Shown here one piece after another: positions 1-64,000 of a stretch of 64,000 bases of DNA (positions within the stretch are counted from its first letter, which is position 1; every line of letters starts with the position of its first letter). A program made the translations under genes and the position numbers. The notes under the pieces were generated by a model, which saw only the letters and a list, made by a program, of their open reading frames with translations, had not been told where the DNA came from and did no database searches. The stretch is taken from positions 127,100,001-127,164,000 of the forward strand of contig NC_042999.1 of NCBI RefSeq assembly GCF_006345805.1, written 5' to 3'. The DNA is from Octopus sinensis (Eukaryota).

Positions 1-329
1 AAGAGCATTGTGACCAGCGATGAGTAGCAGCATCTGATAGCCTGGTCGGTCACGGTGATAACAAACCATTAGTACCAAGTGTTAAGGTATGAGCAGAATT
101 TAGGTTAGTTAAAATATGTTTGTTGCATACTTCAAAACTGCTAAAAGGCAAATACACTGCGGTTACCATGGAGATAGTAAAAGATGTGAAAACACCCAGT
201 AAATTGTCATCCTTTTATAGTTTTAATTTTGCACATGCGCATTGTTTGTTATTGATTTTGTCAACTACACAGTGCAGTTGGGCACTGTCTGTGAGTAAAA
301 CAGCACCATGATACAATTCACTCTGCCAG

Positions 330-1015
330 AAATTTGGAAATGACATGCTGTACTGCTTGGCATTTACACTAGAAACTCCAATACAAACGTTTCAAAGTGC
401 CGAGTGTCAATCTCAGAACATGTACCACAAGGGATAAAAATCAAACAGCCAGTCAATATCATAGTGTTTGGAATGATGGTGACATCTTCTTACATGGCCT
501 CACACTCAACATGGAAGCCTACATCAAGTGCCTGGAGGAGGCAGTACTGCTCTTCATCAAGAGGATAGCTACTGGACAACCCTATGTCTAACAACAGGAC
601 TCTACACCATGCTGCACAAGCAGGAGAACCCAGTCATGGCTGTCAGACAATTTCTGTGACTACACCACCCCTGACATCTGGCCACCTGACTCCACAGACT
701 GCAACCCCCTTGATTATTATGTGTGGGGCACAGTTGAGTGAGAGACCAACAAAACTCTTAGTAACACCAAAGATGAACTGAAGGCAAGGATTATGGCAGC
801 ATTCACCAACTCAAAAAAGGGGACCATCCAGAAGAATTGCAGGAGATTCCAAAGTCATCTGGAGGTCGTGTTTGAAGCCAATGGCAATTTTATTGAATAA
901 ATTTACTCTTTAGTATTTCAAGATAATTTTATGTAATTTTGGTAAATATATCTGAGATGTCATTGTTATTTTCCTTTTTGCATAAATTTAGACGACAGTT
1001 TTTTACTCCACCATG
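330..1015 (+). mobile_element. Decayed maT/DD37D-type Tc1/mariner transposon, 3' part
   Basis: Broken frames read YV*QQDSTP...WLSDNFCDYTTPDIWPPDSTDCNPLDYYVWGTVE (QQD...WPPxSPDxNPLD motif). It ends in a TIR-like segment ...ctccaccatg followed by TA in a microsatellite. Confidence 0.75.
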
Positions 1016-1550
<535 letters not shown>

Positions 1551-2337
1551 GAGGCATGTTTTAGTTTTAGTTTCCATCTACAAAATCTGTTCACAAGGCT
1601 TTGGTAGACTTAGGGCTGTAGTAGAAGACATGCAGTGGAACTGAACCTGAAATCACTAGGTTGGAAAGTGCAAAAAACATTCAGTGATAATAATAACATG
1701 ATGATAGGGAGAGAATTCTATTCCATCACATGAACATTTCTCAATGCTGCTATTAGTAACTATAATAAAACTAAAACCATTCCATTCAGTCCCTCTGGCA
1801 TGAAGAGATACCACAGAAATCTCTTGTTTCTCATTTAACTAGAAATAGAATGAATAAAACAATATTAAAAGGGAGAGAGAATGGACTGATGTCAGAGTCA
1901 AACAAACATGACTAAAGGTTAGACTTTGTACAATACCAAGAAAGGGTCCTGGCTCAAGGGAATATATGAAATGACTATGTCTTTGAGTGAATTATAGAAA
2001 TTCTGCATCATTGACCTTCCCTTTCTTTGTGTTGACTTTACTGTTGTGAGTGTGTATATGTGTTCTGAAGAAGCGAAAGAATTATGTACACACAGCTAAT
2101 TAGTGTTGTTGTAAATGTAAGAAAGAAACCACTTGATTTCAGTCATAAATTGAAACTTGAAAACTTAGAAATACTAATATAACTAACTGGCACTCCATCA
2201 GTTACGATGACAAGGGTTCCAGCTGATCCAATCAACAGAAAAGCCTGCTCGTGAAATTAATGTGCATATTTTGGAAAAAAAAAATCTTTGTGGCATTAGG
2301 AAATATGTAGAACATTGTGATATCAGTGAGTGAAATA

Positions 2338-2660
2338 AGCACTTTATTGGTTATGATGATGAGGTTTCCAGTTGATCTAGTCAACAGAACAGCCTCTCAT
2401 GAAATGAACGTGCAAGTGGCAGACCACTTCACAGACATTTGTACCCTTAACGTAGTTCTCAGGGAGATTCAGTATGACACAGAGTGTGACATGGCTGGCC
2501 CTTTGAAATACAGGTACCACTCATTTTTGCCAGCTGAGTGGACTGGAGAAACGTGAAAATAAAGTGTCTTACTCAAGGACATAGCGCATCACTGAGAATT
2601 GAACTCATGACCTTAGGATCATGAGCTGAATACCCTAACTACTAAGCCACGTGCCTTCAC
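2338..2660 (-). mobile_element. tRNA-derived SINE, family A
   Basis: Reverse complement starts aaggcacgtggcttagtagttaggg...gagttcaattc (A/B boxes), then gtccttgagtaagacacttt. Similar copies at 44713-45033(-) and 51437-51706(-); tail fragment at 2188-2266. Confidence 0.8.
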
Positions 2661-2999
2661 ATATATCAAGTGGAGATTTAAATGGAAAGCTCAGAACAGA
2701 AGTTAGTGAGAAGGCATGAGAAAGAAAGGATGGATGGTACAGACTGACAGAATGAGTGAAAGACAGATACATAGACAGAGAGACAGAGACACAGAAAAAG
2801 AAGGAGAGAGGGAGAGAGAGAGAGAGAGTGAAAGAGAGAAAGTAGAGAAAAAGTGGTAGAGAATAGGAGAAATTTAACAAAATTTTTTATTACTAGAAAG
2901 TTGAATACTGCGAAATGCATGGTACTGTAAGACCTCAAATAGCTCTGATCTAAAACTCTCACATCAAGAATTTCTATAATAATGGTTTTCCTTAATATT

Positions 3000-3216
3000 A
3001 GTTTCAAATTTTTGGCACAAGGCCAGCAATTTGGGGGGAAGGAATAAGTCGACTACACCAACCCCCAGAACTCAACCGGTATTTATTTTATTAACCCTGA
3101 AAAAATGAAGGAAAAGTCACCCTTGGTGGAATTTGAACTCAGAACACAAAGATGGACGAAATGCTGCTAAGTATTTTGCCTGGCATGCTAACAATTCATG
3201 CCAGCTTGCCACTTTA
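3000..3216 (-). mobile_element. tRNA-derived SINE, family C (Nin-domain-like core)
   Basis: Matches 43055-43287 and 14730-14940 (gaatttgaactcagaac, aaagtcaac/ttcatc core). Confidence 0.75.
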
Positions 3217-3244
3217 ATGGTTTTCTCAAATACTAATAATAGCA

Positions 3245-3430
3245 AAATCATTAGCATACCAGGCAAAATGCTTAGCAGTATTTCATCTGTCTTTGCATTC
3301 TGAGTTCAAATTCCTCCAAGGTTGACTTTGCCTTTCATCATTTCAGAGTCAATAAAACAAGTACCAACTGAGCACATTGGGGTCGATGTAACCAACGAAA
3401 TTGCTGGCCTTGTGCCAAAACTTGAAAGCT
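3245..3430 (+). mobile_element. SINE family C copy, inverted relative to 3000-3216
   Basis: ttctgagttcaaattcc...gactttgcctttcatc...gtaccaact...ggggtcgatgta. Confidence 0.75.
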
Positions 3431-3873
3431 ACATTATTGTCCAACCAAAGCTACTATCAAATTAGAGCAATCTCCACTGATTTGTCAATCCACCAACTAA
3501 AGATACCATTGTCATTATCATTGATCAATATCCATTTTTTTGTGTTTGCATGGGTCAGAGGAAATTCACCGTGGCAGGTTTTCTGTAATACCAGATGCCT
3601 TCTCCTGTTGCTTCACCTGTTTCTGAGCAATGTAACATTTCTCCATGGCCAGACATATTTTTGTAGGAGATTGTAAATAAGGGAACTGCTTGTATGTAGG
3701 AGACACTTGTTTACAATAATTGCCTACTATGAAGACAAGGGGACACAAACACAAACACTTCAGCCTCCACATATATATGTATATATATATACAGTAATAC
3801 ACACACACACATGCACACACACACACATGCACACACACACACATACACACACACACACATGCATACACACAGT

Positions 3874-4100
3874 GGAGGCACATGGCTCAGTGGTTAGAGT
3901 GTTGGACACATGATCATAAGATTGTGGTTTCAATTCCTGGACCAGGTGATACATTGTGTTCTTGAGCAAGACATTTCATTTCATGTTGCTTCAGTCCACT
4001 CAGCTGTAATGGAATGGTATCCCATCCAGATAGGGAATATATATGCCATGGATGCCAGGAAACTAGCCCTTATGAATTGGGATGACTCAAGAAGGTAACT
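3874..4100 (+). mobile_element. tRNA-derived SINE, family A
   Basis: ggaggcacatggctcagtggttagag head; ttgtgttcttgagcaagacatttc; cagtccactcagctg. Confidence 0.75.
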
Positions 4101-4679
4101 TTACGTATCTTTTTGCACACACATGCACTCACACACACACACACACACATGCAGACACACGCACACACACACATACCTATGCACACACACGTATGCACAT
4201 GCACATACCACACACACACATGTATAAATATGGCAGGCTTCTCTCAGTTTCTGCCTACCAAATCCGCTCACATGGCTTTAGTTGGCCTGGAGCTATGATA
4301 GAAGACACCTGCTGAAGGTGCCATGATGTGGAATAGAACCCCAAAATCACAAGAATAGGAAGTAACTTTTTAACAATGATTCGTCAATCCATCAACCAAA
4401 GATGCCAGATATAAGCAAAATATTGGAAGTTAGGCTATACTCAGAGACACACAAAAAAAAAATACAGAAGAATGTTCAACTCAAAAGGAGGTGCTCCAGT
4501 ATGGCCTTAGCTATGGTGGCTAAAACAAATTAAAAAAGTGAAGAATTCTATATGGTGCTGAAGTTCAGTGAAGTTGGTGTTAAAAGTGATGAATGGTGTT
4601 TGAGAATGAACAAAAGAGGTGAAGTAAGAAACTGTTTAGTAATTCTGAAAAATTGTTTTAACACTAAAGATACTCAGTG

Positions 4680-4776
4680 TTTCTCTCTCTTTCTCTTTCT
4701 CTTTCTCTTTCTCTCTCTTTCTTTCTCTTTCTCTCTCTCTCTCTCTCTCTCAATCCCTCACACACACACACACACA

Positions 4777-4814
<38 letters not shown>

Positions 4815-5110
4815 TACACATATACACAAATCTACTCACGAATATGTACAGCTCAGACTCTCAATATGAGTGTTCTAAGGATAATGTTCATTTGAAAATA
4901 CCACTGCCGCTGCCGCTGCCGCCACCACCACCACCACTACAAGAACCGCCACCACCGCCATAGGCACCCTCCCCCACAGGCACCACTGCCACTATCAATA
5001 CCACTACCACCACCACCACCACCACCACTACCACAGGCACTGCCACCACTACCACCACACTGCCACCACCACTACCACCACCACAGGCACCATCATCATC
5101 ACCAGCATTG
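4680..5110. repeat. (TC)n, (CA)n and (CCA/CCG)n simple repeats
   Basis: Directly visible; the source of the Gly/Val-rich ORF 4888-5175. Confidence 0.9.
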
Positions 5111-5311
5111 CCAACTATATGATATATCACTATTGAAAAATCTAATATTATTACTTCTGCTTGACTTTCTTCCATTTCTTGTCAAACTACCAATCACACG
5201 TTGATATTTTGTCAATGCCAATGTTAATTTTTGTCATCATTAATGTTAGAGAAAAATTATTCCTATTACGGGTAAGGGGCCAGAAATTTGATGGGAAGAG
5301 TAATAGTTTAA

Positions 5312-5539
5312 ACCGTTTAGAATTTAATCTGACCATATCTGGCCAAAATATTCTACCTATTTTATGTTCAAACTGACCAGATCCAGACTTTCACACCTAT
5401 CATATAATGCCATATTAAAAATAAGTAATCACATCATAGAAATCTTGAAGCTATGAAATAATTAATTCAAAACATTATTAATTCAAACAAAGTGACTTAA
5501 TAAGCATTATATTTGACAGATTATCTGTATGTTAAAGGG
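5312..5539. mobile_element. piggyBac-like MITE inserted in a SINE
   Basis: TTAA at 5308-5311 and 5540-5543; ends ccgtttagaatt.../...tatgttaaaggg resemble CCCTTTAGCA...TGCTAAAGGG TIRs. Confidence 0.6.
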
Positions 5540-5600
5540 TTAAATTAAACCCCAGTATGTGACTGGTGCTTTATTTTATTGATCTCACAGGGATAAAAGT

Positions 5601-5903
5601 GAAGGCACATGGCCTAGTGGTTAGAGGGGTGGATTTACGGTCGAGGAATTGTAGGTTTGAATCTCAGACAGGGTGTTTGTATGTGTTTATGAGTGAAATA
5701 CCTAAGCTCCATGCAGTTTTGGCAGAAGGTAATGGCAAACTTCTGCTGACTCTTTCGACACAACTTTCTCTCACTCTTTTCTCCTAAATCTAGCAGCTCA
5801 CCTGTGACAGAATGGTGTCCCATCGAGGTGGGGAACCTAAATGCCAATGAAACCAGGAAACCAACTCTTATGAGTCAGGCATGGCTTGAGAAGGAACAAA
5901 CAA
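5601..5903 (+). mobile_element. tRNA-derived SINE (family A-related variant)
   Basis: Near-colinear with 39317-39618 (ggcacatggcctagtggttagag...gcagaaggtaatgg...gaaggaacaaa). Confidence 0.8.
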
Positions 5904-6041
5904 CACAGGGGAAAAAGGTAAAGTTGGCCCTGGCAGGATCTGAATTCAGAATGAAAAGAGCTGAATAAATAGCAAGAGGTATTTTGTTCAATCCCCTAAC
6001 AATTCTGTAAACCCACTGCCCTGATAAAATTTAAGGATAAT

Positions 6042-6454
6042 CATGTGTGTATAAATATAAACAAACTTACATTTGTTTTTATTAGAAGCATTGAAATGTG
6101 TATTGTATGATACAAACAAGAATATGATATTTTTCAAACGCATTATTGCTGTACCCTTACAAGGTGAAAGAAGTTGTCAACAAACAGCCATGGGACTTGA
6201 ACCCACATCCCCCAAGACTCTGGCTGAATGCTTTACCATTAAGCTAAACTGCTCACTGACAATTTCATCCACCGATTTAGATGCTAAATAGCTTATTGAA
6301 CAACCATGTGTGAATAAATATAAACAAACTTATATTTGTTATATATATTAGAAGTATTGAAATGTATATGGAAATGCACTCAGCCAGTGTCTTAGGGATG
6401 TGGGTTCAAATCCCATGGCTGTTTGTTGACAACTTTTTCTGCCTTGTAAGGGTA
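6042..6454 (-). mobile_element. Non-autonomous element carrying a tRNA-Thr-like sequence, with direct and inverted duplications
   Basis: Direct repeat 6042-6105/6305-6368 (period about 263); inverted arms 6152-6231/6376-6454; tRNA A/B boxes on the minus strand at about 6183-6255; homologous to 41041-41320. Confidence 0.7.
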
Positions 6455-7928
6455 ATTTACCCATTATTTCTGCTGTTTTAAGGATAATATCCGGGTATAA
6501 ATGGTCTTAAGGTATTTTAATATCATTTTGTTTGTTTACTTGATACCCTAATGTCATGAAGAAGCAAAGTATTGTGTTACATATCTGGAAAACATTGTTG
6601 TCTATAATGGCGGTATTGTTGTCATTGTTGTTCTTTAATTCCAGGTCAAGCATACAAGCAGTGAACATCCTGTCCTTTTAAGTTTACACTATCTTATGGT
6701 TCCTTTCCTTATTCATGATAACACGATGTGATTTGAAAGAGCTTCGACTGTTCTACTGATATTTGTAGTATGTTGAGTGACTGCATAGAGGTGGCCTTGG
6801 CTCATTGGATATTGGGCTTCTTTATAGACTCACTACACCAGAGGTAAAACAAATAGGAAAGTAAGGGCAGTTGCTTTTGGTACAGTTTCCTCAGAGGCAG
6901 CTATCCTATGCACAAGTGTAACCTCTCATCCCTACTAATTAAAATACGAACCTTCTAGAGCAGGCATTGGTACACTTTTTCAAGAAATGGGCCACATGAG
7001 ACTCGGTTCATCATCAGGCGGCCACACTACTAAAAAATTTCAAGTTAATTTTTCTTTGGTATGCTGTTCAGAAAGTCCCTTGGTCGATAGTTTGCTTATG
7101 GCTGTTGTAGAGTATCTCTGCCTTTCAGGTACCGAGAATCTTTGCTATGTGACTGCAGGACATAGAGATAATCTTGCTGGTTTACTGCATAGAAACTCTC
7201 TCCCTATGACACATCCTATAATGTAGTTTGAAGAGGGAACCCACTTTTTGCACTGAGAAGAAAGACTAAGGGCACATTTGAAGTAAAGTGGCTGGGAAAT
7301 GGATTCATATCTACATATTTCCATGTTTTGCTTAAAGAAGTTAACACATTTCTGTAGCATTGCCTTTCAAGTTTGAGTTCGAATCACAATAACAAGCTTA
7401 GCTGTTATATCACCACTACAACCACTACTATCACACATTATATCCATCATCCTACCAAACACCACTAACATTATTATTATCATCATTGCTGATACCCTTA
7501 TCATGAGCACCATCATCATTATCATCATCATCATTGTTGTGATTCTTATCATAATGAAACTAAAACCAGAGACTTTAAATAGAAGATCTGTGTTATACTT
7601 TCTACCCAACTTCATAGATGACATTGCAATCATGAAATCATGAATGTATGTACAATATTACACTGTTTCACATATGTAAAGTACTTTACCACTTTCTGAA
7701 CAGAAACCAAATGAAACTAGTATTTCATTTGACATCCATGCACTGATGACTCATATGCAATCTTCCTTTTCCGCATATCTTTCTCTGTATACTCAAGTTA
7801 TTTTATGTAGTCATCATCATCATCATCGTTTAGTGTCCGTTTTCCATGCTAGCATGTAGTTTCAGTAAATAGTAAATAGCAAAATCAATTTAAAACAACA
7901 ACTAAAAATAGTATGTTTTTTTACTAAA

Positions 7929-8312
7929 AGGTGCAGGTATGGCTGAGTGGTTAAGAAGCTTGTTTCTGGACAATGTGACCATGGGTTCAGTTCCACTGCA
8001 TGGCACCTTAGGCAAATGCCTTCTGATTAAAACTTTGTGAGTGGATTTGATAAATGGAAACTGAAAGAAGCCTATTGTGTGTGTGTGTGTATGTGTGTGT
8101 CTTTGTGTTTATGTTTGTTGTCTTCTCACCACCACTTGACAACCAGTGTTGGTTTGTTTACATCCCTATAACTTAGGCAGTTTTGCAAAAGAGACTGATA
8201 AAATAAGTATTAGGCTTAAAAATAAGTACTGGAGTCAATTTATTTGACTAAAACCCTTCAAGGAAGTGCCCCAGCATGGCCACAGTCTAGTGACTGAAAC
8301 AAGGAAAAGAGA
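7929..8312 (+). mobile_element. tRNA-derived CORE-like SINE, family B
   Basis: ggtgcaggtatggctgagtggttaag head; cactgcatggcaccttaggcaa core; internal (TG)n; ccagcatggccacagtc...gactgaaacaag tail; same family as 32776-33180. Confidence 0.8.
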
Positions 8313-8589
8313 AATGTTAACATTGATTTCTTTTGTTTAGACACAAAGTTGATTCTTGTCAGGAAATGTAAGGGACTGAATACAGTTAAGTATATTACTT
8401 ATTTTATGTTTGATAAAAAGAAAAAAGAAGAAAAAGAAAAAAGAAGAAAAAGAACAAATGCAAGACAAAATTAACCCTTGCAGGATTTGAACTCAGGAAA
8501 CAGAGGGACAAGTAAAAATACTATTGGACTATTCACAGCATTTAATACATCAACTCACTGCATTTGTTGTCAGCTCAGAAGTTAGTATG

Positions 8590-8883
8590 GCTCAGATGGA
8601 AGTCATCATCAACATCAAGGCCGAGTTGGTAGCCAAGTTCAAGGAGGCGATCAATGACCTTCCCTGAGACAATATAAGGAATGCATGTACCAGATTCTAA
8701 AGCCATCTTGAGGCCATGGTGGAAGCTGAGGGCAGCTACTATGAGTAAACTGTTATCTCCTAGCCATAAGCTAGTGGATATTTTTTCATCTCTTAAAATA
8801 CTTCTTTTTTTATATTTGGGATGTGATATTGTGCTTTTATTTCTTTCTATGCAAACTGTCAAATTAAATCTGAACAACCTGTA
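8590..8883 (+). mobile_element. maT/DD37D-type transposon, C-terminal remnant and right end
   Basis: Reads KAELVAKFKEAINDLP*DNIRNACTRF*SHLEAMVEAEGSYYE*, similar to the C-terminus at 770-900; ends ...caacctg-TA. Confidence 0.55.
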
Positions 8884-10589
8884 TTTTATGGATGACTAGA
8901 TAAAAAGGTAGTGTCAAGCCAGGGCAGGATTTGAAATCAGAAAAAATTCATCAAAATTTATTATATAATTCTGTGATTTTGTTAATTGTCATGGAGTCAT
9001 TGAGAAAAAAAGAAAGCTTTTTTTACAAAGAGAAATGGTGTGCATTTAGACACAGATCACAACTGATATTAGAAATTTTTGTTTAACTTGTATTTATTTC
9101 ATCTGAAAAGAGAGAAAATTTCTAGGTATTCAACTCAGTGACTGCTGCTCAAATGTGTGTGTGTGAATGCACACATGTGTATGCACATATGACTTTATAA
9201 ATTTGCTGTGTGATTAAAAGCCTGGACTCTGCACTGTAAATCAATAAATATACAAGTTAAAACTTGTATATTTATTGATGTAATACATGCATTCAGTGTG
9301 TGCGAATGTGTGTATTATGAAACCTGACACTAAACAAAGAACCTAACTTGGTGATACACTGTTTTAACAAGTGGATAAATCTATACCTTATAAACACATC
9401 ATACATTCACTTTCACACATATACAAACAGCTTCTACTCCATGCGGCTGTCACTTAAAAATGCATATTGTTTTAACCCAGCTCTCACCTCCTCGTGTCTT
9501 GGGCTACCACACCTCCTCCTCCTCCTCCACCACCACCACCATTCTTCTCCCCTCCACTCTCTCTGTAACAATCTGTTTTGGCTCTTTGCTTTCAGATTGT
9601 CAACTTATTGCTATCTTTGAATTGATAATTTAATCGCTTCATTTGACATTTTGTTTTCCTCACATCATCCCTTCTCCGCTTAAAGAGAACTTCCTGCAGT
9701 CATTTTCCAGAGATACGTGCATGCATGAAGCTTAGGGCATGTGTAAACCTAATGAAAGAAGCCTTTTCTTAATCCATCTTTCGTCATCATCGCCAAGTCA
9801 CCAACCGCCCCCTCTGCTATTATCCACACAACATAAACGAATAAATAATATATAAATGGTAGCTGTTAGCCATATTAAACTTTTGGAGTTTATCTTTGTT
9901 GTTATTTTTTAACAATTAGATCTGGCCAAGCAGATTTACAATCAAAGATATTCTAATCATGACCATCCTATTTTATTTATAGATATGAGTGAGTTTATCT
10001 AAAACTACATTATGAAATGTGTCCATCTATTTTAAAGTTGGAAATTGTGATTTGAGGAATAGAAAATTTGACTGCTGTTTTCAGTAGATTGAGCTACTGT
10101 ATAAAGACTGGCTCACTGGTTCATTTGTTATCATTGTTAAGCATTTTTAGAGAAAATATGTTGGGAAATGAAATATTGTTTAATTTCCCAATGGTGAAGT
10201 AACAATTATCAAGTAAGTAACATTTTGACTTCGCAGCTGACATGATTATTCTCAATTGTATTATTGTTGATAGTGTTCTGTGCCTGGAATAAGACTTTGG
10301 AATTGCTTCTTTGACTGAGGCACTCATTTACGACTAACACATGAAGTCATGACATGGAGATACAAAATATACACACACTCACACACAAATACATACTTAT
10401 ATACATACATACATGCATACGTACATACATACATACATACATACATGTCACACATATGATTAGCAGCTGTCCATAAATGTCATTGAGGTACTACCTCTCT
10501 ATGCAATAATATTACATTGTTGAAAAACAATATGCAATGACATTAAAAAAAAAAGAATACATATATAGTGTCCCCCTGTTATTGAATAT

Positions 10590-10870
10590 GTACACAGACA
10601 TCAACACAAGGAATACTGGTGGAGCATTCCCATCAAAACATCTGTGAATTGTAAACAAAACAGCCCAGATATTATTGTCTGGGATAGACAAGAAAAAGTA
10701 TGTACCATCATAGAGGTCAGCTTTCCTTCTGATGTGAATGTCTCATTGGTAATCAAAGAGAGATAACTGCTTTAAAAACTTCAGCTTCTTTATCCAAATT
10801 ATAAATTCACATTAATGCCAATAATTGGTGCTGTTGGTTTTGTGAGTAAAATGCTTCAGTGACAATATGG
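10590..10870 (+). mobile_element. RLE-type (R4/Dong-like) non-LTR retrotransposon, endonuclease remnant
   Basis: Reads EYWWSIPIKTSVNCKQNSPDIIVWDRQEKVCTIIEVSFPSDVNVS (PD...E restriction-like motif). Confidence 0.65.
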
Positions 10871-13800
10871 ATAAGCTAGTTGTCCTAAAATATCACTTCA
10901 CAAACCCTTTCGATCTTATTGACATAATCCAGAAACAAGCCAAGGCAAGATATCCAGTGCCAGGAATGTGGGAGCACCATGTTCTCAAGTACAAGCAAAA
11001 GATTCCCAAAATGTTCAGTGCCATTCCCCGCATATCTGGTTTTATATCAGAGTCACCTTCTCTTGGAGACATGCTTTAACAAAAGCTGAGCACTGCTTCA
11101 CTCCTAGTGGTCTTCCAGCATGCTAGACACCAGCCAGAATTTCTGTGACCCCATGCTATTGTTAGAATGTCGTTTAGCCTATACTAAGTTCATCTGACCT
11201 TTTGACAGGTCTCGTTTTTAGTCCTACTGGGTTTCTAGCAACCCTCCTCACCAAGCAAGCCTAGTGGGATGCCGGTTTAGTTACTGACGACCTGACCATG
11301 TGACAGGTTGTACTAGATTCCATATTGCCAGAAGCACTCATGAGAGACCTCACACGTGACCTGACTATACATACATACATACATACATACATACATACAT
11401 ACATACATACATACATACATACATGCATACATCATTCTCTATATCTGACTTAAATGTAGATGTACATAGAGAAAGCCACAAAACTGTTGTACTTTTCTTG
11501 TGAAAACTACTCATGACAATGAGAACTATAAAAGTGTATCAGTAGTAGATAAAAAAAATACAGCTAAGTAGTACTAAAGTGCATTAGTAGTAGATGTAAA
11601 GTGTCCAGCAGCAGTGGTGGAATCACTAAATCATGATTTTTGTCTTTGCATGGCATCAGTAGCAAGTATCTGCTATCAACCACATGCTTAGATGAATTTA
11701 GCCTTTATTGATAAACATTGACTAAATAATCACCAGAGTTGCAAACAGTTGGTGGACTGGATAAAAATTTGTCATTAACAACAGGAGCAGTATTGTTTCA
11801 GAATAGGGTTCTGTGTATCTTACTTGACATGGATATATTGTAGAAAGCAGAGAACTGCAGTTTTTGTCTCAAGAAAGCATCTCATATTGACATATAATGC
11901 AAAAAAGCATAGAAGTGTATCTGCAGCAGATAAAAAGTGCCCAGCAGTAGTGATGGAATTACTAAATCATGATTTCTGTATCTTTGCACATAGTCTTCTT
12001 TCAATTAACATCTACCAAAGGCTTTGGTTGGTCCAAGGCTATTATAGAAGACACTTGCCCAAGGTGCCATACAGTGAGACTACCCAAGACCATGTGCTTG
12101 GGAAGCAAACTCCTCTTTAAACACAGCCAGGCCTGCACCTATGTGTATATTTATATATATCAAAAAATTACTATTTAGAATTAGATAGTTGACAGTTAAC
12201 CAATGCTTAGACCTCCCAGTCGAGCATTAAGCTTAATATTGTCATCTGATTTTCTTTTGGTATTAAACGCATTTGAATAATTTACAGTGTACTTCTGAGA
12301 GCAGACTAAACCAGGAGATCCAGTTAGACTCTTTACTATAAATTACATAATTTTTACACTAGTGTATATTAGTATATTGTGTGGTAATTATTAAATGATT
12401 ACACAGTCACCTTAGAATGTTAGATCTTCAGAAGAAAATAGTAACTTAATCCATTGTTAATTACCAACCCCAGTAATGAAGCTGCAAGAACAAATTCCTT
12501 AAGGTAGCTGTAACCATATTGCATTAAACCTGGGGCAGGTATGCATTTGTATCAAACCTTGTTTTCTTGTGTCTCTGTCCTTCATCATGTCATATATGAT
12601 TCTAATTTTGATCAAAGGTTTTCTTGGTTTATCTTTGTTAGGATAACTTTCATTACATCTTATAAGATTACATCAAAACAATCATCTTTTCTCTGCATAG
12701 CTCAATATTTTCATCGCCCAGTGGATTTCTCAACACCTCTACAATAAAACCTTTTTTAATACAAGCTATTGAGTGAGCCTCTACAAATCACTTGATTGGT
12801 TAGAAAGAGCAGTGGAATCTCTTTCAAATTTCACTTTTCCCCTCACTTATCTGTATCCTTCATATTATTCATATTGTACCCACTCCCTCAGGCCCTGCAG
12901 TAATCATATCACTTCCAGTCTTTCTATATTGATCTCACTAGGATCAGAGAGAAGGCCTGCAAAAGTCATGTGTGCTGCCCTTTATGCCACACCAGTTGAA
13001 TAAAAAGGAAAGGGTTTGATCTAATAATGTACTTGTAAAAAAGAAAGAATTGCCACAGTTGGAACATCTTTGATCATAGATCTGCTCATTCAGAGTTTGC
13101 CTTGAACTAAACACCATGAACACTCTTGGGGGTTAGCACATTTTAAGCAGAGAACATATTTAACTCATTCCTTTTCTTTTGATGCAGGTCTTATGTGATC
13201 ACTAATCTGGATTCACTCCTAAATAATATAAAATTTCTTCCTTTACATGTGACATATATAATCTGACTGACTTTATACACAGAGAAATCCTACAAAACCT
13301 GTTAAACATCAAATGAATGGAATTAAGAATGCATCTAAACCAAATAATCAGCTGCTTAAACAAGCGTAGAAACTGTCAAATGTGTTTCAGTAGCTGGTTT
13401 ATTACAAAGGATAATGAATACAAAAATATTTGAAGTGGTTTTTGTTTGGTCTAAAAGTATTAAATCATCATTTATGTCCATATGTTTCATACCTAGATAA
13501 ACCAATAAAAGTTTATTTTTAGATACTTACTCTGTGTTTAGAATTATTTTCTCAATATTTGCAATCAAACTAATTCATCATCCTCATTACCATAATCACT
13601 GCCAACACCATCCTCCTCATCATCATTTAACATCCAGCTTTGGTGTTGTTACGGGCAACATCATTTGACAAGAGTTGGAGAGTTGCATTATACACCATAG
13701 CTGGATGCTCTTTAAGACCAACATTTTACAGAGTTCATAGGGTGTATTTTCCATGGCAATGGTACTAGTGATGGTAACTTCCACAGTTAAAGCCTTGAAG

Positions 13801-13931
13801 TGGCCTCTAAAACTCAAACAAACAGAAGAGAGATTGGGTAATGAACCTCAATTCAAGGGGTGAGGAAGGGCAGTAAATTTACTATATCATTGAAGTAACC
13901 ATAAAACTTTATGTGTGTGTTTGTGTGTGTA

Positions 13932-13964
<33 letters not shown>

Positions 13965-14267
13965 ATGTGTGCGCATATGTGTGTGTGTGCATGTTTGTGT
14001 CTGTGTGTGTCTGTGTGTGTGTGTGTTTCTCTTTGTTTTGGTATTGCATTCTGGTTGTGAGTGTCACCATCATGCAAGCAGTGTCTTTCATTTCCAGTCT
14101 TCCATGAAAACATGTCTGGCCAAGAGGAAATATTATTTTTTTCAGAGACAGAGGAAGGTTGGTTACAAGAAGGGTGTCTGACCAAAGAAAATCTGCTTCG
14201 AGAATTCTATCTGAAGACTGCAAACAATAAAAAGTGGATGTTAAAATGATGACAACTAATTCTTTTT

Positions 14268-14668
14268 CTTTTATTCTTTTATTTGTTTCACTCATTTGAC
14301 CGCGACCATGCTGGAGCACCACCTTTAGTTGAACAAATCAACCTCCAAGACTTATTCTTTGTAAGCTTAGTGCTTATTCTATCGGTCTCTTTTGCCGAAG
14401 CGCTAAGTTACACAAACATAAACACACGAGCATCGGTTGTCAAGCAATGTTAGGGGTACAAACATAGACACACACACATTTATATATGACTGGTTTCTCT
14501 AAATTTCTGTCTACCAAATCCACTCACAAGGCTATAGTAGAAGACACTTGCCCAAGGTGCTCACGAGGCTATAGTAGAAGACACTTGCCCAAGGTGCTAC
14601 ACAGTGGGACTGAACCAGGAGCCTTATGGTAGGTAAGCAATCTACTTACCACAGCCACCCCTGCACCT
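14268..14668 (-). mobile_element. CORE-like SINE family B with a 37-bp internal tandem duplication
   Basis: Reverse complement of the 32776-33180 family; ctcacaaggctatagtagaagacacttgcccaaggtg occurs twice at about 14523-14596. Confidence 0.8.
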
Positions 14669-14729
14669 AATGATTATTATGATAACAACAACAACAACAA
14701 CAACAACAATAATGGTGATGATGATAATA

Positions 14730-14939
14730 ATCCTTTCTACTATAGGTACAAGGCCTGAAACTTATGGGTGAAGGCTAACCAATTACATCAACTCCAGTAT
14801 TCAACTGGTGCTTATTTCATCAGCCCCAAAAGGATGAAAGGCAAAGTCAATCTCAGAGGAATTTGAACTCAGAACGTTAAGATGGACAAAATACCACTAA
14901 GCATTTCATTCGCTAACAATTCTGCCAGTTCCCTGCCTA

Positions 14940-14940
<1 letters not shown>
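14730..14940 (-). mobile_element. SINE family C
   Basis: aggatgaaaggcaaagtcaa...atttgaactcagaacg, matching 43055-43287. Confidence 0.8.
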
Positions 14941-14982
<42 letters not shown>

Positions 14983-14983
14983 G

Positions 14984-15519
14984 TACCAGGCAGTGGCTCT
15001 CATGGCTTCTGATCTTAACTGATTGGAAGTGTTATCATGTACATTGTTTTGTCTTGGTATAAAAGATGGGCTACAGCAAATATTCTGCTCAATACCACAG
15101 ATTTGCTTGTCAGTTGTTTGACCTTAACCAGTTGAGCATGTCCCTTAGTGGCTGACGATATGTGCATCTCTGATCACGATCAGAAGTAGTGGGGTGAGCA
15201 TCATAGCCATGTGTTGAGAAGGATTCTTTGGGGTTTGAATAATTCACATCTGGAAACATGGGTGTTTCGTTCAACGTCCTTAAACAACCCTTATTCAGGG
15301 ACCTTTTGAGCGGGATGGGTTACTCGATCTGAAGAAAATTCTAACTGGGCTCCACCTGCAAGGTCATGTTTATCTTGATATGAGATCACCATGTCGCACA
15401 TATGGTTGTGATGCATGTGCCTGGTGTACCCTTATCAGATGGGTAGTCATGATGGGTATACTGGGCTTCGTATATTTTACCCCAGTATCACTTTGATGGC
15501 ATGCTCTGCTCGCTCACTC

Positions 15520-15520
<1 letters not shown>
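14984..15520 (+). mobile_element. Non-coding interspersed repeat bounded by (TAA)n
   Basis: Inverted copy at 37411-37640 and partial copy at 34973-35140; flanked by AAT arrays; no ORF. Confidence 0.7.
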
Positions 15521-15550
<30 letters not shown>

Positions 15551-15566
15551 TAATAATAATAATAAC

Positions 15567-15603
<37 letters not shown>

Positions 15604-15618
15604 TAATAATAATAATAA

Positions 15619-15649
<31 letters not shown>

Positions 15650-15710
15650 AAGAAGAAGAAGAATAACAACTACAACAACAACAACGACAACGACAATGAC
15701 AACGATAATG

Positions 15711-15749
<39 letters not shown>

Positions 15750-15780
15750 TAATAATAATAATAATAATAATAATAGAATA

Positions 15781-15859
<79 letters not shown>

Positions 15860-15921
15860 GATGATGATGATGATGATGGTGATGGTGATGGTGATGGTGA
15901 TGGTGATGGTGATGGTGATGG

Positions 15922-15981
<60 letters not shown>
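15521..15981. repeat. Compound trinucleotide array (AAT)n-(AGA)n-(ACA/ACG)n-(AAT)n-(GAT)n-(GGTGAT)n
   Basis: Directly visible. Confidence 0.95.
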
Positions 15982-15983
<2 letters not shown>

Positions 15984-16768
15984 GAGAAGCTCAGGACTCA
16001 AAGCAGAAACAGAGGGATTTTTAATTGCAGCACAAGACCAGAGCCTCCCCACCAGAAATTACCAAAAACATGTAATGAAAAGAAATATTACAAGTAACTG
16101 CAGAATATGTGGAGATGGACAAGAAACAATAAATCATATTATCTCTAGCTGCCCAGTCCTGGCTAAGAAGGAATATATTCACAGACATGACAGAGTTGGA
16201 ACCTACATACATTGGAAGCTATGCCAACATTATGGAATAACAACAGAAAAAAGATGGTATAGGCACACACCAGAAAAGGTCACAGAAAACGAGAAAGCAA
16301 CCATACTCTGGGATATGCCGATACACACAGATAGAGAAATTAAGGCCAACAGACCAGATATAGTTGTCAGAGATCATGAAGAAAAAAAATGCTTTCTAAT
16401 TGATGTATCAATACCGGCAGATGACAACGTGTCTCTAAAAGAAATGGAGAAACTCTCAAAATACAAAGACCTGGAAATAGAGGTAACTAGAATGTGGAAT
16501 CTGAAAACAGAAACAATTCCTATCATAGTAGGTGCATTAGGCATGATAAAAAAATATTCAGACAAATACATAACAAAAACACCAGGACTTACAAACACAT
16601 ATAACATACAGAAAATTGCACTACTAGGCACTGCACACATCCTACGCAGAACACTTTCCATTCAATAACTGTCAGAGCATCACAACAAATCACAGCACAT
16701 ACCCAAGGCACACAGAGCTGCGCTCGGTAGTGAAGTGAAAGCACGCTATAAAAATAAAACTACTGAAC
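15982..16768 (+). mobile_element. R4/Dong-clade non-LTR retrotransposon, 5'-truncated 3' end (CCHC plus restriction-like endonuclease and 3' UTR)
   Basis: ORF 15982-16668: CRIC...ETINHIISSC, RHD, NRPDIVV...LIDVSIP...EKLSKY. The frame is uninterrupted and the 3' UTR is followed by (AAT)n. Confidence 0.9.
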
Positions 16769-16793
16769 AATAATAATAATAATAATAATAATA

Positions 16794-16857
<64 letters not shown>

Positions 16858-17229
16858 TTACTTATAATAGTAAGATTAAGAAAGAGGGAATTGTTTGTCA
16901 TGCAATTTATGGATTTGAAGTATCTATCCACAACTTGTGTAGCAAAAAGGGATTAAACTCCTTTCTAAACAGCTTGAACATACATGAAGAAAATCTCCTT
17001 GAGAATAATACAACCTTTTCTTTTAGATACATACTCAAAAACAAATATTCCCTATAGTTATTATCAACAACAACAACAATGATTCACTTAAAGGAATGTG
17101 GTTTCTTCTTGTTCAGCAACTAGTTTTTGGTAAAAACTAATAAACAATAAGCAAGAATATGATGAATTACTAACACATGAAAATAAACTATCTTAGAATT
17201 TGGTATTGCTGATGTCATTTTAGTAAAGA

Positions 17230-17621
17230 CTAGCAGTATCACCCAGCGTTGCTCAGGTTTGTTTCGACCCTTTAGAATTGTCATTTTTAAAAAGTAAAAA
17301 TTTTGCATTATGTAGCTTGTTATTCTCTTTAAGTGAACATTTTTCTGGTTTAAATACACTGAAAAATGGCGACACAGGAGACAAAAAGTCGTAAAAAATA
17401 GGGATTTTCATAGAAAAAAAGCACCTTTTTGATGTAAATAATTTTTGGTCTTAACATGGTCCGATTTGAATTTTTTCTTCTATGGAAGAAAGAGCAAGCC
17501 TTCTTCTATCATACTCTCAATTTTGGTCAACTTGCGCCGCAGGGTCTTGGAGGAGATAGTGTTAGTTGAAGGCTACCAAACCTGCCATACACAGACAACG
17601 TCAGCTTTATATAGAGAGAGA
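17230..17621 (-). mobile_element. Non-autonomous Helitron (Lep1/HINE-like)
   Basis: Minus strand begins TC (17621-17620) and ends CTAG (17233-17230), preceded by the subterminal hairpin cctgagcaacgctggg. Inserted between host A and T with no TSD. Confidence 0.75.
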
Positions 17622-18064
17622 TTAGCTGAAAATTGTACAGCTGTCCACACAAATGCTGCCTTGCTGTAGATATTTTTCTGACCAACAACATTAGTTTGAT
17701 GTTTATAAAACTAATAGTGCCTGTTGAATTGCATCTCACACATACACTATAAATTTGTGTTGCAAAATACCTACTTATCTATGTTGTAAGCATGCTGTGT
17801 GTGTGCATGCCTGCATGTGTGTGTGTGTATGTGTCTGCGCATGTGCATGCAAGTGTGTGTGCATGCCTGCATGTGTATGTGTATGTGTGTGCGCATGTGT
17901 GTGTGTGTGTATGTGTGTTTTAAGCATGCTACATTTTTGCATGTTACAAATTTATTACATATATCTGTGTTTGAAAATGTGTATATAGATAGTATGTAAA
18001 TGTGTATATAGAGCAAGAAAGTAAGATAGACATAAATGGGTTTTGTGAGTGGGTGTATACGTAC

Positions 18065-18587
18065 AATATTGTTTTAAGAAGATGAAGATCTTGTTTTGTG
18101 TGTGATGTTGCTTGTTTACTGGGCCTAAGCCACTCATTACACTGCTTCATATTGATGTAAAGGCACCATTCTTCATCACCAGTAATGATTCGGTAAAGAA
18201 ATTGTTGCTTGTGTCCATGAGTTGAGTGGTGATGAGCAAGCAAACCAGCGGAGATTCTGGCTCTGTGATTTTTGTTATCACTTAAAGCATGCGGAACCCA
18301 TACTCCATACTTCCAAACCTTTCCCATCGAGTGAAGATGCTTCTCTATAGCAGTGTGGGAGCATTCCATTTTCTCTGCCAATTCCCTTATTTGACGAGAA
18401 TTTTCATGCAAAATTTGGTTTAATTGCTCTTCATCAAACTCAACTAGACAGCCAGAATAAGGTGCATTTTGAGGTCAAAATTTCCATTTTTGAACTTAGC
18501 ATACCAATCATGAGCAGTTCCTTCAGCTATGGCACCCTCTCCATACACAGCACAAATGTTGCAAGCAGCTTTTGCAGCCTTTGAACC
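18065..18587 (-). mobile_element. mariner transposase remnant (N-terminal half)
   Basis: ORF 17944-18411: HLHSMGKVWKYGVWVPHALS...FLYRIITGDEEWCLY (WVPHxL and TGDE motifs). Confidence 0.8.
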
Positions 18588-18913
18588 TTGGTCTGTAGAA
18601 AAGACGTAGATAGAAACTCCATAAGATGTACCCAGTGTAAGCTATGGAAACATAAGAGGTGCAGCAATATCAAAGGAAGGCTAACTGGGAAAATAGTTTT
18701 TGTATGTGGCAAATGCTCAGGAGCAATAAACACTGAAAATGTGCAGAGAAAAGCTTCTGTCACATTCCAGGGAGAAAAACTACAAATAGTTGATAGATTC
18801 TGTTACCTAGGTGACCTAGTCAGCAGCAGGGGTGGATGCTCTGAAGGTGTAGCCGCTAGAATAAGAATAGCCTGGACAAAGTTCAGAGAGCTCTTACCTC
18901 TGTTGGTGACAAA
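18588..18913 (+). mobile_element. RTE LINE fragment (PHD-like insert region)
   Basis: CRKDVDRNSIRCTQCKLWKHKRCS...FCYLGD, closely similar to 53430-53750. Confidence 0.85.
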
Positions 18914-19544
18914 GAGGGTTAAGCAACCAAATGAAGACTCCCACATTGGTTTGATTGCTTACATAGTTTCTTATTGTTCTGTATGTGTTGATTCTCTGTT
19001 AGTCATATTTAAATAATGTACTACATATTATATATTTCCTTTAAAATGTCTCACTTATGTTATTTCTGTACACTGAACGTGGCATTTTCAGTTTGTTGAG
19101 ATTTGCATGTTTCAACTACCAGACATTAATCTCTTCTAAGTTTGCCTTCAATGACTTAATTCAAGTCCTTAGTATCCAGTGTATGTATAGTTAAGTGTTA
19201 CTTTCATAGACACAATACAATGAGCTTAAGACCTTTATACTGTTCCTTATTCTCCTAATAATTAAAATATTCGTGCATGTGTGAGTGAGTCAGTGTGTTG
19301 AATGTAGTGTAGTATTATTATCTTTTATTTTTTTATCTGTTTCAGTCATTAGACTGTGGTCATGCTGGGGCACCACCATAAAATTTTAGTTTAATGAATT
19401 GATCTCAGTACTTAATATTTTTAACCCTGGAACTTATTCTATAGGTCTTTTTTGCTGAACTGCTAAGTTACGGGAAAGTAAGCACACCAACACTGGTTGT
19501 CAAACTGTGGTCAGTGGTGGGACACAAACACAGACAGACAGACA

Positions 19545-19671
<127 letters not shown>

Positions 19672-19682
19672 ACTCACACATA

Positions 19683-20874
19683 CAGGGTGCATAAGATATT
19701 TGAGGATAGATTTCTGTTTATAAAAGAAACAGATATATAATAACAGATAATAACTTTATTTATCAAAAAATGCTATAAGGATAAAAATAAACCTTCTTTT
19801 TATAATGTTATTCAATAAAGCCACCTTCAACTTCAACACCTGCTTCTATATGAGATCTAAATCATCTACATGCTTGAATCAAGTGGTCCTGGTTCTCTCT
19901 CAACAACGCTCTACATGTAATAGTCCAATGGATTGAGATCTGGGGAATTAAGAGGCCAAATGTTAGGGGCTATGTGATCATGTAAATTTTCAGCCATCCA
20001 TTCCTGTGTTACTAGAGCCATGTCTGATAGTACAGAGTCTTACTGAAACACATATGGCCTTCCATTGCATACACTGTCTATCTAGGGTTTAACAATTATT
20101 TCCAGGACCTCAATGTAGGCAACAGAGTTAACTGTAAGGCCTTGTGGAAAGAAGTAAGGTGGCATCACATGTCCTTCATTGCTGACAACCCCTAAAACCA
20201 TGACAGTTGCAGGAAATTTTGTATGCATAACACTTGGAACTTCAGAAGGGTCTGCATATAACCATCTGTCATTTCTTCTCTTAACTTTTTGATCTTGGTT
20301 AAAGTTTTTCTCGTTTGAGAAAAACCAAATCAAATCTTCTTCTGCTGGATTTTTCAGTATGTTTAAGAGCCTTTTATATCTGATGTAGTGATTTTCTTTC
20401 GGTTTTTCTGACAAATTGACCATTCCTCATCATATAAGACTTATATCTGATGTCTTCGTGGACAGCATTTCTGATTGTTCCTTCTGATACATGGAAATCT
20501 TTTGCAGTTGACCTCATGGACTTTCTGGGATTGTAATCAATGGTCTGTTGAACTTGCTGGATAAATTCAGGTGTTCTGATGATTTCAGAGCATTTAGAAT
20601 GATTTTTATGCTTTGATATAGGTGATATGTCTCCATATTCAGTCTCAAGCTCCTTACAAACCTTCCAGATGAAAGATCTGGCAACTTTTAAAAATCAAGA
20701 TATTTCTAAATCGCTATGCTCAGCTTTTATAGCCACAATAACAGCATGCCTCTTCATTTCTTGAGTAAGCTGAGTCTGCCATTATTATTTTCTGAAACAA
20801 AGATTATACAGAATTAGCAAAAAATGCAGCAATGATCCAAAAAAGGTATGTCCTCAAATACCTTACACACCCTG
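19683..20874 (-). mobile_element. Full-length but decayed maT (DD37D) transposon
   Basis: TIRs cagggtgcataagatatttgagga / tcctcaaataccttacacaccctg with TA on both sides; FFSNEKNF; FQ*D-x37-D (WPLNSPDLNPLD), spacing counted by hand. Confidence 0.85.
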
Positions 20875-21419
20875 TATGTATGTATGTATGTATGTATGTA
20901 TGTATGTATGTATGTATGTATGTATGTATGTATGTATGCATGTACGTATATATACACACACACACACATATATATAAATATATACACACACATGTATGTA
21001 TGTATATTGAATATAATGGTTGTTGCATCTTTTTTCCTGTAGCAAAATAATTTGACTACATGTCCTGTGAAGTAAAATGCTTACAGACAAAAGAGATAAG
21101 GAATTCTTCTAGTTTATATTTTGGCAACACTGTTATCTTAGAATGTTATTCTATCTTCATAAAGGGTGAGACATGTCTATGCTAAAAAAAATGTAACTGA
21201 ATGGGAGGTTTTGTTAATGTATATTTTATACTTTTAATTCTGTATTTCCAGTGATTAATTTTGGTCCATTTATTTCATAATTTACGTTTTTTATTTTTAT
21301 TTCCATTAATATATTTTATTTTTTATGACTTGTATCTATTTGAATCTATGTGTTGCTGTTTCCAAGAGAATGCTAAAACTAGAATATAAGTATAAAACAA
21401 TCCAGTAGTTCTCTTAAAG

Positions 21420-21562
21420 CCACTCACCTGATGATGTGTGAGTATGCAGCTATTGCTAGACTATATTTATATAATATTTATATAATAGTATGTATAATAT
21501 GTGAAACATTCAGAAGCAACTAACAGCTGTTGCTAATGCACAGAAACAATTGTTGTGAATGG
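21420..21562 (+). ncRNA. Type I hammerhead ribozyme motif with a long stem II insert
   Basis: ccactcac-CTGATGA(21428)-tgtg...caca-GAAAC(21543)-aatt-GTT-gtgaatgg. Stems I, II and III pair and stem III is palindromic. Confidence 0.6.
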
Positions 21563-22299
21563 ATTAAAGCCTGTTCATTCTATTTTCTTGAACTAGAAAT
21601 ATTTTGTTGCATGAATTCTGCATATACTAACGGATTTCCACATGTACATCCACTAAAAGCAATTATCTTGCTGTATGATAACACATAGTAGCCAATACTA
21701 TTTTGAGAAGCTTCAAAATACACATTATGTGGTTATTACCCAGATGATATTACACACACACACACACGTGCACACACACACATACACACACACACACAGA
21801 CACACACTTACACATACACATACACACACAATAGACTTCTTTCAGTTTTCATCGCCCAAATTCTCTCACTGGACTTTGGTTAGCCTGAGGCTATAAAAGA
21901 AGACACTTGCCCAAGGTGCCACATAGTGGAACTGAACCTGAAACCAAGTGGTTGAGGAGCAAACCTCTTGCCACACAGCTATGCTTTGTTTTGACATTGC
22001 ATGATAGTTGTAAATGAGTCTCTCAATCACACAAGCAGTGTCATTCATTTCAAACCCACTCTAAAAACATGTCCAGCATTGGGAAAATATTACCTTGCTT
22101 AGAGATGGATAAGAATTGATGATAGAAAGGGTATCTGACTGTAGAAAATCTGCCTCAACAAATTCTTTCAGACTCATGCAAACATTGAAAAGAGGATATT
22201 ACACAATGATGATGATGATGATGATGTGGTTGTTGTTTTTCATCATCATCATCATCATCATCATCATTACTATTATTATTATCATTCTTATTATTATCA

Positions 22300-22510
22300 T
22301 CAAAGTGGCAAGCTGGCAGGCTCATTAGTACACTGGGCAAAATGCTCAGTGGTATTTCAGCCATTGCTACGTTCTGAGTTCAAATTCTGCCGAGGTTGAC
22401 GTTGCCTTTCAACTTTGCGGGGTCGATAAATTAAGTACCAGTTGAGTACTGGGATCGAATGTCTCCCACACCACAAAATCCAAGCTTTGTGCCCATAGTA
22501 GAAAGGATCA
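22300..22510 (+). mobile_element. SINE family C
   Basis: ggcaagctggcagg...gttctgagttcaaattctgccgaggttgacgttgcctttc...ggggtcgataaattaagtaccag. Confidence 0.8.
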
Positions 22511-22539
22511 TTATTATTATCACTATTATTTTTATCATT

Positions 22540-23705
22540 AGTCTGTGCCAGCATCCTCTGGATAGTGGATTAGGTATGCAATGGATCTTAACGTGCAGAC
22601 ATGCACTTAGGTTACACTGCAATGATTTGGGGATAGTGAGTGTGTGTGGGCTCTACTTGTGAGGCTCATCTCCTTGATAAAGCTGCAGTCCTGGGTGAAG
22701 AAAAGACTGAGACTGGACACCTGCCACCTAGAATGTCATCAGGCACTCATAGCCCTCTATCAGTTGGGTAATGGGATAGGTGGATGTTCTGCTTTAGAAA
22801 TTTATAGAGAATTATTGACAAGTGCAACGATATTCTCAGGGAGACTCTGGGTGCCAATAAGAATGAACTGGCTAGTCTGTTCTGGAGGACTTTCTGGTTG
22901 GGATCTACCATGGTTAATTTCGAAATGTCCTTGGCCTGGCAGTGCTACTGGTTCGAGATAAACTCTACAGACATGGATGTATTATCAGACAGGTTTGTCC
23001 AAGGTGCATGCAGAGTGATGAAACCATTCTGCATGCTCTTGTCCAGTGTTCCAGGAATTGCTAACATGTGGGGTTATGTTGAACAGCTGCTGTTATGTGT
23101 GCCAAGTCTGTAGTGATGATTGCACTGCCACCCTCCTTCATTCAGGCAGGCACGGCAGTTTTCCTTTGCCTGGTGACTGTGGTGAAAGGGGTTGTTTGGT
23201 GGACAAAGCTGAAAAGCATGAAGATAGATACATTCCTCTTTGGTAGAACTTTCATTGTCTTCTTCAAGTTTCATTTGAGAAGGAAACTGAGAGTTGAGAG
23301 GAAAAGGAAACTGTCCTCGAGTGAGTTTACTGAAAGGTGGGTGAAAGTTGTGAAAATGGCAAGAGTGGATGGTACCTTTCTAAGTGTAGACCTATGAGTC
23401 AGAGAGAAAGAATTGGAGAAAGGACTTGTTCCTGGGGTTTTGGGGAAATCCCCAGGAACAAGTGTGTCCTTGATTATCCCTAGAGGTCTTCCTGTATCAG
23501 GAAGGCCACATCTCTATCATCCTCCCCACTACTGTTTTTTTTAAGCCTTTTTATGCTACACATATCTCCCTTCTTTTTCAGTGAATACCATGTATACTTT
23601 CTTTCTTTCTTCCACTTTTTTTTTATCATTTCATTATATGTAAACTCACACACTGTCTGTCTTAGTATTACCCCTTCATTCTTTGCCTTTATGACAAATA
23701 AATGA
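22540..23705 (+). mobile_element. Tx1/L1-clade LINE, decayed 3' end
   Basis: HPLDSGLGM; SLAWQCY; VRDKLYRHGCIIRQVCPRCMQSDETILHALVQC (CCHC zf-RVT); C-terminal FFKFHLRRKLRVER...FTERW, stop 23397; pyrimidine-rich 3' UTR ending aaataaa. Confidence 0.75.
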
Positions 23706-23883
23706 AATCATTATTATTATTATTGTTGTTATCATCATCATCATCATCATTATCGTCGTCATCATCATCATCATCATCATCATCATTATTATTATTTATT
23801 ATTGCCACCTTCATGCCATCCTAGTCATTAGAATACAATTACACCTTTATACTAAGGGCAAATGTCTATATATGTATATCTGA

Positions 23884-23960
<77 letters not shown>

Positions 23961-24789
23961 ATGTGCACGTGTGTGTGTGTATTATGGTAAGTCACAAGGC
24001 ACCTGATGATAATCAGTGAATATACAAATAAAACATTAATATAGTTTAATAGTAAAGAAAACCCAGACTATGCATAGGAATAACACATTAAAAAGAATTT
24101 TTTATACATCTAACACTGATTAAAGTTTTTCAACTTACTATATTACAAATATACATACATATATATATACATACACACACATATGTGTACATATATGTGT
24201 GTGTGTATATATATATGTGTATGTGTGTATATATATATATACACACATATATATATATACACACACACATATATATGTGTGTGTGTGTATGTGTGTGAGT
24301 GTGTGTGTGAGTGTGTGTGTGTATGTGTGTGTGTTTGTGAGTCTGTGTGTATAAAATATCTCAACTGTATTTATATTTAGTAAGCAGAATGCTTCCCTGA
24401 GGTATCTTTTGTCAGTCATATTGTTGCCATTCTTACTCTTAACTGTGTTAACTATGTACAGAACCACAAGTTCTTTTATTTTTCAGTTATTAATATGTGC
24501 AAGCATGGCTGTGTGGTTAAGATGCTTGCTTTGCAACCTTATACTTTTGGGTTCAATTACACAGTGCAGCACCTTGGGCTATTGACTTGTACTTTATCTC
24601 CAGCTGATTGATTGCTTTATGAATGAATTTGGTAGATGGAACCACATGTGAAAACTCCTCATGTATATATTATATATATATATATATAGTTAATCCAAAG
24701 AAGAACAAACAAGAAAAAACAACAATACAAGGACTTGGTACAAGTACTCTGTTATTGGACTCTCAGGAAAAGAAAGAAAAGAAAGAGGA

Positions 24790-24822
24790 TTTTACATTTC
24801 GAGTGGAGCTCTTCATCAGAAA
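24790..24822 (-). ncRNA. Minimal hammerhead motif in a PLE-type repeat remnant (about 24690-24890)
   Basis: Minus strand ttt-CTGATGA-a-gag-ctcca-ctc-GAAA-tgta-aaa; GAAACG probably decayed to GAAATG. Confidence 0.5.
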
Positions 24823-24884
24823 TATAGAAAAAGTCCAAAGAAGGGAAGATGGAGAAAGAAAATCACCAACAATACACATGTGAT

Positions 24885-24924
<40 letters not shown>

Positions 24925-25734
24925 AAAACCTATCCTCCACAGCAGAATTGATACTGGTGCTGGTGCCACATAAAAAGGACCCAGTACACTCTGTGGAGTG
25001 GTTGGTGTTAGAAAGGGCATCTAGCCATAGAAATCATGCCAGAACAGACAATGAAGCTTGGTGTGACCCCTGGCCTTTTCAGCTCTGATCAAACCGTCCA
25101 ACCCATGCCAGCATGGAAAACAGACATTAAATGATGTGAGGATGATGATGATGTTGATGATGATGATGCATGTGTGTGTGTGGATGTGTGTGTTGGAGGG
25201 AGTAGTAGTTGTGTTTATGTGTGTGTCTTCATTACTGTGTTTGTCCCTTACTACTGCTTGACAACTGGTGTTGGTTTGTTTACATCCTCATAACCTAGCA
25301 ATTTGACAAAAGAGGCTGATAGAATAAGTACCAGATTATATTAGAATAAGTACTGGAGTTGATTTGTCTGACCAAAAATATCTTTACTGGACTGCAGTGC
25401 CCCAGTATGACCACATTCCAAATGACTGTCACAAGTAAAAACAATAAAGAGCATGTAAAATTATGGCTTCCTTAGAGACACAACACAATGACTGTAGTAA
25501 AATTTGAACTTATGACTATGCAGTCAAAAATCTGACACTTTCACCTCACTTGCTTCTTTCATTCATGTTTAACACTTTAGGAAGACTGTGTAATTAATTG
25601 AAGCCATCCATTTACAGCTTTCTTGACAATTCACCTTTGGGAACAATCATACTCTCTATCATAATTTTTTGCTATTTTGAAATGAATTATATCAACTCAG
25701 CTAAACACGCCATTTGGATAATATACATACAGAC

Positions 25735-26170
<436 letters not shown>

Positions 26171-26237
26171 TAAATAAAGATATTATAAGTGGCCAGCAAA
26201 CATTAAAGCCAAAAAGGCGAATTTTTTAATTTATAAT

Positions 26238-26670
26238 TAATTATTAATTATAATTCAAGGTACACGAAGTATCATTGATAAAAATAAGAGTTGAAAGATA
26301 CTCAAATTAGCCACCATTTCACTGAAAATACAACAGGCTGACAAAAATCAAAGGACAAGCAAAATTTAAGTTACCATTGCAGCAAATGAGGATCACAGAT
26401 ATCCCTATATTACATGATTTCGAACTTTGAGATATTTCCCTTAGCTCATCAGTAGGGTTAGGTCTCACTGTTAGCCATGGGTTAAATATATGCTCACTTC
26501 GTCATATTTGTGAAGATTGTTGAAAGATTCGTGCCAAATTCATACAATGTCACTGTATAATTATACATAAACAAGTAAAGGTATTATTATTCAGCTTATT
26601 TGAGTATTTTTTGACTCTTATTTCTAGCAATACTGGTACTTTGTGTACCCTCAATCATAATTAATAATTA
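26238..26670 (-). mobile_element. Hammerhead-containing PLE/retrozyme-like remnant with diverged inverted ends
   Basis: Imperfect inverted arms at about 26238-26311 and 26593-26670. Minus-strand cccta-CTGATGA-g...c-GAAAT-catgta-ATA-taggg at 26403-26457. Confidence 0.55.
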
Positions 26671-26682
26671 TGCATATACATA

Positions 26683-27812
26683 TTGATGTTGATGTCTCCT
26701 CAAGCACAGCAGGTTGCCCTACGATCCAAGGTTAGCACAGCAGGCCGTCCTGCGAGCCATGAACTCACTTCATTTGTTAGGTCTTCACTGTCACAGCATA
26801 TCCCCAGAGGTCTTGGCTTTCATCATAGCCTCTGTGAGGCCCAACGTTCGAAGGTCTTGCTTGACCACCTCATCCCATGTCTTCCTGGGTCTACCTCTAC
26901 CCCAGATTCCTTCAACAGTTTGGGAGTGGCACTTCTTTACACATTTCTTCTCATCCATCCGTAGTACATGACCATACCAACACAAACGTCTCTCCTGCAC
27001 GCCACATCCGATGCTTCTCATGTCCAACATTTCTCTCAGGATGCTTACACTCTGTCATGCATGGACACTGACATTACACATCCAGCGGATCATGCTAGCT
27101 TTATTTCTTTCAAGCCTACACATGTCCTCTGCAGTCACAGCCCATGTTTCACTACCGTGAAGCATGGCAGTTCACACACATGCATCGTACAATCTACCTT
27201 TCACTCTGAGCAAGAGACCCTTTGTCACCAGTAGGGGTAGAAGCTTCCTAAACTTTGCCCAGGCTATTCTTATTCTAGTGGTAACACTCTCTGAGCATCC
27301 ATCCCCACTACTAACTTGGTCACCTGGGTAGCTGAAACTATCAACTACTTCTAGTTTCTTCCCCTGGAGTGTGATGGAATCTGTTTTCTGAGTATCTGTG
27401 GTGTCTATTGCCCCTGTGCATCTGCTGCACACAAAAGCTATCTTCTCGGTTAATTTTCCTTTGATGTTGCTGCACCTCTTATGTGTCCATAGCTCACACT
27501 GGGTACATCATATGGAGTTTCTACCTACACCTTTTCTACAGATCGAGCAGGGCCACCTACCTAAGGGGGTGTGGGATGAGTTCGCCTTCCTACTTACTAG
27601 AACTTTGGTCTTTGCTACATTGTCTCTAAGGCCTTTTGATTCTAAACCTTACTTCCACACACGAAATTTCTTTTCTAGTTCCGCTAGTGATTCTGCTATA
27701 AGGGCCAGGTCATCAGCATAAAGGATCCCCAGTGGCAACCCTGGGAGCTCCTTTCTTGAATTCCTCTGTTATTGCCTTGAATTCCTTGGTCTTGAATTCC
27801 TCTGTTATTGCC
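26683..27812 (-). mobile_element. RTE LINE, 5'-truncated and decayed
   Basis: RRLCWYGHVLRM...GRGRPRKTWDEVV, SVTTRIRIAWAKF and YADD region on the minus strand; same family as 52330-54830. Confidence 0.9.
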
Positions 27813-27885
27813 TAACAAGATTATATGAAATAGAATTAAAAATCAAATGGATATTGTAGTTGTGATGCTCATGCTGGTGGCATGC

Positions 27886-28125
27886 TGGGCCTCACAGAGG
27901 CAATGACAAAAGACCGAGACCTCTGAGATATGTTGTGACCATGAAGACCCGACAAATGAAGTGAGTTCATGACTCGCAGGATGGCCTGCTGTGCTAACCT
28001 TGGATCGTAGGGTGACCCACTGTGCTTGAGGAGACCTATTGAGTCAAGTACATCAACATCAACATCAAAATAAAAATCAAATGGAAATTGTAGTTGTGAT
28101 ACTCATGAGTGGTTGGCATTAGGAC
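27886..28125 (+). mobile_element. RTE 3'-end fragment, inverted relative to 26683-26843
   Basis: ggcctcacagaggc...ctgctgtgctaaccttggatcgtaggg...ctgtgcttgaggagac is the reverse complement of 26683-26843. Confidence 0.75.
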
Positions 28126-28129
28126 AACA

Positions 28130-28177
<48 letters not shown>

Positions 28178-28509
28178 ACCACACGCACACATAGAAAGAG
28201 AGAGTCAACAGATGTGACTGAGGGAATCTCAATATAGAAAACACATTGTAGCACTCAAATGATTTGAAGTTACACTCTGATATCTTTACCAAGGACCAAG
28301 TCAGGAGGGCAAAGAGTGGTTATAAGGGAAACCCAAGTGAACGGATATGGAGATAACAATTCAAATAAACTGATAAACACCTTGGGTTTTAATGTACAAA
28401 ATATACATACATCTATATATGCATATATATTTTGTATATTAAAACCAAGGTTTTATCTGTTCATTTGAATCATTCTCTCTCCCTCCCTCTCTCTCTCCCT
28501 GTATATATA

Positions 28510-29782
28510 TTAGGTTGTCAAGTATGAAATTTGTAGTAAGGTATATGTTAAACTTTGACACTGCTCATTTTGTGCCATTATTACATTTTGACAATCTTTA
28601 TTTTTTGTAAGAAAGCTGACACATCAATTTATTTATTCCAAGTCATTTTGTACTTTATTAAGTATTTATAAATCGTTTTTTTTTTTTTGCTATTTTTGTT
28701 TAGAGATGGATAAGTCAGAAATTCATACATTTTTGAAATATGAGTTCTTTCTTGGAAATACAGCATCACAGACAGCTCAGAAAATTAATGGAATATTTCA
28801 TTTGAATATTATTACACAGCAGACAGTAAATTGGTTTGCAAAATTTCGTTCTGGTAACTTTGACCTCACAAATGAGCAACACGTTTGACCAGAAACAAAG
28901 GTGGATAATGACAAACTGAAAGCCACCATAAAGTCAGATCCATCTCAAAGTGCCCGTGAATTATCATTGTTGTTTGGTGTTAGCAAGCAAACAATATTGA
29001 TTCACCTAGTTCAAATCGGTAAAATGAAAAAGTTGGATAAGTGGGTTCCACATGAATTCAATGATAATCAGAAACAGCAACGTTTGGAAGCCTGCATTAT
29101 GCTACTCTCTTGTCATAAAAATGAATAATTTTTGAATTGAATTGTAACATGTGATGAGAAATGGATCCAATACAACAACCATAAATGTTCAGCACAATGG
29201 TTGAACAAAGATGAGCTACCAAAACACAGTCCAAAAAGCAAAATTCATCAAAAGAAGCTGATGGTGAGTGTTTGGTGGACTGGCACAGGTGTGATCCAAT
29301 ATGATTTCATTAAACCTGGCTCATCAATCACAGCCAACTGGACCAAATGATGTAGAAACTTACGAACAAAACAGATTAGATTAGTCAACAGATCCACTCC
29401 TATTTTATTGCAAGACAATGCCAGACCACACATTGCAAAAATAATATTGGCAAAATTACAGGAGTTGGAGTTGGAAGTCCTCCATCATCCACCATACTCA
29501 CCTGATCTTGTCCCAACTGACCACTTCTTCCAGAATTTGGATAACTTTTTGATAGGAAAAAAATTTAATTCTGATGATGCTGTAAAATAGGCCTTCCAAG
29601 ATTTTATTGCTCCAGATTGCCAGGCTTTTACAGTTCCGGGCTGGACAAGCTACCACTGAAATGGCAAAAGTGTATTGACAATATGTGTGCATACTTTGAT
29701 GAATAAAATTATTCCTTGTATTTATAAAACATTGGCAAACTTTTTTTTTTCTTTTCTACAAATTTCATACTTAACGACCTAA
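28510..29782 (+). mobile_element. Full-length but decayed mariner (DD34D)
   Basis: TIRs ttaggttgtcaagtatgaaatttgtag / ctacaaatttcatacttaacgacctaa; WVPHEF, TCDEKW, QDNARPH and YSPDLVPTD with D-x34-D; several stops. Confidence 0.92.
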
Positions 29783-30080
29783 TCTATATATAAGTGTGTG
29801 TGTGTGTCTGTCTGTCTGTCTGCAAATGCACACATATATATGTATGTGCATTCACAGAGACACATACATACATACATATATGAACACAAACATGTGCATG
29901 TGTTTGTGTGTGTATGTGCATGTATAAATATAGATAGATATATATATAAATATATTTACACACATGCACACATATCCGCTAAAAGATTAGATGTACATAC
30001 AATCAGTAGTAGTAGTAGTGGTAGCGGTAGTAGTGATGGTGGTAGTGGTGGTAGTAGCAGCAGCAGCAGCAGCAGCAGTG

Positions 30081-30132
<52 letters not shown>

Positions 30133-30477
30133 ATAAGAGAATTAATAATAAATGTAAAGGTTCCCCCTCCCTAATTATATAAGAAGTGTAATGAGGAGAT
30201 GATACTTGTGCAGTTTTTCTCATACATCAATCAACTATGTAAGAGAAGTCAAGTGGTTTCTACTGGGAATAGAAACCAACTTGTAGCTTCATTTGCCAAG
30301 AACTTACCAAAAATACATGACTCTGCTTCATCCTTCTTCAGTAATACATTAGTAATAGATATGAAAATGGATGGGTGGTTCAAAAGTTTGCTTTGCAACC
30401 AAGTGGTTCTGATTTCAATTCCACTCTGTGATACTTTAGGCTTATATCTATTACTAAATCCTAAGGTAAACCATAAT

Positions 30478-30800
30478 GAAGATGCATAGCTCAGTGGTTA
30501 GAGCATCGAGCTCACAATCACAAGGTAGTGAGTTCAGTTCCTGGACCGGGCTGTGTGTTGTGCTCTTGGGCAAGACACTTTATTTCGCGTTGCTCCAGTT
30601 CACTCATCTGTAGAAATGAGTTGTGATGTCACTGGTGCCAAGCTGCATCACCTTTGGATAACATTGGTAGCATGGAGAGGAGAGGCTGGTATGCATGGGC
30701 GACTGTTGGTTTTCCATAAACAATCTTGCTTGGATTTGTGTCTTGGAGGGTAACTTTCTAGGTGCAGCCCCATGGTCATTCATGATCAAGGTGGAGTCTT
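30478..30800 (+). mobile_element. tRNA-derived SINE family A
   Basis: Colinear with 51776-52110 and 54968-55305. Confidence 0.85.
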
Positions 30801-30872
30801 CTCTCCTAGATAAACTATGTGAGTGTAATTTGGCAGATGGAAACTCTCAGAGCTCTCTCTCTCTCTCTCTCT

Positions 30873-32179
30873 TATGGTATCATGCTATTTTTAATTGGCA
30901 CACAATGAAGGTAACCTATAGTAACTCTGCTAATTTAGAGCAGCTTATGCATCGCATAAACAATAACAAAATGTGACAAAGGTTCAATTGCCTACCTAAT
31001 GGATCTAGCAAACATATGCATCTAAATACTAACAAAGGAGATGTAAACCACAATGAAAAATACTATTTACAGCCAAATTGTTATAGTAGAAATACTTATG
31101 ATACAGCTAACATGGTGGCAACGTGGGTAAATGGAGTCAGGACTGCCTTATATACAAATAAATACGATAAATAAAACAGTCAAATATTCAAATTTTAAAA
31201 GAACTCCAAATATAACAGTTTCTTGTCTCATGCAGGGAAAAATCAAAATGTCCATTAATGAATCTCTGTATGAGTACAAATCTTGTATATAAATGTACCA
31301 CGCACACAAGGGGAGGGCCATATGTTTACATTAGGCAAACAACTGATTGATTTAAGAACTGTTATCATAACCATATCACCAGCTTTAAGACAATCAATAA
31401 GAGACATTCAACATCTTTGGCTGATTTTGTATGGTGAATGAAAGAGGATAAAATGGAATACAACATAACTTGGTCCATAGTAAGGTATGCGAAACCATAC
31501 AATGTATTTTCTAGGAGATGCCATCTCTGCTCTGAGGAATCCCTATCTATTCTGTGGATTAATGAGAAGATCATTAAAAGAATTTCTGAAAGACTGTCAA
31601 GATACCTACATACATATAAGTGTACTTTCGCACAATGCAGTGCAAATGAATTTTGAGTAATTGTTAACATAATTTACTTTAAGGTATGGATGACTTAAGT
31701 TTACTGTTAACCTCTCCATTCCTACAAACACCAAGTAGATAGTTAACTTGCTTTGTGATCATGAGTGCATCAAACCTCACATGTGCATGTGCTCACGTTT
31801 CCGTGGATGCTAGTATATGTGAGTACACTCATGCCATGCAGCTTGCCCAAGGGCGTTTGTTTATACATCCATATTTATTAACAGCTATTTTTAATAATTT
31901 TCTTGCTGTACTGTGTATTCATTTCTCTTTTCTTCATCTGTGATTTTATTTTTGGTCTTCTATGTAGAAGCTTTTCTTTCTACAAAATAAGAAGTTACAT
32001 TGCGGAACTGTTACTTCAACAAGTTGTGTCTGTTTAAAACCCAATGAAATACATCTGCACTGCTGGATGCTCCTGAACCAGTTGTTGAGTGCCCCACCCA
32101 TGAGGGATCGATGCTAGATGTGTTGAAACAATTGTCGTAATTAATAAATTTTCGTATATTCCATTTTCTATTATTCATT

Positions 32180-32180
<1 letters not shown>
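30873..32180 (+). mobile_element. Penelope-like element 3' remnant: linker, GIY-YIG endonuclease and terminal region
   Basis: HAIFNWHTMKVTYSN; SCREKSKCPLMNLC...LVYKC...VYIRQT..*FKNCYHNHITSF...STSLADFVW*MKE...ITWSIV...CHLCSEE (31228-31656); GAAACAATTGTC then aataaa near 32125-32145. Confidence 0.75.
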
Positions 32181-32223
<43 letters not shown>

Positions 32224-32357
32224 CAACTGTAGAAATATTGCCAGATCAGATTGGCACCTGGTGTAGTTGCTGGCTCTCCAGACCTCAGTCAAATCATCCA
32301 ACCCATACCAGCATGGAAAATAGACTTTAAATGATGACGACAACGACGATGATGATG

Positions 32358-32387
<30 letters not shown>

Positions 32388-32388
<1 letters not shown>

Positions 32389-32742
32389 CGTGGCCGTTGC
32401 CAGTGCCGCCTTGACTGGCTTCTGTGCCGGTGGCACATAAAAAGCACCATCCGAACGTGGCCGTTGCCAGCGCCGCCTTGGCTGGCTTCCGTGCCGGTGG
32501 CACGTTAAAAGCTCCAACCGATCGTGGCCGATGCCAGACCCCCCTGGCACCTGTGCAGGTGGCACGTAAAAAGCACCCACTACACTCGCGAAGTGGTTGG
32601 CATTAGGAAGGGCATCCAGCTGTAGAAACTCTGCCAGATCAGACTGGAGCCTGGTGCAGCCCCTGGCTTCCCAGACCCCGGTCGAACCGTCCAACCCATG
32701 CTAGCGCGGAAAACGGACGTTAAACGATGATGATGATGATGA

Positions 32743-32745
<3 letters not shown>
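32388..32745 (+). mobile_element. Young 5'-truncated RTE 3' UTR copy with modular subrepeats and (GAT)n tail
   Basis: gtgccggtggcacgtaaaaagcacc-type modules; ggcattaggaagggcatccagc; colinear with 54500-54830. Confidence 0.8.
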
Positions 32746-32775
<30 letters not shown>

Positions 32776-32777
<2 letters not shown>

Positions 32778-33180
32778 CGCAGGAGTGGCTGTGTGGTAAG
32801 TAGCTTGTTTACCAACCACAAGGTTCCGGGTTCAGTCCCACTGCGTGACACCTTGGGCAAGTGTCTTCTACTATAGCGTTGGGCCGACCAAAGCCTTGTG
32901 AGTGGATTTGGTAGATGGAAACTGAAAGAAGCCCGTCGTATATATGTATATATATATGTGTGTATGTGTTTGTGTGTCTGTGTTTGTCTCCCTAGCATTG
33001 CTTGACAACCGATGCTGGTGTGTTTATGTACCCATTACTTAGCGGTTCGGCAAAAGAGACCGATAGAATAAGTACTGGGCTTACAAAAGAATAAGTCCCG
33101 GGGTCGAGTTGTTTGATTAAAGGCGGTGCTCCAGCATAGCCACAGTCAAATGACTGAAACAAGTAAAAGAGTAAAAGAGT
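32776..33180 (+). mobile_element. Young, full-length CORE-like tRNA SINE, family B
   Basis: A box tggctgtgtgg, B box ggttcagtccc, CORE-like cactgcgtgacaccttgggcaagtg, internal (TG)n, (GTAAAAGA)2 tail. Further copies at about 4230-4375(-), 11990-12140(-), 19322-19560(-), 21833-21985(-), 24497-24660, 25210-25450, 41682-41850(-), 42205-42442 and 43828-44222(-). Confidence 0.9.
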
Positions 33181-33194
33181 ATACATATCTGTCT

Positions 33195-33590
33195 CTCTCA
33201 GAGCGAAAAGCAGTATGATGCTTGTGTATGAACAGGAATGCTACATGATAGTGGAATGTAGACCAAGAATTCAGAGAATATGTGAAAACTAGAAAGAAAC
33301 GAAACTCGCATGCTCTGCTGGATGTGCTATGTAAGTGTGCATGTATGACTAATTGCAAATGAGTTTCAGATTTAGTGTGCAAGGGAAAAGACTGTGCTGG
33401 TATGGTTATGCGATGCATATGGATGAGGACAGCTGCATAAAGAAGTGCTGATCACTAAATGTGGAAGGAACCTGAGGAAGACATGGAATGAAATAGTGAA
33501 GACCAGCCTCAGGATGTTGCATCTCATGAAGGAGATGATAGAAGACTGAAGTGATAGGAGATTCAATATACTCAAAAAGACTCATCCATC
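33195..33590 (+). mobile_element. Old RTE C-terminal remnant
   Basis: ctgtgctggtatggttatgcgatgcatatggatgaggac...aggaagacatggaatgaaatagtg (WYGH..RM / RKTW.E motifs). Confidence 0.65.
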
Positions 33591-34360
33591 GCAGCAGAAA
33601 ATAAGGTCACAAAAGCATACTGCTTATGTCCACTCCTACCCCCACCACCACACACATATATCTAATCTGTCCCTGTAAAACCTCTATTACTCTAACACCC
33701 ACCCCACCTCTTCTAACTATGGCACTATTTACTCAGTAATTATAATTATATCAGAGTAGGACTACATATATTTTATTCCTCTTTTGTGTTACCAACTATC
33801 TCATTCCTTTCAACCACTTCCTTTTGTCACCCATCCTGCAATTCTCAATATCATACCTTAGTACTTAATTTTGCACTGAATGCCCCTTTTCCCTGCACAC
33901 CCTTCTCAAATCTGCCACCAGCCTTTGTTAGTCACTCACTGTATCCGCTCCTTGGTACCCCTGACCACTTTCTCTGTCACAGTGATATTTATTCAAGCTC
34001 TTTGAATTTTGAGTTCAAATCCTGAAAAGTTAATTTTTCTTTTCAGCTTTCAGGGTAAATAAATTAATGTATCAATCAAGTACTAGACTCAATGGAATTA
34101 ACTAACCTTTATCCTCTCAAAATTGCTGGCCTTATGCTTATATTAGAAGCTACTACCACAGCAGCAGCAGTAGTAGCAGCAGCAGTAGCAGCAGCAGCAC
34201 CACCACCACCACCATCTTTATTCATGCAACAATTATGTTTGTTTACGTGTAATGTCTCTCTCTCTCTGCTTATGTGTGTGAGCATCTTGTTATGTTTGCA
34301 TGTATATATAACGTCACTCTCTCTCTCCCTCTCCTTCCCTCTTCTTCATTTTCTTTCTTA

Positions 34361-34398
<38 letters not shown>

Positions 34399-34549
34399 AT
34401 AAGTGTGTGAGCATCTTGTAATGCTTGTATATATGTCATGCAGGAATAATGCCAGTGATTTTACCATTTTTGTTCACTGAACATCAAGCTGTGCCCCATG
34501 TCTTCAAATATTCCAGACATATTATGAGATTTTAAGTGTAGTGAGGAGA

Positions 34550-36500
34550 AATTGTTCCTGTAGTGCCTCATACATAATTGTTACACAGATTATAGAAAAC
34601 CATTTGGAGACAGTTTCATGTTCTGTACTTAGTGAACCTATTATAACAGAAATTACCTTTACCCGCTGCAATTTCAAAGCCTTCTAAATTCCTGCTTTAG
34701 GTCCTGGTATTTCTTAAATTTCTTATTCTTTTCTTTCACTCTGGTATCAAACGAACTATTTGACTGTGTAACAGAATTTTTCATTTTATTTTGTCTTTGG
34801 TCAGTAAGTGTTATTTCTTATTTGCTTCTACCTAGAAATCAAAGGAAATGACTACTATTCTCTTCAAGCTTTGCTTTTGTAACCTGGACATCAATGTCTT
34901 GAAACTGACCTCTTTTCCATTACATTTCAGACAGATTCAGCACTGAGTTGCTGAAGCAGAAATTTCATTATAGCAAATATTCTGCTCAATACCACAGATT
35001 TGCTTGCCAGTTGCCTGACCTTAACAACTTGAACATGTCCGTTAGTAGCTGACAATATGTGCATTTTTAATCATGAGCAGGAGTAGTAGGGAAGCATCAT
35101 AGCCATGTGTTGAGAGGAATTTTTGAGGATTTGAATAAATGTAACAAAAGCTAAGTTGAAAGAAATATTAGCCACTTTTCATACTTTCTAGGGGTAAGCA
35201 GAGAGGAAATAACAGTTGCTACTCATGGACAAAAAACATGTTACACAGTGTTATCACATGAGCTCTAGTAACTTTCTGTAGCACAACAACATCCAATCTT
35301 GAATATAACAGTTTCTTGTCTGAGTTTTTAAGTTCCATAAAACTTTTACCTAAATATTTTTGACAACTTTCATGGTCTCACAATGTATCATAACAAACGT
35401 GAAATTCTGTCTGTCCAGGACCCCTGTATCTCAGTCTATATTTTCTCTACATAGGCATATACCTTTTTGGAAGCAGGATGAACCTGGGATTGAAAATCTG
35501 CCCTTCGTTCAGTTCTTGAACATCCAGGATTGGGATCAGGTCTGGATGAGTATTTGTTATATTCTAACAGTCAAATATTCAAATTTTAAAAGAACTCCAA
35601 AAATTTGTGAACTTACAAGTTTTTCATTTAAACTGAATTTAAATTAATACTACATTAGTAGAGTACCAATAAATGCTTTATTATTATTGCTCTCTTTAGT
35701 TTTGGCTTATAGGTGCAATTAGCCCTCCAAAGGAGCTAATTTAAAAGTTTGCATGGACTGCAGCTTAATTAACTGATCCACCTGTATTTGCTTTTACCCA
35801 AACCCAGGAGCTTTTCAGCACCCCCTCATATATGAGCTGGATGTAGCTGGTTTAAACAGTAAAGGGTAAACCAGTTCCAAGTTTAAATACTTCTGAATGT
35901 GGTATTCCTGAAGAAAATTCCATGCATTTTTTTCTTGGTCTGTATTTCTTTCCTGCTTTCCATATCTTCTTTCTCTTTCATGGAATTAATTATTCTTCCC
36001 TCCATTTTTCTCATAGCCCTCAATACTTTTTCCTTACTTTCTGACACATACTTGCACAGACATTGTTCTTTCATCACTACACAATCTTCCACACTTATCA
36101 AACCTCTTCCATCATCACAGCCTTTCATATTTTTTCTGAAGCATATCATATATCATTAGCAACTTTCTAGTCTTCCTATCAATATTTGGTAGTTCTTGGG
36201 TGTTCCAGTTGATGGTGCCTGCCCTGTATAGGGAGCTTGAGACAGAGGCAGTTTTTAGTGTTCAGGTGTAATTTTGATATCTCTTTTCTTCTTTCCCTTT
36301 CTATATATATATTTTTGGGGGAGTTTCTTCTTTCATTTTTCAGTGCGTGCTTCATTTGGTTTTGTCTTTTATGCTATCAGCTTCCAAAACTCCTAAATAT
36401 TTATTCTTAGCTTCCTTATTAATTTCCTTTGTTTTATATTCTCACCTGCAGGAAGCTCAATTCTTTCTTTCTCAAACAATTCGCTTCTCTTCATGGCAAG
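34550..36500 (-). mobile_element. Fragmented R4/Dong-like LINE (RT-thumb at 35880-36500, RLE tail at 34550-34800) interrupted by later insertions
   Basis: DDGRGLISVEDCV...KKKMHGIFFR in ORF 35883-36149; VKEKNKKFKKYQDLKQEF on the minus strand near 34690-34740. Confidence 0.55.
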
Positions 36501-36612
36501 AGTATCACACTTATGGAAACTGAATTCCAACACCACCACTACCACCTTCATCACTACCACCATCGTCATCGTCGTCATCACCGTTGCCATCGTTATCATC
36601 ATCATTATCATT

Positions 36613-37335
36613 CAGTGGTCTTATTTTTAACATGTGCTTTCACTGCACTACCAAGTGCACATATGTGTGCCTTGGGTATATGCTGTGGTTTGTTTTAGTG
36701 CTGCTATTTTTATTGTATTAAAATGCTTTACATAGGATATGTATGGTACCTAACAGTGCTATTTTCTGCATGTTATATATATTTGTAAGTCCTGATATTT
36801 TCTCTGTATGTTTTCAGTCATGTATTTCTCAGTATGTTTTTTAATCATGCCTAATATACTTATTATAAGGATTATTTTTATCTTCAGGCCCCCACCACAT
36901 TCTCTGTTTCCAGATCGTTGTATTTCAAGAGTTTCTCCATTTCTTTAGAGATACATTGTCATCTGTTGGGACTGAGATGTCAGTTAGAAGGCCTACTCCT
37001 GATAGCAATATCTGGCATATTAGCCTTGATCTCTCTATTTGTGTGCATTGACATATGTCAGAGCATAGTTGCTTTGTCATTTTCTGAGACCTTTTCTGGG
37101 GGTATGCCTATACCATCTTTTTCCTATTGTCATTCCTTAGTGCTGGCACTGCTTCCTGTGTATCTAAGTCTCAACTCTGTTATGCCTGTGGACGTATTAC
37201 TTCTTGGCAAGGACTGGGCAACCAGAAACAATATGATTTATTGTTTCTTCCAACTACCACATATTTTGCAGTTATTCATTGTATTTTTTTCATTATTTGC
37301 TTTTGGTGGTTCCTTGTGGGGAAGCTATGATTCTC
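36613..37335 (-). mobile_element. R4/Dong-clade LINE 3' end, decayed copy of the 15982-16768 family
   Basis: Reverse-complement similarity across the 3' UTR (cactaccaagtgcac...gtgccttgggtat) and the ETINHIVSGCPVLAKK region. Confidence 0.85.
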
Positions 37336-37379
37336 TGCTATTATTATTATGATTATTATTATTATTGTTGTTGTTATTG

Positions 37380-37410
<31 letters not shown>

Positions 37411-37411
<1 letters not shown>

Positions 37412-37640
37412 GAGTGAGAGAGCAGTGCATGCCATCAAAGTGACACTAGGGTAAAATATACGAAATCCAGTATACCCATCATGACTACCCGTCTGATAAG
37501 GGTACACCAGGCACATGCATCACAACCATATGTGTGCAACATGGTGATCTCATATCAAGATAAACAGTGCATGACCTTGCAGGTAGGGCCCAGTCAGAAC
37601 TTTCATTAGGTCAAGTAGCCCCCTCAAAAGGTCCCTGAGG
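37411..37640 (-). mobile_element. Copy of the (TAA)n-bounded repeat 14984-15520
   Basis: tgagtgagagagcagtgcatgccatcaaagtgacact... is the reverse complement of about 15295-15520. Confidence 0.85.
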
Positions 37641-37654
37641 GGAGAATTCTCAAT

Positions 37655-38072
37655 GCACAATACCACATTTTCGGGGGTGACATTTGTGGCAGGCCTTCCA
37701 GATTGTTCATCATCTTCCAGGGACATTGTTCTGCTTTTGAAGTGCCTGTGCCACTTGAAACATGGCATACAACCCATTGTCTTGTTACTGTAAGCTTGTA
37801 AAGCATTCTCAATGTCTCTAGCAGACTTCTCAAGTTTGATGCAAAATTTCATATTGGCTCATTGTTCCTTCCTGTCCATGTGTCCATGACAAAATCGCAA
37901 ACCACAACATGCACATGATCACAAAAACACAAATTTCACAACTTGTGAACTGAACAGTGATGTCACTTGGCCCACTGCCTCATGAAGCTTACTCTGCATA
38001 TGCATCCATGAGCTGCCATCTGTTGGCAAACTGCAGAATTAGTCCATGAACTTTTTGATACGACTTCCTATG
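37655..38072 (-). mobile_element. mariner 5' end and N-terminal HTH remnant
   Basis: MKFCIKLEKSA...CFKWHRHFKSRTMSLEDDEQSGRP. Confidence 0.75.
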
Positions 38073-38585
38073 CCCAGTTTAAATATTAAAGGGTTAAAGT
38101 GTCATATCAGTAATGGGCCCAAGACTGAGATGAATAGAGAAAGTCAGATATGAGCTCAATGACTTAATGTCAATGGTATTTAATAGACAACAACAATATA
38201 TGTAAGATTGGCCAGTTTTACAGAGTTAAATAGGGTTAAAAATGTAAGAGATAATGTAAAGCTAAGAGGAATAACCAATGAATTGTCCAAAATTTAGAGT
38301 ACTTTTTAATTAACTGGTTAAATGAACTGTATTCATGAATTCATAAATGCAGTTTTGTTGTTATTTTTTTCAAAAATAGAAACTAATATATCTGCAAATC
38401 ACATTTAATGATGTTTGTACAGAAATATTTGCTTCTCATATGATTTTATTTATTTATCTGCTTGTTTGTTTGTTTATTGCATTAAAAAAGTAAGCTCCAA
38501 TAGAAGTGAGCTCTAGGGGTTAATTTTCTGCTAGCAGGATGTATTACAAAGCTTTCATTTCTAGTTGTTCCTATCTTACATCACA

Positions 38586-39108
38586 TATAGGCTTTCCCCT
38601 CTGGATTTGTCATGATTGACCTCAATTTTGTCAATGTCAAATTTGTCATTGTCAGCCTCAGTTTCATTATCCTTAGTCTAAATCATGTTGTTGGCTATCT
38701 CAATTTTATCATTGTCAATTTATATATTGTCATTGTAGGATGGAGCAAATTGTTTCTTTGAACAGACATTGACTAGGCTAAAAATAAAAAAATAAGTCCT
38801 GGGGTCAATTTGTTCGACTAAAATACTTCATTGCAGTGCTCCAGCATGGCCACAGTCAATTGACTGAAACAAATAAAATAATAAAAGAATAAATAATAAG
38901 CATTACATTTGAAAGACAAAACTGAGTGCTACAGGTTTAAATGTTGTCATGGTTAGGATAGAGTGAATTTTTTCTTTATTTGATGATTATTTATCACAGA
39001 ACTGAAAAAGATTGATGATAATGAAACTGAGGTTGACAATAACAAATATGAGGTCAACATTAATGAAATTAAAGTTCATAATGACAAATTTGCAGGGGAA
39101 ACCCCATA
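38586..39108. mobile_element. Foldback/MITE-like element with about 21-bp subrepeats in its arms and a SINE fragment inserted
   Basis: tataggctttcccct...atttgtcattgtcagcctcagtttcattatc vs gataatgaaactgaggttgacaataacaaat...aggggaaaccccata. Confidence 0.55.
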
Positions 39109-39316
39109 TACAACTAATTGTCAGACATGCAGATCTAAATCTTACTTGTCCCTTCTTTAAAGCATTCATTAAAGAATACCTTTCATCAAGGCATGTTGAT
39201 CCTGTTTATTATTTTCATGTAAAATAAATATAGATTTCTTGTCACTTGTCATAATGTTAAGTTATATAGGAGAGAAAGTATAATTTATTGAACTTATGAT
39301 AGTATATCACTGGTTG

Positions 39317-39925
39317 TGGAGGCACATGGCCTAGTGGTTAGAGCAGCGGACTCGTGGTCGAGGGATCGTGGGTTCGAATCTCAGACCTGGCGATGTGTGT
39401 GTGTGTATGAGTGAAACACTTAAGCTCCACGTGGCTCCAGCAGAAGGTAATGGTGAACCTCTGCTGATTCTTTCGCCACAACTTTCTCTCACTCTTTCCT
39501 CCTGCATCTTGCAGTTCACCTGTGACGGACTGGTGTCCCGGCCAGGTGGGGAACCTATATGCCAAGGAAACCAGGAAACCAGCCCTTATGAGCTTGGCAT
39601 GGCTCGAGAAGGAACAAATATATCACTGGTTAAAGCTGAAGGTGCATAGCCTAGTGGTTAGAGTGTTAGATTCATGATTGAAAAGTCATAGGTTCAGTTC
39701 CAGGACTGGGTGGCACATTGTGGTCTTGAGGAAAGCACTTCATTTCACATTTCTCCAGTTCACCTAACTGAAAATGAACATCTGCAGCAGCTAGAGAAAA
39801 TCCTATTACAGACTGGCATCCTCTGCAGGGAGGAGTCTTTATATGTTTAGTTGCTTAGTGTACCTCAGAAAGTGGAATTATCTTTGGTCTAATGAACCTG
39901 TAGGGTTGAGGCAGATTTAACTTTT
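39317..39925 (+). mobile_element. Two adjacent tRNA-derived SINEs (39317-39618 young; 39638-39925 older)
   Basis: Each begins with a tggcctagtggttagag-type A box and has a ggttcgaatc/ggttcagttcc B box. Confidence 0.8.
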
Positions 39926-40129
39926 TATATCACTGGTAATTATTTTATTACTTCTCTCTTTCTCTCTCTCTTTCTCTCTCTCAACAGCAGGGTTTCAACT
40001 TGGAAGAAAGAAAGATGAAATTACATGCTGTAAGTCTTTTGGTAAGTTAGCTAATGGAAGTAGAACAATATTAACAAGCTTAGCAGGCCCTCACAGACTA
40101 GTGAGATCAATGGAGTTTGTGGTTGGTGC

Positions 40130-40425
40130 ACTATCTGAACATCTGGTGGTTGATGTCTATAGAAATGTAAGTGAGTGTAGAATTTCAGATGGTTGAAAAT
40201 ATGAGAAGGAAGGATTGTAAAAAATGTTTAGTAGGAGATTTTGATGACTGAAGCAAATACGAATGATAAGAAGAGGTGTATCAGATAGGCCTCAATGAAG
40301 AGTAGTGTATGCAGTTAACAAGTTTTGGGAATCAGAGGCCTTTATAGTCAAGATAGAAGAGACAAAGAGATGAAACACCATAACTGTGGCAGTGAATGAG
40401 TCTTTGTTAATCAGTTGAATGAACT
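40130..40425 (-). mobile_element. CR1/L2-group LINE C-terminal remnant
   Basis: Minus strand reads IQLINKDS...VSSLCLFY...SKSPTKHFLQSFL, resembling CR1/L2 ORF2 ends. Confidence 0.4.
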
Positions 40426-40462
40426 TCTTTTGTATGCATATATATATATATATATATATATA

Positions 40463-40815
40463 TTGGTAAAACGGTAAGATAACAAAAGAAAGAAAGAGAC
40501 CTCAATAGAGACATAACATAGAAAGCATGTTAGAAAACAGATAGAACATGCTTTCTATGTTATGTTCCAAGAAGATTTTATATATTTTTATATATTTTTT
40601 ATGTATTTTTATATAATTTTTATGACGAAAAATGCGAGCGATGTATAAGTACGCAGGCAAGCAGAGTTATAACACAGTAATTTCTCTTTATATAACGGTA
40701 TCTTTTCATAGCGTTTTCAAATAGCCAGATAACCGAAGAGATGGTGTTGTGGATTTCCACTTCGGCATCTGAAACTCAGAGTTTTATCTTGACTATCGAG
40801 TAATGTAACATATTA
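40463..40815 (+). mobile_element. PLE/retrozyme-like remnant with an inversion junction and a variant hammerhead
   Basis: Perfect 21-bp inverted repeat 40511-40531/40545-40565; agataa-CCGAAGA-gatg...catct-GAAAC-tcaga-GTT-ttatct at 40727-40789. Confidence 0.6.
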
Positions 40816-41040
40816 TTGTATATATATATATTGGCGTTAGGAAGGGCATCCAGCCGTAGAAACACTGCCAAATCTGACTGCACCTGATGAAGCCTTCTGG
40901 CTTCACAGACCCCAGTTAAACCGTCCAACCCATGCTAGCATGGAAAACGGACGCTAAATGATGATGATGATGATGATGATATATATATATATGGAGAGAG
41001 AGAGTGGGGGAGGAGGGAGAGAGAGAAGAGAAGAAAGGAA

Positions 41041-41320
41041 TATTTCAAATGTATTATAGCCATGAAAACAGCAGAAAGATTGGGTATTTTACTCTTATAT
41101 GACAAACACTTGTCAGCCGACAGCCATGGGACTTGAATCTGCAACCCTCAGATACTGGCTGAGTACTCTACCATTAAGCTAAACTGCCTGCTGACAACTT
41201 TTTTCCGTCTTTTTGCTGTTTCCATGGCTATAATGCATTTGAAATAATACTTTCTTGTCTGTATATTACAAAACACATTCAATGCTTCCAAAAACATAAA
41301 AACAAAATTTGTTTACAATA
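41041..41320 (-). mobile_element. tRNA-Thr(AGT)-like element with inverted arms, same family as 6042-6454
   Basis: Arms 41041-41073/41214-41246; minus-strand cloverleaf with anticodon arm ctcag-ccAGTat-ctgag at about 41118-41189. Confidence 0.7.
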
Positions 41321-41329
41321 AGCTGTTGC

Positions 41330-41431
<102 letters not shown>

Positions 41432-42142
41432 TATATGTGTACACACACACACATTATATATATAGAACTGTATGTACATGTGTGTATGCATGTAAATGTG
41501 TCTCTGGTGTATGCACATGTATATGTATGTATAATGATAAAATCCTTGACATGAATATGTATGCAACATTTTGTAGCTCAGTACCTCTTTCACAGTACCT
41601 CTTTTACCCATACCTACTATTATTTAGTAAAATAATCAGGTATAATACCCATGTTTTTTCATAGTCTCCCAACCAGCATACTCTTTTACTCTTTTTACTT
41701 GTTTCAGTCATTTGACTGTGGCCATGCAGGAGCACCGCCTTTAGTCGAACAAATCGACCCCAGGACTTATTCTATCGGTTTCTTTTGCTGAACTGCTAAG
41801 TTATGGGGATGTAAACACACCAGCATCAGTTGTTAAGCAACGTTGGGGGAACAATGAAATCATAGTCATGTTCAGTGCTGGTAAAAGGCAACTGTGCTGG
41901 GAACATGTAAAAGGCACCTGTGCTGGTGATATATAAAAGGTATCCCTGCCAGTGACATGTAAAAAGCACCCACTACACTCTGTGGAGTGGTTGGTGCTAG
42001 GAAGGTCATCCAGCCATAGAAACCAAGCCAAAACAGACTGGAGCCTGGTGCAGCTCTCTGGCTTACCTGTTCCAAACAAATTGTCTAAACCCATGCCAGC
42101 ATGGAAAACATGGAGAACAGACGCCAAATAATGATGATGATA

Positions 42143-42199
<57 letters not shown>

Positions 42200-42930
42200 T
42201 ACGCTTGTGTGTATAGATTTATGTGTGTGTCTTCATGTTTATGTTTGTCCCCTACCACCACTTGCCAACTAGTGTTGGTTTGTTTATGTCTCCATAACTT
42301 ATCAGATTGGTAAAGCATCCAATAGAATAAGTATAAAATTTTAACATATAAACACTGAGGTCGATTTGCTCGACTAAACCCTTCAAGGCAGTGCTCCAGC
42401 ATGACTGCAGTTCAATGACTGGAACAAGTAAAACCTAAAAGATTACTGCCAATAATTCTTATTTATGTTTGAAATAATTTGGTTCACATTATTATTTCTT
42501 GTATTATTTTTATCCATGTAGAAAAATTTCTCTATTTATTTTTCAAGATTGTATTCTCATTTTTAGCTTTTCTCCTCTTCCAGGAATATATTTGTATCAA
42601 ATTATTTTTATGTTGAGATCTGCAGACATAAGTAAGAGATAGACAGGTGGCTTTCATGTTATCAAATCTGAGTTTAGCTTAGAGCTTTGAAGAATACACT
42701 TGGGTAATCACAAAATATCATGCCAGCTAAAGAACTAGTAGTGCAGCAAAACATCGTCTGGAACTCTGCAGTTTCAAAACTAGTTCAACTAGAATCCTAT
42801 GAAATCAGAAGTTTGAAAATAGTTTTATCTTGATTGTTTTCTTACTGCTATGATTTCTGGTGGGAATGGAGTTGTGTGAGTGTGTGTGTGTGTGTGTATA
42901 CATACAAACACATGCACACCTATATATGTG

Positions 42931-42982
<52 letters not shown>

Positions 42983-42988
42983 CGCACA

Positions 42989-43032
<44 letters not shown>

Positions 43033-43054
43033 CATACATATATACACACATACC

Positions 43055-43287
43055 TATTTCTTTATTGCCCACAGGGAGCTAAACATAGAGGGGACAAACA
43101 AGGACAGACAAAGGGATTAAGTTTATTACATCAATCCCCAGTGCGTAGCTGGTATTTATTTAATCGACCCTGAAAGGATGAAAGGCAAAGTCAACCTCAG
43201 CGGAATTTGAACTCAGAACGTTACGGCAGACGAAATACCACTAAGCATTTTGCTCGGCGTGCTAACATTTCTGCTAGCTTGCCGCCC
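43055..43287 (-). mobile_element. Young full-length SINE family C (Nin-domain-like)
   Basis: Reverse complement ggcggcaagctagcagaaatg...gagttcaaattccgctgaggttgactttgcctttcatcctttc...ctgtgggcaataaagaaata. Confidence 0.85.
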
Positions 43288-43290
43288 TAC

Positions 43291-43324
<34 letters not shown>

Positions 43325-43392
43325 TCTCTCTCTCTCTAAATATATATAATATTTGTATATAAATATACATAGATACATATACATACTTCATA

Positions 43393-43502
<110 letters not shown>

Positions 43503-45109
43503 CTTAGTGTCATTATTGTATAACATTCATCTTCCACTCTGACATGGGTTGGATGATTTGACAGGATCTGACAAGACAGAGAATTGCATCAAGCTCATAT
43601 GTCTGTTTTGCTAAGGTTTCTACAGCTGGATGCCTTTCCATACACTAACCACTCTACAGAGTGTAAAGGGTGTTTTTTATGTTGCACCAGCACTAGTGAG
43701 GTTACCAAGTAACTTGCAAGACAGAACTCCTTGCTTGAGTGGTTGTATAGTATTCAGTGGGGTGGCCTTATACTAGGTGGCAGCAGGATAAGGTATGATA
43801 GAAATAGAGAAAATATGAATGTAGTTTATCTTTTATCTTTTACTTGTTTCTGTAAGTCGATTGTGGCCATGTTGGGGCACCAACTGGAAGAATTTTTAGT
43901 CATAAGAATAACTCCAATACTCATTTTTTTTTCTTCAGCCTGGTATTTATTTGCCTGGTACTCAGTTGCTTTTGCCACACCACAAAAATATGGGGGCATA
44001 AACACATCAACACCAGTTGTCAAGTGATAAACATGAAAACACACACACATATGTACATGACTGGCTTTTTTCAGTTTCCATCTACCAGATCCGCTCACAA
44101 TGCTTTGGTCAACCTGAGGTTATAGTAGAAGACACTTGTCCAATGTGCTCTTCAGTGGGACTGAACATAGAACTGTGTGGTTGGGAAACAAGCTTCTTAC
44201 CACACAGCCATACCTGTGCCTGTGGAATTTGTGGAAGAATGTGAAGGAAAGGGGAATGGGTGAAGGAGAAGAAGGTAATTGGTGACAGTATAATAAAAGC
44301 ATAGATAGAAGAGAAGTTGTGAGATGATGTGAAGTGTGGAGAGGTGAGAGATTGATGTACAGTGATAGAAACAAGGGTCTGAGGTATGTAGGGGTGGATA
44401 TAGTAAGTGATGAATAAAGGTGGTAGAGAGTGTTGGTGACAGATATGAGAGGCTATTCAGGAAAAAGAGGCGTTCAATAGAAAATAAAGTGGTAAGAGAT
44501 GAAATTGAGGATGGATGACAAAAGGAAAAGAGGGATAATTGGTGTCACAAGATAGATGGATAAAATGTATGTAGTTCTGTTCTCCCATAATTACATCAGA
44601 TGAGTAAATAGTGGTGTAGTCAAAAGAGTGAGTGGGGTGTTAAAAAGACAAGTTGTGGGGATGCTTTGACAGAGATAGATTAGATGTTGGGGTATAGATA
44701 TACTGCTACACGAGCACTTTGTCAGCTATAATGATGAGGGTTCCAACTGATCGCTCAATGGAGCAGCCTGCCCATGAAATTAACATGCATCTTGCTGAGC
44801 ACTCTACTGACATGTGTAACCTTAATGTAGTTCACATGGAGGTTCAGTGTGACACAAAGTGTGACAAGGCTGGTCTTTTGAAATACAGGTACAACTCATT
44901 TTTGTCAGCTGAGTGGACTGGAGCAACATGAAATAAACTATCTTGCTCAAGGACACAACATGCATCTGGGAATTGAACTCATAACCTTATGATTGTGAGC
45001 TACATACCCCAACCACTAAGCCACGTGCCTTCACACAGACATAAACATGTTTTTAGGATATACTTTTTGCTTGGATAGATGGGTTTTTCAAAGCAGAGAA
45101 AATCATCAA

Positions 45110-45965
45110 TCATTTCAGTCTTTTGTCATCTTCATGAAGTTCAACATCCTAAGATCGGTTTTTGCTACATCAGCCCATGTCTTCCTGGGTCTCCCCCTTC
45201 CACAGGTTCCATCCACATTTAGTGATTGATACTTCTTTATACAGCTGTCCTCATCCATATGTATCACATAACCATTTCAGCACTTCTCTCTTGCACACTA
45301 GATCTGATACCTCTTGCACCCAGTTTTTCTCTCAACATACTTGCACTTTGTCATGCATACACATTGACATTACCCATCCAGTGGAATATGCTAGTTTCAT
45401 TTCTTTTTTTCTTTCTAGTTTTTGCATATCCTCTCCATTATGGGCCCACATCTCACTAGCATTGCTGTTTGTACACAAGCCTCATACAATCTGCTTTTCC
45501 CTTTGAGAGAGAAGCCTTTTGTTCCCAACAGAGGTAATAGCTCTCTGAACCTTCTTATTCTCTCAGCTATGCTTTCAGAACATCACCCACCACTACAAAT
45601 TAGGTCACCTAGGTAACAGAAACTATCTACTATATCTAAGGATCCTCCTGGGCATTCAAGAAAATCTGTTTGCTGTGTGTTCTCAGTATTTATTGCTCCT
45701 GCACATTTACCACAAACAAATTCTACTTTCTTTGTTAACCTTCCTGTAATTCCTTTGTACCTCTTATGTGTTTGCACTGGGAACACTGTAATTTCTTCTT
45801 ACGCCTTTTTCTGCATATCAAGCAGAACCATTTTCCTGAAGGGATTAGTATCATATCTGTTTTCCAGCTTACTAAAACTTTGGTCTTTGCAAAGTTAACT
45901 TTAAAAACCCTTTGATTCCAAGTTTTACTGCCACACCTTCTATTTCTTTTCTAATTCTACTACAG
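45110..45965 (-). mobile_element. Old RTE fragment
   Basis: THKRYKGITGRLTKKVEFVCGKCAGAINTE...DSFCYLGDLICSGG. Confidence 0.8.
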
Positions 45966-46399
45966 ATACAACTCTCCCATCAGTATCACTACCATCATCA
46001 TCATCATCACCATCATTGTCATTATCATTATCATCAACGTCATCGTCGTCGTTGTCACCATCATTATCATTAGAGTCATCATCGTCGTCGTCGTCATCAT
46101 TATCATCATCATCATCATCATTGTTATCATCATCATAATAATTTAATGTCTAGTTTTCCATGCTTGTATGGAGCAGAGAGAATTTGTTGAAGCAGATTTT
46201 CTACAGCTGTTTCTGCTCCTGGTGCCAGCCCATACTTGTTTCAAAGCAAGGTTTATATTTCTCCATGTTTTTTTTTTTTTAAATAAGACTGGAAACAAAT
46301 ACAACCTTACTTCTATGATGATAATAAGCATTTACAACCATCATGTGATGTCGAGACAAGAGCACACACAAAACACACACATTCACACACACACACACA

Positions 46400-47672
46400 C
46401 ATGTGAAATGTCTGATTTTGAACTGAAAGTTTATTTTACTTTATTTTAATGAAAAGCAATGCAGTTAATCAAAGTATGCACCTAAATTATCGACACAATT
46501 TTGCCATTTTATCAGTAGCTTATTTATGCTGGCAGTGAATAATTCTGGAGAGCAAGAGGAGATGAAATCACGAAAGCTATTTTTGCATCTTCTTCAGATT
46601 TGAAGTCTTTCCCTGGCAAAAAGTTGTCTAATGCCTGGAAAATGTGATAGTCAGTTGGTGCAAGGTCTGGTGAATATAGTGGATGACAGAGTACTTTCAC
46701 GTTCAGTTCCTGTAACTCGAGTAGCCTTCTTTGTGCAACAGGTGGTCGAGCATTGTCTTGCAAGAGAATTGGCCTGTCTCTACTGACCAATCTCAGTTGT
46801 TTAATTGCAAGTTCACTCATCATTTTATCCAGTTGGTTGATGTATACATCTACTGTAATTGACTTACCAGGTCTCATGAAGCTGTAGTGGATGACACCAT
46901 CACTGGATCACCAAACAGACGCCATTAGCTTTTTTTGGTGAATATTTTTTTTTGGATTATGTTTTGGCACTTTGTCTCTATCCAACTACCATGCAGAATG
47001 CTCGCTATTGTTGAAAAGAATCCATTTTTCATCACATGTAACAATACGATGCAAAAATTGTTTGCTTTTATGCTGTGACAGCAAAGAACAGCAAGTTTCA
47101 AGACAACGTGTCATTTGATGATCTTTCAGTTCATGTGGTACCCACTTGTCCAGCTTCTTTACTTTGCCAATTTGTTTCAGATGGTTCAATACAGTTGGAA
47201 TCCAGAATTCAAACCTTACTGCTAACTCACGCATAGTTTGAAATGTATCCACTGCCACTACAGTTTCCAGCTCATTATTATCCACCTTGGTCTCAGGTCT
47301 ACCATGGGGCTGATTTTCAAGAGTAAAGTCACCAGACTGGAACTTCTCAAACCATCGACGTGCAGTGTGCTCATTCGCCACATCTTTCCCAAACACCTCA
47401 TTGATGTTTTGATCTGTCTGGGATGCATTAGTTCCATGATGGAAATCATATTTATAAACAATATGAAATTTTGATCTATTCATGAGTTCACAAAAATTGA
47501 TTTACAAGAGAAAACTCACAATATAAACAGATACCATGAATTGCATTTCGAAAAGTGATGATGTAACTCTTCAATGTTGTAAAACAAAGAATTGTCAGGA
47601 TAAAACATTAGAGTTAACAACTATCAAACTTGATATATAAGAAAATTGGACATTTCATTCTTAATGACCATA
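46400..47672 (-). mobile_element. Near full-length decayed mariner (DD34D), related to 28510-29782
   Basis: ORFs 46986-47483 (KWVPHEL, TCDEKW) and 46524-46877 (LQDNARP...YSPDLAPTD). Confidence 0.9.
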
Positions 47673-48519
47673 CACACACACACACACACACACACACCAC
47701 ACACACACACATATATATATATATATTCACACATACAGGCTTGTCTTTTCAGGTGGTGATGTCACATAAAAAGCACCCATGTCAGTGTTGTGTAAACACA
47801 CCTGTGCCAGTGCTGCATGTCAAACCATCCAACCTATGTCGGCATGGAAAATGGGAAACAGATGCCAAATGATGATGATGATTATAATATACATACATAC
47901 ATATGTGTGTGTGTGTGTGTGTGACTATTTATTTACTTATTTTCAGTGTTGACAGTATTCTTTGAAGTTTCACCAATACTGGCTTCTTAAAATATATTTA
48001 AGTTGCTAATGTCCAAAGAAATTCAAAGTAAACTGTTACCAGAGGCAATAAATATTATTTTGATTCTACAATCAATACTGAGTTCTTCATTCAGTGCATT
48101 TTTGTGTGTGTAAGTACAGCTAACCATCATTCAGAATTAAATATTATTTGGTAGTAATTCTCATGCTTCCTCTAATTATTTTAGGTGCATACATAATCAA
48201 CAGGTAGACATAGATATCCTCTTAGCCCTCTCACTTTTGGTCAAACAGAATATTAAACATATGATATCTGGAGAGTGAGAGGGAACTGCACTGGCACTTA
48301 GCATGTATTCCATTTCAGGAGAGTAGATTGACCAAAGCAACATGAAATGAAAGGCACAAAGCACTGCCTGGTCCAGGAATAGAATCCCAGAACCTAATAA
48401 TCATGTACTTAAGTACCATCAAGGTCTCGGGTTCATACATAAGCATACAAACCTACAATTATATATACATATAGTGGTAGTATATTGGAATGTACAAATA
48501 GTAGACTACATCAAATGCC

Positions 48520-48830
48520 TAGGGGGATATCTAGAAGTGGTAAATAGCTTCCATTACCTAGATGACCAAATCAGCAGTGGAGGAGGATGCTCTGAAAGTG
48601 TAGCTGCTAGAATAAGCTCGGGCTGGGAAAAGTTCAGATAGAGGCCACCTTTGTTGGTAACAAAGCGCCTCTCCATCAGAGTGAAAGGCTGATTGTATGA
48701 TGCTTGTGTGAGAACAACCATGCTACATGGCAGTGCAACATGGGTTGTGACTGCAGAGGACATGCAAAGGCTTGAAAGAAATGAAGCTGGATGTTCAATG
48801 TCAGTGTGCACATACAACAGAGTGTAAATG
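48520..48830 (+). mobile_element. RTE fragment
   Basis: gatgaccaaatcagcagtggaggaggatgctctgaaagtg...atgctacatggcagtg, similar to 53640-53930. Confidence 0.75.
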
Positions 48831-48834
48831 CCTC

Positions 48835-49023
48835 TGGCTCTGTAGTACAAATGTCTTACTTTCATAAGTATTGAATTAAAATCTTCCACCAAACCTTTGT
48901 CACAATTTATGTTCCCAACACTAGCTTAATGATAACTAAGTTCTTTTACTAAATTCTTTGTTATATTTAAGATTAATTGAATGAAACACAGAGCATCTCA
49001 AAATAAATACGGTAACGAAAGGG
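48835..49023. mobile_element. piggyBac-like MITE end
   Basis: Ends ...ggtaacgaaaggg followed by TTAA. Confidence 0.45.
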
Positions 49024-49029
49024 TTAATC

Positions 49030-49686
49030 ACGTGCAGAGAGTGAATATGTGCTCTTCTTTGCTATCATGTTTCCCCAAATGAACCCTTTTTTAGACTGAA
49101 TAGTGACAAGAAATGGGTTCTCTATAAAAATGTCAAGTGTCAAACACACTGGGTAGGGAAAGGAGTAACATCGGCACCCTGGGCTGAAAAAGGTCTTCAC
49201 CCACATAAGGTGTTGTTATCTGTTTGGTGAGATATGAAGGATTTAGTCCGCTTTGAACTTTTAAACTCAAAACAAATGATAAGAAAGGAGATCTACTGTG
49301 AGCAGCTTGAGCACCTTTCATTACCAACCCAGCTGAAACCAGCTCCGGTTCTGAGTACAAATGTCTTGTATGGGAAACGATGCTCCACCCGCCATATTCA
49401 CCAGACATTGCCTCATCTGATTATCATTTATTGTGTAGTTTTTAAAATCATTTGGACAAAAAAATATGAATTTCTGTAGACAAGGTTAGAACAGTAGTGG
49501 AGAAGTATTTTTTGTCACGGACAAGTGAATTTTGGAAGAGAGGCCTTGCAAGTCTACCAAATAAGTAGAAGAACATTGTAGAAAATGGAGGAGAGAATAT
49601 TTTAGATTAAAAAAGAGCTTTGTTTATCTTAAGTTTGAAAAATAAAGCAAGTATAAAAGCCGCATTATTTATGGGATGACCCAATA
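49030..49686 (+). mobile_element. Decayed mariner 3' half with right TIR
   Basis: FLD*IVT.., HPPYSPDIASSDY motif (caccgccatattcaccagacattgcctcatctgattat); TIR-like cattattttatgggatgacccaata. Confidence 0.75.
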
Positions 49687-50545
49687 TATAATTATCAAAG
49701 GAATACTGATGTTCCAGAGAAAAATATTTATTACTTTAAAATGGAATTTAAAAAAAGAACAAAATACTCATTTGTATAACTCCTCCCACAACTACACTAT
49801 TATTTCCTCCTCCTCTGTCTATATGATTTTTTCTCTCACTGCATGTGTAGCATTTCTTTTACTCATTGCTTACCACCAAGCCTAGCATGTGCATTCATCC
49901 TGCATCTCTTATGGTAACTCTTTCTATCTCTGTCTCTGTCTCTCTCTCTCTCTCTTTCTCTCTACAATGTAAGGTGTAATTGGAAAAATCAACCAACCAA
50001 CATTTTTACCTGCTATGTCATATGGAAATAAGGAAGAAAGCAGCAATAAAATCTCTCACATTGTAGCAATTATACTTCCTGATAAACAGCTGTCTATCAG
50101 AGAATTTAATTGCAAGAATTCACAAAGACTCATGGTGATTTGTGCTTGAAAGTGTCAGATCTGTCATAAGCAAAAATTTAAGATATTGCTACTGTAAATA
50201 AAAACAGACAAATCACTGTCACATTATTGAGTCTTTTGATTTCATTGTCTTAAAGAATATAATGACAACATCATTAAAATAAATATCAACTGTCTGAAAT
50301 CAAGGACTGGAGTACTAGAAATGAGTTAAGAGAATAATACTTCAAGCAAATAATTTCTTTTTCTGGCTGTTGTGATGAGAGTCATGATACTCCCTTGTAA
50401 GAAATGACTGAACCAAGCAATTATAAATAGTAGTGGTCAGAGTGAAGTTTGTATGTTTGTTTTAGTTGAGTTCACAATGAAGTCAGTTGGTTAGTGTGTT
50501 TGGAATATAGATTGTTGGTTTGTGAAGAGATTGTTGGATCGTTAC

Positions 50546-51356
50546 TGTTGTGGCAGATGCCCCCAGGTGAGAATGGGCTGATTTATAGCTCACACAGCCA
50601 CTGATGTGTAGTAGCAGGACATAACAGTGGCAATGAGGATACCTCCCATTGTATAACTGTCGCTATAACAATGGTAACAAGGTTACAAATGCTTGTAGGA
50701 GTGCCAAAATGGAACACCTATGTTCAAGAACAATGACAGAAAGTTTGAAGGATTTGAACTCTAACACAGAACTGAACTACACATGGTGAAAATTAATATA
50801 CACACAGTGAAAAATATATCTAAATAAAAAGATTCTGAAGAAAAAAAATGCCTGATATATCTGGAACTCTGCACAGAACTGAACTACATATGGTGAAAAA
50901 TAATAATAATAATGATGACGATGACGACGAGTCCATTTGAAAGATTTTTTAAGTCAGGTCGCTCTATGTAGTAGTGCTACCAGTAATAATGTAGACTTGG
51001 TACTACCTGTGGCATTTTGAAAGAGAAAAAAAATAAATATTTAATTCTGTGTGGAATGAGAAAAAATCTAAATAAGAAAAAAATAATTCTAGTTAAAAGA
51101 AAAAGTAATGAAAAAATATGTTGTGTTGAAAAAAAAAATCTCAAAGCGGGGAGGTGTTGTGGCAGACGTCTCCAGGTAAGAAGTGGGCTAGTCCACTACT
51201 AATAAATTGGGGACTGACACAGTTAGTAATGTCAGCCAGTGAGGTACGCTGTTCAGGCCAGTCCCGTAGGGATGATGAAACGCATTGTCATAATGCAGGA
51301 CATAACAGTTACATTGTTATTGTAACTGCATCATTATCTTGTTTACTGCTACAAGA
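50546..51356 (+). mobile_element. Putative small non-autonomous LTR element (TRIM-like), decayed
   Basis: TG...CA unit at 50546-50670, followed by TGGTAACAAGG (PBS-like); purine tract aaagcggggagg immediately precedes a second tgttgtggcaga at 51155; shared gcaggacataacagt. No TSD seen. Confidence 0.45.
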
Positions 51357-51775
51357 CTGGTACAGTGTATTTAAACCATCCATCACAATATTGTGGCAGT
51401 GCCATGATATTGGAGAGAGATGGAGGATACAACGCTGGCACTGTCTGTTATGATGAGGCTTCTAACTGATCTGGTCAATGAAATAGCCTGATTGTGAAAT
51501 TAATGCACAAGTGGTAGTTCTCAGGAAGATTCAGTGTGACACAGAATGTGAAAAGGGCTGACCATTTAAATTACAGGTACGATGCAGTTGTGCCAGCTGA
51601 GTGGACTGGGGCAATGTGAAATAAAATACCTTTGCTCAAGTACATAATGCACCACTGAGAATTGAACTGATAACCTTATGATCTTGAGTCAAATACCCTA
51701 ACCACAGCACAAACACTACTTTCTAAATGCTTACCATAGCACAAGTAAAATATTATGCCATAAGTAAAAGCTGTC

Positions 51776-52110
51776 AAGGTGCATGGCTTAGTGGTTAGAG
51801 CATCGAGCTTATAATCGTGAGGTTGTGAGCTCGAAGCCCAGACCGGTCTGCGTGTTGTGTTCTTGAGCAAGACACTTTATTTCACGTTGCTCCAGTTCAC
51901 TCATCTGTAGAAATGAGTTGCGATGTCACAGGTGCCAAGCTGTATCGGCCTTTGCTCTTCCCTTGGATAACACTGGTGGCGTGGAGAGGGGAGGCCGGTA
52001 TGCATAGGCGACTGCTGGTCTTCCATAAACAACCTTGCCTGGCTTCGTGCCTCAAAGGGTAACATTCTAGCTGCAATCCCATGGTCTGTGTCGTGACCGA
52101 AGGGGGTCTC
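51776..52110 (+). mobile_element. Young tRNA-derived SINE family A
   Basis: aaggtgcatggcttagtggttagagc...gttgtgttcttgagcaagacacttt...ccgaagggggtct. Confidence 0.85.
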
Positions 52111-52321
52111 AGAAAGTAAAAGCAAAGCTCTGCTTGAAAAATAATTGTTATTTCTTCTGCATATAGTGCATTGACATACTTCAATTTCTGGATTTTACTC
52201 TGGGACAGAAAGTTGATATTTCTGAAAAAGACTGAAGTCCAAGCAATTTTTATTAAAAGAACTATCTCAGAAAGTCTGAAGAAACTGTACTTCTGATTAA
52301 CATGCAAGCAGCATATTATTT

Positions 52322-53632
52322 ATGATTTACCAAAGACTTGAGGTATTTCGTGTTGCAAGACGGTGTGTGAGAGAGAATCGTGATGTGGTAGGAGAGAAAT
52401 GTGTTCGCATGGATGATGGTTCACTTGCGCTAAATGAGGATGCAAAGAGAGAGGTTTGGAAACACCACTATGAAAGGTTGTTGAATAAAGAAAATGAATG
52501 GGATAAAGAGAGTCTGCCGAATGTCAACCCAACAGAGGGACCAGCTATCCGAGTTGACAGTTCTTTGGTAGTTAAGGCAATTAGGAGCATGAAGACAGGA
52601 AAAGCCCCAGGCCCATCAGGAATTACTGCAGTGATGCTCAAAATATCTGGCAGTGTCGGCTATAGCCTAGTCACCCGTATAGTTAACCAGGTGATACACA
52701 AAGGAGTCATACCCAATGACTGGTGTAGCAGCATAATAGTCAACTGCTACAAAGGTAAAGGTGATGCCCTAGATACGAATAATTACAGAGGTATCAAGTT
52801 GTTGGATCAGGTAATGAAGGTTACGGAGAGGGTCATAGCCCAACTGATAAGGGAGAGAGTCAACTTGGATGAGATGCAGTTTGGTTTCGTGCCAGGGAAA
52901 AGCACCACTGATGCCATATTTCTGGTGAGACAGCTGCAGGAGAAATACCTAGCCAAAGATAAGCCCCTGTACCTGGCTTTCATTGACATGGAGAAAGCCT
53001 TCGACAGGGTCCCCCGATCCCTTATCTGGTGGTCAATGAGGAAACTAGGGATAGATGAATGGCTGGTGAGAGCTGTGCAAGCCATGTACAGGGATGCTGT
53101 AAGTAAGGTTAGGGTTGGCAACGTGTACACTGAAGAATTCCGGGTAGAGGTTGGGGTCCACCAAGGTTCAGTCCTCAGCCCCCTCCTATTTATCATAGTC
53201 CTCCAGGCAATTACAGAGGAATTCAAGACAGGATGCCCCTGGGAGCTCCTATATGCTGATGACCTTGCTCTAATTGCTGAGTCACTATCAGAACTGGAGG
53301 AGAAGTTTCAGGTGTGGAAGGAGGGATTAGAATCGAAGGGCCTTAGAGTCAACCTAGCTAAAACCAAAGTCCTAATAAGTAGGAAGGTAGACAAATCACA
53401 AATGCCTTCAGGTAGATGGCCCTGCTTGATCTGTAGAAAAGGCGTAGGTAGAAACTCTATAAGATGTACCCAGTGTAAGCTATGGACACATAAGAGGTGC
53501 AGCAATGTCAAAGGAAGGCTAACTGGGAAGATAATTTTTGTATGTGGCAGATGCTCAGGAGCAATAAACACTGAAAATCTGCAGAAAACAACTTCCGTCA
53601 CTTTCCGGGGGGAAAAAATTAGAAGTAGTTGA
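52322..53632 (+). pseudogene. RTE ORF2 reverse transcriptase (truncated, frameshifted)
   Basis: Canonical non-LTR RT motifs in a 436-aa open frame; lacks the APE endonuclease. Confidence 0.9.
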
Positions 53633-54830
53633 TAGCTTCCGTTATCTAAGTGACCAAGTCAGTAGTGGGGTTGGGTGTGCTGAAAGTGTAACTTCTAGAG
53701 TAAAAATAGCCTGGGCAAAGTTCAGGGAGCTCTTACCTCTGCTGGTGACTAAAGGCCTCTCGCTCAGAGTAAAAGGCAGACTGTATGATGCATGTGTACG
53801 AACAGCCATGCTACATGGCAGTGAAACATGGGCTGTGACTGCTGAGGATAAGCATAAGCTCGCGAGGAATGAAGCCAGTATGCTCCGATGGATGTGTAAT
53901 GTCAGTGTGCATACTCGACAGAGTGTTAGTACCTTGAGAGAAATGTTGGACCTAAGAAGCATCAGCTGTGGTGTGCAAGAGAGATGATTGTGCTGGTATG
54001 GTCATGTGGAGAGAATGGATGAAGATAGGTGTGTGAAAAAGTGCCAATCCCTAGTAGTTGAGGGAATCCGTGGAAGAGGTAAACCCAGGAAAACCTGGGA
54101 CGAGGTGGTGAAGCACGACCTTCGAACTTTAGGTCTCACCGAGGCAATGACTAGCGACCGAGACCTTTGGAAATATGCTGTGCGTGAGAAGACCCGGCAG
54201 GACAAGTGAGTCCAGCCCACTTATGCATGTCTTTCCTCCCTTGGACACACAAAGACCTGTTGAGGCAAGTGAAGTTGAAATTGAACCTCATTCGACGACA
54301 GGCACCCATGCCAACCTCCCTTCATTGGACACTAAACTCTGCTTGCGAAGACCTGTTGGGGCAAGTGAAATCGGAATCGAAATTGAACTGACTCCTGTGC
54401 AGGTGGCAAGTGAAGAAACACCATTTCGACCCTGTGCTTGAGGAGATCCATTGAGTCAAGTACACCAACATCAAAATCAATAGAAATTGCAGTTGCGATC
54501 CCTGTGCCGATGGCATGTAAAGAGCACCATCTGAATGTGGCCGATGCCAGCGCCGCCTTGACTGGCTTCCGTGCTGGTGGCACGTAAAATGCACCAATCT
54601 GATCGTGGCTGTTGCCAGACTCGCCTGGCACCTGTGCAGGTGGCACGTAAAAAGCACCCACTATACTCACGGAGTGGATGGCGTTAGGAAGGGCATCCAG
54701 CTGTAGAAACATTGCCAGATAAGACTGGAGCCTGGTGCAGCCTTCTGGCTTCCAGATCCTTGGTCAAACCGTCCAACCCATGCTAGCATGGAGAATGGAC
54801 GTTAAACGATGATGATGATGATGATGATGA
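52330..54830 (+). mobile_element. Young 5'-truncated RTE LINE (RT, PHD-like insert, C-terminus, about 620-bp 3' UTR, (GAT)n tail)
   Basis: ORF 52322-53632: KAPGPSG, NYRGIKLL, QFGF, FIDMEKAFD, GVHQGSVLSP, YADD. Frameshift near 53610, continuing in 53745-54209. Confidence 0.95.
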
Positions 54831-54967
54831 TATGTATGTTAAGCTTTTGTAATATCCTGAAATTTATGATTTCTATTTAATACTGGTTGTTTGTCTTGGA
54901 ATGATTACAAAAGATATGTTGTTAGTTCTAACCATGCAAATACAGACATAAAACATACACACACACT

Positions 54968-55305
54968 CCGCATGGCTCAGTGGTTAGAGCGTCGAGCTTA
55001 CGATCGTGAGGTTGTGAGCTCGAATCCCGGACCGGGCTGCGTGTTGTGTTCTTGAGCAAGGCACTTTATTTCACGTTGCTCCAGTTCACTCAGCTGTAGA
55101 AATGAGCTGCGATGTCACTGGTGCCAAGCTGTATCGACCTTTGTCTTTCCCTTGGATAACACTGGTGGTGTGGAGAGGGAAGGCTGGTATGCATGGGCGA
55201 CTGCTGGTCTTCCATAAACAACCTTGCCCGGACTTGTGTCTAGGAGGGTAACTTTCTAGGTGCTATCCCATGGTCATTCATGACCGAAGGGGGTCTTTAC
55301 CCCCT
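54968..55305 (+). mobile_element. Young tRNA-derived SINE family A
   Basis: A box tggctcagtgg; B box-like gctcgaatccc; CpG-intact. Confidence 0.85.
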
Positions 55306-55346
55306 TTTATATTTATATCATCTGTATCTATCTATCTATCTATACA

Positions 55347-55378
<32 letters not shown>

Positions 55379-55449
55379 CACATACATATGCATATACATA
55401 TATGTGTGTGTGTATGCATATATGTGTGCGTATGTATGTATATATATAT

Positions 55450-55489
<40 letters not shown>

Positions 55490-55492
<3 letters not shown>

Positions 55493-55606
55493 CCTGCTCG
55501 CTTAGCCAGTGGGGTGGCGTCATTCGAAGGCTAAAACAATGCGAACGCATTGTGACCAGCGATGTGGCAACATCTGATGGTCTGGTCGGTCACGTGATCA
55601 CGTGAT
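55490..55606 (+). repeat. Short interspersed repeat, also present at 1-58
   Basis: gcattgtgaccagcgatg...catctgat...ctggtcggtcacg shared with the window start. Confidence 0.7.
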
Positions 55607-55724
55607 ATATATATATATATATACAATTAAGGGCTCCTAAATAAAGATGCCGAGTGCTGGGAACACAAAAAGGGGATGAATTTATCGAGAGTGAAAATCA
55701 AAAACATTTACCGATAACTTTAAC

Positions 55725-55800
55725 AACTCGTACCGCGGTTTCTGCTTCTTTCTAGCAAAACACAGAATATGTTTGCTAAGGCTAGCTTCATCAGTGAGTC
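55725..55800 (-). ncRNA. Type I hammerhead ribozyme (inverted copy)
   Basis: Reverse complement gactca-CTGATGA...GAAAC-cgcg-GTA-cgagtt, with palindromic stem III accgcggt. Confidence 0.72.
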
Positions 55801-56207
55801 GCCTGAATTTAATTGAGGTCTGCAGCGATGTGGGGCTATATGTTAAACCCGACTACTAGCAGATCTTAACTTTTCAAATCTCTGCGCAGACGCAAAATTT
55901 ACACGGGCATGCCGGGAAGAATTTTACGAATAAATTCATCATGTAGTATGCGAATATATTTTTCTATATGAATATTATTTTTGTCTCATGACTAATTCGT
56001 CTTTTGTGCTGGGCACCTGGTAGTAAATAATATTACTACCCTTCTTGTTTATATTCGCATACTACATGATGAATTTATTCGTAAAATTCTTCCCGGCATG
56101 CCCGTGTAAATTTTGCGTCTGCGCAGAGATTTGAAAAGTTAAGATCTGCTAGTAGTCGGGTTTAACATATAGCCCCACATCGCTGCAGACCTCGATTAAA
56201 TTCAGGC

Positions 56208-56283
56208 GACTCGCTGATGAAGCTAGCCTTAGCAAACATATTCTGTGTTTTGCTAGAAAGAAGCAGAAACCACGGTACGAGTT
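56208..56283 (+). ncRNA. Type I hammerhead ribozyme
   Basis: gactcg-CTGATGA(56214)-agct[tagcaaa/tttgcta hairpin]agca-GAAAC(56266)-cacg-GTA-cgagtt. Confidence 0.75.
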
Positions 56284-56537
56284 GTTAAAGTTATCGGTAA
56301 ATGTTTTTGATTTTCACTCTCGATAAATTCATCCCCTTTTTGTGTTCCCAGCACTCGGCATCTTTATTTAGGAGCCCTTAATTGTATAACCACATGAATA
56401 ATATTTTTCTATATGAATAATATTTTTGTCTCATGACTAATTCGTCTTTTGTGCTGGGCACCTGGTAGTAAATAATATTACTACCCTTCTTGTTTATATT
56501 CGTATATATATATATATATTATATATATATATATATG

Positions 56538-56972
56538 AATTAATATAAACAACCAGATACAATGTGATACAATACAGGAAAGATTCAATTGTCACCAAGT
56601 GTGACTTAGGATGCCAGAGCACCTACATTGCTAAAACTAAGAGTTAAAATACTCTTAATGCTGTAAGAAGAGTGCATACAATATACTCACATGCTGACGG
56701 AGAAGCAACCACACCAAGACCACTTCAAGGATCCTCAGACTAGATCTAGTTTCATCTATAACTGTCGACATCATCAGTGAGGACTGCTTGAATGGTGCAT
56801 GATCAGCTAATTCCCTCTGCCAGCATATACGTATTTACCATAAAAATTTATGCACAATTTAGCTAACTGGTAATGCATATACTAACAATTAATATAAACA
56901 GCCAAGCACAATGTGATACCATAAAGGAAAAATATAATCATCACTAAGTGTGACTTAGGATGCTGGAGCACC
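56538..56972 (-). mobile_element. Retrozyme-like unit: 349-bp monomer with an 86-bp terminal direct repeat
   Basis: Diverged direct repeats 56538-56623 and 56887-56972 enclose one hammerhead. Confidence 0.7.
56732..56783 (-). ncRNA. Type I hammerhead ribozyme
   Basis: Reverse complement tcctca-CTGATGA-tgtc..gat-GAAAC-tagatcta-GTC-tgagga. Stem I is perfect, stem III actagatctagt is a perfect palindrome, and the cleavage triplet is GUC. Confidence 0.78.
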
Positions 56973-56989
56973 GCCATTTGGGCTCAACT

Positions 56990-57305
56990 CTCCTCCCCAC
57001 TTTTCATCTACCTCCTCCCCGACTCCTACTTCTCTTCACTCCTACATCTTTTCACCCCGACTCTCTTTCCCTCTTCTTCCCTTCTTTCCCTTCTTCCCTC
57101 TTCTCCCTCTTCTTCTCTCTTCTTCCCTCTTCCCCTTCTCTCTTTCTCTCTGCTCCCTCACTCCCCTTCTCTCCCCCTCCCCCTCCCCCTCCTCCTCTAC
57201 CTCCCCCTCTACCTCCCCCTCTACCCCCCCTCTACCCCCCCTCCCCTCCTCCTCACATACCCCTCCCCAAATACCTCACTTCTAACCCCACCCTCTACCT
57301 ACCCA
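56990..57305. repeat. Polypyrimidine/C-rich low-complexity tract
   Basis: Directly visible; the source of the poly-Pro ORF. Confidence 0.9.
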
Positions 57306-57329
57306 CGCTCTGGGCGACATTGGGGTAAT

Positions 57330-57620
57330 TGTACACAGCCACCAGCCCACAGTCGACGCTATGGCGACCAGAGCTTGCTCTGGGCATTAGTGTCACGGGT
57401 TGGGTTGGGTTGGCAGATTTACCTACTCCGCATTGCGAGCAGTGGAACAAGATGCGTCTTCTTCAAAGCAATTGCTCCCTCGAAGCAAATTAAATAAAAT
57501 TTGAGATACGTGGAACGTCAAAGCTGCTAACAAAAACAGGACAGTGAAAACATTCGGTAAGGGCTGTTTAAGCCTAATGAGGTGAAGTGGTGAACGGTGG
57601 AGAATAAAAGCTTTGACAAG
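57330..57620 (+). mobile_element. Possible LINE 5' UTR and APE endonuclease start remnant
   Basis: gat acg tgg aac gtc = DTWNV and a later EVKW resemble APE motifs TWNV and SEVRW; frames are broken. Confidence 0.3.
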
Positions 57621-58017
57621 AGACAGACAAGAATGCGTGTTATTAGTTATAAACTGAACGAGAAGAAAAAGAATTACATTTAGAAATAGAGATCTATAAT
57701 TATCGAGGAGAGAATTTGAGTTAGAAATAGAGAACTATAAATATTGTATTATGCATAAAGTGGTGGCTTACATTCGGGGCTTCCAACTTCTCTGTAAAAT
57801 ATAAGATAGTCGCAAAATCATGGCACATGTCACCATCGATTACAAACACCGGTGGAAGATAAAAGTTCCAGAGGAGATTCTTGTTCTTTCGTTTGTACAA
57901 GGATCGTATTACGAAATAGAATAGAAAATAAACGTCTTGGGCATATAAAATGAGATAACATGAGATATCAAGGTGTTATAAACTTGAAACCTACTAGAAT
58001 ATAATAGATTATAAATA

Positions 58018-60583
58018 TCAAGTCATCCAATCAGTTCTGTCCAATTTTACATCTTTTTTTAGATGTGAATGAAATTTAATAGTATTTTCAAATGTCTAAT
58101 TCAATTAAAAATTATTTTTATGCATTTGTGTACGTTTACACTAATTCCATATTGTTTTACAAAATAATAGAGGGTATTCACAAAGTCTGCGTACATGGGG
58201 ATTAACACCTACTTTTAAAACAAACCAATTTTATTTAATTATAATGTTAATAAATAGTATTTTCAAAGTGATTTCCATCATTTTTCAATGCATAACTTGA
58301 TGCGCCTTGCAAAATTCAGGTGAACTTGATTAAATAAGTCTACATTGCCATCAATTTCAGCACACTGACTGGTAATGCGTTCTCTCATGTGTTTTAAATC
58401 TGTAATCTTTATTGTAATCTTTCTCTTTCAACATACCCCAGAAAAAGAAATCAAGGGGAAAGAGGTCTGGTGAATGAGGAGACCTTTCCATATGAGCCCT
58501 TCTTCCAAACCAGTGAGGAAAAGTGTCATTAAGCCAATCTCTAACAGTTGTGGCAAAATGGGTAGGGGCCCCATCCTGCTGAAACCAATTCGGAAGGCCC
58601 TCGCCTAGGCGCTCAATTTGAGATATTAATTTGTCTCTCAATATGTTTACATAAGTCTCATCCGTTACATGTTCAATGAAGAAGGGTCCTAGAACATGCG
58701 CTTTCCACAAACCACACCATACCATCACCTTTTTGCTGCCTTGCTGTTTGGATGGATCCATCCAATGTGGATTACCTCGAGACCAGTATAGAAAATTCTG
58801 TCTGTTGACCTCACCATTTACATAAAACGTAGCTTTGTCACTGAACAACAAAGTTTTTCGTAAAATTGATATTTTCATCCAATTTATCTGAAAACCATTC
58901 GCACGTCTACATTCGTCTACCAGGGTCATCTTCATTTAAGTGATGCAATATCTGTAGGTTGTATCGATGAAACTTTTCCTCAACCAGCATTTTGTGGATG
59001 GTTGGTTTTGGAACATCTAACACCGTGGATGTCCGACGAAGTGATTTCTTTGGGCTAGCAGAAACTTTAGCCATGACAGCCTCTTTCGTTTCATCCGAAG
59101 TATTTGGTCGCCCAGAACGGGGTTTATCCAAAACACTGCCTGTTTCTTTAAATTTCTTGATCAATTTCCCGACGGCAGTAAAAAAAATAGGTTGCCTATA
59201 AGGGTGTCGAAGATTAAATTCTTCCGCAATTTTGCGATAAGACCATCCCTCTCGTCCACTTAATAATACTAACTCGATTCTTTCTTCCATCATTCGATCT
59301 GGGATTCTTTCTTCTTTAGACAGAGCCATCATTCGATCATCTGTAGAAAAGTAACAAATAAATTTAGAAAAGTAAAGTATTTTTTAAATTTAATTTAAAC
59401 AAAAGTAAAAAAGGAAAATTATTATTTCTTATATTTGTTTATGTTATGATTTTATTCCATGTACCCAGACTTCGTGGGCACCCTAAAATTGCTTTGATTA
59501 AAACCCTTTCAACATGGAAGTATCCAAGGAGCATTTAATGCACATATAATTCTTTATGAGTACAACAAAGGTAACTCTGCAGCCGAAGTGACTCGAAACA
59601 TACACTCAGTTTATGGGAAAGTGCTTGAATGAAAGAGCTTGCAGGAGATCGTTTGCAAAATTGAAGATGAAGATCGAATAGGATGTCCAGTTGAGTTTGA
59701 TGATAAGCTCCTTGAGGCATTACTTGAAGAAAATCCGTCATTATCAGTTGAAGAAATGGCAATAAAGCTTACTTCAAACCATACAGCAGTTCATCGTCAT
59801 CTTCAACAACGTGGAAAGATTCCTAAACTTAGAAAATAGGTGCCTCATGTATTGTCCGAAAGCAACAGCAAATCCCGAGTTGACATCTGCTCTTCTCTCC
59901 ATTCTCGCAAACTCATTTTACCCTTTTTCGATAGACTTGTGACAAAAATGGATTTTCTATCGAAATGTAAAACATCGTAAACTCTGGCTTAGTAAAAGGG
60001 AAAATGCTCAACCACAACCGAGAAGGGAATTTCATGGGAAAAAGGTTCTACTCTATCTGGTGCGATTGCAAAGGCGTAATTCACTTTATATTGTTACCAC
60101 TTAATACAACAATCAATGCTCAAGTCTACTGTCAGCAATTAGAGCGTTTGAACCAAGCTTTGAAAGGAAAAAGAGCCGCTTTAGTGAGTCGAAAACGAGT
60201 GATGTTTCATCAGGACAATGCACAACCCCACACTGCAAAGACCACATCACAAGATCGAAGACGTCGGTTTAGAAAAATTTCTTCATCCAACTTATTCTCC
60301 CGACCTTACTCCTTCAGGATACCATTTGTTTCATAGTTTACAGAATTATTAGGGGGACACAACTTTCGCAAGCCAGGAGGAGGTCGAACTTGACATTTCA
60401 GAGTTCTTCACTTTGAAACCAAAAGAGTTTTACATTGATGGGATTAAAAAGCTTGTAAATAGATGGAAGTAAGTCATAGATAATCAGGGAAAGTACATTG
60501 ATGATTAACTTTCAATTAGATATAACATTTGATCACTTGGATTCTTTATCCAAAATTCGGACAGAACTTATGGGATGACTTGA
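58018..60583 (+). mobile_element. Decayed mariner interrupted by a rosa-like element
   Basis: TIRs tcaagtcatccaatcagttctgtccaatttt (58018) / aaaattcggacagaacttatgggatgacttga (60583). The coding part 59514-60507 has VPHVL, HQDNAQPH and YSPDL. Confidence 0.85.
58170..59485 (-). mobile_element. rosa/Visitor-like (DD40-41D) Tc1/mariner transposon, full-length, frameshifted
   Basis: TIRs agggtattcacaaagtctgcgtacatgg / ccatgtacccagacttcgtgggcaccct; FSDKATF; FQQD-x40-D (SPDLFPLDFF), counted by hand. Confidence 0.88.
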
Positions 60584-60591
60584 GATATATA

Positions 60592-61300
60592 CACCGGCGA
60601 AAATATATTTAAGACCAACGATAAAAGTTCTATTTCTTACAAAATATTTTGTTACTAACACCATACAAATTATTTATATCTTTTACATCTTATGCAAAAT
60701 TTATTTCTCTTTCGAATGATGCAAACAATTTTTATACAACTTGAAGAATTCTAATGCTAAATTAATATATATTTCTTTACTGCCCACAAGGGGCTAAACA
60801 TAGAGGGGACAAACAAGGACAGACAAACGGATTAAGTCGATTACATCGACCCCAGTGCGTAACTGGTACTTAATTTATCGACCCCAAAACTATGAAAGGC
60901 AAAGTCGACCTTGGCGGAATATAAACGTTTCAAATTTACCGGCAAAATTAGTTTAAGACCATGTAATATGTATGCAATTTTTTTAGCCAAAATGGGTGGT
61001 CACACAACGAGCCTAAATGCACCATATAAAGTTATAATTTAATGTTATTATACAATTTATTAATAATGGGAAAACAACGTAGCCTTAGTCCAGTCACGAG
61101 AGCAAAAATCGTATATTACAGCAAAAAGTTTCCTTTTCAAACATCAGCAAGCAACTAAAGTGCAGTAAACCGGCTTGCATGCAAGCATGGAAGTTACACT
61201 CGGAGACTGGCCAATATAAATATCGGCAAAGGACTAGTAACAGAATATTTTGTAAGAAATAGAACTTTTATCATCGGTCTTAAATTTATTTTCGCCAGTG
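60592..61300 (+). mobile_element. Internally deleted Tc1-like element with about 66-bp TIRs and a SINE C insertion (60770-60922)
   Basis: caccggcgaaaatatatttaagacc...ttttgttacta / tagtaacagaata...ggtcttaaatttattttcgccagtg; ATG GGA AAA CAA (MGKQRSLSP..RAKI) at 61066. Confidence 0.8.
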
Positions 61301-61459
61301 TGTATATTATATATATATAATGTATATAATACGAGAATTTTAATGGAGATAACCTGCAGTATATAGTACAACATTTTTGTCTCCGTATATGAGCTAAGTA
61401 TTAATAAAACACCATACTGCTTCAGCACATTCATGAGCCTCTATGTCAGTGCTGGGAAG

Positions 61460-63076
61460 AGGGTACAGTCCCTCAGGATATGCGGGATGCTAACATCATT
61501 ACGCTTTACAAAAACAAAGGTGACCGTGGTGATTGTAACAATTACCGTGGAATACCTCTTCTAAGCACTGTTGGAAAGGCCTCTGCTCGCATTATCCTGT
61601 CCAGGCTGCAACTGCTTGCTTCTCGAATTTATCCAGAATCGCAGTGTGGCTTTAGAAGCAGATCAACTATTGACATGATATTCTCCATACGCCAACTTCA
61701 GGAGAAGTCCAGAGAGCAGAAAATGCCATTATATATGGCCTTCATTGATCTGACAAAGGCCTTTGACTTGGTAAGTAGAAAAGGCCTCTTCATCCTGCTC
61801 CAAAAAATCAGATGTCCACCAAAGCTGCTGAGGATCATCACATCTTTCCATGATGATATGCAAGGCACCATACAGCACAATGGTTCAACATCATCCGCCT
61901 TCCAAATAAAAAATGGGGTAAAGCAAGGTTGTGTCCTTGCTCCTACATTATTTGGCATCTTCTTCTCGCTGCTGCTGTCACATGCCTTTGTGACATCAGA
62001 TGATGGAATGTTTCTGCACAGTAGAAGTGATGGGAAAATGTTCAATCTCTCGCGTCTGTGTGCCAAGACCAAAATCAGAAGCGTCCTGATCAAGGAGATG
62101 CTATTTGCTGATGATGCCGCTCTGGTATCACACACAGAAGAAGCCCTACAAAGGCTCATCAACTGTTTTGAGCAAGCATGTGGCAACTTTGGCTTAGTTA
62201 TCAGCCTCAAGAAGACCAACATCATGGGTCAGGCTACATCGACCATCCCAAACATACATATTGGAGACCACAGACTACAGGAGGTGGAGAAGTTTACCTA
62301 TCTTTGCTCTACCGTCACCTACAACCTATCTCTTGATACTGAGCTCAATATATGCATTGGCAAGGCAGCTGCTGTGATGGCTCAACTCTCCAAACGGGCA
62401 TGGGACAACAATAAGCTGACCAAGACCACAAAAATGAAGATTTACCAGGCATGTGTACTTAGCACTCTACTGTATGGAAGTGAGACTTGGACGCCATACA
62501 CATGCCATACGACGCCATACGTCGCCTAAATATCTTTCACCTGCGCAGTCTCCGGAAAATCTTTCGCATCAAATGGCAGAATCATGTACCCAACAAGCAA
62601 GCAGGAATACCAAGCATGTTTACACTCCTCACACAAAGACGTATGAGATGGCTTCGACATGTTATCCGTATGGAAGATGGCAGAATCCCCAAGGACATAC
62701 TCAACGGAGAGCTTGCTAGGGGCACTAGGTCTGTGGGAAGACCGTTCTTACGATACAAGGATGTTTGCAAAAGAGACATGAATGCTTGCAACATTAATAT
62801 TACCAACTGGTAAAAGAGGGAACATAAAGGAGTGAAATAGAGGGAGAGGAGAAATGGAAAGACAAGAAAAGACGTCAACAAGAAGGTATGACATTACAAC
62901 CAGCCAGGCAAAGTCTTCGCTACATTTGCGGCACCTGCCAGAGGGAGTGTTTGTCCAGGATAGGACTACACAGCCACAGCAGGAGATGTATTAGGACATG
63001 AAATGTAAAAGTCCGACTAGATTATTTTATGTGCAACTCCATTGTCTCCCGAGACAAAAAGGATGCCAACAACAAT
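61460..63076 (+). mobile_element. RTE (BovB-like) LINE, 5'-truncated, (CAA)n tail
   Basis: ORF 61480-62529: NYRGI, QCGFR, FIDLTKAFD, GVKQGCVLAP, FADD. Then RWLRHVIRM...GRP.LRYKD and a C-terminal C2H2 YICGTCQRECLSRIGLHSHSRRC. Confidence 0.93.
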
Positions 63077-63385
63077 ATATATGGATTTCGTAAACAGGAA
63101 CTGAAACAAATCAATCGTATATATATGTATATATGTAAGTGTATGTGTGTGTGTCTTTGTGTCTGTGTTTCACCCTCATCACTGCTTCACAACTGCTGTT
63201 CATTTATTTACATCCGCAAAACTTACTGGTTTCACAAGAACAAACTAATAGAATAAGTACTAGGCTTATCAACATAAAAAAGCACTAGGCTGTGTCTCAT
63301 ATTTTTGTTTGCCCACTCAGTTGTATCTATCAATTTATCTTTGTGTGTGTGTGTATCTATATCTTTATCTATCTATCTATCTATC

Positions 63386-63448
<63 letters not shown>

Positions 63449-63454
63449 ATATAA

Positions 63455-63735
63455 CACCCTTATGGGAGCCTTAACTCCCAAATTTTAGTCATTTCTTTTA
63501 TGATCCAAAACTAGGTCAAAAGTACTGAATAGATCTTTATGAAATTTGGAAATTATATTCTAAGCATAAGGGCCATAACCCCCATGACAATTCATATATT
63601 TTTGCTGTTGATGAAATTTTAACCATAGATATTAGACACAAATGAGGTAATATTTATAAAATTTCATCTTCTTACAAAGTTAGAAAGACCCCTCCATGGG
63701 GACTTAACACCCACAATTTTGTCATTTTATCTAAG
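63455..63735. repeat. Unclassified interspersed repeat with internal subrepeats (possibly Helitron/HINE-like)
   Basis: Repeated atgaaatt(t/tgg) and cttaac(t/a)ccc...aatttt(a/g)gtcattt modules. Confidence 0.3.
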
Positions 63736-64000
63736 CAAAAACGAATACAGTTGTGCTCTTGGAAGCTGTAGGGTTACCCGAGCATAAAAGTTGGGCATTA
63801 TTTCTAATGGTACAACAGTGTAACAGCTTGCTTTGACATATACTTACATTGTGATTTCTGCAATGTGGTGCATAAATTGTTAAGCAAATGAGAGGCATCT
63901 TTGTCTCCACTGATTCAATTGCAAAGTGTTGAGTAAAGTTATTTGATTGCAGACCTCCTTTCAGTCTTTTTATTATCACTCGGTCACACATAGTCCCCAG

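What the first reader, a model, noticed from the sequence alone, without database searches (positions are those of the whole stretch)
6042..6454. Retrozyme-like architecture built around a tRNA-Thr mimic instead of a hammerhead
Seen in sequence: the same layout as the 55.6-kb element (263-bp monomer, about 63-bp direct repeat, inverted partial copy), but I found no hammerhead core. Instead, a tRNA-like cloverleaf with an extended acceptor helix (ttgtcagtgagcagt/ggctgtttgttgacaa) lies mid-unit. Ordinary SINEs have the tRNA at the 5' end plus a LINE-derived tail, and neither is seen here. Inference: a non-autonomous family mobilised by Penelope-type machinery, in which the tRNA supplies a Pol III promoter and/or RNase P/Z cut sites that replace ribozyme self-cleavage. 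I am not aware of this having been described.
Basis: partly seen in the sequence, partly recalled or inferred. Interest (0 to 1): 0.75.

Follow-up and report, generated by a model that had tools for sequence, protein, structure and literature searches.

The report
tRNA-bearing repeat copied by Penelope machinery
A short non-coding repeat that carries a tRNA look-alike and no hammerhead ribozyme lies scattered through this animal genome in the layout typical of Penelope-like retrotransposons, so it was likely copied by their enzymes, which would make it a SINE-like passenger of that class; the copies do not support cutting at the tRNA.

Summary
The feature is real, with corrections. The insertion spans 6042-6476 between 12-bp direct repeats, likely a target-site duplication. 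It belongs to an old dispersed family (median 84% identity to consensus) with a ~289-nt unit; this copy lacks 27 nt. The tRNA part has intact A/B boxes but reads Ser and is closest to host tRNA-Lys, not Thr. No hammerhead was found; positive controls were detected. Of 103 loci, 62 carry an inverted arm, all with 3' ends pointing outward, and 50 cross a head-to-tail junction. Outer ends fall at two internal sites about 60 nt apart, usually one of each (32 AB, 5 AA, 2 BB; P about 5e-5). This is the Penelope 'tail' signature, so mobilisation by Penelope-like enzymes is likely; no partner element was identified. RNase P/Z processing is not supported: 53 of 113 arms span both cut sites. A Pol III promoter role is plausible but must pass a T5 run. 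Nearest precedents: retrozymes, Schistosoma Pol III hammerhead repeats, Helenus/Cassandra. This scan noted a similar element in a coral genome (unchecked here). Verdict: new variant of a known kind.

The parts
6030..6041 (.). left copy of a 12-bp direct repeat, likely target-site duplication
   Evidence: (D5); only two occurrences in the window
6042..6305 (-). full unit c1-c289 read in tRNA sense, ending at end site B, with a 27-nt deletion (c155-181) at 6152/6151
6044..6102 (-). 'tail' between end sites A (c226-230) and B (c287-c2); predicted hairpin, AC-rich end
6103..6118 (-). end site A region (U-rich motif followed by an AC-rich stretch), the usual outer end of inverted arms in other copies
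6164..6181 (-). 3' strand of the extended acceptor helix, including the T5 run of the consensus (interrupted by a C in this copy)
6182..6253 (-). tRNA-like domain; A box 6246-6236, B box 6203-6193, anticodon position AGA 6221-6219, degenerate anticodon arm
6254..6273 (-). 5' strand of the extended acceptor helix
6306..6369 (-). 5'-truncated upstream unit c230-c289 (partial tandem, pseudo-LTR-like)
6368..6476 (+). inverted 5'-truncated arm c68-c178, 3' end facing outward; its next bases match the target repeat
6477..6488 (.). right copy of the 12-bp direct repeat, likely target-site duplication
   Evidence: (D5)

Best explanation
This is one copy of an old, non-coding ~289-nt repeat family with an internal tRNA-derived module and no hammerhead, whose copies have the layout of Penelope-like element (PLE) insertions and were likely copied in trans by a PLE reverse transcriptase/GIY-YIG endonuclease. 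Shown: the layout of the copies (partial tandem, outward-facing inverted arm, two alternative 3' ends, microsatellite bias, occasional 9-14-bp duplications). Inferred: partial-tandem copies give an uncut RNA longer than one unit. The likelier source is Pol III firing from the A/B boxes of the upstream unit and reading through the T5 run (about 50%); Pol II read-through is the alternative (about 35%). Inferred from published PLE biochemistry: the enzyme nicks both strands of AT-rich or (TA)n/(CA)n DNA and starts reverse transcription inside the RNA at sites A and B, typically one per strand. The second cDNA becomes the inverted arm; the cDNAs often stop at the 3' foot of the folded tRNA and are then joined. 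The tRNA would serve as promoter and folded module, not as a cleavage signal.
For: 103 distinct loci: 62 with an inverted arm, all 3'-outward, none inward; 50 cross the c289-c1 junction; end pairs 32 AB, 5 AA, 2 BB against 8.2 BB expected, P about 5e-5. The 21 loci picked only by a 25-nt tRNA motif show the same: 11 inverted, 12 crossing. Inverted arms duplicate sequence of the sense arm (L005, L024, L096, L112), which single-template twin priming on a monomer cannot give. Microsatellite within 30 nt in 34 of 71 loci against 12% of control pairs. Duplications of 10 nt or more in 6 of 103 against 0.45 expected. These are the hallmarks listed by Craig et al. 2021 (PMC8557442, passages). Frangieh et al. 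2024 (PMC11167929, main text parts 1-2) show internal initiation at two adjacent AC-rich sites that bound the tail, on both strands, without need for hammerhead cleavage. The genome holds RT+GIY-YIG elements with frames of about 780 aa, a Hydra-type family and a young hammerhead family with the same layout. A/B boxes are canonical while the anticodon arm has decayed. Three outer ends lie at c139-141, the T5 run, one arm running c42 to the next c140.
Against: No autonomous partner found: nothing better than E 0.76 in 50 GIY-YIG loci, and only a weak 49-of-72-nt match to the 3' UTR of a Hydra-type family, at a site that is not that family's end. The tail is about 60 nt against the 30-40 nt published. 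41 of 103 loci have no inverted arm and most have no visible duplication. The T5 run argues against efficient Pol III transcription of the template. No covariation support for the long helix. Loci were top hits of query-based searches, and end positions come from BLAST, a few nt imprecise. No direct RNA evidence.
Confidence: 0.75

Rival explanations
1. One reading: PLE-mobilised, but RNase P and RNase Z cut out the tRNA and so replace hammerhead cleavage, making unit-length or circular RNA.
For: tRNA fold with a full acceptor stem; 18 of 36 inner 5' ends in the set selected on the 3' half lie at c111-135; four 5' ends at c53-56.
Against: 53 of 113 arms span both sites unbroken; 14 of 28 listed ends near the tRNA are upstream of the RNase Z site and spread over 25 nt, as expected of stalling; leader and trailer are predicted to pair for 16 bp or more, which should hinder both enzymes (recalled knowledge); no arm exceeds 1.6 units, unlike the hammerhead family; hammerhead cleavage itself is dispensable in vitro.
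Confidence: 0.08
2. A LINE-mobilised SINE with a long 5' leader that inserts into microsatellites and suffers frequent inversion and partial duplication.
For: tRNA-derived A/B boxes; 9-14-bp duplications in some copies; simple repeats beside many 3' ends.
Against: Only 10 of 103 sense arms start at c37-58, A-rich tail in 2 of 103, two alternative internal 3' ends, 60% inverted arms that duplicate the sense arm, read-through of the unit junction in 50 of 103.
Confidence: 0.08
3. The unit is the orphaned pseudo-LTR of an extinct autonomous PLE that had captured a tRNA gene or SINE head, so these are truncated copies of that element and not a separate non-autonomous family.
For: Truncated PLE copies give the same layout; weak similarity of c216-287 to a Hydra-type 3' UTR, above 300 shuffles and 412 unrelated windows for the best copies.
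Against: Where the sequence upstream of c1 could be assigned, it is the unit's own 3' end, an inverted arm or microsatellite; no RT fragment by tblastn with one Neptune-type protein in the 86 family loci then held.
Confidence: 0.06
4. A DNA-level foldback, MITE or Helitron-type element.
For: Inverted repeats at the ends of many copies.
Against: Arm lengths and inner ends vary freely, 5' truncation is polar, and there is no fixed terminal repeat or fixed-length duplication.
Confidence: 0.03

Closest known systems
Metazoan non-LTR retrozymes (Cervera and de la Pena 2020, PMC7229834; Li, Clavereau and Pollet 2026, 10.64898/2026.07.22.740005), including the 444-nt hammerhead family at window 55.6 kb
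   Same: Short non-coding AT-rich unit, head-to-tail junctions, longer-than-4-bp duplications, proposed PLE dependence; same outward inverted arms and alternative ends as the 55.6-kb family.
   Different: No type I hammerhead, no arrays of two full units or more, internal tRNA module; the 2026 preprint has no occurrence of 'tRNA' or 'promoter'.
Non-autonomous PLEs such as Chlamys-dependent MRC1, and hammerhead-less Naiads (Craig et al. 2021, PMC8557442)
   Same: Pseudo-LTRs, inverted 5'-truncated arm, one-sided tail, microsatellite bias, no need for a hammerhead.
   Different: Carries a tRNA-derived A/B-box module; no clear 3' homology to an autonomous family found; tail about 60 nt.
Schistosoma SINE-like hammerhead repeats (as reviewed in PMC6765202; primary paper not held)
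   Same: Pol III promoter inside a tandem unit, the upstream unit transcribing the next.
   Different: Those carry an active hammerhead; this family has none.
TRIMp3: Cassandra, Helenus, Ajax (Kojima 2024, PMC10886601)
   Same: Small-RNA-derived Pol III promoter placed inside the terminal repeat of a non-autonomous retroelement; tRNA-like part with isotype disagreement in Helenus.
   Different: Those have two LTRs, PBS/PPT and 4-5-bp duplications and depend on LTR retrotransposons; 'Penelope' does not occur in that paper.
Ordinary tRNA-derived SINEs
   Same: tRNA-derived A and B boxes, short, non-coding, dispersed.
   Different: tRNA is 53 nt inside the unit, no fixed 5' start, no A-rich tail, two internal 3' ends, frequent duplicated inverted arms.

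Membership tests
PLE-type (non-autonomous) insertion | Partial tandem forming a pseudo-LTR | tested here: met
   50 of 103 loci cross the unit junction
PLE-type (non-autonomous) insertion | Inverted 5'-truncated copy at the 5' side, 3' end outward | tested here: met
   62 of 103 loci, none inward
PLE-type (non-autonomous) insertion | Tail between two initiation sites, present at one end only | tested here: met
   32 AB, 5 AA, 2 BB among 62 two-armed loci (23 have an end elsewhere); P about 5e-5; about 60 nt rather than 30-40
PLE-type (non-autonomous) insertion | Bias for AT-rich or microsatellite targets | tested here: met
   34 of 71 loci against 12% control
PLE-type (non-autonomous) insertion | 3' homology to an autonomous PLE of the same genome | tested here: inconclusive
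   none in 50 GIY-YIG loci; weak 49/72-nt match inside a Hydra-type 3' UTR, not at its end
PLE-type (non-autonomous) insertion | Mobilisation by a PLE protein shown experimentally | not testable with these tools
   needs an in vitro or cell assay
Non-LTR retrozyme | Type I hammerhead in each unit | tested here: not met
   0 in the consensus (up to 2 core mismatches, both strands, across the junction) and 0 of 71 copies; detected in the 55.6-kb family and in PLE locus L132, missed in 3 other PLE loci tried; no Rfam ribozyme at E up to 1 in 9 loci
Non-LTR retrozyme | Tandem arrays of two or more full units | tested here: not met
   longest arm 457 nt, 1.6 units, in 103 loci
Non-LTR retrozyme | 150-450-nt non-coding unit under 50% GC | tested here: met
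   289 nt, 37.7% GC
Non-LTR retrozyme | Abundant circular RNA | not testable with these tools
   only assembled contigs of guessed RNA runs were available
tRNA-derived SINE | A and B boxes from a tRNA | tested here: met
tRNA-derived SINE | Fixed 5' start at the tRNA head | tested here: not met
   10 of 103 sense arms start at c37-58
tRNA-derived SINE | Single fixed 3' end with A-rich or simple-repeat tail | tested here: not met
   two end sites, 62 A and 65 B of 165 outer ends; A-rich tail in 2 of 103; microsatellites lie on both sides
tRNA-derived SINE | 3' tail shared with a LINE | not tested
   no LINE library was searched
TRIMp3 (Helenus, Cassandra) | Two complete LTRs around an internal part, 4-5-bp duplication | tested here: not met
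   repeats are partial, variable and abut directly; duplications 9-14 bp
MITE / foldback DNA transposon | Fixed terminal inverted repeats and fixed-length duplication | tested here: not met
   inverted arms of about 30-370 nt with variable ends
Functional tRNA-Thr gene | Thr anticodon in register and Thr-like body | tested here: not met
   anticodon AGA/GGA, mismatch in the anticodon stem, body closest to Lys(TTT)

The most novel reading that the evidence does not exclude
Penelope-like elements have their own SINE equivalent: a ribozyme-free, Pol III-driven passenger that keeps a tRNA promoter inside its pseudo-LTR so that each partial tandem can transcribe itself. It would complete the series SINE/LINE and TRIMp3/LTR, and with the coral case noted by this scan it would be a recurring class that repeat libraries file as SINE or unknown.
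Probability: 0.45. Interest if true: 0.7.

Novelty: new variant of a known kind. Interest (0 to 1): 0.52.

Why it matters
It suggests that PLE enzymes can mobilise a non-coding RNA in trans with no hammerhead and little or no pseudo-LTR homology. That bears on the open question of what the hammerhead does for PLEs and retrozymes. A 289-nt unit with two mapped end sites, beside a hammerhead family in the same genome, is a minimal substrate for the existing in vitro PLE assay. It also gives an architectural test (outward arms, one-sided tail) for re-sorting 'unclassified SINEs'. The family is old and apparently inactive, so host impact is probably small.

Tried and rejected
Partner search: family profile against 50 GIY-YIG loci, best E 0.76; six short family motifs absent from the Craig 2021 supplement, where line breaks could hide a match; published octopus Naiad 3' ends unlike the unit by eye. 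Hydra-type match: best copies score 50.5 against a maximum of 46.5 in 412 unrelated windows, but the median copy is reached by 13 of 412 and the family ends about 1.1 kb further on; kept as a lead only. A 5-of-7 hammerhead-core look-alike at c179 followed by GAAA: six such 2-mismatch look-alikes occur on the two strands and no helix I forms, so chance. The first hammerhead script missed its positive control and was replaced. The structure was out of register and is void; RNAalifold gave no useful covariation. RNA: no RNA holder listed; pieces of the family lie in contigs of 4 of 4 guessed RNA runs, uninformative about ends, strand or level. Empty site: not seen in 3 runs, whose contigs cover the right border. 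tRNA part against phage records: no match. Pfam PF26215 not in the library. Ferbeyre 1998 not held.

Full report
Setting. The window is G000:C3:127100001-127164000 in a 2.72-Gb animal genome. I infer an octopus: a short motif from a published Octopus Hydra consensus retrieves Hydra-type elements here. The only Rfam hit over threshold in the window is the tRNA-like stretch at 6182-6253, minus strand, 37.5 bits. The open frames of 90 aa or more in 1-14000 look non-genic or low-complexity by eye. 'c' numbers below are positions in the 289-nt family unit, tRNA sense.

Observation. The direct repeat (87% over 68 nt, spacing 263), the inverted copy and the extended acceptor helix are present. Three corrections follow. 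The unit is about 289 nt, and this copy has lost c155-181, which its inverted arm retains. The insertion spans 6042-6476 between exact 12-bp repeats found nowhere else in the window. The anticodon position reads AGA here and GGA in the consensus; among host tRNAs of six isotypes the body is closest to Lys(TTT), 47 of 72, against 43 for Thr. Read in tRNA sense the locus is: duplication, inverted arm c178 to c68, partial unit c230-289, full unit, duplication.

Family. The first search gave 779 candidates, 40 scored; an exact 25-nt motif occurs 26 times, 0 in the reversed control. From these I infer several hundred to about a thousand tRNA-bearing copies. Median identity of the best arm to the consensus is 84% (71 loci), so the family is old. 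In O. vulgaris a PLE expansion is placed at Jukes-Cantor distance 0.2 (PMC13282606, passages), roughly the same depth. I mapped 103 distinct loci: 71 of 86, 16 of 30, and 16 of 19; the rest were duplicates. All were top hits of query-based searches except the 21 picked by the motif.

Architecture. 62 of 103 loci have an inverted arm; in all 62 the 3' ends point outward, none inward. 50 cross the head-to-tail junction with 12 nt or more on each side. Of 165 outer ends 62 fall in c200-250 (site A; 43 in c219-242), 65 in c270-c13 (site B; 60 in c278-c6) and 38 elsewhere. Among the 62 two-armed loci there are 32 AB, 5 AA and 2 BB pairs (23 have an end elsewhere), against 8.2 BB by shuffling, P about 5e-5; one search selected for B ends, which would favour BB. 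Copies bounded by duplications place A at about c226-230 and B at c284-c2, each a few bases behind a similar U-rich motif. Duplications of 10 nt or more occur in 6 of 103 (0.45 expected) and of 8 or more in 12 (3.9 expected). Microsatellites flank 34 of 71 loci against 12% of control pairs. Craig et al. 2021 (passages; supplement searches and parts 24 and 52) list these features for PLEs, including a tail at one end only and families without hammerheads. Frangieh et al. 2024 (parts 1-2 of 4) show that a PLE protein cuts and extends both strands, starts inside the RNA at two adjacent AC-rich sites that bound the tail, and does not need hammerhead cleavage.

Machinery in the genome. GIY-YIG gave 5029 candidates, 150 scored, several in open frames of about 780 aa; L038 carries RVT_1 and GIY-YIG. 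A Hydra-type family with inverted arms and two adjacent ends is present. The 55.6-kb element is a young (about 98%) 444-nt family with a type I hammerhead, long arrays, inverted arms and (TA)n targets. Its end aligns with site A of the tRNA family at 17 of 19 nt (E 0.058), which is weak but at the expected place. No partner was established: best E 0.76 in 50 GIY-YIG loci, and a 49-of-72-nt colinear match of c216-287 inside the Hydra-type 3' UTR, above 300 shuffles and 412 unrelated windows for the best copies only, and about 1.1 kb from that family's end.

No ribozyme. A type I hammerhead search finds the 55.6-kb motif and one PLE motif (it missed 3 other PLE loci tried) but nothing in the consensus, even with two core mismatches, and nothing in 71 copies. 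Rfam lists no ribozyme at E up to 1 in 9 loci.

What the tRNA does. A and B boxes are canonical and the anticodon arm has decayed, which fits a promoter but also a conserved elbow fold. Against simple Pol III transcription, the only T4-or-longer run of the sense strand is at c135-139 (T4 or more in 65 of 85 pieces covering it, of 148 aligned), so the template needs read-through. For Pol III activity, 3 outer ends lie at c139-141, one arm running c42 to the next c140 and another c38 to c139; this is a small number noticed after the fact. Against RNase P/Z processing, 53 of 113 arms cross c42-138 unbroken. 5' ends do cluster at c111-135 (18 of 36 in the set chosen on the 3' half), but 14 of the 28 listed lie at c114-122, upstream of the RNase Z site, and 6 at c124-128; this fits stalling at the folded tRNA. 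Against a circle, no arm exceeds 457 nt. The long helix has modest folding support (z -1.75, -2.24) and no covariation support.

Comparison with known systems. It works like a non-autonomous PLE and meets four of the six listed features, with homology inconclusive and the assay untestable here. It is not a retrozyme (no hammerhead, no arrays), an ordinary SINE, a MITE or a TRIM. A Pol III promoter inside such a unit is known from Schistosoma hammerhead repeats (review passages, PMC6765202; primary paper not held) and from Cassandra, Helenus and Ajax (passages, PMC10886601). Retrozymes as non-autonomous PLE derivatives: PMC7229834 (passages) and 10.64898/2026.07.22.740005 (part 1 of 5 and passages; supplements closed). 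Short non-autonomous Penelope elements are mentioned without detail in butterflies (PMC6685494, passages). Nine literature searches listed no paper that, in the listings and passages I saw, describes a tRNA-bearing, hammerhead-free PLE passenger. Subscription journals, Repbase, Dfam and the O. vulgaris repeat library were not seen, and the family may sit there as a SINE. This scan's note e1-9538450 reports a 299-nt element of the same kind in a coral; a sequence look-up found no look-alike of this DNA, and I did not check that note.

Verdict. Real, and a new variant of a known kind. PLE-type mobilisation 0.75 as a separate non-autonomous family; Pol III promoter role about even; RNase P/Z replacement of the ribozyme about 0.08. 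Interest 0.52.

Noticed in passing
window 55620-56506: Young (about 98% identical) 444-nt family with a type I hammerhead (core at about 56214 on the + strand), long tandem arrays, outward inverted arms, ends at unit positions 327, 362 and 438-444, and (TA)n targets: a typical retrozyme. Its end resembles the end sites of the tRNA family (17 of 19 nt).
   Followed up: partly
window 41031-41317: Second, more diverged (75-78%) copy of the tRNA family, two arms joined at the extended acceptor helix, beside a (TA)n run.
   Followed up: partly
L222:1-2796 and L217-L281: Hydra-type PLE family (about 900 candidates, 89-96% identical) with a 3' UTR of about 1.2 kb, two ends 10 nt apart, (TA)n targets and a hammerhead-like motif near the end whose core often reads CCGA instead of CTGA.
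   Followed up: partly
L031-L060, L131-L150: Several RT+GIY-YIG families with a CxxC linker (Neptune-like, label recalled), some with open frames of about 780 aa; L132 has a type I hammerhead; L133-L139 carry a tandemly duplicated 3' UTR block.
   Followed up: partly
window 5600-5905: Very high-copy repeat just upstream (summed contig depth 1e5-1e6) that starts with A/B-box-like motifs; looks like an ordinary SINE.
   Followed up: no
L167 (G000:C12:22959503-22962574): Cluster of about seven tRNA-Cys-like genes or pseudogenes within 3 kb.
   Followed up: no
L082, L104, L115: Three family copies end at the T5 run, one spanning c42 to the next unit's c140, like a Pol III transcript that passed one terminator and stopped at the second.
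   Followed up: partly

Follow-up and report, generated by a model that had tools for sequence, protein, structure and literature searches.

The closest described systems are animal retrozymes and Penelope-like elements (PLEs). In the passages compared, the non-LTR retrozymes of animals (Cervera & de la Pena 2020, PMC7229834; Li, Clavereau & Pollet 2026 preprint) are non-coding tandem units of a few hundred bp (range 150-450 bp) with low GC, which carry one type I hammerhead per unit with a palindromic stem III and occur as dimers to multimers in genomes that hold PLEs; a stem III of this kind permits cleavage as a dimer, not as a monomer, according to the relevant part of PMC4209133. Proposals of 2014 and 2020 (PMC4209133 and PMC7229834, in the sections considered) have retrozymes mobilised by PLE enzymes from circular templates, with rolling reverse transcription of the circular retrozyme RNA. 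In the sections of Craig et al. 2021 (PMC8557442) that bear on them, EN+ PLEs of the Neptune/Nematis and Naiad types show partial tandems, an inverted 5'-truncated copy, a tail of 30-40 bp that is often at one end only, and (TA)n targeting; the formation of the tandem and inverted structures is called undefined there. The purified Poseidon PLE protein of the green anole, studied in vitro (Frangieh et al. 2024, PMC11167929) and modelled as a dimer, nicks both DNA strands at AT-rich targets and extends both from two internal starts downstream of the hammerhead that define the tail, priming without homology, with either strand using either site.

The element described here is of an already known kind, and its insertion footprints are what we add. 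It shares all the retrozyme features above, with a 445-bp unit at the top of the size range, the four EN+ PLE features, and the two internal starts, the extension of both strands and the AT-rich targets of Poseidon. Unlike the animal retrozymes, it has a stem II that is long and opens with A.A, and its dispersed inverted (TA)n arrays with two fixed ends are not described in the passages compared. It differs from the EN+ PLEs, as the same sections of PMC8557442 present them, in having no ORF, many whole units per arm and a tail of ~111 nt, and from Poseidon in that its two start sites, P and Q, both end in TATA/ATAT matching the target, and in that no insertion has P at both ends. We found no PLE twin priming, no retrozymes of this animal group and no such retrozyme footprints in the open literature searched; PMC7229834 and preprint supplements may hold related families. 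In our preferred reading, which we consider probable, these (TA)n arrays with two fixed 3' ends were made by a PLE-type RT/GIY-YIG enzyme that copied a monomeric RNA circle in a rolling manner.

We analysed a window of 64,000 nucleotides from Octopus sinensis (assembly GCF_006345805.1, contig NC_042999.1, positions 127,100,001 to 127,164,000, forward strand). The initial annotation had reported an inverted repeat at 55620-55958 and 56050-56388; we find both arms, 339 nt each and 99% complementary, and exactly the three differences it gave, all CpG transitions (G/A, at right-arm positions 56194, 56213 and 56272). The direct repeat of 102 nt is likewise there (55956-56057 again at 56401-56502, spacing 445, one mismatch), and the + strand holds 547/445 = 1.23 units, against about 1.2 as put forward. 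With unit position 1 set at window position 55956, the locus runs from a TA tract through unit 433 to 95 (-), 3 nt of microhomology, and unit 1-445 plus 1-~106 (+) to a second TA tract, so that both outer ends are 3' ends of the ribozyme strand. Its features are as follows.

55605..55623, no strand: left (TA)n target tract; by sequence, its last 4 nt (TATA) are common to the Q end of the element
55620..55958, - strand: inverted arm, unit 95 to 433, with its outward 3' end at site Q
55722..55803, - strand: type I hammerhead on the inverted arm, with its cut predicted to follow 55731
55956..55958, no strand: inversion junction with 3-nt microhomology, a breakpoint unique among 41 inverted loci
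55956..56400, + strand: a single complete 445-bp unit, in which no stop-free frame exceeds 56 aa
56205..56286, + strand: type I hammerhead of the forward arm
56205-56213/56278-56286, + strand: stem I of the forward hammerhead
56214-56220, + strand: core CUGAUGA of the forward hammerhead, then stem II
56266-56270, + strand: GAAAC of the forward hammerhead, then stem III and GUA at 56275-56277
56382..56390, + strand: site Q (TTGTATA, unit 427-435), the second preferred 3' end family-wide
56389..56502, + strand: Q-to-P segment of about 111-114 nt, at one end only, which we liken to the one-sided PLE 'tail' as described in the sections considered of PMC8557442
56464..56485, + strand: hairpin directly upstream of site P, kept with altered sequence in the 433- and 403-bp sister families
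56486..56506, + strand: site P (CTTCTTGTTTATAT..., unit 93-106), the near-obligatory 3' end of the family
56503..56536, no strand: right (TA)n target tract

The inverted arm (55620..55958) is likely the second-primed cDNA. The hammerhead claimed for each arm is recognisable in both (CTGATGA...GAAAC, then CGCG or CACG, then GTA), and the cleavage triplet GUA ends at 56277 as stated; as a refinement, each copy has one helix-breaking CpG change. In the inverted arm, G258>A (window 55795) disrupts the stem I pair adjoining the cut, and in the forward arm, G317>A (window 56272) ruins the stem III palindrome, taking its self-duplex from -14.1 to -3.9 kcal/mol; both changes are unique among about 200 family copies. 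The window copy is a short product of 0.76 + 1.23 turns that gained the CpG changes in both ribozymes later. It is probably a dead end, a point not raised in the initial annotation, since both ribozymes are damaged and there is only one cut site per strand, whereas in 41 of 65 typed loci an arm crosses the cut site at least 2 times.

The 2.72-Gb assembly holds at least 104 insertions of the 445-bp unit, dispersed over many contigs, and the unit search gave at least 222 matches from the best 40 of 957 candidates. The 21-nt 3' core of the ribozyme occurs 244 times in the genome, compared with 0 for its reversed control, which argues that the motif is not chance; P/TA junctions number 72 and Q/TA junctions 83 (controls 0). 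The typed loci are the 40 best matches and the 25 that complete the core-bearing loci of contigs C1-C7; a further 39 were chosen by end motif, with L170 and a second non-inverted copy in L133 excluded. The insertions are tandem arrays (median 2.0 units, maximum 18.3, in the 65 loci), and a TA-rich flank is present on at least one side in 62 of the 65 and on both sides in 52. Coding capacity is low (stop-free frames reach 56 aa at most, those opening with ATG 25 aa), there is no LTR structure, and no ORF was found within or between units in the loci examined. No promoter was found in the unit, which counts against our preferred reading; Pol III boxes are absent, and four T5 runs lie on its ribozyme strand. 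The CpG excess across the family is weak (1.58-fold). Across 104 loci, the description of the element as young, non-coding, hammerhead-bearing, (TA)n-targeted and marked by Penelope-type footprints is borne out. Retrozymes are recognised by dispersed copies with target duplications of >4 bp when present; here copies are dispersed over 104 loci, with a 15-nt duplication at L124. The family is very probably a new member of the animal non-LTR retrozymes, behaving as a non-autonomous PLE.

In assembled contigs from four runs that are not on record as RNA, 27 of the 29 bins of 55920-56400 are covered; no piece spans the inversion junction of the window, an absence that carries no weight. The unit is also covered by contigs from a run listed under a second organism code. 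In two of the runs, which we guess to be RNA, 56400 is bridged to 55956, but tandem DNA yields such a bridge as well.

Sister families of 433 and 403 bp align with the whole unit at 55-71% identity and have homologous end sites. Copies of these sister retrozymes, the 433-bp family with 1245 candidates, lie at L146, L147 and L151; their hammerheads have a canonical G10.1-C11.1 and the palindrome ACUGCAGU, and their P/Q ends lie in (TA)n. Within the 445-bp family, a 9-nt insertion marks an older subfamily (18 of 77 typed loci, mixed in none); the insertion and three substitutions at L137, at first taken as private, are marks of this subfamily. L192 and six other copies of the subfamily have U for C3, stem III ACUGAUCAGU and a GUC triplet, in tandem units.

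Among 5029 candidates of a GIY-YIG search, 150 were scored. They include a young PLE family (L100 type) with a 781-aa RT+GIY-YIG ORF, six copies of which agree at 98.7-100% identity. A 479-aa ORF lies upstream, the elements form partial tandems, and their 3' end is fixed and lies in (TA)n, the target that the family has in common with the unit. The 781-aa protein has the Neptune/Nematis feature of a C-terminal GIY-YIG (residues 685-772) with a CX2-5CxxC linker (CX4CX2C, CGRPNCGIC at residue 647), which at the level of motifs makes the family a candidate member of that clade. Other PLE types are those of L107 and of L205, the latter with a minimal hammerhead in its terminal repeat. The footprints point to mobilisation by a PLE; the young family would be an unproven partner, because the unit shows no DNA similarity to 50 PLE loci (blastn, nhmmer profile) and a pattern search found no hammerhead in the young PLE. 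A 12-nt word common to the unit and an abundant PLE terminal repeat was set aside as chance, being absent in the sister families.

These data bear on whether the unit is a mere pseudo-LTR (pLTR) of a coding PLE, its copies being 5'-truncated. All footprints are PLE-like (PMC8557442, in the sections considered), PLE fragments lie within a few kb of 6 of 105 loci, and frog retrozymes match pLTRs, in 21 of 57 families according to the parts considered of preprint 10.64898/2026.07.22.740005, whereas no pLTR homologue was found here. Against it, as many as 18 units are joined head to tail, and no ORF separates them; the unit flanks an RT+GIY-YIG ORF as a terminal repeat in 0 of 105 loci (part of the family); the nearby PLE fragments are separate, the element being TA-bounded in 5 of those 6 loci; the array at L192 abuts a different PLE terminal repeat; and no similarity to 50 PLE loci was found by blastn or profile, the comparison covering part of the family and 150 of 5029 GIY-YIG candidates. 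We consider a pseudo-LTR origin highly unlikely, and the earlier alternative that all copies are attached to a coding PLE falls with the finding that none of these copies is the terminal repeat of a PLE ORF.

Two PLE loci show unusual structures. At L192 (3776-5020), an array of the older subfamily runs straight into the terminal repeat of a minimal-hammerhead PLE, with no TA at the join, and an inverted copy of this PLE adjoins; the fusion is either a template switch between two RNAs, which would name the partner, or an insertion with target deletion. L100 (1-7565) holds the young PLE with its two ORFs as a tandem of 5935 bp; a TA tract, a separate hammerhead-like motif and a fragment of a short interspersed repeat fall within the period, which suggests capture of flanking DNA.

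The hammerhead has a 9-bp stem I, a long stem II (A.A, then GCU/AGC, then a long distal hairpin) and a stem III formed by the palindrome ACCGCGGU, with a predicted cut after GUA at unit position 322. Its core is near-invariant in about 200 copies. Rfam hammerhead models gave no match at the gathering score or at E<=10, where the only matches were hairpin-type chance ones; the motif assignment therefore rests on pattern and covariation. Across the three families, 6 of 18 pairs changed on both sides, and 91.6% of cells are paired vs. 33-47% when the structure is slid, although the 8 distinct rows come from three lineages and represent few independent events. Within the family, GCU/AGC of stem II changes to GCC/GGC with pairing kept, CGCG of stem III changes to UGAUCA and is still palindromic, and the cleavage triplet stays GUH (GUA, GUC or GUU). 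Covariation in stems I-III across families and compensatory variants within the family indicate, at the level of sequence, that the ribozyme is under selection.

The minimum-energy fold was rejected as the active hammerhead, for in it CUG of the core pairs with CGG of stem III; in the monomer, the active fold is 2.0 kcal/mol costlier than this core-sequestering fold, and the stem III self-duplex reaches -14.1 kcal/mol. Circles of both strands fold mildly better than shuffles (z -1.8 to -3.5). Position 10.1-11.1 is A.A, vs. canonical G-C; this and the U for C3 of the older subfamily may make cleavage weak and count against our preferred reading. In the parts considered of preprint 10.64898/2026.07.22.740005, 8 of 9 frog retrozymes are without in vitro cleavage.

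The substitution distance is 0.0029 within loci, 0.0034 between arms and 0.0184 between loci; units of one insertion thus differ about six times less among themselves than from units at other loci, and the two arms are as close as units of a single arm. At 43 diagnostic columns, three or more differences occur in 3 of 449 within-locus unit pairs vs. 16402 of 20054 pairs between loci. The two arms have the same haplotype in 22 of 24 typed pairs, and in the other two they differ at one column. Four substitutions, each found at a single locus among the 104, are fixed in all 3-7 segments of that locus, three of them in both arms. No indel occurs at unit 321-326 in 214 cut-site passages, and the longest series is that of a 6937-nt arm that crosses the cut site 16 times. 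Template jumping by R2 is expected to leave untemplated letters at the jumps; end-to-end jumping between cut monomers was rejected here, no indel being found in the 214 passages. Rolling reverse transcription of a monomer circle predicts both the haplotype uniformity and the seamless cut site.

Many of the same marks would be left if the same retrozyme and PLE enzyme used an uncut linear multimer of a homogeneous array, the hammerhead being seldom used and circles unneeded, since the anole PLE in vitro uses uncut RNA, even prefers it unprocessed, starts internally and can dispense with the hammerhead (PMC11167929). Such a template accounts for the fixed internal ends, the seamless cut site and, if source arrays are uniform, the single haplotype. 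Fixing new variants in all units, as in the four single-locus cases and with the 9-nt insertion that is unmixed in 77 loci, would however need a one-unit bottleneck; each haplotype would require its own long source array; inherited junctions number 0 of 41; and the ribozyme is kept by compensatory change. We regard a linear multimer as an unlikely template, though it is the rival that deserves most weight.

For frog retrozymes, the favoured model is local amplification (preprint 10.64898/2026.07.22.740005, in the parts considered). Applied here, short PLE-made insertions would have expanded in place by unequal crossover or slippage, which homogenises arrays, and L065, where four variants are repeated in adjacent units, shows a unit duplicated locally after mutation. 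Most variants are either single (177) or fixed (110), however, with 21 in only some units; both inversion arms are often multimeric with private variants in common; and the arrays are young, dispersed and each with its own 5' end. In-place expansion as the general origin is therefore very unlikely in our view. The L065 duplication and the 21 partial variants count against our preferred reading, local duplication explaining few variants, and consensus-building in the assembly, which may have raised the sameness within arrays, also counts against it.

Two sites, P (unit 93-106) and Q (433-435), account for most 3' ends, and none lies at the ribozyme cut (unit 322) in the 65 loci. Of these loci, 41 are inverted, with both 3' ends outward. 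Exactly one end is at P in all 41 (30 P+Q, 11 P with another AT-rich site), a rule reached 0 times in 200000 random re-pairings of ends. It holds in 27 of 27 loci of the complete core-locus list of contigs C1-C7 and in 18 of 19 inverted loci among the further 39, none being P+P, or in 59 of 60 overall; the exception, L179, is inverted without a P end. Non-inverted loci end at P in 19 of 24 cases and elsewhere in 5. L179 and these five loci count against our preferred reading. Complementarity to TA as the only rule for start sites was rejected, as TATA/ATAT at unit 1, 10, 20, 75 and 283 is hardly used. L170, which might have passed for a Q+Q pair, was excluded as a mirrored duplicate: positions 461-8635 of this locus, on a small contig, form a large mirror duplication of ~92% identity, natural or artefact.

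All 41 inversion junctions are different: microhomology is present at 26, inserted letters at 11, and 4 are blunt. Long reads are known to produce artefactual palindromes, and the 6.6-kb mirror at L170 may be one. Yet three CpG transitions distinguish the arms in the window, each of its ends is a different site conserved in the family, and 60 inverted loci have the same build; an assembly or read artefact, which the initial annotation had raised as an alternative, is practically excluded by this family-wide architecture and the 41 different breakpoints. Snap-back (fold-back) synthesis is not the general cause of the palindromes either, because 9 of 41 arm pairs do not nest (judged from BLAST boundaries, allowing 8 nt of tolerance). 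At L124, a target duplication of 15 nt is accompanied by 3-nt microhomology at each end; similar duplications occur in 5 of 65 own flank pairs vs. 11 of 600 mismatched pairs, and the one at L124 alone abuts both ends. Most target duplications are hidden in (TA)n. In L1 twin priming, an inverted 5' part, outward 3' ends, junction microhomology and a target duplication are found together, features that the present element shares. From the non-nesting arms, the varied junctions with microhomology and the L124 duplication, we infer that twin priming from two fixed sites, the first obligatory, best accounts for the palindrome, a reading that the initial annotation had missed. Compared with L1, the second site is largely fixed here and both arms can exceed one template length.

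Arms that start at unit 323-325, the 5' end of the cut RNA, number 4 of 164 (L177 at 4871, L040, L069 and L140), a weak excess over chance (expected 1.1; P 0.03 to 0.18, depending on the interval). Linear cut RNA may thus be copied too, and we count this against our preferred reading.

In that preferred reading, arrays would be transcribed as multimers, in which adjacent hammerheads are predicted to pair via the palindromic stem III and to cut after GUA (unit 322), a lone monomer being predicted to fold with its core sequestered. The monomers would then be ligated into circles, as in known retrozymes, and a PLE endonuclease would nick both strands of a TA tract. The footprints suggest that one strand is extended from site P, behind the conserved hairpin, and that in ~60% of events the other strand is extended as well, mostly from Q, 111 nt upstream. 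They also put the length of each cDNA at 0.1 to 15.6 turns, with scarless passage of the cut site, and point to a joining of the two cDNA ends by microhomology that gives a palindrome with a one-sided tail.

More tentatively, and holding it less likely than not, we suggest that a dimeric PLE enzyme engages one ribozyme-made circle at a P defined by structure, that both its subunits roll from the two nicked strands, the second mostly from Q, and that the retrozyme clade consists of long-lived circles that hijack PLEs by fold. If so, the tandem, inverted, one-sided-tail pattern of all PLE insertions would directly record rolling-circle reverse transcription of the twin kind, and the 445/433/403-bp clade, with the same P and Q, would hijack a hammerhead-less PLE by fold, not sequence.

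The family provides nucleotide-level footprints (an obligatory and an optional start, a single haplotype in each insertion, as many as 16 seamless turns) in the same genome as intact candidate enzymes. It speaks for retrozyme arrays that mostly arise as arrays at insertion, not by later expansion at the site, and the PLE-retrozyme question becomes directly testable with a 445-nt RNA, a 781-aa protein and a (TA)n target.

Other inverted repeat families in (TA)n occur at L102 (6764-7868 and 6370-6650), L103 (6897-8012), L107 (8286-9228) and L104 (8598-9115); they are unrelated or distant, and a 535-bp unit and two others have hammerhead patterns. Elsewhere in the window, the reading frames at 52301-53632, 61408-62529 and 15982-16668 resemble reverse transcriptase or LINE sequences, family labels (reverse-transcriptase-like, LINE-like) that we presume to apply, and a tRNA-like match at 6182-6253 (-), with 37.5 bits, is possibly the head of a short interspersed repeat.
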